Shown piece by piece: positions 1 through 64,000 of a stretch of 64,000 nucleotides of DNA. Position numbers and translations under genes: made by a program. Within the stretch, counting starts at the first letter, position 1, and each line of letters opens with the position of its first letter. This DNA is from Octopus vulgaris (taxonomy: Eukaryota): NCBI GenBank assembly GCA_951406725.2, contig OX597817.1, positions 5,952,001 through 6,016,000 of the forward strand. Reading direction: 5' to 3'. The notes beneath the pieces are model-generated. The model did no database searches. It had not been told where the DNA came from and saw only the letters and a program-made list of their open reading frames with translations.

Positions 1-210
1 GAAAAAGTTAATTGAGTGCAGAAGTGAATTAGTCCAGATGGACTAATATGAGCTGTGCTCATGCCATTTACTATAGCTGCTAGATTGAATTATATGCTTA
101 TAAAGTAGCATTCAGTATCTATGAGAATTTTTGGGAGTACGTAATGTCTGGTCTTTCGCATGTAGCAGGTATGTAATTGTGCATTTGTTTCCGTGTTCTA
201 TGTGTTGTGT

Positions 211-296
211 GTAAAAAACATCCTGACGAGGGGACAGTCAATTTTAAATATATGATATGTTTTATATTAATTGGTGCATCTCCGATGAACTTTTAC
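211..296 (+). ncRNA. Hammerhead ribozyme relic lacking the GAAA/stem III/cleavage segment
   Basis: CATC-CTGACGA (223-229), long imperfect stem II GGGGACAGTCAATT...AATTGGTGCATCTCC, then directly GATG, which pairs with CATC. Outer GTAAAA/TTTTAC also pair. Confidence 0.4.
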
Positions 297-419
297 GTAT
301 TTTTGTAAATTTGTATATTTATCTTCTATGTATTTTTCTCTGGAATTTTAATTCGTCTTTTTAATATGTCATTGTATGTTTTATTACCCCAAATTTTTAA
401 TGTAACAAATTTATACCAA

Positions 420-460
420 ACTAGCACTATGACCCAGCGTTGCAGGGTCATAATGCTAGT
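420..460. repeat. 41-bp palindrome ending in CTAG-T on both strands (Helitron 3'-terminus-like)
   Basis: ACTAGCA-C-TATGACCC-agcgttgca-GGGTCATA-A-TGCTAGT. Confidence 0.7.
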
Positions 461-945
461 ATGTATATATATTTAAAAGTTATAAAATATACTTGTTGCA
501 GTCCTAATATTTAAAGAAAGATTCTTTTAAAAAAATATTGACTATTACAAAAAATTATTTGGAGCACAGAATGTTCCACTTCTTTCGGGATGAAATTTTT
601 GTGTAGTGTGTATTTAGTCTTTAGGCGCTTTCGTTGTTAAACTTTTCAAACCCACGTGCTCTGGGCTGAATATGTGTGGTTTTGAAAAATCTTTCTTTTA
701 CGTTAATAATAATATATGCATACATACAAACATTTATATATATATATATATTAGAGACGTGTGCGTGCGTTTGTCTACTTGAGAGAGAGAGAGAGAAAAG
801 AGAGAAAGAGAGCAATATTTAGATAGATACATAGATAATCGTCCATATTTCTATTGAGCATTATATATTTTTATCTATGTACTAAAAACAGTAAATATAC
901 ATAAGTGTACACGTATGTCCACGAAAGTAGATGAATATGCATAAT

Positions 946-977
<32 letters not shown>

Positions 978-985
978 TGTATCTA

Positions 986-1026
<41 letters not shown>

Positions 1027-1152
1027 CCATCCACGCATTTCAATAAATTCTTATTTTTATATATTTATGCGAGTTCGTATGCACATACAAGTTATAAATC
1101 TACCTACACACATGCACATAAATATATGTACATATTTATGTGTATGTGCATG

Positions 1153-1196
<44 letters not shown>

Positions 1197-1224
1197 TCTC
1201 TATCTGCTTCTCTCTCATTCCTTG

Positions 1225-1255
<31 letters not shown>

Positions 1256-1639
1256 ACTTAAATCAATCATATACTCAGTATGATAAAAAGAAATTATAAA
1301 GCAGAAGATTAGTGATCTTGGCATCTCATGGAATCGTCTGGCATTTACCGCGATACTAAATTGCCAGTTCCTATGCAAAGACTGAACAGACAGTTTAATT
1401 GTCTATTTTGACGCATGAAATGAATACATTCGACTTGCGTCAGAATAAAAATCGGATTTTTTCCCTCAGTACAATTATGGTTTGCCCAATGCCAACGAAA
1501 AAATAAAAGAAGTTTTCTTTTTTTTTTCTTCTTATATATCTTTTGCGTGTGTGAATGTCTATCTGTCCATAAAGAGGAAGATGGTCACCATCAGATTCTA
1601 TGGAGAGTTATGAGCAAACAAGCAGTAATTCTTGTTATT

Positions 1640-2310
1640 GATTTTCCCCAGATCAACCTTGATGGAGCAGACCTATGATCAAAAGCGTTCATGCATGACT
1701 ATATTGTCATTTTTGAATGATATAAAGTAGGTATGAATACATTATCTAATGAACTTGTGTATCCTTTTTAAGGTGAGAATGGAACTTAATCAAGATGCGG
1801 CTGATAGTCGTAGCACATTGTTCGGTCACTTAGAGAAACCATCCTTACCTCACGTGTATATATAAATATGTAAATAAATATGATATACTTAAATCAATCA
1901 TATACTATGTATAATAAAGAAAAATTATGAAGTATAACGTTGTATTTATGTTGTTGATTAGTTTGTAGTATAAAAAAAAATCGAACAGACACGAGCTGCT
2001 ATTTCAATTCAAGTTTGTGACATTTCCCATAATTTTCTCTCATTCTATCTTCTCCCGTTCGTGATGGTGAAGATGATGGCGAAGGTGATAATGGTAGTGA
2101 TAAATATTGTTGTTGTTGCCTAGCCCATGGTTCGAACTAGTTTAGTAGACATATTATAAAAAGCATTCCAGCCATGACAATTCCATATTTTCCGGGCACA
2201 GCACAAAGTCCAGTGTGTAACTATTTCCAAAACAGCAGAGCAAGATTTGAAAGAGCTTTGGTTGTTATTTTTGGTACTTTCAGAGTCTGCATAGAGACTT
2301 GCTTTGGCTG
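1640..2310. mobile_element. Two decayed copies of an interspersed SINE-like repeat (~1640-1840, ~2115-2310)
   Basis: Shared motif like GCAGACCTATGATCAAAAGCATTCCAGCCATGAC. Similar sequence recurs near 24790-24970 and 41650-41820. Confidence 0.4.
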
Positions 2311-2599
2311 AAGCAGTTTAAATATGTCACACTCATCCTATATATGATTGTAATTCAAGCGACACCGAAAAACCAGATTTCGGCAGCGTGTCAGTGCGTT
2401 GGCATTTTTTCTTTACTTATTGTGCGATGACGTTTACAGTCGATACAGGATTTGGTTGCGTGTGAGAGCAAATGCGTAGCTACGTATTTTATGCTCAGGG
2501 TTCGAACTCATCAGCGGTTAACTTTGCCATTCCTTCCTCCCGTTACAATAATTTTAATAAAATATACTTTATTCAAATTATATTTTTGTGAATGTGAAT

Positions 2600-2785
2600 G
2601 CGTGTGGTCAGGGAGCTGCACTCATGGTCGTTAGATTGAGGGTTCGTTTCCCGGACCTGACGGCGAGTTGAGTTCTTAAGCAGAACACTTCATTTCACGT
2701 TGCTCTGTTGGTGCGAGAGTGGTAGAACCATTGGCACATCAGTAGAAATATTTTACGGCTCTCTACATTTTGAGTTCAAATCCTA
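2600..2785 (+). mobile_element. Decayed tRNA-derived SINE heads (two adjacent)
   Basis: B-box-like GGTTCGTTTCCC followed by TTCTTAAGCAGAACACTT, then a decayed family A head ending GAGTTCAAATCC. Confidence 0.45.
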
Positions 2786-2961
2786 TCTCACTGAAGAAGG
2801 CAACGGGAAACTATATTAATCCCAAGTAGTTCATTGTAACCGAAGTTCCAATAAACTACTTAAAAGTGGTTGAGTAAGATACGGGTCCTCCCATATCGTA
2901 TAGAAAGTGCTGGAGAAAGTTCACAGGAACAGGACCTGCCCGAAGTCAGACCACCGCTAGA

Positions 2962-3003
<42 letters not shown>

Positions 3004-3046
3004 GTTTCGCTGTAAATGAGTATAACTAGCGGGGTAAAATAAACCT

Positions 3047-3470
3047 GACTATAAACCAAACCCTAACCTTAAATTAACTCTCAAATCTAAACCTAAATTT
3101 AAGACTAATGCTGAAATAAAATCTAAATCATTACCTTAATCCTAAACTCGAACTATAAGCCCAACACTAAAACCATCACTAATCCTAAAATAAAACATCA
3201 AATTTAAACATAATTCACATTCTAACTCTAAAACTTATCCTAATCTTAAACCGAATTCTAACACTCAACCTAATGATAACTCTAAACCTAATACTAACCC
3301 TAATAATAATCTTAATCCTAATCCTAAATCTAAACTTGGACCTAAATTTAAACCGTAATATATCCCTAATCGTACCGCACAAAATAACCCTCACCCTACA
3401 AAAGAAAAAAAAATCTAGTATGAATCATAAACCTAAACAGCCAAAATAGAAATCCTAAATCTAAAACTAA
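3047..3470. repeat. Degenerate telomere-like hexamer array (CCCTAA/AACCTA/ATCCTA variants)
   Basis: ~420 bp with 6-bp periodic CTAA, e.g. CCCTAACCTTAA, AATCCTAATCCTAAATCTAAAC. Confidence 0.7.
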
Positions 3471-3802
3471 ATGGTATTCGCAAGAACACTAGAACTCAAA
3501 TTTACTTCTATTAATAGTGAAGTTGATTTGGATAAATTTTTGTGTTTAGCTATTGTTGTTGTTGTTGTTGATGATGATGCTGTTCTTGCTGTTACTATTG
3601 TTTTTGTTTTGTTTTTGGTGCTTTGGCTGTTGTTTTGGTGTTAATGTCATTATAGGTTTAGGTGTTGTTTTTATTCTTCTTATTTCGTTATTTGATTTTG
3701 CTGTGCTTGTTGTACTTGCTTCTCCTGCCGTTGGTTGTGGGTTTAATTCATAAAGCTACGCTGTTGTTGCTACCGTAGTATTTTATTAACAGTGTTAATA
3801 AT

Positions 3803-4012
3803 AGTGGCCACCTGGTAGAATCGTTAGCACACCGTGCAAAATACTTAGCGGCATTTCGTCCGTCTTCACATTTTGAGATCAATTTTTTTCCGAGGTCGAT
3901 TTTATCTTTCATGTTTTCGGGATCGATAACATAAGTACCAGTTGAACACTGGGGTCGATGCTGTCGATTAGTCCCCTCCAACAAAATTTCAGGACTTGTA
4001 CTTATAATAAAA
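3803..4012 (+). mobile_element. SINE family A (tRNA-derived head plus Meta-domain-like core)
   Basis: TGGTAGAATCGTTAGCAC...CCGAGGTCGATTTATCTTTCATG...CGATAACATAAGTACCAG, a diverged copy of the element at 20427. Confidence 0.8.
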
Positions 4013-4399
4013 AATGTTTATTAGTGGTGGCAGTAGTGAGTGAATGGTTAACGATTACTTTATTAAGTGTTAAACGGCGGTCACTGGGTTTGTTCATGAG
4101 CCTTTTCAGTCCCAGTACATGTCTTTAGCTTGGTCCCTTCCTATTGCGTTCATCAATCGACGAAGTATCAGAGGGGAAGATTCAGAGGTGGAGAAGGGCC
4201 ACAGCTTGTCTGTGGACGTGAGAGTCTCGTTTTTTTTCATGTCTTCAAACAATTGTGGGGCATAGTCGCTAGCCCGAACACTTCCTCCTACGATACTAAA
4301 GCTGTCCCTATCGACATAGTAATAAATAAGCCAGAGTTTTTGTTTGAAAAAAAATTATAAATATAAAAAATTCTCGTGGAAAGACCTGCTTTTCGCTTT

Positions 4400-5030
4400 C
4401 CTATCTCAGAATAAGGGTTTCCGATGTATTGAATGTATTTGTTGGTAAAAAATAATAGAACAAAAGGTACTATTTTTATGAGCGGCAGTTTTTGTTTTAT
4501 TGACTACAACAGCTCCCAAATGCAGAGAGGAAATACAAAAAAAAAAAAAAAGAACTGATCAGAATCAATCGAGGGTTTACATCACGTAAAATGGTGGAAA
4601 CAATAATAACAATAAATAAATATGTTGAATTAAAAGTTACACTGACAGTACTTAGCAAAATAGGAACAAGAATGGATCTTTAAAATGAGGGAGATAATCA
4701 TACAAGGTAATTAGGGATAGCATGCACAGAATCCGGAATTCCTCCATGCGTCTAAAGAAGCGTGCTTTGCTAGTACTTGCTACCAATTTGCAGCAGCTAT
4801 ATGATACGTGTATACACAATTAACTACGTAAATTTTGTCACACTAACCACCTTTCTTAAAATTTACTGGTGGGTAAAAGTTCCTTCTCTGTCCTCAACTT
4901 TTCTCTTTCATATATAGCTTACAGAAGTCGATGAGGGCGCATCCTAGAAGCAAAAGTTCTGCGCTCAAAGTTTCCAACCGTATCCACCACACAACGTTTC
5001 TCACCACAGCTACCAGTCAGAGGGAGACTA
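4400..5030 (-). mobile_element. L1/Tx1-like LINE 3' fragment (ORF2 C-terminus and 3' UTR), decayed
   Basis: Minus strand reads LVAVVRNVVWWIRLETL...GCALIDFCKLYMKEK, then after a frameshift LRTEKELL...ERW. This resembles Tx1 ORF2 C-termini. Confidence 0.5.
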
Positions 5031-5607
5031 CACGATCTTGTTATAAAACTACCAATAGCTTTATTATTACAAGCACGATATATAAAGCATACCGTGTGAT
5101 TCATAAAATTTGTGAGAGCTTTACAAAATAATATTGCAATTTGTGTTTCCACAAGGGCAGCACGAGTACAAAATAATAAATATATCACCAAAGCGAAAAC
5201 ATTTAGGCGTGCAGAAAATCACCGATAACCGCATAAATGTAAGACGTGTCCTTTGAATCTAGGCCTCTGTTGACCATAATAATCCATAACACAAGAATGT
5301 TCATATCAATTTCACATACAAACACAGCTACTAATTATACCAGGTAAAAAAAAAAAGTAATCAGATAACTGTTACCAACAGCACTTCTCAAGAGAAAAGC
5401 CATTCTTATATGTCCACTTTACAGTTAATATAATATGAACAAGACACAATTCCCCGTACGATTTTTTTTATTTATTTCTTTTTTCCTCTTATAATAATAC
5501 TAACGGTTTACGTAGTTATTTGTTTTATATAGCACTTAGTTGTCTAACTTTCCACATGATAATACTGTTAATAAAAATACGGACAAGGGCAACGACAACC
5601 ACAGCGT

Positions 5608-5735
5608 TGATGATGATGATGACGACGATGATGATGACGATGATGATGATGATGATGATGACGACGATAATGATGATGATGATGATGATGATGATGACGA
5701 TGGGGATGTTAGTGACGATGATAGTAATAAAGATG
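5608..5735. repeat. (GAT/GAC)n microsatellite
   Basis: Read directly; explains the poly-D and poly-M ORFs. Confidence 0.95.
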
Positions 5736-6258
5736 ATTACATTTTTACATTAAGGCTTGTCATATATTTCCAACTATAAACATTCACTCACGTAAAAAAA
5801 AAACAACATATATTTGTGTGAATGTGATTAGTGCTCACTCTGTGTGTGCGTGTGCGCGTGTGTGCGTGCGTGCGTGTGCGTATGTATGCATGTATGTATG
5901 TATGTATGCATCTATGTATGCATGTATATATGTGTTTGTATGTGTGTATGTGTAAGTGAGATAGAGAGAGTGAGAGAGAAAACCCATATACGCATATATA
6001 TATTTGTGTGCATGCATGTATGCACTTGGAGAAACTAATTCTTCTGTCATTCTACAATGTTTAATGGAATGTGTTATTTCCAGACAACTGTCCTCTTCCG
6101 CAAACAATTATTATGAAACTTTGCTAAATTATTCTCCTGCAAAATAAAAAAAAAACAAAGAAAAAATGAAAACACAAGAAATAAATGAATAAAAAGTTAA
6201 TTACAGCAAGAGCCTTCTTATTGGTACAGAGACTCGTCAGCAGAATTAATTATACTCA

Positions 6259-6298
<40 letters not shown>

Positions 6299-6828
6299 GA
6301 ATGACTAAGTAGTGTGTTTCTCAATGATGAAGTTCCAGGTTCGATATTACCGTACAGCTATCACGAGGAAGGAATTTTTACCACCTCGACTAAGGCTTGT
6401 TGTGATTGAAAGGGACGAAATAGAAACTGCATGGAAGCCTATTGATTGGACTATTTGTGTAATTGAAAGGTTTGGGTTTCACACACTGTGATACTTATAC
6501 TCCATCTTATTATTAGGTTAAATTTACTCGTGTCTGTGCTATGATCAGCCAGTCACAATTTTATGCAATTTGGTGGCATCTACTCCACTCTTTTAAACTT
6601 GTTGGTTTTGTGCCATTTTTTCCTGGCTCTCTACTATCTTTTCTTGTCTCACATATTCGCACGCACGGATATGCACATAATAATTTGACTGCAAAAGCTA
6701 CGTTAGCAAATGTGCTCTTTCTTTTACTAGACGGCTAACATCATCTAGAGGAAGTTCGTAGTGTTGTAGGTACAACTATGATGTTGAGGGACTTGTGTTT
6801 GTGATCTATTATTCTCATTAAGCCACCT

Positions 6829-7010
6829 GTCTATCTATCTATCCGCTCAGTCGAAGTCGCCTCTCGGTTACTCGATGGATCGGTGTCCTCCAGCCAGTTC
6901 TATCCTGGGTCACTTTTTTCAGATTGGCTATGGCCATTCCCATGTCACTCTTGATGGTGTCAAGCCAGTGGGTTCTTGGTCGGCCTCTTCCTCTCTTGCC
7001 ACTGACCATT
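6829..7010 (-). mobile_element. RTE-clade LINE 3' end with (GATA)n tail
   Basis: Minus strand reads VSGKRGRGRPRTHWLDTIKSDMG...TQDRTGWRTPIHRVTERRLRLSG*, the typical RTE C-terminal GRP..W..DR..W pattern. Confidence 0.75.
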
Positions 7011-7986
7011 ATATAAACTATAACTTATATTAGACAAAATAGGCACTGGCAGCACTGTTCCCTCAAAATGTTTGTAAATATCTGATTTCGTGCAAAATTT
7101 TAGTAAATATCTGATTTTCATGCGACAAAAATATGTACATACTGAGTGCTCTTGCTTAGGACACTTCTGTACACACAATAATTTCATTTATGTCTCAGTT
7201 GCCAATGTATGTGCGTACGCACTTGGGAACAGTATAGAGGAGGCAATGACTGATGTGATTTAAAATCATAAAGAGAAGGTAACTGAATAACACCTTTATA
7301 ATCACTCCGTCACTTCACAACTTCAGATAATATATCCCCATACTCCCCCCCCCTTAATTCAATATTTGCTGTAAAGCGATCCATATCATTTTGCGATACC
7401 AAACTTAATCTTGGCTAGATTAACCAACGTGCTTTGGTTGTGGAGACCAACGTAGTCAGAGCAATGCGGTTAATGTTGTTATAAGATTTTCTTAACAATC
7501 ACGTTGTTCCAACTGCAATCTCACCACGCGATATCCAAGTATCTTGGTCTATAGCTTCAGGCTATCATAAAAGTTGTGAATTAAATCGAGTAGACACAGC
7601 CTGTGTGGAATCCCATCTAATAGACACAGCACTTAATTTTAACTAGTAGACTTAATCGCAGCTTGCTTGCATGCAACAACCAGACTATTTGGTAACTCTA
7701 GCGGAATCCACGATATTGCGAACTTTCGCATAAGGCCTCCGGTTTCGTCTTCTCTTCTTGTCTCGCCTCCAGTCTTTGAACTCGTTTGAGAAGTGTATAT
7801 GTAAGGCCTAAAAAGGTAATATGATCAGCCATTCTTCCCTGACAAAGCTCTCTAAGAAAGAAAAAAAGAAAAAAAAAACCGTAAAAAAGAACACGTATCA
7901 ATCGACACGAAACGAACCAAACATCTTTCGACTGGTTTTCCACTGCCCTTTCATTGACCTGACCAATCAATGTTTACTATTTCAGA

Positions 7987-8139
<153 letters not shown>

Positions 8140-8340
8140 TGTCAGTCTCAAATGTGATTGATTAGAAGAGCATTGGTTGTGACACAAGAAGGAAATTACG
8201 AGTAACGAAAATCGCCTCTGTACAATTTTTACCACCCAATACAATTCTGACTATTTAAGTAGATTCTTCAAACAGAATCGATTGTTATGCCTAGGTTTCG
8301 AAATTAGAAACCATGGTGTGTGAGCGCGCTTGTGTGTATG

Positions 8341-8825
8341 ATATGTCTGTGTGTGTGTGTGTGTGAGCGTGTTTGTCTACGTGTGTGTAGTGCGCGTCGA
8401 ATCTGTGTATACGTCTTGTATACGTATTGTTTGACGTTTGTGTGTGTGTGTATGTATGTGTGCATGCGTGTATGTGTGTATGTATGTGTGTGTATGTGTG
8501 TATGTGTGTGTATGTATGTGTGCATGCGTGTATGTGTGTATGTGTGTGTATGTATGTATGCATGCATGTGCGTATATATGTCTGTGTGTGTGTGTGAGCG
8601 TGTTTGTCTACGTGTGTGTAGTGCGCGTCGAATCTGTGTATACGTCTTGTATACGTATTGTTTGACGTTTGTGTGTGTGTGTATGTATGTATGTGTGCAT
8701 GCGTGTATGTGTGCGTGTATGTATGTATGTGTGCATGCGTGTATGTGTGCGTATATGTATGTATGTGTGCATGCGTGTATGTGTGTATGTGTGTGTATGT
8801 ATGTATGCATGCATGTGCGTATATA
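8341..8825. repeat. Tandem duplication (~231-bp period) of TG-rich sequence
   Basis: GAGCGTGTTTGTCTACGTGTGTGTAGTGCGCGTCGAATCTG starts at 8365 and at 8596. Confidence 0.9.
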
Positions 8826-9370
8826 TGTGTGTGTATGCATGTGTGTATGTATATGTGTATGTGCGTGATTGAGTGTGAATGCTTCTATAAGTGAGCGCAC
8901 GCATGTGTGCGGCGAGACGGGTTTCTCATTGTGTGTAAATGTGTGTGTGCAATGTTAGTGATCTTTATGCGTTTGAGTTCTATGGTGGACTTCATTGTAA
9001 ATATGTGTGAGTATGTATGTAAGTGGAGTCTCGTGTCGATGCGGTTATATATTTTCAATGCTTGTCATAGTGTGCACGTATGATACAAATTTGTGTATAT
9101 ACTTGCTTCCCCGAGTACTTGCGCGTATGCATACGTATTTTGGAAAAAGTATGTAGGTTATATGTTTGTACTTATAGCTCTTAGTGAGTATCTGTCGAGT
9201 GTGTGAATGTAGTTTCTGTGTAATGTCTGTGTAGTGTTCTTGGGTAGTACATAATAAATGCGTGTGTTCAAGTAATTTAACACTAAACTACAACTTCTCC
9301 CTCGCTGTTAGCAGGCATAAAGAAAAGTTTTCTTAGAAAAATAGTTTTCACAGAGAAGAGTTCAACTTAC

Positions 9371-9491
9371 ACCCTGAGTAGTTTTGCTGCACGTCCCTGA
9401 GGAGACGCAGCACCAATGAAGTTTGCTGGGTCTTCCGCATTGCTAAGATCCATGCATCTTATACACAGTTTAGAACACTGGAGATCGATGT
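9371..9491 (-). CDS. Candidate internal exon (121 bp) of an unidentified gene
   Basis: Poly-T tract + AATACAG acceptor, GTAAGT donor, raised GC, and a single open frame: IDLQCSKLCIRCMDLSNAEDPANFIGAASPQGRAAKLLR. Confidence 0.5.
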
Positions 9492-9981
9492 CTGTATTAA
9501 AAAAAAAAAAAAGCAGATGAGATTCAGCAGTCTGGTTAGCTCTGTTTAAAACATCCAATGATAAAATAATGTGTTGTATTTCTTTTAGCTTTTATTACCA
9601 TCATTATTATTATCTTTTGAACAGCGGTGTATGAAGTAGGTAGTAGTTCAAATGAATGAACATCTGGTTTCCGATCATAAAGGTTGGATGATGGAAATTT
9701 ACTGATATTTTATCTGTGGACGATGGAGTCAGTAAAGTTAGTATTTTGTGATCGAAACCAAATATTTGGCTTATTCCGATAAAAAAATAAGTTAAATGGT
9801 ATTTAATTTGAGAAGATTGAAGACATGAGTTCATACATTCCTCGGGATCTCCATGTGAAGTCGACACTGTCGATGGCCAAGCTTAACTTCATCAATTTGT
9901 TGCTGTTGATGGACATCAGATTGGCCTCGTTTGAATAGAAATATGCTCAAAACCATTTCAACCGTGTCTATCACGATCACT

Positions 9982-10059
<78 letters not shown>

Positions 10060-10213
10060 ATTTTTTGCGTAATAAGATAAAAAAAAAACCAAGGCTGTGT
10101 AGATATCAGACAATTTATAGATAGGTCTTACAGCTGTTTCTAGGATATTTATTAATTATATCCCTTCATCGGAGACGGTGTGAGAGGATAGTTAAGTCAT
10201 AATTAGTTTAGAT

Positions 10214-10251
<38 letters not shown>

Positions 10252-10900
10252 TATAAAAGGAGATGTGGAACACGAGTTGTGATATATAAAAAAGGAAATG
10301 AAGAAAATGCTGACAAAATAACGCATATATGAGTACAGGACACCAAAAGGACGTCGAACACAATGAGAAACGAAAACATAGACACAAACCAAAGGAACTG
10401 GACATTTAAAAAAAAAATAGAGTACAGGACAATTAACACAAAGAAAAAAAAACCTTCTTCAGTCGCTATGGTTTCATCTACTCTACGTTTCGAAGAATAA
10501 AAGCGAGACGTATCTTCGACAAGAAACTTTCCTTCCTGTGAAAAGCAAATCAATTAAAATTCTGAGATCTTTTCGCAGAGGGGTAAAAGATGGTAACAAA
10601 AACAGGACAGTAACGACAGTACAAATTATAAACAGTAAAAGACAGGACAAGGAAAAACAAGATAAGAAGGGCTAAAGTACATTAGTCTATGTGTAGTTCA
10701 ATTTTCAGATCAGTAGGGTTAGACATGAGCTAGATTTGGTTACAGTTACAAACAGTCCGAGCGTTGAGATAAAAAGCTTTCTCGTTGGCTCTTCAACTTG
10801 ATGCTTGTACCGAAATTAGCCAGTAAAGAATTTCCGGAGGGTTTTGCAACTGAGCAATGATTCACCGAAAGGTTAAGCGGAGAAATTTTTTTCATTAATA
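10060..10900 (-). mobile_element. Penelope-like element relics (two adjoining families)
   Basis: 10070-10200 matches 63260-63390 and carries a hammerhead. 10310-10500 matches 55580-55760. There is a possible decayed GIY-YIG tail (SQRESF/ISTLGL) near 10750-10795. Confidence 0.5.
10125..10176 (-). ncRNA. Type I hammerhead ribozyme (U4C variant, palindromic stem III)
   Basis: GTCT-CCGATGA-A-GGGATAT-aattaataa-ATATCCT-A-GAAA-CAGCTG-TA-AGAC. Confidence 0.75.
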
Positions 10901-11490
10901 TTTGCGATGAAAAAAACAATACAAGAATGATTAAAAATAATTGTATTAGGATGGCATTAGTTTACCTTGTTTCCTGAGGTGTTATATAGCTAGATAATTT
11001 ACAAGAGAAGAAGCCATTATTAGAACTGGTATAAAGGACGCAAACAGGAAACCGCCCACTTGCATGCCGGTGGTTGTAGTGTGTGGGTAAGTGAATTTTC
11101 GTCAATTAGCCAGATGTCTTGTTTTTGAATGTTTAATTCTTACTTTGCAAGAAGCTCGCCACTCGCTGCAGACAGTAATTAAAAATTAACGAACACAATC
11201 AATAATAACAAAAGAAACAACACTAGCAATTAGAAGAATTATAACGATAATATTGACTTAAAAATTAACAATTGTTCGACAGTAACAATAACAGGTAGAC
11301 ATCAGCAGCAGCAGCAACAACAACAACAGCAGCATCAACAGCAGCAAGCCCAACAACCAAAATAGCAGCAACAAAAACGACTATACAAAAACAAATCTTA
11401 AAAATAAAACCCAGCTAGAAATATAAAGCGGTTCATATACCACAGCAACTACAACAGCAGCAGAATTCAACATCCATACTTCAGACAAAG

Positions 11491-13487
11491 TTTGAAACAG
11501 TTAAGTAGCTCAGTAATAACAACACAAGCAGCAGTACCAGTATCAACAATCCGTCTACTACAACCACAACTGCTGCCATCAGCATTGACACCACCACCAC
11601 CACCACCACCACCACTACCACCACCACCACCACCACTAAATGTACTTTATCATTCTTATTTCTTTATTGCCCACACGGGGCTAAACACAGAGAGGACAAA
11701 CAAGGACAGACAAATGATTTAAGTCGATTACATCGACCCCAGTGCGTAACTGGTACTTAATTTATCGACCCCGAAAGGATGAAAGGCAAAGTCGACCTCG
11801 GCGGAATTTGAATTCAGAACGTAGTGGCAGACGAAATACCTATTTCTTTACTACCCACAAGGGGCTAAACACAGAGAGGGACAAACAAGGACAGACAAAG
11901 GGATTAAGTCGATTATATCGACCTCAGTGCGTATCTGGTACTTATTTAATCGACCCCGAAAGGATGAAAGGCAAAGTCGACCTCGGCGGAATTTGAACTC
12001 AGAACGTAGCGACAGACGAAATACCTATTTCTTTTCTACCCACAAGGGGCTAAACACAGAGGGAACAAACAAGGACAGACATAGGTATTAAGTCGATTAT
12101 ATCGACCCAGTGCGTAACTGGTATTTAATTTATCGACTCCGAAAGGATAAAAGGCAAAGTCGACCTCGGCGGAATTTGAACTCAGAACGTAGCGACAGAC
12201 GAAATACCTATTTCTTTTCTACCCACAAGGGGCTAATCACAGAGGGAACAAACAAGGACAGACATAGGTATTAAGTCGATTATATCGACCTCAGTGCGTA
12301 ACTGGTATTTAATTTATCGACTCCGAAAGGATGAAAGGCAAAGTCGACCTCGGCGGAATTTGAACTCAGAACGTAGCGACAGACGAAATACCTATTTCTT
12401 TTCTACCCACAAGGGGCTAAACACAGAGAGGGACAAACAAGGACAGACATAGGTATTAAGTCGATTATATCGACCTCAGTGCGTAACTGGTACTTATTTA
12501 ATTTATCGACTCCGAAAGGATGAAAGGCAAAGTCGACCTCGGCGGAATTTGAACTCAGAACGTAGTGGCAGACGAAATACCTATTTCTTTACTACCCACA
12601 AGGGGCTAAACACAGAGAGGGACAAACAAGGACAGACATAGGTATTAAGTCGATTATATCGACCTCAGTGCGTAACTGGTATTTAATTTATCGACTCCGA
12701 AAGGATGAAAGGCAAAGTCGACCTCGGCGGAATTTGAACTCAGAACGTAGTGGCAGACGAAATACCTATTTCTTTACTACCCACAAGGGGCTAAACACAG
12801 AGAGGGACAAACAAGGACAGACATAGGTATTAAGTCGATTATATCGACCTCAGTGCGTAACTGGTATTTAATTTATCGACTCCGAAAGGATGAAAGGCAA
12901 AGTCGACCTCGGCGGAATTTGAACACAGAACGCAGCGGCAGACGAAATACCGCTAAGCATTTCGCCCGTCGTGCTAACGTTTCTGCCAGCTCGCCGCCTT
13001 AAATGTAATAAATCATTCTGTTTAAGACTTGCCACCTTGTTTGTGTGTAGCTTTAGTAGATTTTGCTGTGCTGCAAGCATTCGGCACAAGTCATTTCCTC
13101 ATCCCAGTCACGGAAACCCTGCTATTTTCCCTCTGACAAAGCCATGATGAATCTTCATGATGAATCGTCTGCTGTTACTTTCTGAGTTCAAATTCCGCCG
13201 AGGTCGACTTTGCCTTTCATCCTTTCGGGGTCGATAAATTAAGTACCAGTTACGCACTGGGGTCGATATAATCGACTTAAATCATTTGTCTGTCCTTGTT
13301 TGTCCTCTCTGTGTTTAGCCCCGTGTGGGCAATAAAGAAATAAGAATGATAAAGTACATTTAGTGGTGGTGGTGGTGGTGGTGGTGGTGTCAATGCTGAT
13401 GGCAGCAGTTGTGGTTGTAGTAGACGGATTGTTGATACTGGTACTGCTGCTTGTGTTGTTATTACTGAGCTACTTAACTGTTTCAAA
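11491..13487. repeat. Inverted duplication: 11491-~11835 versus 13165-13487
   Basis: Unique flank, (CCA)n and the first SINE unit with its diagnostic variants all recur reverse-complemented; gives the twin ORFs MKQLSSSV... Confidence 0.9.
11657..13000 (-). mobile_element. Seven-unit tandem array of SINE family A (one head, 183-189-bp units)
   Basis: Unit boundaries at 11657, 11841, 12026, 12209, 12393, 12582 and 12767; the head occurs only at 12952-13000. Imperfect 20-bp flanking direct repeat at 11637-11656 and 13000-13019. Confidence 0.92.
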
Positions 13488-13497
13488 ATAATGCTAA

Positions 13498-13880
13498 TCT
13501 CTCTTTATATAAAGTTGAAGTTGTCTGTGTATGGCAGGTTTGGTAGCCTTCAACTAACACTATCTCCTCCGAGACCCGGAGGCGCAAGTTGACCAAAATT
13601 GAGAGTATGATAGAAGAACGCTTGCTCTTTATTCCGTAGAAGATAAAATTAAAATCGGACCATGTTAGGACCAAAAATTATTTACACCAAAAATGTGCTT
13701 TTATTTTCTATGAAATCCCTATTTTTTGACTGCTGTGTCGCCATTTTTCGGTGTATTTCAACCAGAAAAATGTTCACTTAAAGAGAATAACAAGTTACAT
13801 AATGCAAAATTTTTACTTTGCAAAAATTCCAATTCTAAAGGGTCGAAACAAACTCGAGCAATGCCGGGCGATACTGCTAG
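13498..13880 (+). mobile_element. Non-autonomous Helitron (383 bp)
   Basis: Starts A|TCTCTCTTTATATAAAGTTGAAG; ends with a GC-rich imperfect hairpin CTCGAGCAATGCCGGG then ATACTG-CTAG|T; no TSD. Confidence 0.8.
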
Positions 13881-14455
13881 TAATAATGATAATTAGGTAA
13901 CCCCGTGCCGTCATAAATGACGGCTAATTGTAGTATTTTATATATAGATTAGGTACAAAACCAAATTTTGAGTTTAATAATTCTTTTATTACCAAATTTA
14001 TAGTATACCTTTCAACGGCAGATGTTTTATATTCTCAATACACCCAGGCGATAATTATTTACTCTAATGAGTTTGTATATGCGTATATTTGTGTAGGTGT
14101 GTGTGTGTGATTGAAATAATTATTTGTAACAAAACAGACAGAATATGGATGGTAAATCAAATTAATACACTTGTCAATGTATCTATTGGTTTCTTTTGAG
14201 ATGTGACATCGATAATCGTTTGTTACTGAAAGAATGCTAATTAACATATATTCATATACTTTCATTTAACACGATCACACATACACACATATACTCATAC
14301 AGAGTTGAAACGCTGTTTGATTTTTTCACCGTAGAATTTCCATCACCCCACTACCAGTTTGCAATCACCACTTCCGTCCTTATTCATCTATTACATCTCC
14401 CTTTCTCATTCATATGTTGTGACGGAGAAAAACACAAGAGTATTATTATAGATTG

Positions 14456-14667
14456 TTTCAAATTTTGCCACAAGGGCAGCAATTTTTGGGGAGAGGATGA
14501 ATCGATTACATCCACCCCAGTGTTCAACAGATACCTATTATATCGACAATGAAAGGATGAAAAGGCGAAATCGACCTCAGTGGAATTTGAACTCCGAATG
14601 TAGCGACGCGTGAAATACCGCTAAGCATTTCGCCCAGCGCACCAACGATTCTGCCAGCTCGCCGATT

Positions 14668-14698
<31 letters not shown>

Positions 14699-15280
14699 GA
14701 TGATGATAATGATAATGATAATGATAATGATAATGATGATGATGATGATGATAATAGTGATATGATAATGATAATAGTGATATGATAATAATGATATGAT
14801 AATAATAATAATAATTCTTTATAACATAGGCACAAGACCTGAAATTTCTCGTAAGGGCAATAGTTGATAACACCGATCCCCAATGCTCGACTGGTAAAAT
14901 TTTATGATCCCGAAAGAGTGAATGACAAAGTCAACCTCAGCGGAATTGGAAGTCTGGACGTAAAGACTGACAAAATCACGATAAGCATTTTGTACGACGC
15001 GCTAATTATTCTGTAAGCTCTTCGCCTTAAAGATAATAATAATCTTTACTAGTATAAGCACAAAGCCTGGAATTTTGGTGAGGAGGAGAGTCGATTACCT
15101 CGACCTCAGGGCATCACTGGTACTTATTTTATTGTCCCCCAAATGATGAAAGGCAAAGTCGACCTCAGCAGAATTTGAACCGGGAACGTACAGACGGACG
15201 AAGTGCCGCTATGCAATTTTACCGGCATGCTAACGATTCTGCCAGTATCTAGCGTGGTTACGATTCTGCAAGCTCACTGG
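14456..15280 (-). mobile_element. Three older SINE family A copies separated by (TAC)/(GAT/AAT) repeats
   Basis: Copies at ~14456-14664, 14815-15028 and 15042-15280, each with a GAAAGGCAAAGTCGACCTC-like core. Confidence 0.85.
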
Positions 15281-15299
15281 CTAATTACTTCCAATAATA

Positions 15300-15882
15300 A
15301 TTCTTTCTACTGAAGGTACAAAGATTGAAATTTGGGGGAGGGGGATAGTCGATTTCAACGACTCCAGGACGCAACTGGTACTTACTTTATCGACCCCGAA
15401 AGGATGAAAGGCAAAGTCGACATCGGCGGTGTTTGAACTTAAAAACGTAAAGACAGACGAAATACCTATTTCTTTACCACCCACAAGGGGCTAAACACAT
15501 AGGGGACGAACAAGGACAGAAAAACGCATTAAGTCGATTATATCGACCCCAGTGCGTAACTGGTACTTATTTAATCGACCCCGAAAGGATGAAAGGCAAA
15601 GTCGACCTCGGTGGAATTTGAACTCAGAACGTTACGGCAGACAAAATACCTATTTCTTTACTACCCACAAGGAGCTAAACGAAGAGAGGACAAACAAGGA
15701 CAGACAAACGGATTAAGTCGATTATATCGACCTCAGTGCGTAACTGGTAATTCTTTAATCGACCCCGAAAGGATGAAAGGCAAAGTCGACCTCGGCGGAA
15801 TTTGAACTCAGAACGTAGCGGCAGACGAAATACTGCTAAGCATTTCGCCCGGCGTGCTAACGATCCTGCCAGCTCGCCGGCT
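15300..15882 (-). mobile_element. Three-unit SINE family A array with mixed 3' tails (a decayed copy follows to ~16126)
   Basis: Junction GACGAAATACC|TATTTCTTT at ~15465 and a near-identical one at ~15650; the unit at 15300 has the alternative tail. Confidence 0.88.
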
Positions 15883-16724
15883 TTCTGCTACTAGTAATAA
15901 TAATGTTAGTAATATCAATGGTTTCTTTCTCCTGGTCACAACGACAGCACTTTACAGGAGAAAAGGCTTGTCGATTCCATTGGACCCGTTCTTAGATCTT
16001 TCATTATTTTATCTAATCCTGAAAGAATGAAAGGTAAAGTTGACTTCGGCAAGATTTGAAACCTGAATTTAAAGAGCCAGAGAAACTATTGCATGGTATT
16101 TCGACCGACGTGCTAACAATGCTGCCAAAACCCAGTGGAGTCTTGGTCACTCGACTGCTTGAAATAACAGCTAGTTCTTCGTATCACACACTACTGTTTT
16201 GTAACAGGTAAGGACATTAAATAACTTCGTCTCATACTTTTTGTCTGACAGTAAATAAATGAAACAAAGTTTTAATAAAATAAACGGAAATCTCGCGGCA
16301 GGAATGCCTCTCATCATAGAGTTAATCAAGCACAGATCACCTTAAGTTAAACAACAACGATGACGATGACGATGACAACGACATCAACGGTGACACTAGT
16401 AGCAGATATTATACAGTAATCATCAAATTCTTATTACAATATTCAAAATATGCCGCTGGTGCTTTCTTGGAATTCATGAATATTCTAAGCCAGCAAGCAC
16501 TTTAATAAACAGCCAACTAGCCAATGTCATTCAAGTAAGAACGTTGTCCTTTAAGCGGTTATAAACCACATCCCCACCTCATGCACCCAGGCACGTGTCC
16601 GCCAACATTTGTATGCAAATACCAGTAATCATTTGTATTATATACATTTTATGCATAACAGACACAACATAAATATATGCCAAGGGGATACAGAAACAGC
16701 TAATAAGTTTAATCTATGCAATTC

Positions 16725-17745
16725 TTTCTCGTCCGGTAGCGACCGATCTCAAAGTCTAACCAGTTCGTGCGTTTGTGAAAATATCGAGTGCCGTGTGCTG
16801 CTTTGCAGCGGTTTGGGTGTTTGCGAGTGTTTGTTTGTGATTTCTCTTCTCGTAAGAGGAAGTATAGCCTAGTAAACGATGTCTGATGGAAGTTATGACT
16901 ACTCGGACGTATCATCGTCCGCGGAGCAGTTACTAGAGGCAGTCCAGAAAATGGACACCAAACTAAAGACGGAGAACAGAAATATTTTGCTGAGGCAGCA
17001 AGGTGTAAGGAAACTGAACTAAACATGGAGGAACTAGGAATACACAGTAGCAAAATGAACTGAGATGAGTTCGAAGTAAAGCTGTCACCCCAACAAGAAG
17101 TAAAAAACGGAATTAAAGAAAAACATTTTTAGCTATCGAACATTTTCGATAAGTAAAGGAAAAATCGATGTCGTAACAACGGAACAAGTAGAAAAAGCGT
17201 TAAGGCCGATTTGGGACGACATAGTACACTTAGCAAGAAGTTCAGTGTTAGGAACAGTCAAAATGCAGCAGCAGCAAGTGGAGGCGCAATGACCCAGTGT
17301 TTAGGGCAGCGGACTCGCGGTCGGAGGATTGCGGTTTCGATTCCCAGACCGGGCGTTGTGTGTGTTTATTGAGCGAAAACACCTAAAGCTCCACGTGGCT
17401 TCGGCAGGGTGTGGTGGCGACCCCTGTTGTACTCTTTCGCTCCAACTTTCTCTCACTCTTTCTTCCTGTTTCTTGTCCCCGACTTCCTACGCAACCGCTG
17501 AGCCTGGATGCGCATTCATCCATCCGTCGATGTTCTCGGTGTCGGGGGGGTTGACCTGCTTTCTCTTCTGCGGGTCTTACTAATAGCAAAGGACCACGTT
17601 TCGGACTTCTTCCATCTTGCGAACTCTGGGACGAAGACCATTCGCTCAACAGCAAGAGCACAAGCAGGAAAAAAACGGGCAGCGGCTACAATACAGAATG
17701 AAGAAGTGGTGCTGTTGCCCACGTATAGGGGTGGGGATTTTGCAT
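16725..17745 (+). mobile_element. L1/Tx1-like 5' UTR and ORF1 relic interrupted by a SINE
   Basis: Broken frame MSDGSYDYSD...KIDVVTTEQVEKALRPIWDDIVHLARSSVLGTVKM, resuming after the SINE as ATIQNEEVVLLPTYRG. Confidence 0.45.
17278..17655 (+). mobile_element. tRNA-derived SINE family C (probably tRNA-Arg-like head), tail type 1
   Basis: GGAGGCGCAATGACCCAGTGTTTAGGGCAGCGGACTCGCGG...GGTTTCGATTCC (A and B boxes); same head at 23903 and 63240. Confidence 0.85.
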
Positions 17746-20063
17746 TAAAGGGACTTGTTGGATAAGGTCGGAATAATGAGTCTTTTTTGTAGTTTACTTT
17801 ATATCTTCTCGCACTTCCCGGGTTTATCCAACATGTATGTTTGCGTGAGTGTAGGTACGTGAAGGCGCATATTTTTCTGTGCGTATGTTTCGCATTGCTT
17901 TGATAACGACAATGCATGTGCTCATGCGTGCAAAGTGGACGTCTTTTATGATTTCGAAGGAGGCGGCAGAGAAATTTTGGAAATCATTCTTGTAGACACG
18001 GATATGTATACATACGTGCTTTTGTCTTGTTTCCCGATAGAAACACAGGAATATATTTCCAAGAGAAGTATATGGCAATAAAATTTGTACAAAGTCGAAG
18101 GAGGGGATGGGCAAGAAGGAGAATAAAGGGAATCAGATGGTCTTAGAAATAATGATTACAACAACAATGACAACATCAACAACAATTACAACAACAACAG
18201 CAATGAAGATGATGCTGATAATAACGACAATGATGATAATGATGATAATGATGATGATGATGATGATGAGGATGCTGCAGCTGCTGCTGATGATGATGAT
18301 GAAGATGATATTCTCCTTATTAGCCTCTTAGGTTTCATGAAAAGTTCGAGCATTTTACAGGACGGTGGAATGGTTGCATAAATAAATATCAACAATGTAA
18401 AAAAAAACAAAAAAAAAGCAAAGCTGGAAAGCATTCGAACAAGAAATTATTTCCTAGAAACGGGATAACTTCGAGTACTGCTTGAAGAAGCCCCACAAAA
18501 ATATGGTCACCCTGAAAACTAGGGCAAACGTATCTTTCCTATTCTCCTGTCTCAAAATGTTGTTCAAAACATTTCTGCCATTTGTTCATATCTTCCAGTT
18601 TTTGTGTTGGTGTGGCTTTGTTTCTTTTTCCTTCCTTCCACTGGCAAATGTTTGCCGTTTCGGCCCATCACCGTCTTCTTCAACACACGACATGTCTGAG
18701 TAGTTCCAAACGAGACGGAAGGGGCATGTTATGGGTTCAGTATTCTTTTGCTTTGTCTTTTTGCTTCGGGGTTTCCGTTACTGATGTTCTTGTTGATGTG
18801 GTGTCCCTTAAGGGCAGTGTTTCTTTAGGGGTACTATTTTATACACATACACACACGCGCATATATGTATATATCAAAGAAAGCAAAAACAAAAATTAAA
18901 TGCAAAAGGTTAAATGGATGTGTATGTGTAAAAGAATTCAGTACTCAGTATTTTGGCTACAATGGTTAAAGGTTAACAGTTTAATCATTTTTGATAGTGG
19001 TTTGTTTGGAGTTCTTGTATTTATGTGTATTATTGCATGTATATGTATTTTTATTTTGTGGGGAATTATATCCATACATATACGCGTGCGCATGTATAGT
19101 GGGAGAGAGAATGATGGGAGAGATGAAATAAAATTTCTTGTCTCTTGTTCAAAAGAGAAAATCTGTTTGCAATGGTAACCATTCAGGTTTTGGATTAGTA
19201 CACCCGCACACACACAGGGCTGTAGTAGCAGGCATTTAATGTCACACACTGGTGCTAAATCCTGAAACATATAGCTAAGAAGCAAAGTTCTTACCACACA
19301 GACAGGGCTGTGTCTTACAACAGAACTTATAGAGAAAAAAATAATAATCGATAAATAAATAAACAGTTTCCGAAAAATTTTAATTAATAGTTATTATTAA
19401 TTTGCATTTTATGTATACCGCTTTTAGCGTAATAACCTGCAACAAATAAAAGTTTGTTTGGGATCTTGTTAAATTTCTTTCCGTTTTTTGGCAAGCATGG
19501 TTTAGATGTAGTTTGATTTTATAGTTTAACACCCAACTCGATTTCAGTGAGAAATAGTGTTTTTTTCCTCGTTTTACCTTTATTTTTTTGTGCTATCACC
19601 TAATCTCTTCTAATATACCGCAAATGACTTATTTCCGCCAAAATCGGAGGTGGGCGGGCCCTCGGAATCCACCCTCACCACGGAGTTTTTTTCCAGGTTT
19701 TTTTTTCGTGTGCTAGCAACTAATCTCGGCTCCTAGTATACTGCCAAAGAATTTCTTCCCCTTTGCAGCGTATTAAGACATAAGAAAAGTGGCTGCTTTT
19801 TTATGCCTATTTACTGCTATTTCTAGCATATTAAACAACCACGTTGAGGACCGGTTACCTTTGAGTTTATCTAAAAGAGACAGAAAATGCTTTACACAAC
19901 AAATCCCGATATAATCGTAATCTACACCATCTGAGACGTATATGTAGAAAATTCTATTAACAAATTATCCATGTTTCAGAAAGTTACCACACACACACAC
20001 ACAGACACGGACACACACACATACACACACATATACATAATACGTGTATGTATGTATATGAAT

Positions 20064-20170
20064 GTCATCATCATCATCATTTAACGTTTTCCATGCTGGC
20101 ATAGGTTGGACGGTTTGACAGGGGCCAACAAGCCAGGGGCTAAGTTTGGCACCCGTCTGGTTCGGCATAG
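20064..20170 (-). mobile_element. RTE-type 3' tail of a SINE/LINE ending in (TGA)n
   Basis: Minus strand AAACCGTCCAACCTATGCCAGCATGGAAAACGTTAAATGATGATGATG. Confidence 0.6.
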
Positions 20171-20426
20171 TTTGGAATAGTAGATATTTTTTATCTTTAT
20201 GATCTTAAAGACATTGGTGCAAGTTGACTGGGAATCTGGGGCCCACCAAAATTATTCCCAATTGCGCTCCGCATCTCCTAAGGCCGGACCTGATCATGAA
20301 GTCCCAGATTCGATCTTTCGACTTATTTTCATTTACCATAGCCCTTCGGGTTGGACCGTATTCTGTAAGCGCAAACAAGTTAACTGAAACAGTTTGGAAA
20401 ACCGTCGGCGGTATTGTATCTGTAAG

Positions 20427-20655
20427 GCGGCGAGCTGGCAGAAACGTTAGCACGCCGGGCGAAATGCTTAGCGGTATTTCGTCTGCGTTACGTTGTGAGT
20501 TCAAATTCCGCCGAGGTCGACTTTGCCTTTCATCCTTTCGGGGTCGATAAATTAAGTACCAGCTACGAACTGGGGTTGATATAATCAACTTAATACCTAT
20601 GTCTGTCCTTGTTTGTCCCCTCTATGTTTAGCCCCTTGTGGGTAATAAAGAAATA
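20427..20655 (+). mobile_element. Full-length young SINE family A monomer with 17-bp TSD
   Basis: TSD GGTATTGTATCTGTAAG at 20410-20426 and 20656-20672; A box TGGCAGAAACGTTAG; B box GAGTTCAAATTCC. Confidence 0.95.
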
Positions 20656-21146
20656 GGTATTGTATCTGTAAGCCTCAAACGATACAACCCTATCGCACAA
20701 CGCATAACATTGACTCTACCCGAGGATTAGCTTAGGGGTGCACATGACACTAGTCAACTCAGCGACATGTATGATAATTCATTTAGCAAGTAATTCAATT
20801 GATTAAAAACTTGAGTACACATCGCCGGGAAAGGCAGAGTTTCATTTATTCATTGCCCTTATGTATTTTTATATCTCCAACAGTTACCGGTTTTTAATAG
20901 TTCATTAAGAATAAAGGAATAATGAGATGAAACTGAACTATGTCTTAAAGTTTTCATGGAAACAGTATGATTCATTTTATGATGCTTTGGTTACAGCTCG
21001 TTAGCCGACAGTTTTAATATAAATGAGGGAAAAATGGTATCGATGCCAACAGGAAAAGCATTTATGAGAAACTTTTCTATTTTCAGTTCATGACCACTAT
21101 GCTTTAGAAAGAGCGCATATACATAGAGTGTGGTTTGTTGTATACG

Positions 21147-21214
<68 letters not shown>

Positions 21215-21375
21215 AACTCACACATACACACACATACTCACACACACGCACAAACACACATATAAACACAGATACACACATATGTATAAATACATAGATA
21301 GTACTCATACTGTCATATATACAAATAAACATACGCATATATGTGTGTACGTACATGCGTGTGTGCGTGCATGCG

Positions 21376-21415
<40 letters not shown>

Positions 21416-22336
21416 TGTGTGTGTGTCTGTGTAGAGTAATGATGGCAATCAATATTTTGCAATAATTACGGAAAGATTTCTTTTGTTCAATCCGATAAGT
21501 AAAGCACTAAATAAAATCAACAAAAATTAGCAAAAAGAACTGTATGCTGTAATTACATATTCATTACAATAAATAGCCACAGATATTATTTTTATCTGTT
21601 TCGTTGCTTCTGCTCATCATTATATTTTTGCTCTAAACATGATTTTTTTGTTCCACTTACAATAAACATTATCCTAGTTGTTTTCGATAAAATTATTTTA
21701 TAATTGTAAAGTGTTTATACTTATAATTACTCATTTCTTTAAAGTGATTTTATATAGTAATCTGAACGTTAATTTCGGTGAATTGTGACATATATATATA
21801 AATTGACGAAGCAAATTAAGTGTAAGTTAGTGATGTCTCGACTGTTTTCTTATACTGTTTTCCACACTACAGTGTGTATCAACAGTAAAATCCTCATACG
21901 AATCTCTTCATCCTTTAGCACACCGTTGGTGCATCATGTCACCATATGAGTTTTCTCCCCTCTGGTAACATAGCCGGGGCAGGGGAAACAATTCTAGAGT
22001 AAATGCAGTGTGCTAAGGGTCAAAGCTCCGCTGATGGAGGCGAAACGTTTCTTTAGATTTTTACGAAAATCTGACTGCTAGAAATAGGAACGCATCCAGA
22101 CAAGATTGGGACTGTTATATATTTATTTCAGTGTGTAGCTTACTTTAAATTTCTGCAGAACTTATAACGCATACTTATATTCAAACAAAATACACAAACA
22201 TCTGTGAACATACACACGCACACACATGAGAACACACATATTTATGAGCATCCCTGTATGAGTGTCTATGTTTTCAACCATTTTATCAAGCCTTGTGTGT
22301 GTATAAAACACTCACAAACACACGTATGTGTATATA

Positions 22337-22741
22337 CTCTTTTAATCTTTTCAGTCATTTGACTGTGGCCATGTTGTAGCACCGCCTTTAGCTGAGCAAA
22401 TCGATCCCAGGACTTATTCTTTTGTAAGCCTAGTACTTATTCTATCGGTCTATTTTGCCGAACCGCTAAGTTACAGGGACGTAAACACACCAGTATCGGT
22501 TGTCAAGCGATGTTGGGGGGGGGGACACAGACACACAAACATATACACACACATACATATATATATATACATATATACGACGGGCTTCTTTCAGTTTCCG
22601 TCTACCAAATCCACTCACAAGTCTTTGGTCGGCCCGAGGCTATAGTAGAAGACACTTACCTAAGGTGCCACGCAGTGGGAATGAACCCGGAACCATGTGT
22701 TTGGTAAGCAAGCTATTTACCACACAGCCGCTCCTACGCCT
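22337..22741 (-). mobile_element. SINE family B (tRNA head, CORE-like segment, internal microsatellite, hairpin 3' tail)
   Basis: Head GGCGTAGGAGCGGCTGTGTGGTAAA...GGGTTCATTCCC, CORE-like ACCTTAGGTAAGTGTCTT, tail CATGGCCACAGTCAAATGACTGAAA. A decayed copy lies at ~44990-45370. Confidence 0.85.
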
Positions 22742-22755
22742 ATATATATGTATAT

Positions 22756-23403
22756 ATAAATTTATAATTAATTATTTATTATGATTGAGGGTACACGAAG
22801 TACCAATGTTGCTAGAAATAAGAACCGAAGAACGTTCAAATAAGCCACCATTTCACTGAAAATGCAACAGGCTGACGAAAATATGTGGCCAGTAAGCATT
22901 ATTGCCAAAAAGGTAAATTTGTAAATTTATAATTTATTATTAATGCTTGCTGGCTACTAATATTATTATTATTGTGGTTGTTATTATTCATTATGATTAT
23001 TAATAATAATAGTATCTTTATTTATTTGTTTAATTATACTCTCATACCGTTTGAAATTGGTGCTGATATTTCAACGATCTGGACAGGTATGACGAAGCGA
23101 GCGTATATTTAACCCTTGGCTATCAGCGAGACCTACTGATGAGAACTAAGGGAAATATTTCAAAGTTCGAAATCCTATATGTGTGATCCTCATTTGCAAC
23201 TTTCAGCAGCAATGGTAAATTCAATTTCGGTCGTCCCTCGTTTTTCGTCAGCCTGTTGTATTATCAATGAAATGGTGGCTTATTTGAGTATCTTTTGACT
23301 GTTATCTCTAGCAACGCTGATACTTCGTGTACCCTCAATTATAATTAATAATTAATTATAAATTTATAAATTTGCCTTTTTAGTTTTAATGCTTGTTGGC
23401 CAC
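22756..23403 (+). mobile_element. Penelope-like fold-back relic with decayed hammerhead
   Basis: Inverted arms 22756-22881/23241-23368 and 22885-22935/23355-23403; CTGATGA-GAACT...AGTTC-GAAA at 23136-23172. Confidence 0.65.
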
Positions 23404-23445
23404 TTATATTATTATTGTTGTTATTATTTATTATTAATAATATCT

Positions 23446-23520
<75 letters not shown>

Positions 23521-23521
<1 letters not shown>

Positions 23522-23903
23522 TGGCACTCCTTCGTTCACGACGACGAGAGTTCTAGTTGATTCCGATCAACAGAACAGCTTGCTCATGAAATTAACGTGC
23601 AAGTGGCTGAGCACTCCACAGACACATGCACCCTTAACGTAGTTCTCGGGGAGATTCAGAGTGATACAGAGTGTGACAAGGCTGGCCCCTTTGAAATACA
23701 GGTACAACAGAAACAGGAAAAAAGTGTGAGAGAAAGATGTGGTGAAAGTGTACAGCAGGGTTCACCGCCACCTCCTGCCGGAGCCTCGTGGAGCATTAGA
23801 TGTTTTCGTTCAATAAACACTCACAACGCCCGGTCTGGGAATCGAAACCATGATCCTACCATCGCGAGTCCGCTGCCCTAATCACTGGGTCATTGCGCTT
23901 CCA
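23521..23903 (-). mobile_element. SINE family C, tail type 2
   Basis: Same ~190-bp head as 17278, different 3' half ending GTCGTCGTGAACGAAGGAGTGCCAC, next to (TA)n. Confidence 0.85.
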
Positions 23904-23905
23904 TC

Positions 23906-23959
<54 letters not shown>

Positions 23960-25482
23960 CATGCACACATATACACAAACGTCTGTATATATTCAATGTG
24001 TGTGTGTGTATGTATGTATATGCGCATGTGTATATATGTCTGTGTAAAGGTATATACAAGGACACAAACACATAGACACACAGGCATGCTCACATGCACA
24101 TATACCAGTGAGAATTTATTGGCAAAATAGTAATTTGAAGCAATTTAAGCATTCATTCGTAAATATAGGCCAGAAGGAAAGTATTTTCTTAAATTTCTCT
24201 TTCTTTTGGTTTCTCGCTGATACTGATCCTTGGATTTACAATGCTTATAAATCTAATTAAACACTATTTTGTTCCGTCAATGCATTGATTTCCAATACCC
24301 CTTGAATTTAAATCGTTGTTACCATTGCAACGGAACATGTACGAGAGAAAGCTAAATATCATTCTATACTTAGTGCGTTGGTCTATCCATCTTATTTGTT
24401 TTATTAGCAGCAATATAAAAAAAGAAAGGTTAATAGTTTAATATAGGTGTCGTTGAACAAAACCTATTCTGAGCTTGGCTTGTGACCAAGAAGCATCGAA
24501 GGTGTTCGTGATAACTTAGTTTATTGTCTCGAAAACATAACGGACATCTGTATCTTCCAGAGAGCGAGATTGAATTGTAATAGTTTTGCTCCAGGTCAGT
24601 CAAGATTGAGTAGACGTATGCATCAATAATTTTCCAGGCCTGACTATCTCGTCGACTTGTGTACATAAAACCACACTATCCAGCATTTCCATTCGTTTAT
24701 AGGACGTAAGAGTAATATCTTTAGGAAGGTTTTGTTGTTTCTAGCATGTCGAATGGTTAATTAGAGGCATTTTTATAGGTTGTTTAGGCTGCGGTGAGGC
24801 TTAGTCGAGTACATATATAACCATAAGCTTTCCACCCGTGACCATTCAATCGGTTTTGAATATTATAAATATTTTGTCCAATATTTCTACTTTTAGATGA
24901 CAGGATATAATTTTAAGGATTGGATGTTGTTTCTAGCAGTTTGAATGACCACGTAGAAGTTTCCTAACACTGATTCGGGGAAGAGGGATTTTAACTGTTT
25001 AATTTATCCCGTAAAAGCTGTAGAGACTGCGAAAGAGGTAATGAAAGAACTAAAGGAGGTAAGTGAATGGACTGATATAACAAAAGTGCGGTCTGTCAGT
25101 TAGAAAAGGTTACGAGTAATGTAGGAATGGTACGAGGAAGGAAAAAAAGCAATTATGAAGATGGCCCAAGTCAGTTAAAAAAGAATGAAATGGCAATGGC
25201 TATATCAGATGAAGTAGGAGTGATGAATTAGAATGCAAGGCAAAAGAGAGGGTGGATAAAAAGAACGAATATGCAATATGATATATGCACAGACTAATAA
25301 ATAAGGTGAAGGGGTGAGGATAAGCGAGGGTTGGAGAATTGTATTATAACATGTTTTAAGAATATTAAAAAAAACCTCATCCTGAATTAAGAATTTACAA
25401 TTTGTCAGAAGGGTTCAGATACAGAGGGAACGGAAAGAAATTAATAGTGATCTGGGGTGAAAGAAAGACAAAAATGAATTAA

Positions 25483-25850
25483 TCCTTTCTACTACAGACT
25501 GAAGGCCCGAAATTTTGGTAGATTAGGGCTGGCCGATTATATCGACCCCAGTGCTCAACTGGTACATATTTCATCGACCTCTGAAAGAATGAAAGGCAAA
25601 GTTGGGCTCGGTAGAATTGAACTCAGAACGTAAAGATGGATGAAATATCGCTAAGCATTTTACCAGGGCATCACCTTGAAGAATCTTCAGTCGAATGAAT
25701 CGACCTCAGTACTCAATTTTTTAATCCAGGTCCCTATTATATTGGTCCCTCTTGTTGAACTGCTGGGTTACGATGACGTAAACACACCAGCACCGGTTGT
25801 CAAGCGGTGATAGGGGACAAACAGAGACACAAAGACTCACACATAAAAAT
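25483..25850 (-). mobile_element. Decayed SINE A copy followed by a SINE B tail
   Basis: Similarity to 20427-20655 and to 22337-22530. Confidence 0.75.
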
Positions 25851-25851
25851 A

Positions 25852-26060
25852 CGACAAGATGCTGAAAAGTTCCTGGCTTTGTGTAAAGGAAAATATAGGA
25901 GGATCAGTTAATCATGATTTTATTAAACACATTCCCCGCTGGGATTCACACTCTTATTGCAGTGGTCCTTCAGTTTTTCTAAGCCCTACAAACGAATTCG
26001 GAATGTTGGGCCTCCAGCCAGGTGTTTCACGATACCCTTAAAGCCAGGAATATATACCCT
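25852..26060. mobile_element. Mariner-derived MITE (~210 bp)
   Basis: TA-CGACAAGATGCTGAAAAGTTCCTGGCTTT ... AAAGCCAGGAA inverted termini; no coding capacity. Confidence 0.55.
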
Positions 26061-27814
26061 CACCCTGGTGCATGTCACGGTCTGAAGGCTGTTGGTCTCG
26101 TCTGTGGGTGGGGACTGGATGATTGGGTGAATGAAAATGTTTCATGGGCTGCGTGTAGAAGTAACTGAACGACACCTGCGAACAGTTAACACAACCTTGC
26201 TACTAAGTAGGTGGCCAGTCAAAATTAATCGAGTAAACGGAAAAGTACATATATATATACAGATATAAATACGTACCTACTTACATACATACATAAGTAC
26301 GTACGTAAAAACATGCATACACTAATATATACACACATACCATAAAAATATGATTTATTTCTCATAAACATGTTAAGAAGAAAATGAAATATGTGATCTT
26401 TATAATACAAGATACGTAGAGAAACATATTACTCTTCGCGGTGAAATTAAATATAGGAAAGCTTCAAACTAATTATGTATCACATTTGGCTATATAAATG
26501 CTGCAATTTATCACATAATGCTATACATTAAAAGGAAAATATTACAATCTCTCAGACAGATTAGGCAGAAGCATTTATTATCTCTGAATTGAAGAATAAA
26601 TATTCCATCTGTCATAATAAAGGAATGTATGGGTATATGGACTTGGGAATAACAGTTTATCACGGTAAAATTAAATCCATGCATCATTACACAGACATTT
26701 AGAATAACTTTCATATTGGTTTCTTATATAAGCGTAGCAGACTAACTGAAATTGCAAAGTAGTGCTATGTCCTCTATACGCAGATAAAATCGAGCCGAAA
26801 TATATTTTGTTTCCCGCTACTTCTATAAATATATAATGGGATTTAATTAACTAATCTTTGCATTAGTCTAATGAAAGAAACCAGATTTGATTCGTGAGAA
26901 AAACATATATTCTATTATCGACACAAAAAATCCCAAGAGAGCTACATAACTGAATATAATGGTTCCAATGCGTAACCGACACTTCATTTACAGAGCATTT
27001 TTTGATTTTTAGTGTTATCACTCTTTCCAGGCCCTCAAGATTTTATAGGTTGCTACTTTGATGATAAGAAGGTGTTCTTAGATTAAAGCTTTTGGGGGGG
27101 AAAAGATCCAGAGGAAATGTGAAATGTAGGGATTTAGCGATTGAGAGAGAAGGGAGACGGTGATGAGACAGTCAGACAGGGCGGGCTTGTATAATTGGCC
27201 CATAGAGGGATAACCGGCGATGCAGTAATCGTTATAATTGTAGCAAAAAGAGACAGAAAATTGATACAGTGAATTTTGTGAGCTGCTAAACCAAATAGAA
27301 TTTAATCATAAAATGTAGGGAGACACAACCAATCTGTGTGAAGTATTAATTTGATGCTACTTGTCTCGTATCTGATGTTTTAACGCTTTCTTCTCCGTTT
27401 ACATTATTCTAAGAGATGAATATACTTTGAAGTGGAAAGAAACTACGAGTGAAAGAGCTGATATTCTAGTTTCGATTTCCATTTGAAATTATCTTATCTT
27501 ACAAGAATTTACTTTCCTATGGCTACTGAGAAATGTAGGTAAAACACAAAATACCTGTTGCGCAGAGTAAAATAAAACGAATCTAATAATTTGTAAAGAA
27601 ATGAAATCTTGAAATCGTTTTATTGTCCAATGCAGATAACTTACAAGGCCACACTAATGCACATTTATAGGAGAGCATTATATAAGATTGATTTTATCTT
27701 CGCAAGGTTTCGTATTTCATTAGTCCAGAAAAGAAGGAATGCAATATCTAAGCAGCGCCAGAATTATTTAAACTCCAATCACAAGGCTATGAAAGAAAGG
27801 GCAGCACAGCATAG

Positions 27815-28326
27815 TTTTGTAGGTTTATGGCTATGATGCCGAAACCAAGACTCAGTCTTCGCAGTGGAAGATCCCAACCTCTCCAAGAGTATTACCGTGA
27901 CGTGCTGTGGCGTTTGCAGGTTCGTCGAAAAAGGATAGAATTGGATGCGCCCGGTGAGGGCCAACTCCACCATAAGAAAAAACACACCTGCTCACTAAGT
28001 ACAGCTTGTGCAGCACCCTTTGGTCAAGTACAATATTCTCCAGGTCTGACAAACATCACGCTCCCCAGATTCCGTTCCTTGCCACTTTTTCCGCTTTCCA
28101 AAAATCAAACCCCACTTGAAACACGATTTCAGGACGCCGAGAAATCCGAGAGAATGCAGCTTCCCGAAAAAGGTGTTCCAGAAATGGTTCCATTTATGAA
28201 ATTGACTCTAGATAAAGTGAGTGGCTTCAGAAGACTACTTCGAAGGTAATTAAAGGCCGAATTTGCATATCGTGTAGTTTTCTTTTTTATAGTACCTGCC
28301 CCAATACTTTATTGATCAGAAATCGT
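27815..28326 (+). mobile_element. Mariner transposase 3' fragment (pseudogene)
   Basis: VYGYDAETKTQSSQW, EYYRDVLWRL..RRKR, QLHH, SPDSVPCHFF (SPDLAP-like) and a YFEG-like end, across frameshifts. Confidence 0.8.
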
Positions 28327-28386
28327 GCGTATAAGTTTGTCGATGCAAAAAGGAAAAATAGAACACGAAATACAAACATATATATT

Positions 28387-28426
<40 letters not shown>

Positions 28427-28435
28427 TATACATTC

Positions 28436-30690
28436 AGGACGGGAAACCTTCCTGGACCTGAATGGTAGGGTGATGTTCCTGGACGTAAATGGCAGCGAAG
28501 GTGGCGCCTTTAGACTGATGGCGGTTTATGCCCCAACAGAGGGGCTGGAAGGCTAGATTTCTTCAGGCGTCCAGAAACATTCTTGGAAAGGTCTCGTACT
28601 TTAGTACTAATGGGAGACTGGAATAGTATTTCGGACGCACGGAAGGACTGTGTGGGTTTAGTACATATAGAAGTGGGTGTAAAAGCCTCGAAAACCTGCT
28701 CAGGACTTTCTAACTTTCTGACAGGTACCGACTGGATGCCCCTGATGTGCCAGTATGAACATGGAACAACCACAGCGGGTCATCCATATCGTATTTAGAT
28801 AGAGTATTAGTTAGACTAGAGGATAGGGATAACATAGGTTGTCAATAATTTAAATTGGTCGGCTACTCAGGTCACAAATTTGTGATATGCTCAGTCGATT
28901 TAGATAGGACCCGTAGACTGGGACCTGGTTACTGGAACTTGAATGCATCCTTACCGGCTCGCAAAGACTACAGGACCGTATTAGCGAACTAGTAAAGCGG
29001 CAGTTGTTGGGGGCTATCGCCAACGACCGGTGGTAGATCGCTTTGAAGAGAGCGATTAGATTAGAATCGATAGCGTTTAGCAAAGAGTTAGCAATAGAAA
29101 AAATAGATTAGAGGGAGAACTAGTTTGCAAACTAGAAGAGGTTATTAGTAAAGGCATCGTGACCGACGTGTTAGCGGCGAGAATGACGAAACACGAAGGG
29201 TGCATTGTCAGAGCTAATGCCCGTGCACTAAAACACGAAGGAACTAAAGCCATCCAATAGGCCCGAACAATAGCGACGCGACGTGGAAACAAAACCACGA
29301 TCAAGTCTTTGATGGATCAGGACGGACGCGTGTTACTCGGTTCTGAGCAGATGTATGCGACTTTCCATAGGTACTTAGTTCGGTTGTATGGAGAAGGTGA
29401 CGGTCGACGACGGTAGAGGACTTTACTTCGTACCTAGACTGTCTATTACGGCTCTCAGTAACGGACGCGAGATTCTACGAAACGCCAATTACAGCTACGG
29501 AAATACGGGATGCGATGAGCGATTGCATAAATTGCAAATCGCCCGGTCGGATGGTCTGAACTACGAATTCAATGTTTTCATGTCAGATTTGTTTGGTAGC
29601 CTCTTGGCAGATGTCTACAGTACTGACAACAGAACGGGAGAATCCCTAGTGCATTTAGGAGGGTGTAGTAACACTGCTGAGACAGGACGCTGACAATGGG
29701 GACGTGCTAATGAATGTTTGGCCCGTAACTCTGCTAAACACAGAGTTTAAGAGTGTGGTCAAGGTGTCAGCGAAACGATTGGGGCTTGTCGCTGGTGGTC
29801 TGGTCGGGGAGGCAGAAACGTGCGCAATCCCAAGCAGGCCTATCCATGACAACCGCCACTTTGAGCGAAACACAGTAGAGAGGGCTGGGACTAAAACTGG
29901 CTTTGGTGGAGGCCTGATCAAATTAGATCAGCCGAAAGCTTTCGTTAGGGTAGACCACCACTACTTGGAAGCCGTTCTTACAGTGGTTGATTTCGAACCC
30001 GTTTTCAGAGGCTGGACTGTTGCAATGCGCAGCCGCCTCTACTCGGTGGTGAAAGTAAATGGCTACATATCGGAACCTCTTTTTTACTACCCACAAGGGC
30101 TACATAGGGGACAAACAAGGACAGACAAACTGATTAAGTCGATTACATCGACCCCAGTGCATAACTGGTACTTATTTAATCGACCCCGAAAGGATGAAAG
30201 GCAAAGTCGACCTCAGCGGAATTTGAACTAAGAACGTAGCAGCAGATGAAATACCTATTTCTTTACTACCCACAAGGGGGTACACATAGAGGGGACAAAC
30301 AAGGACAGACAAACTGATTAAGTCGATTACATCGACCCCAGTGCATAACTGGTACTTATTTTAATCGACCCCGAAAGGATGAAAGGCAAAGTCGACCTCA
30401 GCGGAATTTGAACTAAGAACGTAGCAGCAGATGAAATACCGCTTAGCATTTCGCCCGGCATGATAATGTTTCTGCCAGTTCGCCGCCTTTTGGCTACATA
30501 TCGGAACCGTTTAGTATCGCACGTTCGGTCCGTCAGGGCTGCCCGCCGTCACCTCTTCTATATGTGCAGGCTCTCTAACCAATGCTGCAGAGATTGGAAC
30601 AGTTAAGAGGCCTCCCTTTCGAAACTGGACTCAAGAGGGCAGTATCTGCATATGGGGACAACGTCACCGTCATGTTGTCGGACGCATGTC
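28436..30690 (+). mobile_element. L1/Tx1-clade LINE ORF2 pseudogene (APE endonuclease + RT), truncated
   Basis: AVYAP, LMGDWN, YLDRVLVR, GPGYWNLN, KSPGSDGL, WPVTLLNTEFK, LDQPKAFVRVDH, SVRQGCPPSPLLY, AYGDNVT; many stops and frameshifts. Confidence 0.9.
30078..30490 (-). mobile_element. SINE family A dimer inserted in the Tx1 RT with an 18-bp TSD
   Basis: TSD TGGCTACATATCGGAACC at 30060-30077 and 30491-30508; two units, one head. Confidence 0.95.
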
Positions 30691-30996
30691 GTTTCCAAAT
30701 TTCTGGCATAGGGGATTTACAATTTGTCAGAAGGGTTGAGACATAGAGGGAACGGAAATAAATTTATAGTGCTCTGAGGCGTCATGGTGCTGGTTTTCTC
30801 ACAGACGGTGCTCAACTGAGTATGGGCAGTTGGACACCGTAGCCGACAAAATCAAAAATAATGCACATGTGCGAAGTTAAAAACATGAAATTGCGACAAT
30901 TTACCGATCGCAACTTGTATATATATTTGTGTGTAATTATGCATGCGTATACGCCTATGTGTAATTATTTATGCACATACACAAAAGTTTGATTTG

Positions 30997-31096
30997 NNNN
31001 NNNNNNNNNNNNNNNNNNNNNNNNNNNNNNNNNNNNNNNNNNNNNNNNNNNNNNNNNNNNNNNNNNNNNNNNNNNNNNNNNNNNNNNNNNNNNNNN
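30997..31096. other. Assembly gap (100 N)
   Basis: Run of N. Confidence 1.
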
Positions 31097-31268
31097 CTCC
31101 CCCCTTTTTTTTAAACCCCCCTTTTTTTTGTCCTCTTTCTCTCCTTTTACGATCCCTTTTGATCGAAACTCCCCCTTCCTTTTTTTCTTTCTTAAACCTT
31201 CAAGAGAAAAGCTCTACCTTGTAATTTGTTCTATCTGTGTGCAGCCCTGTGTGGCTAATAAAGAAACA

Positions 31269-31269
<1 letters not shown>
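31097..31269 (+). mobile_element. Probable L1/Tx1-like LINE 3' terminus followed by (CTAT)n
   Basis: Pyrimidine-rich UTR ending GCAGCCCTGTGTGGCTAATAAAGAAACAT. Confidence 0.45.
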
Positions 31270-31319
<50 letters not shown>

Positions 31320-31435
31320 GTATCTATCTATCTATCTATCTAAGTATGTGTATGTGTGTGCTCGCGCGTGCATGTTTGTGTGTGTGTTTGTGCGTGCGTG
31401 TATGTGTAGATTTGACACGTGTACACACATTCATA

Positions 31436-31640
31436 CCCTGAAATTCAGGCCTGAAATTTGAGAGAGGGGGAATAGTCGATTGCATTGATTTCAATACATA
31501 ACTGGTACATAATATATCGACCCCGAAAGGATGAATGGCAAAGACAATGTCGGCGGAATTTGAACTTAGAACGTAGTGATGGGCGAAATACCACTAACCA
31601 GTTCACCCGGCGTGCTAACGCTTATGCCACCTCACCACTT
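31436..31640 (-). mobile_element. SINE family A, older copy
   Basis: ATCGACCCCGAAAGGATGAATGGCAAAG...GGAATTTGAACT core. Confidence 0.8.
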
Positions 31641-32789
31641 GTATAATACAAACATAAATATATGCAACACGTCTGTGCTCACGAAATCGGAGATATAGAA
31701 ATATTCGACCTAGCATATGAGCGCGCAGTAAGACCCGCAGCGGTGGTGGTACTATGCTTGTAGAGAGATCATCTGTTAGGGAGGTTAGGGAGATAGAAAA
31801 CATTTGACTTGCGGGTGAGACCATAATATACGATTACACTGAAAAACCTCCGAGCTATTATAAAATAGCTCCAGTGTTTTACGAGTGATAAAGGCTAGGC
31901 CAGAAACTATGGGAATTTTCCCTGCATGAAATAGCGGGCTAGCCTCAACCTCCACGTGAGTTTTCACATGTAAGAAGATACTGGCTATTATGCCCCGCAC
32001 ATCGAACTACAGTGTAGAGGTACTCTCTTACGATCATCATTTAAGTTATCGAAGGTTATCTTGAAGCAAACTTGCCTGCACATGTGACTCTGCATGGAGT
32101 AGACATCTTTAATGATTCGAAGAACGTACTAATAGTTGCACACACAGACATACAAGTCTATGTATGCTTATGGGTGTGTGTGTTTGCGTTTGTGTTTGTG
32201 TGTGAATGTGTGCGTATGTGTAATTTTGCGTGTGTGTGTGTTAGAATCTTTGTGCGCATATTGAATGCGAGTATAATAAAATATTTATTTTTAGTTGAGA
32301 AGTTACAGTTGTAAGAAGAATATTGTAACACTGCCAACAAACTCACTTAAAGTTAGTGGAAGGATTAAAGAAGATTAAAAGATTAAATCTATCGATTCGG
32401 TTGCTTCCATTGACAAAGTGCAAAAGGACGTCGATTTTAATATTATATTTCATTTAAACTGATAATCAATACATGTAGATAGATACACATGGACGCAAGT
32501 TTCTACAAAAATAATATTTACACGTAAAAGATACAGAGAAATATATGTTTATATTATTCACATAAACACATCAGGATACCTATCAATATATTTTAGTTCC
32601 TTATACACATGATGCATACATGAACATATACATATACGTACATATATACGTATATGTATGTGTGTATGTGAGTGTATGTGTGTGAGTGTGCGTGTGTGCA
32701 TCGGTACATGAATTGTGAATACGTGTGAAATAAGAACCAGTATTCTACAACATATATCACTATTCTTCAGTAAAGAACCCTTATACCCA

Positions 32790-33450
32790 TAACGATCAAT
32801 AATAATAATGGCTCCAAATTTTACCACAAGGGCAGCAATTTTGGGGGCGAGGATAATTCCATTACATTGACCCCAGTGTTTCACTGGTACTTTATTTATC
32901 GACCCCGAAAGAAAGAAAGGCAAAGTTGACCTCGGCGGAATTTGAACTCAGAACGTAGCGACTGGCAAAATACTGCTAAGCATTTTGACCGGCGTGCTAA
33001 CGATTCTGCCAGCTCTTCGCCTTACGATCAATGATAATAATGATTTCAAATTTTGCCACAAGGGTAACGACTTTCGGGGAGGGGATGATTCGATTACATC
33101 GACCCCAGTGTTTAACTGGTAATTATTTTATCGAATCCTAAAGGATGAAAGGTAAAGTTGAACTCGGCGGAATTTGAACTAAGAACGTATCGACGGACGA
33201 AATACCGCTAAACATTTTACCCGGCGTGCTAACGATTCTTTTCTATAAGAAATTTTGGGGGAGGGGTCTAGTCCATTAGATCGATCCCAGTACGCAACCA
33301 GTACTTAATGTATCGAATCCGAAAAGTGAAAGGCAAAGTCGATCTCAGCGAAATTTGAACTCAAAACGTAAAGGCAGACGAAATACCGCTAAGCATTTTC
33401 CCGGCTTGCTAACGTTTCTGCCAGCTCGCCGCATTACGATCAATAATGAT
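32790..33450 (-). mobile_element. Three head-to-tail near-complete SINE family A copies
   Basis: ~32812-33023, 33043-33240 and 33241-33432; spacer ACGATCAAT(A/G)AT recurs at ~32792, ~33024 and ~33436. Confidence 0.85.
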
Positions 33451-33941
33451 AATAATAATAATAATAATAATAACACACTTGTATCTAATGAGAGTGCTGT
33501 TTTGATTTCCATTCAGGGTTATACATTAGCGTACTGAACAAAGTGCTCAGATTTCACTCATATTTCGAAATGGAAGTTGTGAACACGTATTTTACACACA
33601 ACCAACTGGGTGTTGAATCTCTTACGTTCATAGGAAAAATAACAGAAAATAAAACCGAAGATGCAAATTTGTTACTGAAATATTTTGTATTTTTGTGAAG
33701 GTCACCTTTTACACTCTACCGAAGCTTAGAGTTCAAAAGAAGCCAAAATATTAATTTTTATGTCATCCTGAATGTTTTATGTGTATTCTCTACTTTGTAA
33801 GTATCCTCCACACACATACATATAGGAATGTAAACACTCCGTCACTCACTCACTCACTCACACCCACACACACACTATATAAATATACATGTATATATAG
33901 GTAAATAGATAGACAGACAAACCGATAAACGGACAGACAGG

Positions 33942-33989
<48 letters not shown>

Positions 33990-34063
33990 CAGATGAATTG
34001 ATAGCTAGCTAGAAATCCTCAGTATAGAAAACCCGTAGTAGTGCTCAAATAAACTGAACTTAC

Positions 34064-34117
34064 ATTCCAAACTTTTTATCAGGACCAAGTCAGCGGGAAA
34101 GCGAGTGCGCGGGATAA
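34064..34117 (-). CDS. Candidate internal exon (54 bp, phase 1-1)
   Basis: TCTTGATTTCTCTTATAG acceptor, GTAAGT donor, GC-rich, one open frame IPRTRFPADLVLIKSLE; in phase with exon 9371-9491. Confidence 0.4.
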
Positions 34118-34278
34118 CTATAAGAGAAATCAAGATGAGCTGATATGGTGATAGTGATGCAGATAAACATGTTTGGGTTTGATATGCAAAATATACATAC
34201 ATGTACATATGCAAATATATATAGAGATATATATAGAGAGAAAACTGAACTGAAAATATTCACAAGATGAATACTCAT

Positions 34279-34795
34279 GTAAACTTAGATAAACTTAGAT
34301 ATGTTTCGACCAAAGATTGGTCCAGGCCATGTCTAACTTAATAGCACCACCTGATAGGATTATTCGAATCCTGTTTAAGTCAAGTTTTGTTTATGGTCCA
34401 TTCAAGTAGTGAGTTCTTGTTGGGTGAGTTGTATCCAATTATGTGTGGCTTATCTGGTATTCTTTGAAGGAATCTATCCAGACTCTGTTTAAAGTTGATG
34501 GGATCCTTTTCCTCTTTGATCTCTTTCGGGACAATGTTAAATAGGGCAGGGCCTGTTGAGGAAAAGAAATTATGTTGCAGTGTACATGTATGCTGTGATA
34601 TTGAATTGGGCAGGGGACGTATGGCCCGTGGTCCCAGTCTTGGATGAACCTTGAAGCTAATGTTCAGGTCGTTTGGGCAAAGTTGGCGGTATATTCTCCA
34701 CATTGTACAAATGATGTTTCGCTCACGGCGACGCTGGGGAGAGGAAAAGTTTCAAGGCTTTAAGGCGATCCCAATAATCGAGAGCAGCCATAGCA
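34279..34795 (-). mobile_element. CR1/L2-group LINE 3' end
   Basis: LDYWDRLKALKL..QRRRERNII, GPALFNIVPKEIK..FKQSLDRFLQRIPDKP..NSLLEW*; 3' hairpin and terminal (ATCTAAGTTT)2. Confidence 0.85.
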
Positions 34796-34809
34796 TATAG
34801 ATATTTATA

Positions 34810-35117
34810 TTTTCACAGAACAAATTTACATGGATTACAATCATACAGGAAACTAAGGTAAGAGGACGTGGTATGCAAGTCCGATGGCTGTTTCTGGGTG
34901 CTCGGAATTATCTAATAGTTGTAATGTTCGCAGATGGAGTTTGGAAATCTCAAGGATGTATATACACCTTCCCGTAAAGCCGGCCTCCGTCTTCATGGTG
35001 GAGGGATTGACTATTCTTTGGTTTCTGGCACACTCAATTTGCCAACATTATAACTAATACGTAGTTCCTATCAACCAGAAACAGCTGTCAGGTCTGAAAT
35101 GTAAATTTGTTCTGTGG

Positions 35118-35120
<3 letters not shown>
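34810..35120. repeat. Diverged fold-back with hammerhead 3' halves (Penelope-like relic)
   Basis: CACAGAACAAATTTACA/TGTAAATTTGTTCTGTG arms; GAAA-CAGCTG-TC near 35078-35089 and a mirrored decayed copy near 34880-34895. Confidence 0.5.
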
Positions 35121-35193
<73 letters not shown>

Positions 35194-35769
35194 TTATACA
35201 CGAGTGCTCACCTGAATATCTTCAGTTTTGTTTTTCTATATACATCCCAATACATTTTTACATGTTTATATAAATGTTTGTATCTTCTTATATCTAGCTC
35301 ACGTGTGTTTATTTGCACCCCTATCTCTCTCTCTTTCTCTCTCTCATATATATATCTATATATGTATGTGTGTGTGTGTGTGTGGTGATATATATTTCTA
35401 TAACGCTGGTCAGAACTCAGAATCTTGATTTGCGAAAGTGTATTTGATGTTCTGATGCTATATATCCTATATTGCGTCTATAATTTATCAGCTCAATATC
35501 ATAAAGAAGAAAATATCGAGCTTCACTGTAAAGACCTTTCATTTTTGAACATCATACATTTTACTGACCAACCTACAACCATTGATTCCAAAAGTTAAAG
35601 AAAAACTGATCGAATCCTAACTAGAAAACCAAGTAATTCCCTTTACTCACGTTGAATAATTATTCTCTTAGTAATTAACTTCACATAAATGTATTTATAT
35701 GTTTCTCTTCATACTGTGAATGCATTTCTGCTATGAGTATGTGTGTATATTTATGTTCGGAGCTGGAGA

Positions 35770-35856
35770 AACAGAAATCGTTGGGCACAGATAATTTATG
35801 TAAATATGGCCGTGCCCCAGCATGGCCACAGCTCGTGAGCTGAAACTAGATAAAAT
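35770..35856 (+). mobile_element. Short 3' terminus of a LINE or SINE
   Basis: GTGCCCCAGCATGGCCACAGCTCGTGAGCTGAAACTAGATAAAA, similar to the SINE B tail. Confidence 0.55.
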
Positions 35857-36066
35857 TTAAAAAAATGTGATAGTGTTGTTATATATATGTGATTTATATA
35901 TATTTATGTAAATATATGTGATTATGTTTGAAGGCGGCGAGTGCCTTTCATCCTTTCGGGGTCGATGTAATCGACTTAATCCGTTTGTCTGTCCTTGTTT
36001 GTCCCCTCTGCGTTTAGCCCCTTGTGCGTAGTAAAGAAATAGATATGTGACTATGGTGTCACTTAC

Positions 36067-36123
36067 TGCTGGATACATTGACTTAGCATATGAGACGTAC
36101 CCTCGGGTGTTATAGATAATACA
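36067..36123 (-). CDS. Weak candidate exon (57 bp)
   Basis: CTAAT branch-like site, TTTGCAG acceptor, GTAAGT donor; two frames open. Confidence 0.25.
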
Positions 36124-36232
36124 CTGCAAATTATTCGCTACACATTAGGAAAAATCGAACCTTCGATTAAGTGAGTGCCGTTTCTATAGGCAGCGAAAAC
36201 TCAATCAGTAAAATGAAGATCCCAAGAGAATC

Positions 36233-36349
36233 GCACACACACATACACACAAACACACACACACACACACACACTCACACATAAACAGACACACACACCC
36301 ACACACACCCACACCCACACGCACACACGACACATAAACGAACACACGA

Positions 36350-36406
<57 letters not shown>

Positions 36407-37135
36407 ACACACACGCACACACGACACATAAACGAACACATACACACAAACACACACATACACACACACACACACACACACCCACACGCACACACGACAC
36501 ATAAACGAACACATACACACAAACACACACATACACACACACACACACACCCACACGCACACACGACACATAAACGAACACATACACACAAACACACACA
36601 TACACACACACACACACACCCACACGCACACACGACACATAAACGAACACATACACACAAACACACACATACACACACACACACCCACACGCACACACGA
36701 CACATAAACGAACACATACACACAAACACACACATACACACACACACACACACACCCACACGCACACACGACACATAAACGAACACATACACACAAACAC
36801 ACACATACACACACACACACACACACGCACACACGCACACACGAACACATAAACGAACACATACACACAAACACACACATACACACACACACACACACCC
36901 ACACGCACACACGACACATAAACGAACACATACACACAAACACACACATACACACACACACACCCACACGCACACACGACACATAAACGAACACATACAC
37001 ACAAACACACACATACACACACACACACGCACACACGACACATAAACGAACACATACACACAAACACACACAAACACACACACTCACACACACACACACA
37101 CACACACGACACATAAACGAACACACACACACAAG
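36233..37135. repeat. CA-derived minisatellite, 12 units of ~60-95 bp
   Basis: Anchor CATAAACGAAC occurs 12 times between variable (CA)n tracts; explains the 290-330 aa Cys/Val ORFs. Confidence 0.95.
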
Positions 37136-37976
37136 CATGTATAGAGACCCAAATACACAAGCGTATACACAAATGCACATACACACATAAATTTGTGTCA
37201 AAAGTGAGGCGGATGAAAAGATATCTTCGATAAGGTCACAGACTGCGGTGGAAGAAGTCTGAATAACCAAGTGATTGATCGAGTAATTGCTAGAACAATT
37301 GATTAGTTAATTCGTTAATTAATTATCATGTTGACTGACTAGCAATAATAAAAAGGAGCGAAATATAACCAGTGCATTTGTTTTTATTGGCAACATTTCT
37401 ATCCCAAAGTATTATAACACATAACCATATACACAAATATTCTATGCACATGAATTTACTAAATCGATAACTGTCGCTTTCAACAATGTGCATTGAATTC
37501 TTAGTTGAACTGATTAATACGTTTTTTTCAGTTAAGAGTGTAGCTGACTGAGTATACCACACACACAAGTGTAGCTGTAACCTAATCATTAAGCAGAATT
37601 TGCCTCATAAAATGTTACATAGAGTGATGTTTTATCACGCAATCCGTTCACCGGACACAAATATACTCACGAAGCATAGGCTGACGCTGAGCAATCGTGG
37701 GTTCGAATCATGTAGCCGGGAGCTTCAAGCAAAAGTCTCTGGGCCCAGATGATTTTATACATGCGTACATACATACATACATGCATGTGTAGGCACACAC
37801 ACACTAACCCACACATATGCGCACAAACAAACTAAGAGGAAGGCAGTGGGAATAACGGATAGTCAAAACTGTAGGAAAGGTTGCAAGACACAACGAAAAT
37901 AAGAAATAAGTTGAAATCTTACCGGCGAGTGTGTTAAATTATAAGGCACTAAAAGAGAATATATGTATATGTATGT

Positions 37977-38034
<58 letters not shown>

Positions 38035-38155
38035 ATGTGTGTGTGTGTGTGTGTATGTATATATATATATATATATATGCATATATACATATAAATATAC
38101 ATACATGCATACATACATGTATACATACATACATGCATACATACATACATGCATG

Positions 38156-38208
<53 letters not shown>

Positions 38209-38221
38209 ATATATGTACGTA

Positions 38222-39468
38222 TTGGATCATCCCATAAATAATGTTTTTATACAATTTCTATTTTTAAAAATTAAGATAAGTTATTTTTTAATCTAAAATA
38301 TGCTCTACTTCATTTTCTACAATTCTCTTCCATCTATCTGGTAGTCTTGCAAGGCCCCTCCTCCAAAGTTCACTTGTCCGTGATGAAAAATACTCGTCCA
38401 GTACTGTTCTGACTTTGTGTATAGAATTCACATTTTTTCCGTCCAGTTGATTTTGAAGACTGCGGAATAAATGATAATTAGTTGTGGCAATATCCAGCAA
38501 ATATGGTGGGTAGGGTAGCGTTTCCTATTCAAACTGCTCCAGCTTTTGGAATGTCATGCCCGCTGTATATGGCCGAGCATTATCCCGATGGAAGAACACC
38601 TTTCATCTTGAAACCAAAAATGGTTGTTTTTCTTCTAGCGCTGACTAAGCTGCTCAAGCTGCTCGAAGTATATCTCCTTTGTTATCATTTGGTTTGGGTT
38701 TAAAATATCAAAGTGGACTAAACCTTTCCTATCCCACAAAACAGATTATAATATTTTACGTGGGTGAAGACTTTCTATAGCCTGGGCTGCCGGTGTTTCT
38801 CCTTTGCCTACCCACTGTCCTCGGCACTTGACATATTTATAGAGAACCCATTTCACGTCACCAGTCACTATTCGGTCCAAAACTGGTTCATTCGTGAGAC
38901 GTTACCACAAAGAAGAGCACACATTCAGTCTCTCTGCGCGACTAGACTCGGAAAGTTTGGGAGGAACCCATTTATCCAATTTGCTGACTTTTCCGATGGC
39001 TCGCAGGTGTCGATAAATGCTACTTTTTCAACAGTTATAATAGGGGTTTGTTCCACCAAGGTTTGCAAGGCGCCATCGTAAGCTCAACAGAAGTTCCAGG
39101 ACGAGGCTTGTCTTCTAGGCTGTAGTTTCCGGTTGGGAATTTCTGGAAACACTGTTGACACTGACTTACGCTTATTGTCTTATCCCCATATGCTGCATAA
39201 ATATTTCTTTCACTTTCCGTTGCGTTGTTGCCTTTATTGAACTCATAAAACAAAACATGCTCAATATGCTCCATTATAAATTCCATTATAGCTTTGAAAA
39301 AATAGCTGTTGAACTCGAACTGCACTCTTCAAAACTTGCACTAAGAATAAGTCAAGCTAAAATTACTACCTGCTTTTATAGCTAGCTGGTGCAGGTGGTT
39401 TATCCCGTACCCCTCCGACTTTTAGTTCATGCATTTGAAAAAACCTCATTATTTATGGGATGACCCAA
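38222..39468 (-). mobile_element. Full-length decayed mariner transposon
   Basis: TIRs TTGGATCATCCCATAAATAATG / CATTATTTATGGGATGACCCAA with TA/TG flanks; HTH (YEFNKGNNATE), DRIVTGDVKW, HRDNARP, PPYLLDIATTNYHLFRSL. Confidence 0.92.
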
Positions 39469-39499
39469 TGTAATATGTATGTACATACATATATATGTG

Positions 39500-39530
<31 letters not shown>

Positions 39531-39531
<1 letters not shown>

Positions 39532-39734
39532 CTCTTTTACTCTTTTACATGTTTCAGTCATTTGACTGCGGCCATGCTGGAGCTCCGCCTCCAGTCGAGC
39601 AAATCGACCCCGGGACTTATTCTTTGTAAGCCCAATACTTATTCTATCGGTCTCTTTTGCCGAACCGCTAAGTGACGGGGACGTAAACACACCAGCATCG
39701 GTTGTCAAGCAATGCTAGGGGGACAAACGCACAC

Positions 39735-39808
<74 letters not shown>

Positions 39809-40651
39809 GTGTGTGTGATTGTGTATAGAAGAATATATTAATAAAAAGAATTCCAACCTTGTCTGATTTTCACGTTTTATTTACAATCTTATAATGATAT
39901 ATTATAAGATAATATATTATAATTGAATAAAATAAAATGAAATAGTAGAATGTTAAATGTTCATTCTGATTGAACTAGTACTTTCATGCATTAAATTCTG
40001 CAATCTTCGGGTTCATGTAGTAGTGTTGACAGTCATGCTTCACAATTTTTGACTGTAGCAAGATGATTGATTCTGTGCTATAAATACAGCTGGGAGAGGC
40101 TACAGAGTGCTAGGTTTTGCAAACTGTATTCTGACCAATCAGTGTGTAGTATCACTCAATTACTTAAGCTGATTGGTTGGTTGAGCTGATTAGTTTAGGC
40201 ATCACGCTTTGTTGGACATGTCAAGAGTCCTGTATCTTGACCCTGGCCGAAGCAGCAATTGTTGAGTTATTTTTAGAAATGTTGAAAATATCCTTTGTCA
40301 GAGATTTTTATATTTTTATATTTCAATTGTCATCATCATCATTGTCAGCACCTTAATTATTGTTGCTAGTGGTGATGGTGGTGACAATAGAACTTTTAAC
40401 CCTAAATAAGATAATTTTCCTGCTATCTTCATCTTGATCACCTTTAGTATTGTTGTTGTTGTTAGTGGTCATGGTCGTAGCAGTGGAAGTAATACCTCTA
40501 AGTATTATTATTATTGCTTATTTAGCTTGGGTTCGAATTTATCAATAAAATTCTTTTCTCTGATTTTCCTCTCGATTTCACTCGGGCTGTGTAATTTGTA
40601 GAATGGAAATATTATATATATTTTCCGACCACATGTTGCTAGGTGGTTACT

Positions 40652-40712
<61 letters not shown>

Positions 40713-40882
40713 ACATATATACAACAGGCTTCTTTCAGTTTCCGTCTACCAAATCCACCAACAAGGCATTGGTCGGCCCGGAGCTATAGCAGAAGTCACT
40801 TGCCCAAGATGTCACGCAGTGGGACTGAACCCGGAACCATGTGGTTGGTAAGCAAGCTACTTACCACACACCCATTCCTGCA
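39531..40882 (-). mobile_element. SINE family B split into tail (39531-39730) and head (40721-40882) by ~0.85 kb within its (TA)n
   Basis: Both halves match the intact copy at 22337-22741 in the same order and orientation. Confidence 0.65.
39971..40015 (-). ncRNA. Minimal type I hammerhead ribozyme (U4C variant)
   Basis: TGAAC-CCGAAGA-T-TGCA-gaatttaa-TGCA-T-GAAA-GTAC-TA-GTTCA. Confidence 0.7.
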
Positions 40883-40975
40883 TATATATGTTAATTTCTT
40901 TAAATTTTCAAGTCACAGTCATTCATCAGGTGGTTTAAATATTTCTCTTGGCGAGGTTTTATTAAATATTTAAAC

Positions 40976-41039
40976 CACCTGATGAATGTCTGTGACTTGA
41001 AAATTTAAAGAAATTAACAGCCATGAAACGATCGTAGTG
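40976..41039 (+). ncRNA. Type I hammerhead ribozyme with canonical core, overlapping a 55-bp inverted repeat
   Basis: CAC-CTGATGA-ATGTCTGT...ACAGCCAT-GAAA-CGATCG-TA-GTG; arms 40890-40944 and 40964-41018 differ at one base. Confidence 0.78.
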
Positions 41040-42469
41040 ATATATTAATAATATTTTTTAATAATTTTGTTATATATTTAAATAATATAAATTAAATAAT
41101 CTTATGTATTGGCTTAAGTTTTTCATTGTATGATTTGCCTAATAGTGGTTTTGTATCTAATTTAATATAATATATTTTACTATAAAATTGGATTCAATTC
41201 TAAATCTGATTTTTCCCTGTAAGTTTGGATTTATTTCCTAATATTTATTATTAATATATATATTTATATATATATATATATTTATATATATATGTATGTA
41301 TATATATATATATATGTATATATATATGTATTTATATATGTATATATATATGTATATATATATATACATATATATACATACATATACTGATATAATATAC
41401 ATCTATATGTATGCATGTGTTCGTGTATATACATACACACTATCACTCACATATGCAGTAAAGAGATGCAAATTGAAATACTAACCACTCTAGCAACATA
41501 ATAATGCATTGCAAAAAAAATTATCGTTAATTGCTATATTTATGATAAAAATGTTATTTTACTATTATTAAAATTGCGAATGAAATCTATTCAGCATTTT
41601 GCTTACAGCTAAAACTGTAATTAATGCTTTTTAATATGTTATTTTCGTTGCTGTTTACTCTCAGGTCAGATGTGATCGACAGACCTATTACACAAAGTAT
41701 TCCACCATGACCACCACTACTTATATAGTTTATCTATGATAATGTTATCTATTATGGCTTTATATTTTCAAGATGGACGGGTGGGAAATGACAATTTGGC
41801 TGCTATTTAAAGTCAATTGAATAATTACTTGTTTTCTTATGTTGTCCAAAGGCTTAGAATAAATAATTATAGATATAAATGTTTTGAATATACAAATATA
41901 TAATTAGTACTGATGTAATTATTCATAAATATTAAATAACTAGTTTCGATTGTTTAAATATTCACCTAGATTCAAGTTCCCTGACGCCTCAGAAATGATT
42001 TATAAATGAAATAAATAAATATAAATTCACATATATTAAGTGATTGTTAAATATGCATCAATATGTTATCGTGCATTTATAATTTGCTTGCAGAACATCA
42101 ATTCTACTAAATAGCACTGTACTAAACAAGAACGTCATAGTTCTGTTATAGGAATCTGTGATACGTCCGTGAGAAAAAGTAGTTTCTGAAAGATAGCAAC
42201 ATTATTCTGGAACGAATAGATAGCACTTTCAGAAGGGTTTCTACAGAATTCCCAAAAAGAAGAGAGCACAAATTCAGAATGATCACAATAAAATTGCATA
42301 TTTAGTAGAAGTCAACACCTTCATTATGGTGGTAACGAAATTCCGGAATCGTGGTAACCGAACACAAAAATAGCGACAATATGATCCATAGAGGTGAGTA
42401 GATGGTTTTTGGGTTAACATGAAGGAATGTGAAAGCTTATAGTACCGCAATAGTATTAAACTTATAATA

Positions 42470-43793
42470 CGAGGCTAGAATGAAAAGTTCGTTGGCTGAA
42501 TACGAAGGAATGTTGCTAGAGTAGAACTGTGAAATCTTGCATTCATTAATCTCAACCCTTCTTATTAATAACTGTGTTGTTTTTTCCTGGTAAATTGATA
42601 TCTGACTATTCAAAGAAGACTTCAAAAGTAACTAGTAGGGACCTCTCTTGAAAATGGACTACATTTGGTATCGTGGTGTTATCAAGTACTTACAGATAAA
42701 AGGGTTTAGCTTCCAACGGCATTCAAGATGACATCGCTACTACATTAGAAAATGACACTGCAGCTCTATTAACGGTACACAAGTGAGCAGCTGCATTTAG
42801 AAGGGAGAGTCTTGGAGATGACCCCAGGCACAGACGTCTTACAATTGTCACCACCGAGGAATACATTGATTGTGTTCAGCACATGCTGATGGATGACCGC
42901 TGATTGGCTAATCAAATAGCCAAATTTTTCCCGTATTCCGTGAAAGAGTTGAGAATATTCAGCACAATGGACTTAGCATGACGAAGGTTTCTGCTCGTTG
43001 AGTGCCACGTCTTCTGACACCTAATCAAAAACACATCAGGCTGATAACATCACGGGGAGATCTAACATTGTTTGAGGCAAATCCAGCTGGTTTCTATGAC
43101 CGTTTCCTAAGTCAGGATGAGTGTTGGCTTCATCAAGATCCAGCTGGTTTCTTTGACCGTTTCCTAAGTCAGGATGAGTGTTGGCTTCATCACTTTGAAC
43201 TAGAGACAAAGAGACAATCCATGCAGTGAAAACACTCCTCTTCACTTGCACGAAAGAAGGTCAAGGTTATTTAATCTGCAGGGAAGTTGACAGCCTCAGT
43301 TGTTTTGGATGCAATAGGCATTGTGTTTATTGACTATCTCCAAAAGTGCCACATCATCAATGAAGAGTAATATGCCACCTTGCTGAAGTAGTTACAAAAG
43401 GCTATCAAGACCAAAAGCCCAGAAAAACTGATCTTATTCCAGCAGGACAATGCACCATCACACAAGACCTTGGTTTCAATGGCTGTTATGCGCGGCTTTG
43501 TTTTAAACTGTTTAAACACCATCCTGTTCTCCTGATTTGGCTTCATCTGATTATATCTGTTCCCCAAAAGGAAAAAAAAACCCCACTTGACAGGGATCCA
43601 GTGTCGCAGTGACGATGACGTCATATATGATGCTGATGACGTTTAGATGAAAGCTTTTTCTCCAATAGGATCTGAACACTGCAACAGCGATGGAAGAAAT
43701 GTGTGGACTACAACACATTGAAATATATACCTTATTTGGTCACACTGAACGAGAATATTTTGGTCAGCCTATTAACTGTTCAGTCGACCCTCT
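42470..43793 (+). mobile_element. Full-length decayed mariner transposon (second family)
   Basis: TA-flanked diverged TIRs (CGAGGCTAGAATGAAAAGTT.. / ..AACTGTTCAGTCGACCCTCT); YRGVIKYL, *VPRLLT, SQDECWLHH, QQDNAPSH, PDLASSDY. Confidence 0.9.
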
Positions 43794-43856
43794 TATTTGG
43801 ATTTATTCTTGTTTATTTAAGTGAGTCCAGGTAATTAATTTTAGCGAAATACTCAC

Positions 43857-43912
43857 GTCTCAAATACTCGCAACTTGGTATATATGCAGACGAGTTCTTG
43901 AAAATCGTTTAA
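43857..43912 (-). CDS. Weak candidate exon (56 bp)
   Basis: TTAATAG acceptor, GTGAGT donor, frame LNDFQELVCIYTKLRVFE. Confidence 0.2.
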
Positions 43913-45801
43913 CTATTAAGTGATATGTCAAAATTATATTTCAATACATTGTTAAATTTATATTGTCAACAATCAATTTAATTATAATTTATGTTGTCAA
44001 CAACGGATATTAGGAAAGGTTAATTGAAGACAACTTGCACTGATGACAACCAGCAAAATATCAAAACAAAAAAATGATGCCAAAACATGACAATATAGTA
44101 ACGGCTCCACAAGTACATATACCTATACACACTAACATACATTCATACATCTATAGAAGAAACAAACACATTATATGTACACGCTACACTTATTCTCTCT
44201 CTTACTCTCTCACAAACACGCGCACGCACACACACACACATACACTTCAGCATATGACGGGAACTGAATCAAATTGTTAACTCTGAAAGCGGAAACAGAT
44301 GCATATCTATTAATGGATGTCATGCATCTGCCAATCAAAGTTTTATTCATGTGGTCCCGGGATAAAACATGAAGTAAAAGTTGCTAAAAGTCACCGTATC
44401 GAAAGTCTAACGGCTGCCCAACAACAGCCTGCACAAACTGCCGGTGAACTATTAAAATGCAACATCAATTTGTATAGTTGTTTTTAAAGCAGCCAGTCAA
44501 TTTAGACTCAGTAGCTAAGACACTGTAGGAAGACGAAGACAAGGAACCGTTGTCAAATATTCACGCAGGAAATCACACGCAAACACACAAAGCACATAGA
44601 AAAACCTGCCAGTGCATTGGGGAATCCACATGAAAAGACGAGGCAGTGAGAGAAAGAGATGGAGAACGGGAGAGATAAGAAGATGGAAAGATAACGAATT
44701 GTCCATTATAACGAGAAAACACTTAGTTTTATAGGATCGCTTATCACTGGAGAGTCAACACCATTCTGCAGTCTTAATGTAAGCTGACACGTACATTGGT
44801 ACTATCACATATACATATATGCACATATACACGCATAGCAATTACCCAAGTTGACATTTGACTAAACATAGATATCGATGTGTGTGTGTGTGTGTGTGTG
44901 TTTGTATGTGTATGCGTATGGGCATGTGTGTTAACATATTTACGCATAAACGCCACGCCCACGTACGTGTACTTGCATTTTTATTCTTTCACGTGTATCA
45001 ACCCATTAGATGTGGCTATGCTGGAGTATCGTGTTGAACGGATGAGTCGATCAAATTAACCTCAGCGCTTATTTTATGTCCTATACTTATTATATCGGTA
45101 TTCTTTTCTTGAACATATAATAAGTTTAGGGTCACAGTCAAACCTGTTTTGATTGTCAAACATTAAAAGTTCCAACACAAAAACTCACACACCAATGTGC
45201 ACAAAATCTGCCCACATCCGCTGTACACATACTTATATACGGCGGATTTCTTCACTGGTTCGGTTCACGAATATCCTTCACAAGGCAGTTGATGGTCCGC
45301 AGAGCTGTACAAGACAATTGCACAATTGCCGTGCAGTTAAACTGAACTCATAATCACAAGGTTACGAAGTTCTGATTCCTCGCTCTCTTTCCCACACTCT
45401 CTTAATATGTGTGTGTGTGTGTGTGCATTCATTTATCTATTAATATTTAGTAGAAGTGATGGAGTGACTCAACAGCTAAGAATTTCGTGTGGTGGCATTT
45501 ATCCCCATACCTCTGTGTGTGTGTGTGTATGTGTTTGTGCGTATGTTAGTGTGTGTGTGTATGTGTGTTAATATGTGTGTGCGTGTGCGCACAAATATAC
45601 AAATGTTTATGTTATAATAAAAACAATTTTACATTAATCAGAGTGGTTACACTATACTAGTTCAAATTTATACTTAAACTTGACAGAGACTTCAAAGTTT
45701 CGGCTGATATCCATCTACCTATCTATATAGATCGATAGATAAATAAATATTACACACACAAACACAAACGTACACATTAGCTAGCTAGCTAGCTAGCTAG
45801 C

Positions 45802-45856
<55 letters not shown>

Positions 45857-46699
45857 GTGTTCCCGATTGTGGGGACGAGAAAAATCAGAATCTTATAAAA
45901 GACCCAGCTAAAGTTAGGCATGTGCTATGATTTATATATTGCGAAGAATGTGCGGAATTGTTGAACGATGACTTTAGGTGTGTATTGTAGCATTACATGT
46001 ATTCCAGCGTTTTCTTAGAAATGCAATACCATCAATTTAGATACCATGAGTTGCAAACTATAAACTTAGTAAACCATAAACTCACCCGTAGAATTCCAAC
46101 CGAACAATATATTTCAGCGCACTAGTCCAAACATATCTAAATATATTTCAATCACGAAAAAGTGTTCAATACAGCAGTTTAGTTCCAGCTACAATACAAG
46201 AAACACAATTCAATACAAAATGTATCTAAAAATACTATTACTCACATGCTCGCATATTTCAAATCTCAACCACACTGACTCTAGATTTCCCCCTTATTCT
46301 CACAGTCACGAACGGCTCAGGTAAGCTAGAAACATAAAGTAGATGTCGATTTGGTTTAATGCAAAATGATTTTTTCTTTTTACTCTGCGTATCGAGGTCA
46401 ATCGTAGTTAAAGTCTGTACTATATTTAAAATGCTACTAATAAATTTATATATATATATATATCAGTTACATTTACTTTAATTGAACTTATTGTACTTTT
46501 CCCTTCAAGAAATAAACCACTCATGGAATTAAAAAATTCTTCTTATTGAATGTGGAAAATACAGTGTCCCAGGGAATCCCACATTTTTAAAAATTTGGCA
46601 CCGCAAAAATATAGCATTAGATGTATGATATTAAGCGCTACAGGTAACTAAAGATTATGTGACATACCTTTTGTACACATTAACTTTCGCTTGCTGAAC

Positions 46700-47690
46700 A
46701 CGGTCAACGTTATCGTGTTTTGATATACGATGTTTTATGTTTAATTAACAGCATGATAAAAGTTACTCTAGCGGATATGAGCATCCTGGTCTTGAGCATC
46801 ATACAGTAAATTGTCCATGAACTAAGTTCTTGAGATGCAGTCCAGTAACTTTAAAAAAAATTTTCTTTGGATTTATTGGTTTAAATGGCAAAGCTTATGT
46901 ATTCTAGAGGCTGACGATATCTAAATGGAAAAGACGCTTCTATAGGTGTGTGCAAAGGTATCTGTACGGTTACATTATCTCCTTTACTCTTTTCGTTGAG
47001 AAGTTGTTACGACGATAGGAGAGTTTCTTTTTAACCATTTGTCTAGTGTTGAACCACTTCATTGCCGCAGCTGAGATAGGTTGTGCGGCAGCATTATTCA
47101 GTTTTTATCATTTTTACCTGAGGACTCATATGGCAGTGACCTGAAAGTTCTAATGAGTTTTAAAATTTCTGCTAAATAGCGAACTATTAGTTGCTCGTCG
47201 AAAAAAGTGTCTCTCATTGGACGAGATGAGTAGTCCATACCATAGGTGACAGTTCAATGATGTCCCAAATATTTATTTTTCACACAGCAACTTGTATGTT
47301 AGTCAATGATGTTACAAGTCGAGGAATTCGTCTACTCTTTTAAAAATTGCACTCATAGAGCTCATGTGCCAGTTATCCCTCCAACTAGAACGGCATTTGT
47401 AACAAAATGACTAGACGGTTGATCTCCAAAACATTTATTTTCATGTTTGTGAAGAGTTTGAAGATTTTCTCAAATGGAATGACAATTCATGTTATGTACA
47501 GATTTCATCACCGTTTTAGTGACCAATGGTGGGTTCTTAAGTCACGCAACAGCACAGTTGCCACGGTTTCCATTCCAAACCTATTTTGGAATGGAATCAC
47601 GTACTGCAATGTCCTCTCCTTGGCCTTCAGAGCACTCCCGTATGCTTTTGTAAATTTATCCTCGGCAATTAACTTACCACACATTAAAAT
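46700..47690 (-). pseudogene. Helitron Pif1-family helicase C-terminal relic
   Basis: ERTLQ..FG..VLL, SFAI*TNKSK (cf. AFAMTINKSQGQ), HGQFTV*CSR (cf. HGQLYVACSR) and an NIVY motif, in the expected order. Confidence 0.75.
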
Positions 47691-48844
47691 CTTGTCCGGT
47701 TCCCAAATACTTGCGACTGTGAGAATAAGGGGGAAATCTAGAGTCTACATTTTGGAGAGTCAGTGTGGTTGAGATTTGAAATATGTGAGCATGTGAGTAA
47801 TAGTATTTTTAGATACATATTGTATTGAATTGTGTTTCTTGTATTGTAGCTGGAACTAAACTGCTGTATTGAACACTGTTCGCGAACAGATGAATCAGTT
47901 TTGCCGTTTATAACATCCTTTACCGTTTATAGCATCCAGCCAATGAGGAGTACATTGTAGACTTCCATTCTGTATCTTATTTCAGCAGGGTCCATGAGAT
48001 CTTCCACAATATGGTCAGGATAACCGGGCCAAAGCAGAAGCAGATTGTATAGTGTACATTAGATTAACAACGTGGAGAAATGAACATTAAAGCTTTGATC
48101 ATCTGTCTCTCAAATACAAATACAATCCAAATACAAAATAAATCTTTCTCTGTAAATACCATTGGCTTCGCAACTTTCTATTTGAATAGATTGAAATGAA
48201 CTTGAACCCTGCACTTTAAGGAGTCTTAGGTGGACCATTCATGTTAGCTTATGTGCGCAATATATTCCCTTCCATTAATGCAGTCACAACTTATGTCCAG
48301 TCACGCTTCCAAAGGGGTGTCTTTCATTCGTTGTCTGCATTGATTGTTGTCATGCAGATGGAACATGAAAGTAGAATAATGTTTTTGAATAGGAATTATA
48401 TTTATAGCTAGAAAAGAGGCATCAGGAATTGTATTTCTTGGATTTTGTGCTTAACGTGCAGCTATTTCTCAAGAAAAGTAATTTCGCTTATTATTTTCCA
48501 GGCGCACTGCAATTTAGTGAAGACCAGAATATCTGCATGAATGCAAAATACGCAAAAAGCGTCAGAAATCCTCATTGCTGATAATGCAGTTTTCGTTTTT
48601 GAATTAGGTAAGCATTTTGAAAGTGTTTTACTGTGCTAGAATAAACACAGTATAGATAGAATTAATGATAATTCTTGAAATACACAATTCGAAATTGATT
48701 TGGGGTTACATGGTTGGTCAGGTATTGTCAGTAAGGAATGAATCATAAATTGTGAATTTCAAGATTTAGAAGCTTCCATTCTCTCTCTCTCCTTCCCCCC
48801 TTCTCTCTCTCTCTCTACATTTCCGTATACATATAAAACGTACA

Positions 48845-48926
<82 letters not shown>

Positions 48927-48939
48927 TATATATGAGTCT

Positions 48940-49150
48940 TTCATGCACACTATCAGTCGCACACAAAGCTTCACTTACTAGCTATGCCGATGACGCAAAG
49001 GTAGTACAAGCTGTTAAGGAACCTTCTGATACTAATTTTCTACAGAAAGGTTTAGATGTCATGCTCAAGAAACCAACATGCAATTTAATGCAGATAAATT
49101 CCATGCCCTTCGCTACCAGCTATTTGGTGCTCAGAAACAGCAACAATAAT
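48940..49150 (+). mobile_element. CR1/L2-group RT fragment
   Basis: SLTSYADDAKVVQAV..D..FLQKGLD and NMQFNADKFHAL. Confidence 0.8.
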
Positions 49151-49151
49151 A

Positions 49152-50172
49152 CTTTAGACCTGAATAAATGGAAATCCGAAGGAGCAATATCTGGTGAATA
49201 TGGAGGAGCACATCCCAGCCGAGCTGCAACAATTTTTCTCTGGTTTCCAAAGAAATGTGTGGTCTTGCATTATCATATTAGAAAACAACACCCTTCCTGT
49301 TCGCAAATTCTGGATGTTTCTCTTGAATTGCTGCTTTTAACTCGTCCAGTTGTGTGCAGTATTTCTCAATTAATTGTCTGATTACTTATGAGAAGCTCAT
49401 AGTACATAATTCCTTTCCAATCCCACCAGATACGAAGCAAGACTTTTTAAGAGTGAAGATGCGCTTTTGGGGTGGCTAAGGGTGGCTCATGTCACTTACT
49501 CCAGGATCGCTTTCTCTGAACATTTCGGTAGATAATCCATTTCTCATTACTTGTCACAATTTGCTTTAAAAAAGGCGCGTTTTCATTCCGTTTATAAAGC
49601 GAATCACAGATGGAAATGCGATCTAAAAGGTTCTTCTCACTCAACTCATGTGGTACCCAAACATCGTAGCGATTTGTGTACTCAAGCTTTACCAGGTGCT
49701 CACGAACGACGAATTTTCATAGGTTGAGGCTTTCTGCCAATTCTCGGGTTGTGCAATGTGGGTTATTCTCGATTAATGACTTGATTCTGTCATCATCTGT
49801 AGTGGATGGTCTGCCTGATCGCTCTTTGTCAATAAGTCTACAATCTCCAGCTCGGAACCTTGTGAACCACTTCCGTACAGTTCTTTCGGATACAGAAACA
49901 CCACCATAAACTGAGCATATTTCTTTGGTTGTTTGTGAGGCATTTTTCCCTTTACGGAAAAAGAAAAGAATCAAGTGTCGAAAATGAACTTTCTTATCCT
50001 CCATTTTAAAGGGTTACAAAATTAACACAGGTTACCATAACATAAACCTTCTTCCACGAAAACTTAGCTTAAACTGTGCTGTAAATGGAAGTGTTGTCAC
50101 ATCCTATTTTATGGACTCAACCATGTTCTAAAATAAGTCGAAAGTTAAGCACAAACTTTCCGGACAACCCAA
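49152..50172 (-). mobile_element. Mariner transposon, 3'-truncated (third family)
   Basis: TA-TTGGGTTGTCCGGAAAGTT terminus; MEDKKVHFRH HTH (ORF 49717-50004), WVPHEL, YDNARPH, PPYSPDIAPSDFHLFRS. Confidence 0.92.
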
Positions 50173-51566
50173 TATTAATAACTATGTAAGACTGGTGGAA
50201 ATATTATCTGTATGGATTTCAAGGGCTAGGTTGCTATTTAGTTAGATAATTTAGGAGTTAGTTATAGGTTTACCTATAGAATTATTAATTTACCGATACT
50301 GATTTCGTATATAAGGTTAATATGCTTTCTTTTTTGTAACTTAATTAATAAGGTTAGTGTTTAATCCTTCCTAGAATTAAGATCGAATGAATGTGGTGAT
50401 ATCTAAGGTATGTCTATTCCCAAACAACATTTTTTCTAGTGCTGTTGACACCACCGGATTGAATGGTACTGACCAGGTGTCGAAACCATAGTGATATTCG
50501 TGGGGCAGCTGATGATGGAGGAGCGTTGGATTGTTTGTATGGCTGCTATTGTATATGCGGAATAATTTTATATCAATATGATATATATATATTCGTGTGT
50601 GTATATATACATACATTTGTGTGTATGTATATGTGTGTAGTACAAGCAAAATTTGAAGATAATAAAAAATGTATAGAAACGTATCGGTATCCATAAGTAT
50701 AGTAGAATAACAATGATCTACTGAAGAAAAATCTGATAAGAAAATAAAAAAGGCAAAAGCGAGAGTTTGATGCTGTCAATTTCGAATCTCTTATATGACT
50801 GATAAATGGATGTTGGTTCTATAAAGTACACTCAATAAGCACCTTATTCATCATATACGAGATGTCCTGAGCATAGAAATAAAGAATAGTATGTATTTTA
50901 TGAGCTGAGAAATTAGCAATTGATGTATGATTTTATAAACGGTGACTGTGTTCCAAGACACAGATGTTAACTTATATTCACACATATCAATGAGAGAATA
51001 TTTAGTGTATTCAGATGTAACCCCAATATCAAGTGGGGCAATTTATACAAAGCAAGTGTGACTTCCTTATAAGTTGTGGTTTAGCATAAGCAACACCCAT
51101 GAAGGTACAACTGATTATATGTTTCTGTTTTCAATTATTCTGTCTAATTTAGACATTATCAATTTCAAATCACATGATGCAATATACGTTCTTTCCTTTT
51201 ATTTTTTTATTATCGAAAAGTACGTGGTAAAAACTTGAGAGAAATTCGGCTGTTATATCTTGAAGTTCGAGAAACCACATTCAAGCTATGTCATAGTCTT
51301 TCTTGGAAGTCTAAAGGCTAGCCATGTATTACAAGAGCAGCAACAAGTAAAATCTGTGTGTTAATTGCTGATATATTGATACATTACTACAGAAAATTAC
51401 ACGACGGGTGGAAAACGACTAAGAAATAATTGCTTTTAAGTGATTTCTGTGTGATTTATTCATTTAAGTAAGATAAAATGTGATGATATCTACAGTGTCC
51501 GTGATATAAATGTATTTCTCTCTACTGGTACACACTCTTTTCCAATAGATTTGTCCCCAAACTGAA

Positions 51567-51697
51567 TTCTTCTCCTCCTTCTTCTTCTTCTTCTTCTTCT
51601 TCTTCTTCTTCTTCTTCTTCTTCTTCTTCTTCTTCTTCTTCTTCTTCTTCTTCTTCTTCTTCTCCTTATTCTTCTTCTTCTTCTTCTTCCTCCTCCT
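51567..51697. repeat. (CTT)n microsatellite
   Basis: Read directly. Confidence 0.97.
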
Positions 51698-51981
51698 TAA
51701 TATCTTCGCTTATAACAGTGTGTTTACAGCAGTTAGTTTTGTATTGAAACAAAAAAAAAAAAAATTCCATCCTCATTTCTACTTGAATATTTTGTTTTAA
51801 ATAATCAGATTTGACTTCGTGTTTCTGGTTTAGTTGTCTTTTTCTGCTTTCATTGATATTCATGCAGTAATTCGGTAGAATATAAGTAATCGGTATTATC
51901 TTGAAAATTTTCCGCTTCTTTTACATCAAGGAATACACGAAAAGGAATAATCATAATAATGATAATGATAATGATAATAAT

Positions 51982-52017
<36 letters not shown>

Positions 52018-52018
<1 letters not shown>

Positions 52019-53343
52019 TGTAATTTTCTATGCAGCTGTTCGTGTGAGCAACGCTGGAAATTGGTGCCACCCCTGCCCCTGGAAAGGGCAGTGTAACTTC
52101 TGAGTCTGTTAATATAACAATGACAAATAGTAAAAAACATAAAACAATAATATCAGTGATATCAGTGTTGATAATAATAATAATGATGAAAGGAATCGGG
52201 TGGAATGTTCCCATGTCCTGATTAATGATACATCTAGTGATGGTGTCACAATAAAAACATTGGTAATTGCGCAACCTGATAATCGCTACCTCATATGACT
52301 GACAATGAAAAAACAACATATTGTGAATAACGGTGGTAATGAAACTGAAGCCATTAATGGTGACAGTGTTGCACTCGGCAGGCTCAGAGATTCTGGTCCG
52401 GCTCGAACCTGTCGATATCCAGAAAGGGACCACCACAGACGGCGCAGATGGAGCAAGCAAATTAATGCTGTGGTCATGGAGTGTTACTACCTGAGCAAAC
52501 CTGTAGATGAAAATGGTGCTCAAATTAGGGGTTATCGTCAAGGTATGTATGATCATTGGAGAGAAAAGGGATTGTTTCAACTTACGGAACAGAGATTATG
52601 TGATCAAGCTAGAGCAATAAAAAAATTTGGTTCACAGAAGGAGAGCTCGAAGATATGAAAAGACGGGTATTGGTAAATAGCAGAGGAGGTAATGATGAAA
52701 ATAGAGTTCTTACTAATAAAAATAATCTCATAGCACAGGAAAGGAGTAGTGGTAGTTTATTTGATGAGAGACATGTAGATGATCTAAAAGAGGACAATAA
52801 AACTAATGGCGACATAATAGATGAACAAAAGGCAATCTACGACAGAATAAAGGCAAGACCACAGGAGAACAATAATGACAGTATTTGCAGCCATATTCTG
52901 AAATATGCTAATACACGCAGAAAAAGAAATTAAGGCCAATAGGCCGGATATAGATGTTAGGGATCACTACGAAAAAGATATGCTTTCTAATCGATGTATC
53001 AATACGAACAGATGACAATGTTTCTATAAAAGAAACGGAGAAATTTTCAAAATACAGAGAACTGGAAACAGTTATACCTCGAATGTGGAGTCTAAAAACA
53101 GAAGCAATTCCTATCAAAATAGGCGCAATAGGTATGATAAAAAAACGTTTACACAAATGCATAACACAACACCAGTACTTACGCGTATATATAACATACA
53201 AAAATAGCACTATATAGGTATCGCTCACATCCTTCGTAAAATACAGTGAAAATAAGGGCACCACAACCAAACCACAGCACATACCCAAGGCCCACAAAGC
53301 TGCGCTTGGTAGTACAGTAAAAGAACGTGATAAAATAAGACTA

Positions 53344-53346
<3 letters not shown>
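52018..53346 (+). mobile_element. R4/Dong-clade non-LTR element lacking the whole RT, flanked by (TAA)n
   Basis: N-terminus W..VMECYYLS..RGYRQGMYDHW..TEQRLCDQARAI joined near 52885 to a restriction-like endonuclease KANRPDI..LIDVS..EKFSKY.EL; (AAT)n on both sides. Confidence 0.82.
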
Positions 53347-53390
<44 letters not shown>

Positions 53391-55559
53391 TAATAATAAT
53401 ATGGATTTAACATAGATACAATAGAAAAACCCACGCAAGGAAACCCAGAAAATATAATCTGACATGTAAACAAAATGCAAAATGCTTGAGAAATTTTGAT
53501 ACCTCAATTTTTATACAAATACTGCCGTACTGTGAATTCGCCATGAAAACTTCTTAATCGAATAAATCGACCCTAGTACTTTATATTCAAGACTGGTACT
53601 TATTCTATTGGACTGTTGTATCGAACTGCTAAGTAACGGGGGAAATATGTGTTTAATTTGCGCAGTATACAAAGAAGGCATTACCAATGAGAATGCCACT
53701 GCTGATGTATATTAAAAACAAATGTGCAAATCCAAAAGGCAATTAAGTGTCTGTCGAGAAATTCAAGAAATTCCCAGGGCAGTAATATATAATTTTACAT
53801 AATCCATTGGATTAATTTGACTAAAGCATAATATTCGTATCATATTCCGAAGACCTTTACCAGCATGCTTTCAATAGATTGTAATCCACTTAAAATACTC
53901 AAGTGTCAATCTGTGGTGTTAAACTGGGTAACAGATTCAATTTACCACTCAAGAAGAGGAATGGTTTGTCGCAGGAATTGCTTTATACACAATTACGTAT
54001 ACCAAATTTTACCAACAAACTTTGCTTCACCGGAAACTGTGGTAGAATGACAAGCTCAAGATGCAGCATAGTAGATTTCAATACAAATCCACCTATTTGT
54101 GAAGCAAGCTTCTTCACCACACAGGCATGTAAGCACACATTACATGTAATTCATATACACTTAAACATATGTACATCGTTGCATTCATGAGATATTTAGA
54201 CATGTGATTTATAAGATCATTCCACCTCACAACATTTCTATTTGAAAACTTAAAACTAGGTTATATCAGATGAAGACGAAATTACTGAGAAAATATATAT
54301 ATTAGTCCATAAATATTAAAAGTAAATGATAAGAAGCAGAAAAAAAAGAAAGAAGGAAGTAGTAAGCTTGAAACTGAAGTATTGTATTTCATTTATAGAA
54401 ATATAAAGCTAAATGGCAATAGTTCTTACAATGGAATTCTGAAATTAAATAGAATACAGTAAACAGAAGAATAAGCAGGAAATATATTTATGAAGAGAAA
54501 TATTTCGTCGTATAAAAAAAAACAACAAAAACAAATAGCAATAACTACATTTTGGATTTTATTTAATTATAAGTGTATATTAATGTTGAAATACATAAAA
54601 AGAGAGTAGAAAGCTTCAATTATCATGTACAGACACTATTTTATTGAATAATGTCAATGAATGTTTAATGTTCAGCAGAACGTCAAATAAGTATTTACAT
54701 ACGAATGTAATATTTAATCGTTATGTCGTAGTGTCCAGGCAACCAGTAATTTCAAATCAATGCAGAAATCTAAGTTTTTGGAACTACACTAAAGGAAAAT
54801 ATTTAAATTACAATTCCATCTCCAGTGGACAATGATCAACCTAATAGGAGTATTCGGGGCCTAGAAAAGACGATGGAAATAGCATGTGGCTTCGGTGAAT
54901 GTAGCAAATATTTAGACTGCCCTAAATTTGGAGGTGATGGAAAGTTCAGAACATTGACGTAGCATAATTTTCTTTCACATGATGACCTGGTATTATCTAT
55001 GATTATTTTATCTGCGGTATTGAGATTATGTTATAAGCGTAATTTATTTAACTTTGAATTTTGAAAAGTATTTAAAATGATGGAAAAATAGTTAAAAGAT
55101 GGAATTTGAAATAAAGTTTATAAAATAAAATATTCTACCAAAAATGATATAATTTTTACTGGTGCTACAAGGGTTTCACATAGAAATTGCTCTGTGCGTG
55201 ATAGATCTGATGACATGAAACCTTCATGCGATCTGGAATAACTATTAGAAAGGTTGTAGTCACTTCTCTGATGAGAGCATCCAAACCAATGGAAACGGGT
55301 ACATTCACCTTCAAGAGAGACCACTCAGGTACGAGAATTCAGAATAAAGATGAAATTGCAGATATACGTGTATACGTGTGTGCATAAGTGCGCAATTGAT
55401 CAGTATATTTGTATGCATATGCTAAGCAATGAGAATATAAGTGGATAAATGTATACTAATATAAACATATGAATACAGCGAAACGCATATATATATACAT
55501 ATAATAATAACAATTTAATAAATAAAGCATATGGATACATACATATATGTACATACCTA

Positions 55560-55760
55560 CATCTATATGTATATATACATGCATATATGAGTACAGGACA
55601 CCACAAATAAACGTAGAACACAACGAGAAACGAAAACATAAAACCAAACAAGGAAACGGACCTTTTTTAACAACGAAAAAACAGAGTACAAGACAAACAA
55701 TACAAGGAACATTCCCCTTCTTCAGCTGCCCCTGTTTCGACTCAATGCGTGTTTCGAAGG
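55560..55760 (-). mobile_element. Fragment of the repeat family also at 10310-10500 (probably Penelope-like)
   Basis: Shared GCATATATGAGTACAGGACACC...GAGAAACGAAAACATA. Confidence 0.6.
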
Positions 55761-56152
55761 TATCATAATGAAAAGAAACGAAATATCGATATTTTGAAAG
55801 CATTTAGAACGTAATTTTTAGATCTGCATACGCATACTGATTCCGTCGAGGGTTTATATGTTAGACTGTTTTCTATAGTTAATATTCTGTGAATGCATAT
55901 AACTACATTTATATAAATTTCACTCGTCACCGCTTCTAAACATACGCAGAATATGTGCATGTTTGCACACTTAACGCTATGAAATCATAGTTCCGAAATT
56001 TAGCAGTAAATATAAGTGGCTATATTGGTGCAATTGGTCAGCAAAATTATCGCAGAAATAAGTTGTGCGATTCCCATGCGATTTGCACGTGAACTTATAT
56101 CCGTTTTCTTTCATCGCGCAGCTTAAATGATCTGATACTAGGCTAGTTTCTA

Positions 56153-56350
56153 AGGCTGTTAACTGGCATAATCGTTAGTATGTCGGGCAAAATACTTATC
56201 AGGATTTCGTCCGTCCTTACTTTCCGAGTTCGACTTTGCTTTTCATCCTTATGAGCTCAATAAAATAAGTACCAGTTGAACACTGAGGTCGATGTAATCG
56301 ACTTACTCCCTCCCCCGAACTTTCTGGCCTTGTGCCAAAATTTGAAACCA
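56153..56350 (+). mobile_element. SINE family A, older copy
   Basis: CTGGCATAATCGTTAG...CGACTTTGCTTTTCATCC...AAGTACCAG. Confidence 0.8.
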
Positions 56351-57041
56351 ATATTAGACTATTTCTATTGCTAATATACAGTGAAAGCTTATAACTATAT
56401 TTACAAAATGTCCACACGTCACCCTTTCTCAACTTCCATAGAATACGAACACGTTTACATATTTTGGAAAGTATTAACTGAGGAAGATAACTTGTAAGGG
56501 ATGTATTTCCTATTCTGTATTAAGCAGATGTGAAACGTACATATTAAATGCTTTCAGAATATCAGTATTTGTACAAACTAGCCCCCGCCTTACACCAGTT
56601 ACGTGGATTCTCTAACAAAGATTTGGAGTAGTTTGTTATATTTGATTCGAATAGAAATTTCTGGAACACTGCATCACTTCTAAGCATGATAAGAATATAT
56701 ATACATATATATGCATACACGTCTATACACACATATGTGTATATGCTACATACACAGGCATACATATAGGTATGTGTGTATGTATATACAGGAAAATAAA
56801 TATGAGTATGTACACATAATAAACAGACATAATCACAGATACACAAAACATACACACACACACTTATACACACATCCACCAATATTGAAAATAAATTGAA
56901 TTATGAATTGTCTAAACAAATATTTCTTAGAAATATCTAGGCAACACAGAAGCAGGAATAACAGATAATACTCGTTGTATGTCACCTTGACAAGCTGTAT
57001 TTCTATATTTCAATTTTGTGAAAGTGTCTGTCTTGTCTTAC

Positions 57042-57097
57042 TTTATTTGGATATGATGCACTCATTGTTTGTGTTTTCCCATCAAATCACAGCATAT
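57042..57097 (-). other. Candidate 5' exon, possibly containing a start codon (MSASYPNK)
   Basis: Strong TTTCTCTCTTTGTGTTTGCTTTAG acceptor and GTAAGA donor; all frames are closed upstream of acaATG. Confidence 0.25.
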
Positions 57098-57942
57098 CTA
57101 AAGCAAACACAAAGAGAGAAATGGAGTGACAGTGCTGAGCAGTGATGTATATAAATACAAATGTGTTACGGGTTCAAATATGCTTGAAGCATATTCGAAC
57201 CCCTCACCGAATTTTGGCATGTATACAATTTCTCTCTGTAGACAGATAGGCATAAACACATCGAATCATTTCGCAGCGTCCGTGGCAAGACTACTGGACG
57301 CATGCATTTCGGAGTAGTTTTCTACTCTTCAGCAACACAAAAAGGAAATGCGAACTCTGTGACCTGACACTCGAAAATTTTCCTATTATAACCACATTTA
57401 CATAAATTTTACTGGTTTCATTAGTCGGCGGCTTGTTGAAAGTAAAATATGAAGCAATAACACTAAGCAGTGATACAAACTCAGGACGTAAGAAAGTCTT
57501 TCGCTGTGTTTTGCCACGGAAAAAAGCTTTTCGCTGTAGACAAATAGTAGAAAACACGAGTCATTCCTCTCAGAAACGATGTTCTTCTGGCTGCTAGTCA
57601 TAAGAGAATTTATTACTCTTTCCTTGTCTTATGTGCCACGTGATACACAGGACATTTCCCTGACGTCCATGCATTGTATACAAGACACTTTCTCAATATT
57701 TTCAGCCCCTAGAATGAAAGGAGTGCTTGGTATTACTGAGAGCATATGAAACAAGAGTTAACTAGTAGTCTTAGAGCAAGCATAGGCGTTTAGGACGAAC
57801 TTGTGGAAGGCAAAATATCAAAAACATTTGGTCAATCTGAATTTTATGAGTCGCATTTTGTAACGCATTTACATTTCGTTGCCGCTATATAGGACGATCG
57901 AGCTTTAATCAAATGCATTCCAGATATGATCATTTCATCCTT

Positions 57943-57989
<47 letters not shown>

Positions 57990-58144
57990 ATAAAAGAAAC
58001 AAGGTAAAAATAATGGTCATTACATATTTTCCTTTATTGGGGCAAATTCGGCTTACAGCTGTTTCCAGTAGTCATTATAGGTACATTAATGATAAGTTTA
58101 CTATTAGATATACATATACATATATATCCACAAGTTTTATTTTT

Positions 58145-58395
58145 ATTTTATCTCTGTTTATTTTCTCTTATTCCTTTCTGTTGAAGAGCGTAGGCCCGAA
58201 ACGTAAAATACTTTTTCACTTTCCCGAGCGTCAAACTAATGCACCTGCTTGTTCATACACTTGACGAAGACAGGTGGTGTACAAAACAAACAGATGTATT
58301 AGTATAACGCTCAGGAATAGAAAAAGTCTTTTACGTTTCGAGCCTACGCTCTCCTACGGAAAGGGACACAGAAAAAAACAAGGAGAGGAAAAAAA
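58145..58395. mobile_element. Penelope-like fold-back with two opposed hammerhead-like motifs
   Basis: Plus 58174-58209 CTTT-CTGTTGAA-GAGC-gtag-GCCC-GAAA-CG-TA-AAAT; minus 58328-58363 CTTT-CCGTAGGA-GAGC-gtag-GCTC-GAAA-CG-TA-AAAG. Confidence 0.65.
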
Positions 58396-58418
58396 TGTGT
58401 GTTGTGGCTAACGATCTA

Positions 58419-59170
<752 letters not shown>

Positions 59171-60004
59171 CCAAAGGTACGCTCTTCGACAGAAAGGACA
59201 CAGAAATAAACAGGTAGAGAAAATAGAAAAAAATAGAAAAATAGGAATGTTAGTACATATGTGTGTGCGTGTGTGTATGTATGTATGTATGTGTGTATGT
59301 GTGCGCATGCGTGTTTGTGTGTGCGCATGCGTGTGTGTGTGTGTGTGTGTGTGTGTTTTGTGAGTAGTTCCAAAGTTGCATTAAAAAATACGACCTGCTT
59401 TTATTCAGAATGACACACTGTCATCGTTTGAACATTAATCAACAACAGACATATTTTAAACAAAATATCGATAAATCAATAATCGATTGTTAGAAGACTT
59501 CAATCCGTCACACACACCCCGCCGAAAGTAAAAAAATGGAATAATCTCTACTGGTGTTTTCCATTTCTTTCTTTACGTAATTCTTAACTACCGAACGATC
59601 TATTCACATTACTCCCAGCCTAACAACCCAGAAACCAACCTACCACACTCTTGTTTACCATGCGTTAGTGTGTGGTTTTCCTATTATGTATCTTTCTAGC
59701 CAGAGTAACTGATCTGGATAACACAAGCCTACCTACCTGCTTACCTCAGTTATACTTGCAAGACTGTTTATGGAGCCACCTGCTAACTAATCTATAGACT
59801 AACCTGCTCCTATATCAGCAGGCTTTATGTTAACCTTCAGCCGAAATCGAATAATTGAAGGAATCTTTCTAATAACATTTAATGCAGTTCAAATAAGCGT
59901 TTTTGTCAGATTACGTCACGTTAGATATATCACGCATTTTCACACTCACAATGTCTGTCAATCAATTTAGCTACCTTTGTGTGTGTGTGTGTGTGCGCGC
60001 GCGC

Positions 60005-60078
<74 letters not shown>

Positions 60079-60784
60079 GTGTGTGCGTGCGTGTGTGTGT
60101 TTACATCTTTCTCTCTTTCACTTTCTAACTACGTCTTTCTTTCTTTTTCTCTTTCTTTCTTTCCTTCTCTCTCTCCCTCTCTCTTTCTTTCTCTCTCTCT
60201 CTTTCTCTCTCTCTCTCTATCTATCAATCTATCTGTGTATCTGTCTGTCTGTCTTTCTGTATGTGTATGTATGTATCTATCTATCTATCTCGCTCTCTGC
60301 AGACACACACATATGTTTAGAAGTGCATATAGACTTACATACAAATATATATATATATATACACATAATAGAAATATTAAAATTACTAAGTCTCTCTAAA
60401 AGAGAACAACGGCAGCGTTCCCGGAAAATATTAGTTATCGCCATACTAATATGGCATTCTTATAAAAATAAGAATAAAGCTGACCGCTTATTAGCTCCAT
60501 GTTCAAAGGTTATATGGATACAGTTTGTGTATCAAATAGCTAACTTAAGGCGATGGCCTCATGGAGCTAATAAGCGGTCAGCTTTATTCTTATTTTTATA
60601 AGAATGCCATATTAGTATGGCGATAACTATTATTTTCCGGGAACGCTGCCGCTGTTCTCTTTTAGAGAGACTTAGTTATTTTAATATTTCTATTATTGAA
60701 AACAAGTGGATGTATTCCACCGAAACTAGGTAAATAAAACCATCGAACAGAGATTGTCGGAAGCGACACCTACTGGCTGGCTAC

Positions 60785-60826
60785 GCTGCATTGAAAAGGG
60801 GCAATACCCCGAAACGCGTCTGTAGC
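60785..60826 (+). ncRNA. Minimal type I hammerhead, U3:A8 core variant (copy 1)
   Basis: GCTGCA-TTGAAAA-GGGG-caata-CCCC-GAAA-CGCG-TC-TGTAGC; predicted cut after 60820. Confidence 0.82.
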
Positions 60827-61145
60827 TGCCGGTCAAGTAGTGTGGAGCGTCTGACCTCCTTGTTCGAAGGTTATATGGATACAGTTTGTGTATCAAATAG
60901 CTAACTTAAGGCGATGGCCTCATGGAGCTAATAAGCGGTCAGCTTTATTCTTATTTTTATAAGAATGCCATATTAGTATGGCGATAACTATTATTTTCCG
61001 GGAACGCTGCCGCTGTTCTCTTTTAGAGAGACTTAGTTATTTTAATATTTCTATTATTGAAAACAAGTGGATGTATTCCACCGAAACTAGGTAAATAAAA
61101 CCATCGAACAGAGATTGTCGGAAGCGACACCTACTGGCTGGCTAC

Positions 61146-61187
61146 GCTGCATTGAAAAGGGGCAATACCCCGAAACGCGTCTGTAGC
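61146..61187 (+). ncRNA. Minimal type I hammerhead, U3:A8 core variant (copy 2)
   Basis: Identical to copy 1, 361 nt downstream; predicted cut after 61181. Confidence 0.82.
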
Positions 61188-61643
61188 TGCCGGTCAAGTA
61201 GTGTGGAGCGTCTGACCTCCCTTGTTCGAAGGTTATATGGATACAGTTTGTGTATCAAATAGCTAACTTAAGGCGATGGCCTCATGGAGCTAATAAGCGG
61301 TCAGCTTTATTCTTATTTTTATAAGAATGCCATATTAGTATGGCGATAACTAATATATATACACATATAAGCATGTATGCATATATATTGATATATATAT
61401 AAATACATACATACGTATATATGAATATATGCACATATACACATATATATGGATACATGCATACTTGTACGTATTTTTTATGTGCACATGAATGAATAGG
61501 GAAATATATTGACTATCGCTATATTCATGTTTTCATATACATAAACGAATACATATATGCACTTACACACACACATATACTAACACAAACACACATACAT
61601 GTATCCATTTATGAATATATATATAAAGAGGGAGCTCAATAAA

Positions 61644-61689
<46 letters not shown>

Positions 61690-61907
61690 CCTGTCACAAC
61701 CTGGGACCTTAAAGACTGCTATAATGCAAGAAAGTATACTAGCCCCTTAATATTTTATATTCAATATTTCATCTATTCAATAAAACAATCAATACTTCAT
61801 TTCATTTTACTATATATACTATTTATAATATATATTCTATATTCTACATTAACATTATAAAGAATATAAACAAAACATAAAAAACAGAGTTGGAATTTCT
61901 TTGAATA

Positions 61908-62014
<107 letters not shown>

Positions 62015-62108
62015 ATTCAAATAAGAAAGCACAAAAAAACACAACAACGCGAGGACGTGGAACAAATATAGTATTATTGGACGCTCAGGAAAGAAGGAAA
62101 GAAGGAGG

Positions 62109-62143
62109 GTTTAACGTTTCGAGCGGAGCTCTTCGTCGGAAAC
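62109..62143 (-). ncRNA. Ultra-minimal hammerhead variant (35 nt)
   Basis: GTTT-CCGACGA-A-GAGC-tcc-GCTC-GAAA-CG-TT-AAAC; stem III region is the palindrome AACGTT. Confidence 0.65.
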
Positions 62144-62928
62144 ATAGGAGAAGGAAAGATCCAGAGAAGGGAAGAGAGGGGGAAAAATCGCCAACAGTAC
62201 ACACGCGGTCACATTTTGAATGTATATACATATAGATAGATAGACAGATTGATAGATGAATAGATAGACAGATAGAGAGATTGACAGATTGACAGAAAGA
62301 TAGGTAGACATTAGAATACGATTGCCTACGTATATGCGGCAACCATGGAGTTGCTAGATACCTTAAATACCTCAAGTAGCCCACTTGTAAGGTGACATCA
62401 CGAACTTTGAAAAGAAAGAAAATGTGGATGCAATATGCTCGGGGATGTGATTGGAATGAGGAAAAGTATCCGGCCGAAGAAAAGAATGTCAAAATGGAGA
62501 CGTAGAAACTGTCATCTGATATGCCGGACTCTGCCGAAGAGTCCAACACGTCAGCATGAAGGAAAGACGTAAAACGACGTGGGCATTGATGAAGATGACA
62601 AGGATGATAATGATGAGGATGATGATGATGATAATGGTGATGATGACGATGATGATGAAGTGGAAAGAGAAGTATTAGGAATTGGTGGGTAATACATAAT
62701 GTCTACGCGCATGCGCGCACATACACGTTCACCCCCCCCACACACACGTATATGAATATAGATATATTTGTTAAAAATGTACTTATCTATTGATTCACTT
62801 ATGGTCAGTCACCTAACTTCCTTCATATTGAAAGCCCAGTACCCAGGCGTCCTACACGTAGATGAATCCTGAACTGAATGCGTACATATACATATATACA
62901 CAAATACATGCCTACATATGTATATATA

Positions 62929-63240
62929 TCACCGTGATCACCGTGACCGACCAGGCCATCAGATTATGTTACACATCGCAGGTCACAATGCGCTTCGCAT
63001 TGTTTTAGCTTTCAAATGACGCCACCCCGCTGGCTAAGCGAGCAGGCCAACAGAAGAAAGAGTGAGAGAAAGTTGTGGCGAAAGAGTACAGCAGGGATCG
63101 CCACCACCCCCTGCCGGAGCCTCGTGGAGCTTTAGGTGTTTTCGCTCAATAAACACTCACAACGCCCGGTCTGGGAATCGAAACCGCGATCCTACGACCG
63201 CTAGTCCGCTGCCCTAACCACTAGGCCATTGCGCCTTCAC
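62929..63240 (-). mobile_element. SINE family C, tail type 3
   Basis: Same head as 17278 and 23903; tail with AATGCG-aag-CGCATT hairpin and terminal (TCACGGTGA)2. Confidence 0.85.
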
Positions 63241-63259
63241 ATGTATATATATATAAAGC

Positions 63260-63790
63260 AAAATGTAACAAGAAAACCAAGGCTGTGTGGAATTTATATG
63301 ACATTCATAAAGAGAAAGGCAGTCTTACAGCTGTTTCTGGGATATTAGGATAAATCTATTCATCAGAGACGATATGAGAGAGTCAACTAGAGGGAAATAG
63401 TAGAGTTCAATATAAGGAGATACTTTGGAAAAGGATGGATATAAGAAGTATTAAGGGAAATAAGAGAACAAAAATAAAAGTAAAAACATATGTAGAATGT
63501 TATGGTTGCAGTACCACTTTCCTTGTGTAATACAATGCAGTTGTAATATCCTACATTCATTTTTATTTTTAGTTTTATTCTTATAGTTCCCTTAATACTT
63601 CCTATATCCATCCTCTTCCAAAATAACTCCTTATATTGAACTCTACTATTTTCCCCTCGTTAACTTTCTCATATCGTCTCTGATGAATAGATTTATCCTA
63701 ATATCCCAGAAACGGCTGTAAGAGACTACCTATCTCTTTATAAATGTGCCATAAATTCCACACCGCCTTGGCTTTGTTGTTTCCTTTTAT
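63260..63790. mobile_element. ~530-bp Penelope-like fold-back with hammerheads on both arms (63322-63370 minus; 63676-63724 plus)
   Basis: Arms ~63260-63505 and ~63544-63790; GTCT-CTGATGA...GAAA-CAGCTG-TA-AGAC with partly decayed stem II; same family as 10125-10176. Confidence 0.8.
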
Positions 63791-64000
63791 TTAACATATA
63801 CATGCTCACCCAAAACCCGCATTAGACTCCTCACTCGTATTATTATCGAACCGAGTGTCTAACTACGGTTCTCCCGTGGTATATATATATATATATATAT
63901 ATAGCCTTACCTGTCATCTTGGGTCTTCTAAATACCAATACCTCTCATATCATTACGCGCGCGCGCACACACACACACATACACACAAACACACACATAT

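What the first reader, a model, noticed from the sequence alone, without database searches (positions are those of the whole stretch)
60365..61353. Candidate retrozyme-like element: young 361-bp tandem repeat with a U3:A8 hammerhead in each full unit
Seen: ~2.4 near-identical non-coding units plus an inverted partial unit. Each full unit has a complete type I hammerhead fold in which C3-G8 is replaced by U3-A8 (TTGAAAA). It has a 4-bp stem II, a palindromic CGCG stem III and a GUC site. Stem I extends through a bulge (CTACT-GGCTGGC / GCCGGTC-a-AGTAG, 60770-60840). Established: minimal hammerheads with palindromic stem III occur in Penelope-like elements and can cleave as dimers; tandem hammerhead repeats (non-LTR retrozymes) give small circular RNAs in other metazoans; tandem plus inverted pLTRs are typical of PLE insertions. 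Inference: a transcript would cut after 60820 and 61181, release a 361-nt monomer that could circularise, and be copied in trans by a PLE reverse transcriptase. The non-integer unit number fits rolling-circle copying. I cannot tell whether this family is already described.
Basis: partly seen in the sequence, partly recalled or inferred. Interest (0 to 1): 0.88.

Follow-up and report, generated by a model that had tools for sequence, protein, structure and literature searches.

The report
Jumping ribozyme repeat and its parasite
This is one copy of a young, genome-wide family of short repeats that carry a predicted self-cutting RNA, are likely copied by Penelope-type retrotransposons, likely carry their own small-RNA promoter, and are the fixed landing site of another retrotransposon.

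Summary
In detail: 2.4 direct 361-bp units, a 137-bp inverted arm and a type I hammerhead with a U3:A8 core. It is not unique. The genome has 914 exact copies of the motif and a sister family about 83% identical that keeps the stems by compensatory changes. U3:A8 is published and also occurs in two Penelope-like (PLE) families here. The retrozyme reading is largely supported. Insertions sit in (TA)n and are mostly head-to-head; 60 of 61 classifiable inverted ones have one short and one long end (a 63-nt PLE 'tail'). The two arms of an insertion agree at 471 of 479 diagnostic sites. No PLE reading frame was found attached; the mobilising family is unidentified. New: (1) an snRNA-type promoter motif about 58 nt before the likely start; (2) a Tx1-like LINE that inserts at that start with a 17-bp duplication (16 of 16 5' ends, 21 of 24 3' ends), with relatives in U2 genes and four other hammerhead repeats. 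Cleavage, circles and expression are untested; one closed 362-nt contig in a run guessed to be RNA is only a hint. Verdict: new variant of non-LTR retrozymes.

The parts
60365..60501 (-). Inverted arm, unit positions 237 to 101; its outer end is the long end (position 237). Unit position 1 = window 60821.
60495..61356 (+). Direct arm, 2.4 units, from about position 36-43 to the short end (position 171-174)
60699..60713 (+). Predicted snRNA-type promoter element (PSE-like), copy 1; core at 60702-60708 is 57-59 nt before positions 300-302
   Evidence: matrix from U1 and U2 upstream regions ranks it 1 of 722 in two widths and 3 of 722 in a third
60759..60775 (+). Target of the Tx1-like LINE (17-bp duplication, positions 300-316) and inferred transcription start; empty in this window
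60740..60870 (+). Extended stem I around hammerhead 1 (positions 281-331 pair with 1-50)
60785..60826 (+). Type I hammerhead 1, U3:A8 core, palindromic CGCG stem III; predicted cut after 60820
60821..61181 (+). Predicted 361-nt monomer between the two cuts
60991..61057 (+). Short end (about 60991-60994) and long end (61057) of the family with the 63-nt tail between them; inferred reverse-transcription start sites
61060..61074 (+). Predicted PSE-like element, copy 2
   Evidence: same sequence as copy 1
61120..61136 (+). LINE target and inferred start, copy 2 (empty)
61146..61187 (+). Type I hammerhead 2; predicted cut after 61181

Best explanation
This is one insertion of a dispersed, non-coding hammerhead repeat family (a non-LTR retrozyme) that is likely transcribed from its own snRNA-type promoter, is predicted to cut itself into unit-length RNA, and is likely copied into TA repeats by a Penelope-like reverse transcriptase/endonuclease. 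Steps: (1, inferred) RNA polymerase II starts near position 300-302, about 58 nt after the PSE-like motif. (2, predicted) Two hammerheads pair through the CGCG palindrome and cut, releasing a 361-363-nt monomer whose ends are held together by the 50-nt stem; it is closed by a ligase or acts as a nicked circle. (3, inferred from footprints) A PLE protein nicks both strands of a (TA)n target and primes one strand at the long site (237) and the other at the short site (174) of the same RNA species; each copy runs on for a variable number of units and the two are joined head to head. Partly cut linear multimers are also used at times. (4, shown as a pattern) A Tx1-like LINE inserts at positions 300-316; it would gain the promoter at its 5' side and a hammerhead cut 62 nt past its 3' end. 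Odds by step: PLE-type mobilisation 0.9, promoter 0.75, cleavage in vivo 0.7, circle or nicked circle as the main template 0.55.
For: 914 exact hammerhead motifs, reversed control 0; 2,032 with a looser pattern, control 72, and 93 of the first 100 listed are this family or its sister. Of 95 insertions mapped, 94 classed: 68 inverted; of 61 with both ends classable, 60 long+short, 1 long+long, 0 short+short. 65 of 75 outer ends lie at TA runs (43 loci). Two inverted insertions of an intact PLE family show the same one-tail pattern (L096, L098), which the literature describes for PLEs (PMC8557442, PMC3846280, PMC11167929). Arms agree at 471 of 479 diagnostic sites versus 42.5% discordance between loci; 14 rare letters are in all copies of a locus, 146 in one copy, 5 in some. 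In 70 arms not chosen for the hammerhead, 37 of 70, 16 of 37, 6 of 16, 2 of 6 and 0 of 2 pass successive cut sites. Short-end arms stop at the predicted cut 8 times against 1.1 expected. 98.3% of cells pair and 6 of 39 pairs change on both sides, including the palindrome centre (14 sequences). PSE test. A U2-inserted sister LINE carries at its 5' end 14 nt that match the start of another hammerhead family at 13 of 14. One 392-nt contig in run X4 closes on itself as 362+30.
Against: No cleavage, circle or transcript was measured; no listed run is on record as RNA. None of the PLE families examined shares sequence with the unit, so the partner is unnamed. 111 of 162 arms cross the cut site, which a circle explains but an uncut multimer also does. 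L007 has a rare letter only in the outermost unit of both arms; L184, L175 and L011 are also mixed, which fits linear multimers or later conversion. Long-end arms do not stop at the cut (1 against 0.9), and other windows also collect stops. The window's own arms differ at 3 sites. In vitro a PLE did not need its hammerhead and no reads ended at its cut (PMC11167929); 1 of 9 Xenopus dimers cleaved (bioRxiv 10.64898/2026.07.22.740005). The covariation comes from two related families, so it counts few independent events. The PSE matrix rests on about four independent genes and I noticed the motif by eye first.
Confidence: 0.62

Rival explanations
1. A non-autonomous PLE derivative copied only from linear multimeric transcripts; the hammerhead is weak or dispensable, and arrays regain length by template jumps or DNA duplication, without a circle.
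For: L007 and three other mixed arrays; a LINE fragment joined to an inverted arm without duplication (L344) suggests long composite templates; PMC11167929 found unprocessed RNA to be the main substrate in vitro.
Against: New letters become fixed in all 5-6 consecutive units of an arm (L064) and subfamily haplotypes are uniform along arrays, which needs a one-unit bottleneck and re-expansion; 146 single-copy against 5 partly shared changes argues against stepwise DNA duplication; short arms stop at the cut; the core and stems are kept across two families.
Confidence: 0.25
2. The unit is the terminal repeat (pLTR) of an autonomous PLE that I did not find; the arrays are its truncated copies.
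For: End structure and tail are those of PLEs; only 150 of 6,136 GIY-YIG candidates were scored and 62 locus records examined.
Against: Arms run from unit into unit for up to 5.5-7 units with no coding sequence; five PLE protein probes against 172 locus records found only neighbours separated by TA tracts or other sequence, and one chimera, L117. The promoter looks snRNA-like.
Confidence: 0.08
3. A local satellite or an assembly artefact with a chance hammerhead-like motif.
For: The window's two arms differ at 3 sites; Rfam does not score the motif.
Against: Hundreds of dispersed insertions with fixed ends; an independent run shows junctions from position 237 into TA; compensatory changes.
Confidence: 0.02

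Closest known systems
Metazoan non-LTR retrozymes (coral, mussel, axolotl; PMC7229834, PMC7761336; Xenopus, bioRxiv 10.64898/2026.07.22.740005)
   Same: Non-coding 150-450-bp tandem units, type I hammerhead, low GC, highly self-paired monomer, weak palindromic helix III as in axolotl HHR_Amex1, co-occurrence with PLEs.
   Different: U3:A8 core; head-to-head insertions with two fixed ends, one per side; a promoter-like motif (the 2020 review says retrozymes seem to lack promoters); a dedicated LINE. Circles are proven there and not here.
Endonuclease-positive Penelope-like elements (Neptune, Poseidon; PMC8557442, PMC3846280, PMC11167929, PMC4209133)
   Same: Tandem plus inverted 5'-truncated copies, optional tail at one end, AT/(TA)n targets, hammerhead, U3:A8 variant (Schistosoma Cercyon).
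   Different: No reading frame; tail 63 nt rather than 30-40; no sequence match to the PLE families examined.
Newt satellite 2
   Same: Hammerhead tandem repeat reported to be transcribed from an internal snRNA-type promoter (one sentence in PMC2220036 citing Coats 1994; the original was not held).
   Different: Here the motif is matched to this genome's U1/U2 upstream element by computation only, and the repeat is dispersed with PLE-type ends.
Target-specific Tx1 LINEs: Tx1L, Keno, Tx1-Mar (PMC4494074, PMC4640811)
   Same: Endonuclease-RT-zinc finger ORF2, zinc-knuckle ORF1, insertion at a fixed site in a multicopy sequence, tandem re-insertion, U2 among the targets.
   Different: Targets here are hammerhead repeats and the first base of U2. 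Keno's site lies inside U2 (recalled, position not seen in a call). Clade not tested against named references.

Membership tests
non-LTR retrozyme | Short tandem repeat units, each with a type I hammerhead | tested here: met
non-LTR retrozyme | No protein coding, no LTR/PBS/PPT, GC below 50% | tested here: met
   six-frame translation; unit is 150 of 361 G+C; PBS/PPT judged by eye only
non-LTR retrozyme | Dispersed, recently mobile copies | tested here: met
   160 matches on many contigs, full units 97-100%; 2.3% between loci
non-LTR retrozyme | Stable self-paired monomer with the ribozyme free to fold | tested here: met
   predicted only:
non-LTR retrozyme | Self-cleavage | not testable with these tools
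   indirect: covariation, stops at the cut
non-LTR retrozyme | Expressed as circular RNA | tested here: inconclusive
   one closed contig in a run only guessed to be RNA; a tandem transcript or DNA gives the same shape; control for DNA not obtained
PLE-mobilised element | Tandem plus inverted structure, one-sided tail, AT-rich target | tested here: met
PLE-mobilised element | Shared terminal sequence with an autonomous partner | tested here: not met
   no match in 62 locus records fetched around GIY-YIG hits; search incomplete
autonomous PLE | RT plus GIY-YIG frame between the repeats | tested here: not met
type I hammerhead | Conserved core with a 3-8 pair, GAAA, UH and three helices | tested here: met
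   no Rfam model scores it
snRNA-type promoter | PSE about 55-60 nt before the start | tested here: met
   function untested
Tx1 clade (the LINE) | Placement in the Tx1 clade by RT phylogeny | not tested
   no named references; domains and fixed targets only
target-specific LINE | Independent insertions at one site with duplication, including 5'-truncated copies | tested here: met
   13 loci and several unit haplotypes; exact 17-nt duplication in 13 of 16 loci held whole, including truncated L341

The most novel reading that the evidence does not exclude
A three-tier parasitism: PLEs copy a ribozyme circle from two start sites, one per DNA strand; the circle's repeat mimics an snRNA gene promoter; and a Tx1 LINE lineage homes to snRNA-type start sites of U2 and of at least five hammerhead repeat families, taking their promoter and using the downstream hammerhead to end its RNA.
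Probability: 0.4. Interest if true: 0.82.

Novelty: new variant of a known kind. Interest (0 to 1): 0.66.

Why it matters
Which enzyme mobilises animal retrozymes, whether it uses a circle, and how they are transcribed are stated as open in PMC7229834, PMC7761336 and the 2026 preprint. This family gives testable answers: two exact priming sites, a predicted start and promoter, and intact PLE proteins in the same genome. The one-short-one-long rule also bears on how PLE inverted insertions form. A LINE that targets ribozyme repeats did not appear in my searches and would be a natural site-specific inserter.

Tried and rejected
Rfam: no hammerhead match. Metagenome scan for the motif: 0. Earlier findings of this scan: none. 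Sequencing runs: no RNA holder listed, which is no evidence on expression; the control for DNA carry-over in run X4 was not obtained. A second hammerhead-like fold at 60696-60737 has a bulged stem I and no strict stem II; it overlaps the PSE-like motif and I now read it as promoter. Partner search: GIY-YIG loci from at least six PLE families, same-strand pairs of hammerheads 1-9 kb apart and 5' flanks of direct-only insertions gave no partner. I first read two LINE-bearing arrays as one event copied twice and dropped this. Stops of long arms at 194-209 (10 against 2.4) may mark collision with a complex at the short site, but the window was chosen after seeing the data. A>G excess among locus-fixed letters (4 of 13 independent against 6 of 120, P 0.009) may be RNA editing; too few to claim. 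The bacterial promoter scan does not apply. Alignment A1 had two rows with wrong coordinates and was redone. Two key papers (Lunse 2017, Coats 1994) were not held; the preprint's supplements were not seen and Repbase/Dfam were not available, so the family may be catalogued there.

Full report
Observation. The array, the inverted arm and both hammerheads are as described. I number the unit from the base after the GUC (window 60821 = position 1). Stem III is one A-U pair closing CGCG; forcing it in a monomer costs 5.6 kcal/mol, while the palindrome pairs with itself at -7.5, so cleavage is predicted to be mainly by dimers, as for axolotl HHR_Amex1 (PMC7229834). Rfam has no model that scores it. 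The genome is 2.8 Gb in 227 contigs; it looks like an octopus from recalled repeat patterns, which I did not verify.

Family. The unit gave 1,206 candidates, 40 scored, 160 matches on many contigs. The exact motif occurs 914 times with control 0. A looser pattern gives 2,032 with control 72, and 93 of the first 100 are this family (A) or a sister (B). B is 80-88% identical and has the same ends and targets. On 5 A and 9 B sequences, 98.3% of cells pair; 6 of 39 pairs change on both sides, among them the base of stem II and the palindrome centre, CGCG to CATG. The structure came partly from this alignment and the sequences are related, so this is a handful of events. U3:A8 is not special: it was reported in Schistosoma PLEs (PMC4209133) and is in two PLE families here.

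Insertion footprint. I mapped 95 insertions: 24 from the similarity search, 19 from the first hammerhead hits and 52 from later lists, of which 40 were chosen by a pattern outside the hammerhead. One had mixed order and was dropped. Of 94, 68 are head to head and 26 direct only (several of these have an inverted piece under 24 nt, and two are cut by a LINE). Outer ends fall at about 174 or at 237. Of 61 inverted insertions with both ends classable, 60 have one of each, 1 has two long and none two short. 65 of 75 outer ends in the first 43 loci touch a TA run. This is the PLE pattern of tandem plus inverted copies with a tail at one end (PMC8557442, PMC3846280); the tail was shown in vitro to lie between two reverse-transcription starts (PMC11167929). 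Two inverted insertions of an intact 781-aa RT/GIY-YIG family here follow the same rule. I call these families Neptune-like from a cysteine motif before the endonuclease, not from a tree. The inference is that a PLE protein primes each target strand at a different site.

Partner. Of 6,136 GIY-YIG candidates 150 were scored and 62 locus records examined; none shares sequence with the unit apart from a B copy beside one element. Five PLE probes against 172 locus records found neighbours only. One B insertion, L117, has the short end of an older PLE repeat as its left arm and the B long end as its right arm; this may be a chimeric insertion or two insertions plus a deletion.

Template. The arms of one insertion agree at 471 of 479 diagnostic sites; arms of different loci disagree at 42.5%. 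Rare letters are in all copies of a locus 14 times, in one copy 146 times and in some copies 5 times. Single-copy changes are strand-symmetric, so they arose in DNA later. Arrays were therefore born whole from one unit sequence. Passage through successive cut sites decays evenly: 37 of 70, 16 of 37, 6 of 16, 2 of 6, 0 of 2. A circle or nicked circle explains both. Against it as the only template: L007 has a rare letter in the outermost unit of both arms only, three other arrays are mixed, and this window's arms differ at 3 sites. Inner ends cluster at the stem base, 36-51 (34 against 5.3 expected). At the predicted cut, short arms stop 8 times against 1.1 and long arms once against 0.9 (142 single-piece arms); other windows also collect stops, so this is moderate, indirect support for cleavage. 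In run X4 (guessed RNA) a single 392-nt contig closes on itself as a 362-nt loop; three other runs laid gave branched pieces. A tandem transcript or DNA would look the same.

A LINE targets the unit. A 5.35-kb LINE with a zinc-knuckle ORF1 and an endonuclease-RT-zinc finger ORF2 sits in the unit. All 16 exact matches to its 5' end, at 13 loci and in several unit haplotypes, follow position 316. All 20 matches to its 3' end and one more found by protein resume at 300/301; three close relatives lie elsewhere, one near a U2 gene. 13 of 16 loci held whole have an exact 17-nt duplication, including a 5'-truncated copy; three do not. One locus has five in tandem. ORF2 is free of stops and indels in 6 of 13 copies, with non-synonymous to synonymous ratios of 0.37-0.53. 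LINE lineages partly track unit haplotype and one fragment joins an inverted arm without duplication (L344), so some co-copying is possible. Relatives at 78-84% insert at the first base of U2 and 25-35 nt before the cores of four other hammerhead repeats (three by scan, one by eye). Identical protein ends occur in U2 and in one of these families. Six of the 20 relatives fetched showed no such target.

Promoter. In 20 U1 genes and the U2 gene, ATCAGT lies 57-59 nt before the start. A matrix from these genes alone ranks unit position 243 first of 722 sites in two widths and third in one, 57-59 nt before positions 300-302; it ranks the matching site first in two B copies and in one unrelated hammerhead family in all three widths. 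A U2-inserted LINE carries 14 extra bases at its 5' end that match the start of another hammerhead family at 13 of 14, as if its RNA had begun there. I infer that these repeats have snRNA-type promoters and that the LINE homes to the start. A 2020 review says retrozymes seem to lack promoters (PMC7761336); newt satellite 2 is cited as having an snRNA promoter (PMC2220036).

What I read. bioRxiv 10.64898/2026.07.22.740005 parts 1-3 of 5; PMC11167929 parts 1-2 of 4; PMC4209133 parts 1-2 of 4; PMC7229834 parts 2-4 of 6 and passages; passages only of PMC8557442, PMC3846280, PMC6962438, PMC6765202, PMC4494074, PMC2220036, PMC8869645, PMC4640811 and PMC7761336. No supplements. Searches for cephalopod hammerhead elements and for Tx1 with hammerhead listed nothing on this system; subscription papers and Repbase were not searchable.

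Verdict. A real, young non-LTR retrozyme family with a clear PLE footprint; the ribozyme variant itself is ordinary. The end rule, the promoter motif and the dedicated LINE make it a new variant and a good test system. Interest 0.66.

Noticed in passing
window 39833-40116 (-): 98% match to the 3' repeat of a second Neptune-like PLE family (L133), with a hammerhead-like motif at 40010.
   Followed up: partly
window 62105-62145 (-): Minimal hammerhead-like motif in another repeat; the same motif is in L047.
   Followed up: no
window 63245-63803: Long inverted repeat (180- and 81-nt arms) with a hammerhead-like motif near 63678-63728 seen by eye; a related motif scores at 10172 (-).
   Followed up: no
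window 61686-61910: By eye, the 3' end of another PLE-like repeat next to a TA run, similar to a motif in L058.
   Followed up: no
window 11657-12951, 15347-15833, 30075-30440: Tandem arrays of a 184-185-bp unit (7.0, 2.6 and 2.0 copies), probably a SINE (recalled).
   Followed up: no
L091-L101: Young PLE family with an intact 781-aa RT/GIY-YIG frame and a separate upstream frame of up to 479 aa with no convincing Pfam match; a two-frame layout seems unusual for this group.
   Followed up: partly
G000:C2:73.04-73.07 Mb (L340, L265-L268, L281-L285): Five near-identical LINE copies in tandem, three junctions made only of the 17-bp target and one of a whole unit.
   Followed up: partly
L354-L360, L363-L367: Four further hammerhead repeat families with LINE relatives inserted just upstream of the core; two have a U3:G8 core.
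   Followed up: partly
L117 (G000:C1:30481820-30484856): Possible chimeric insertion: PLE short end on the left, PLE N-terminal coding piece, sister-family long end on the right, with the junction duplicated nearby.
   Followed up: partly
L346, L349: Units with a hammerhead intermediate between families A and B, suggesting recombination between their RNAs.
   Followed up: no
G000: The LINE group is large (23,974 candidates); several families at about 78% are in 5.3-kb tandems whose targets I did not identify.
   Followed up: partly
Runs labelled as seven different organisms hold two thirds or more of the element's words, so the family or close relatives occur beyond this assembly.
   Followed up: no
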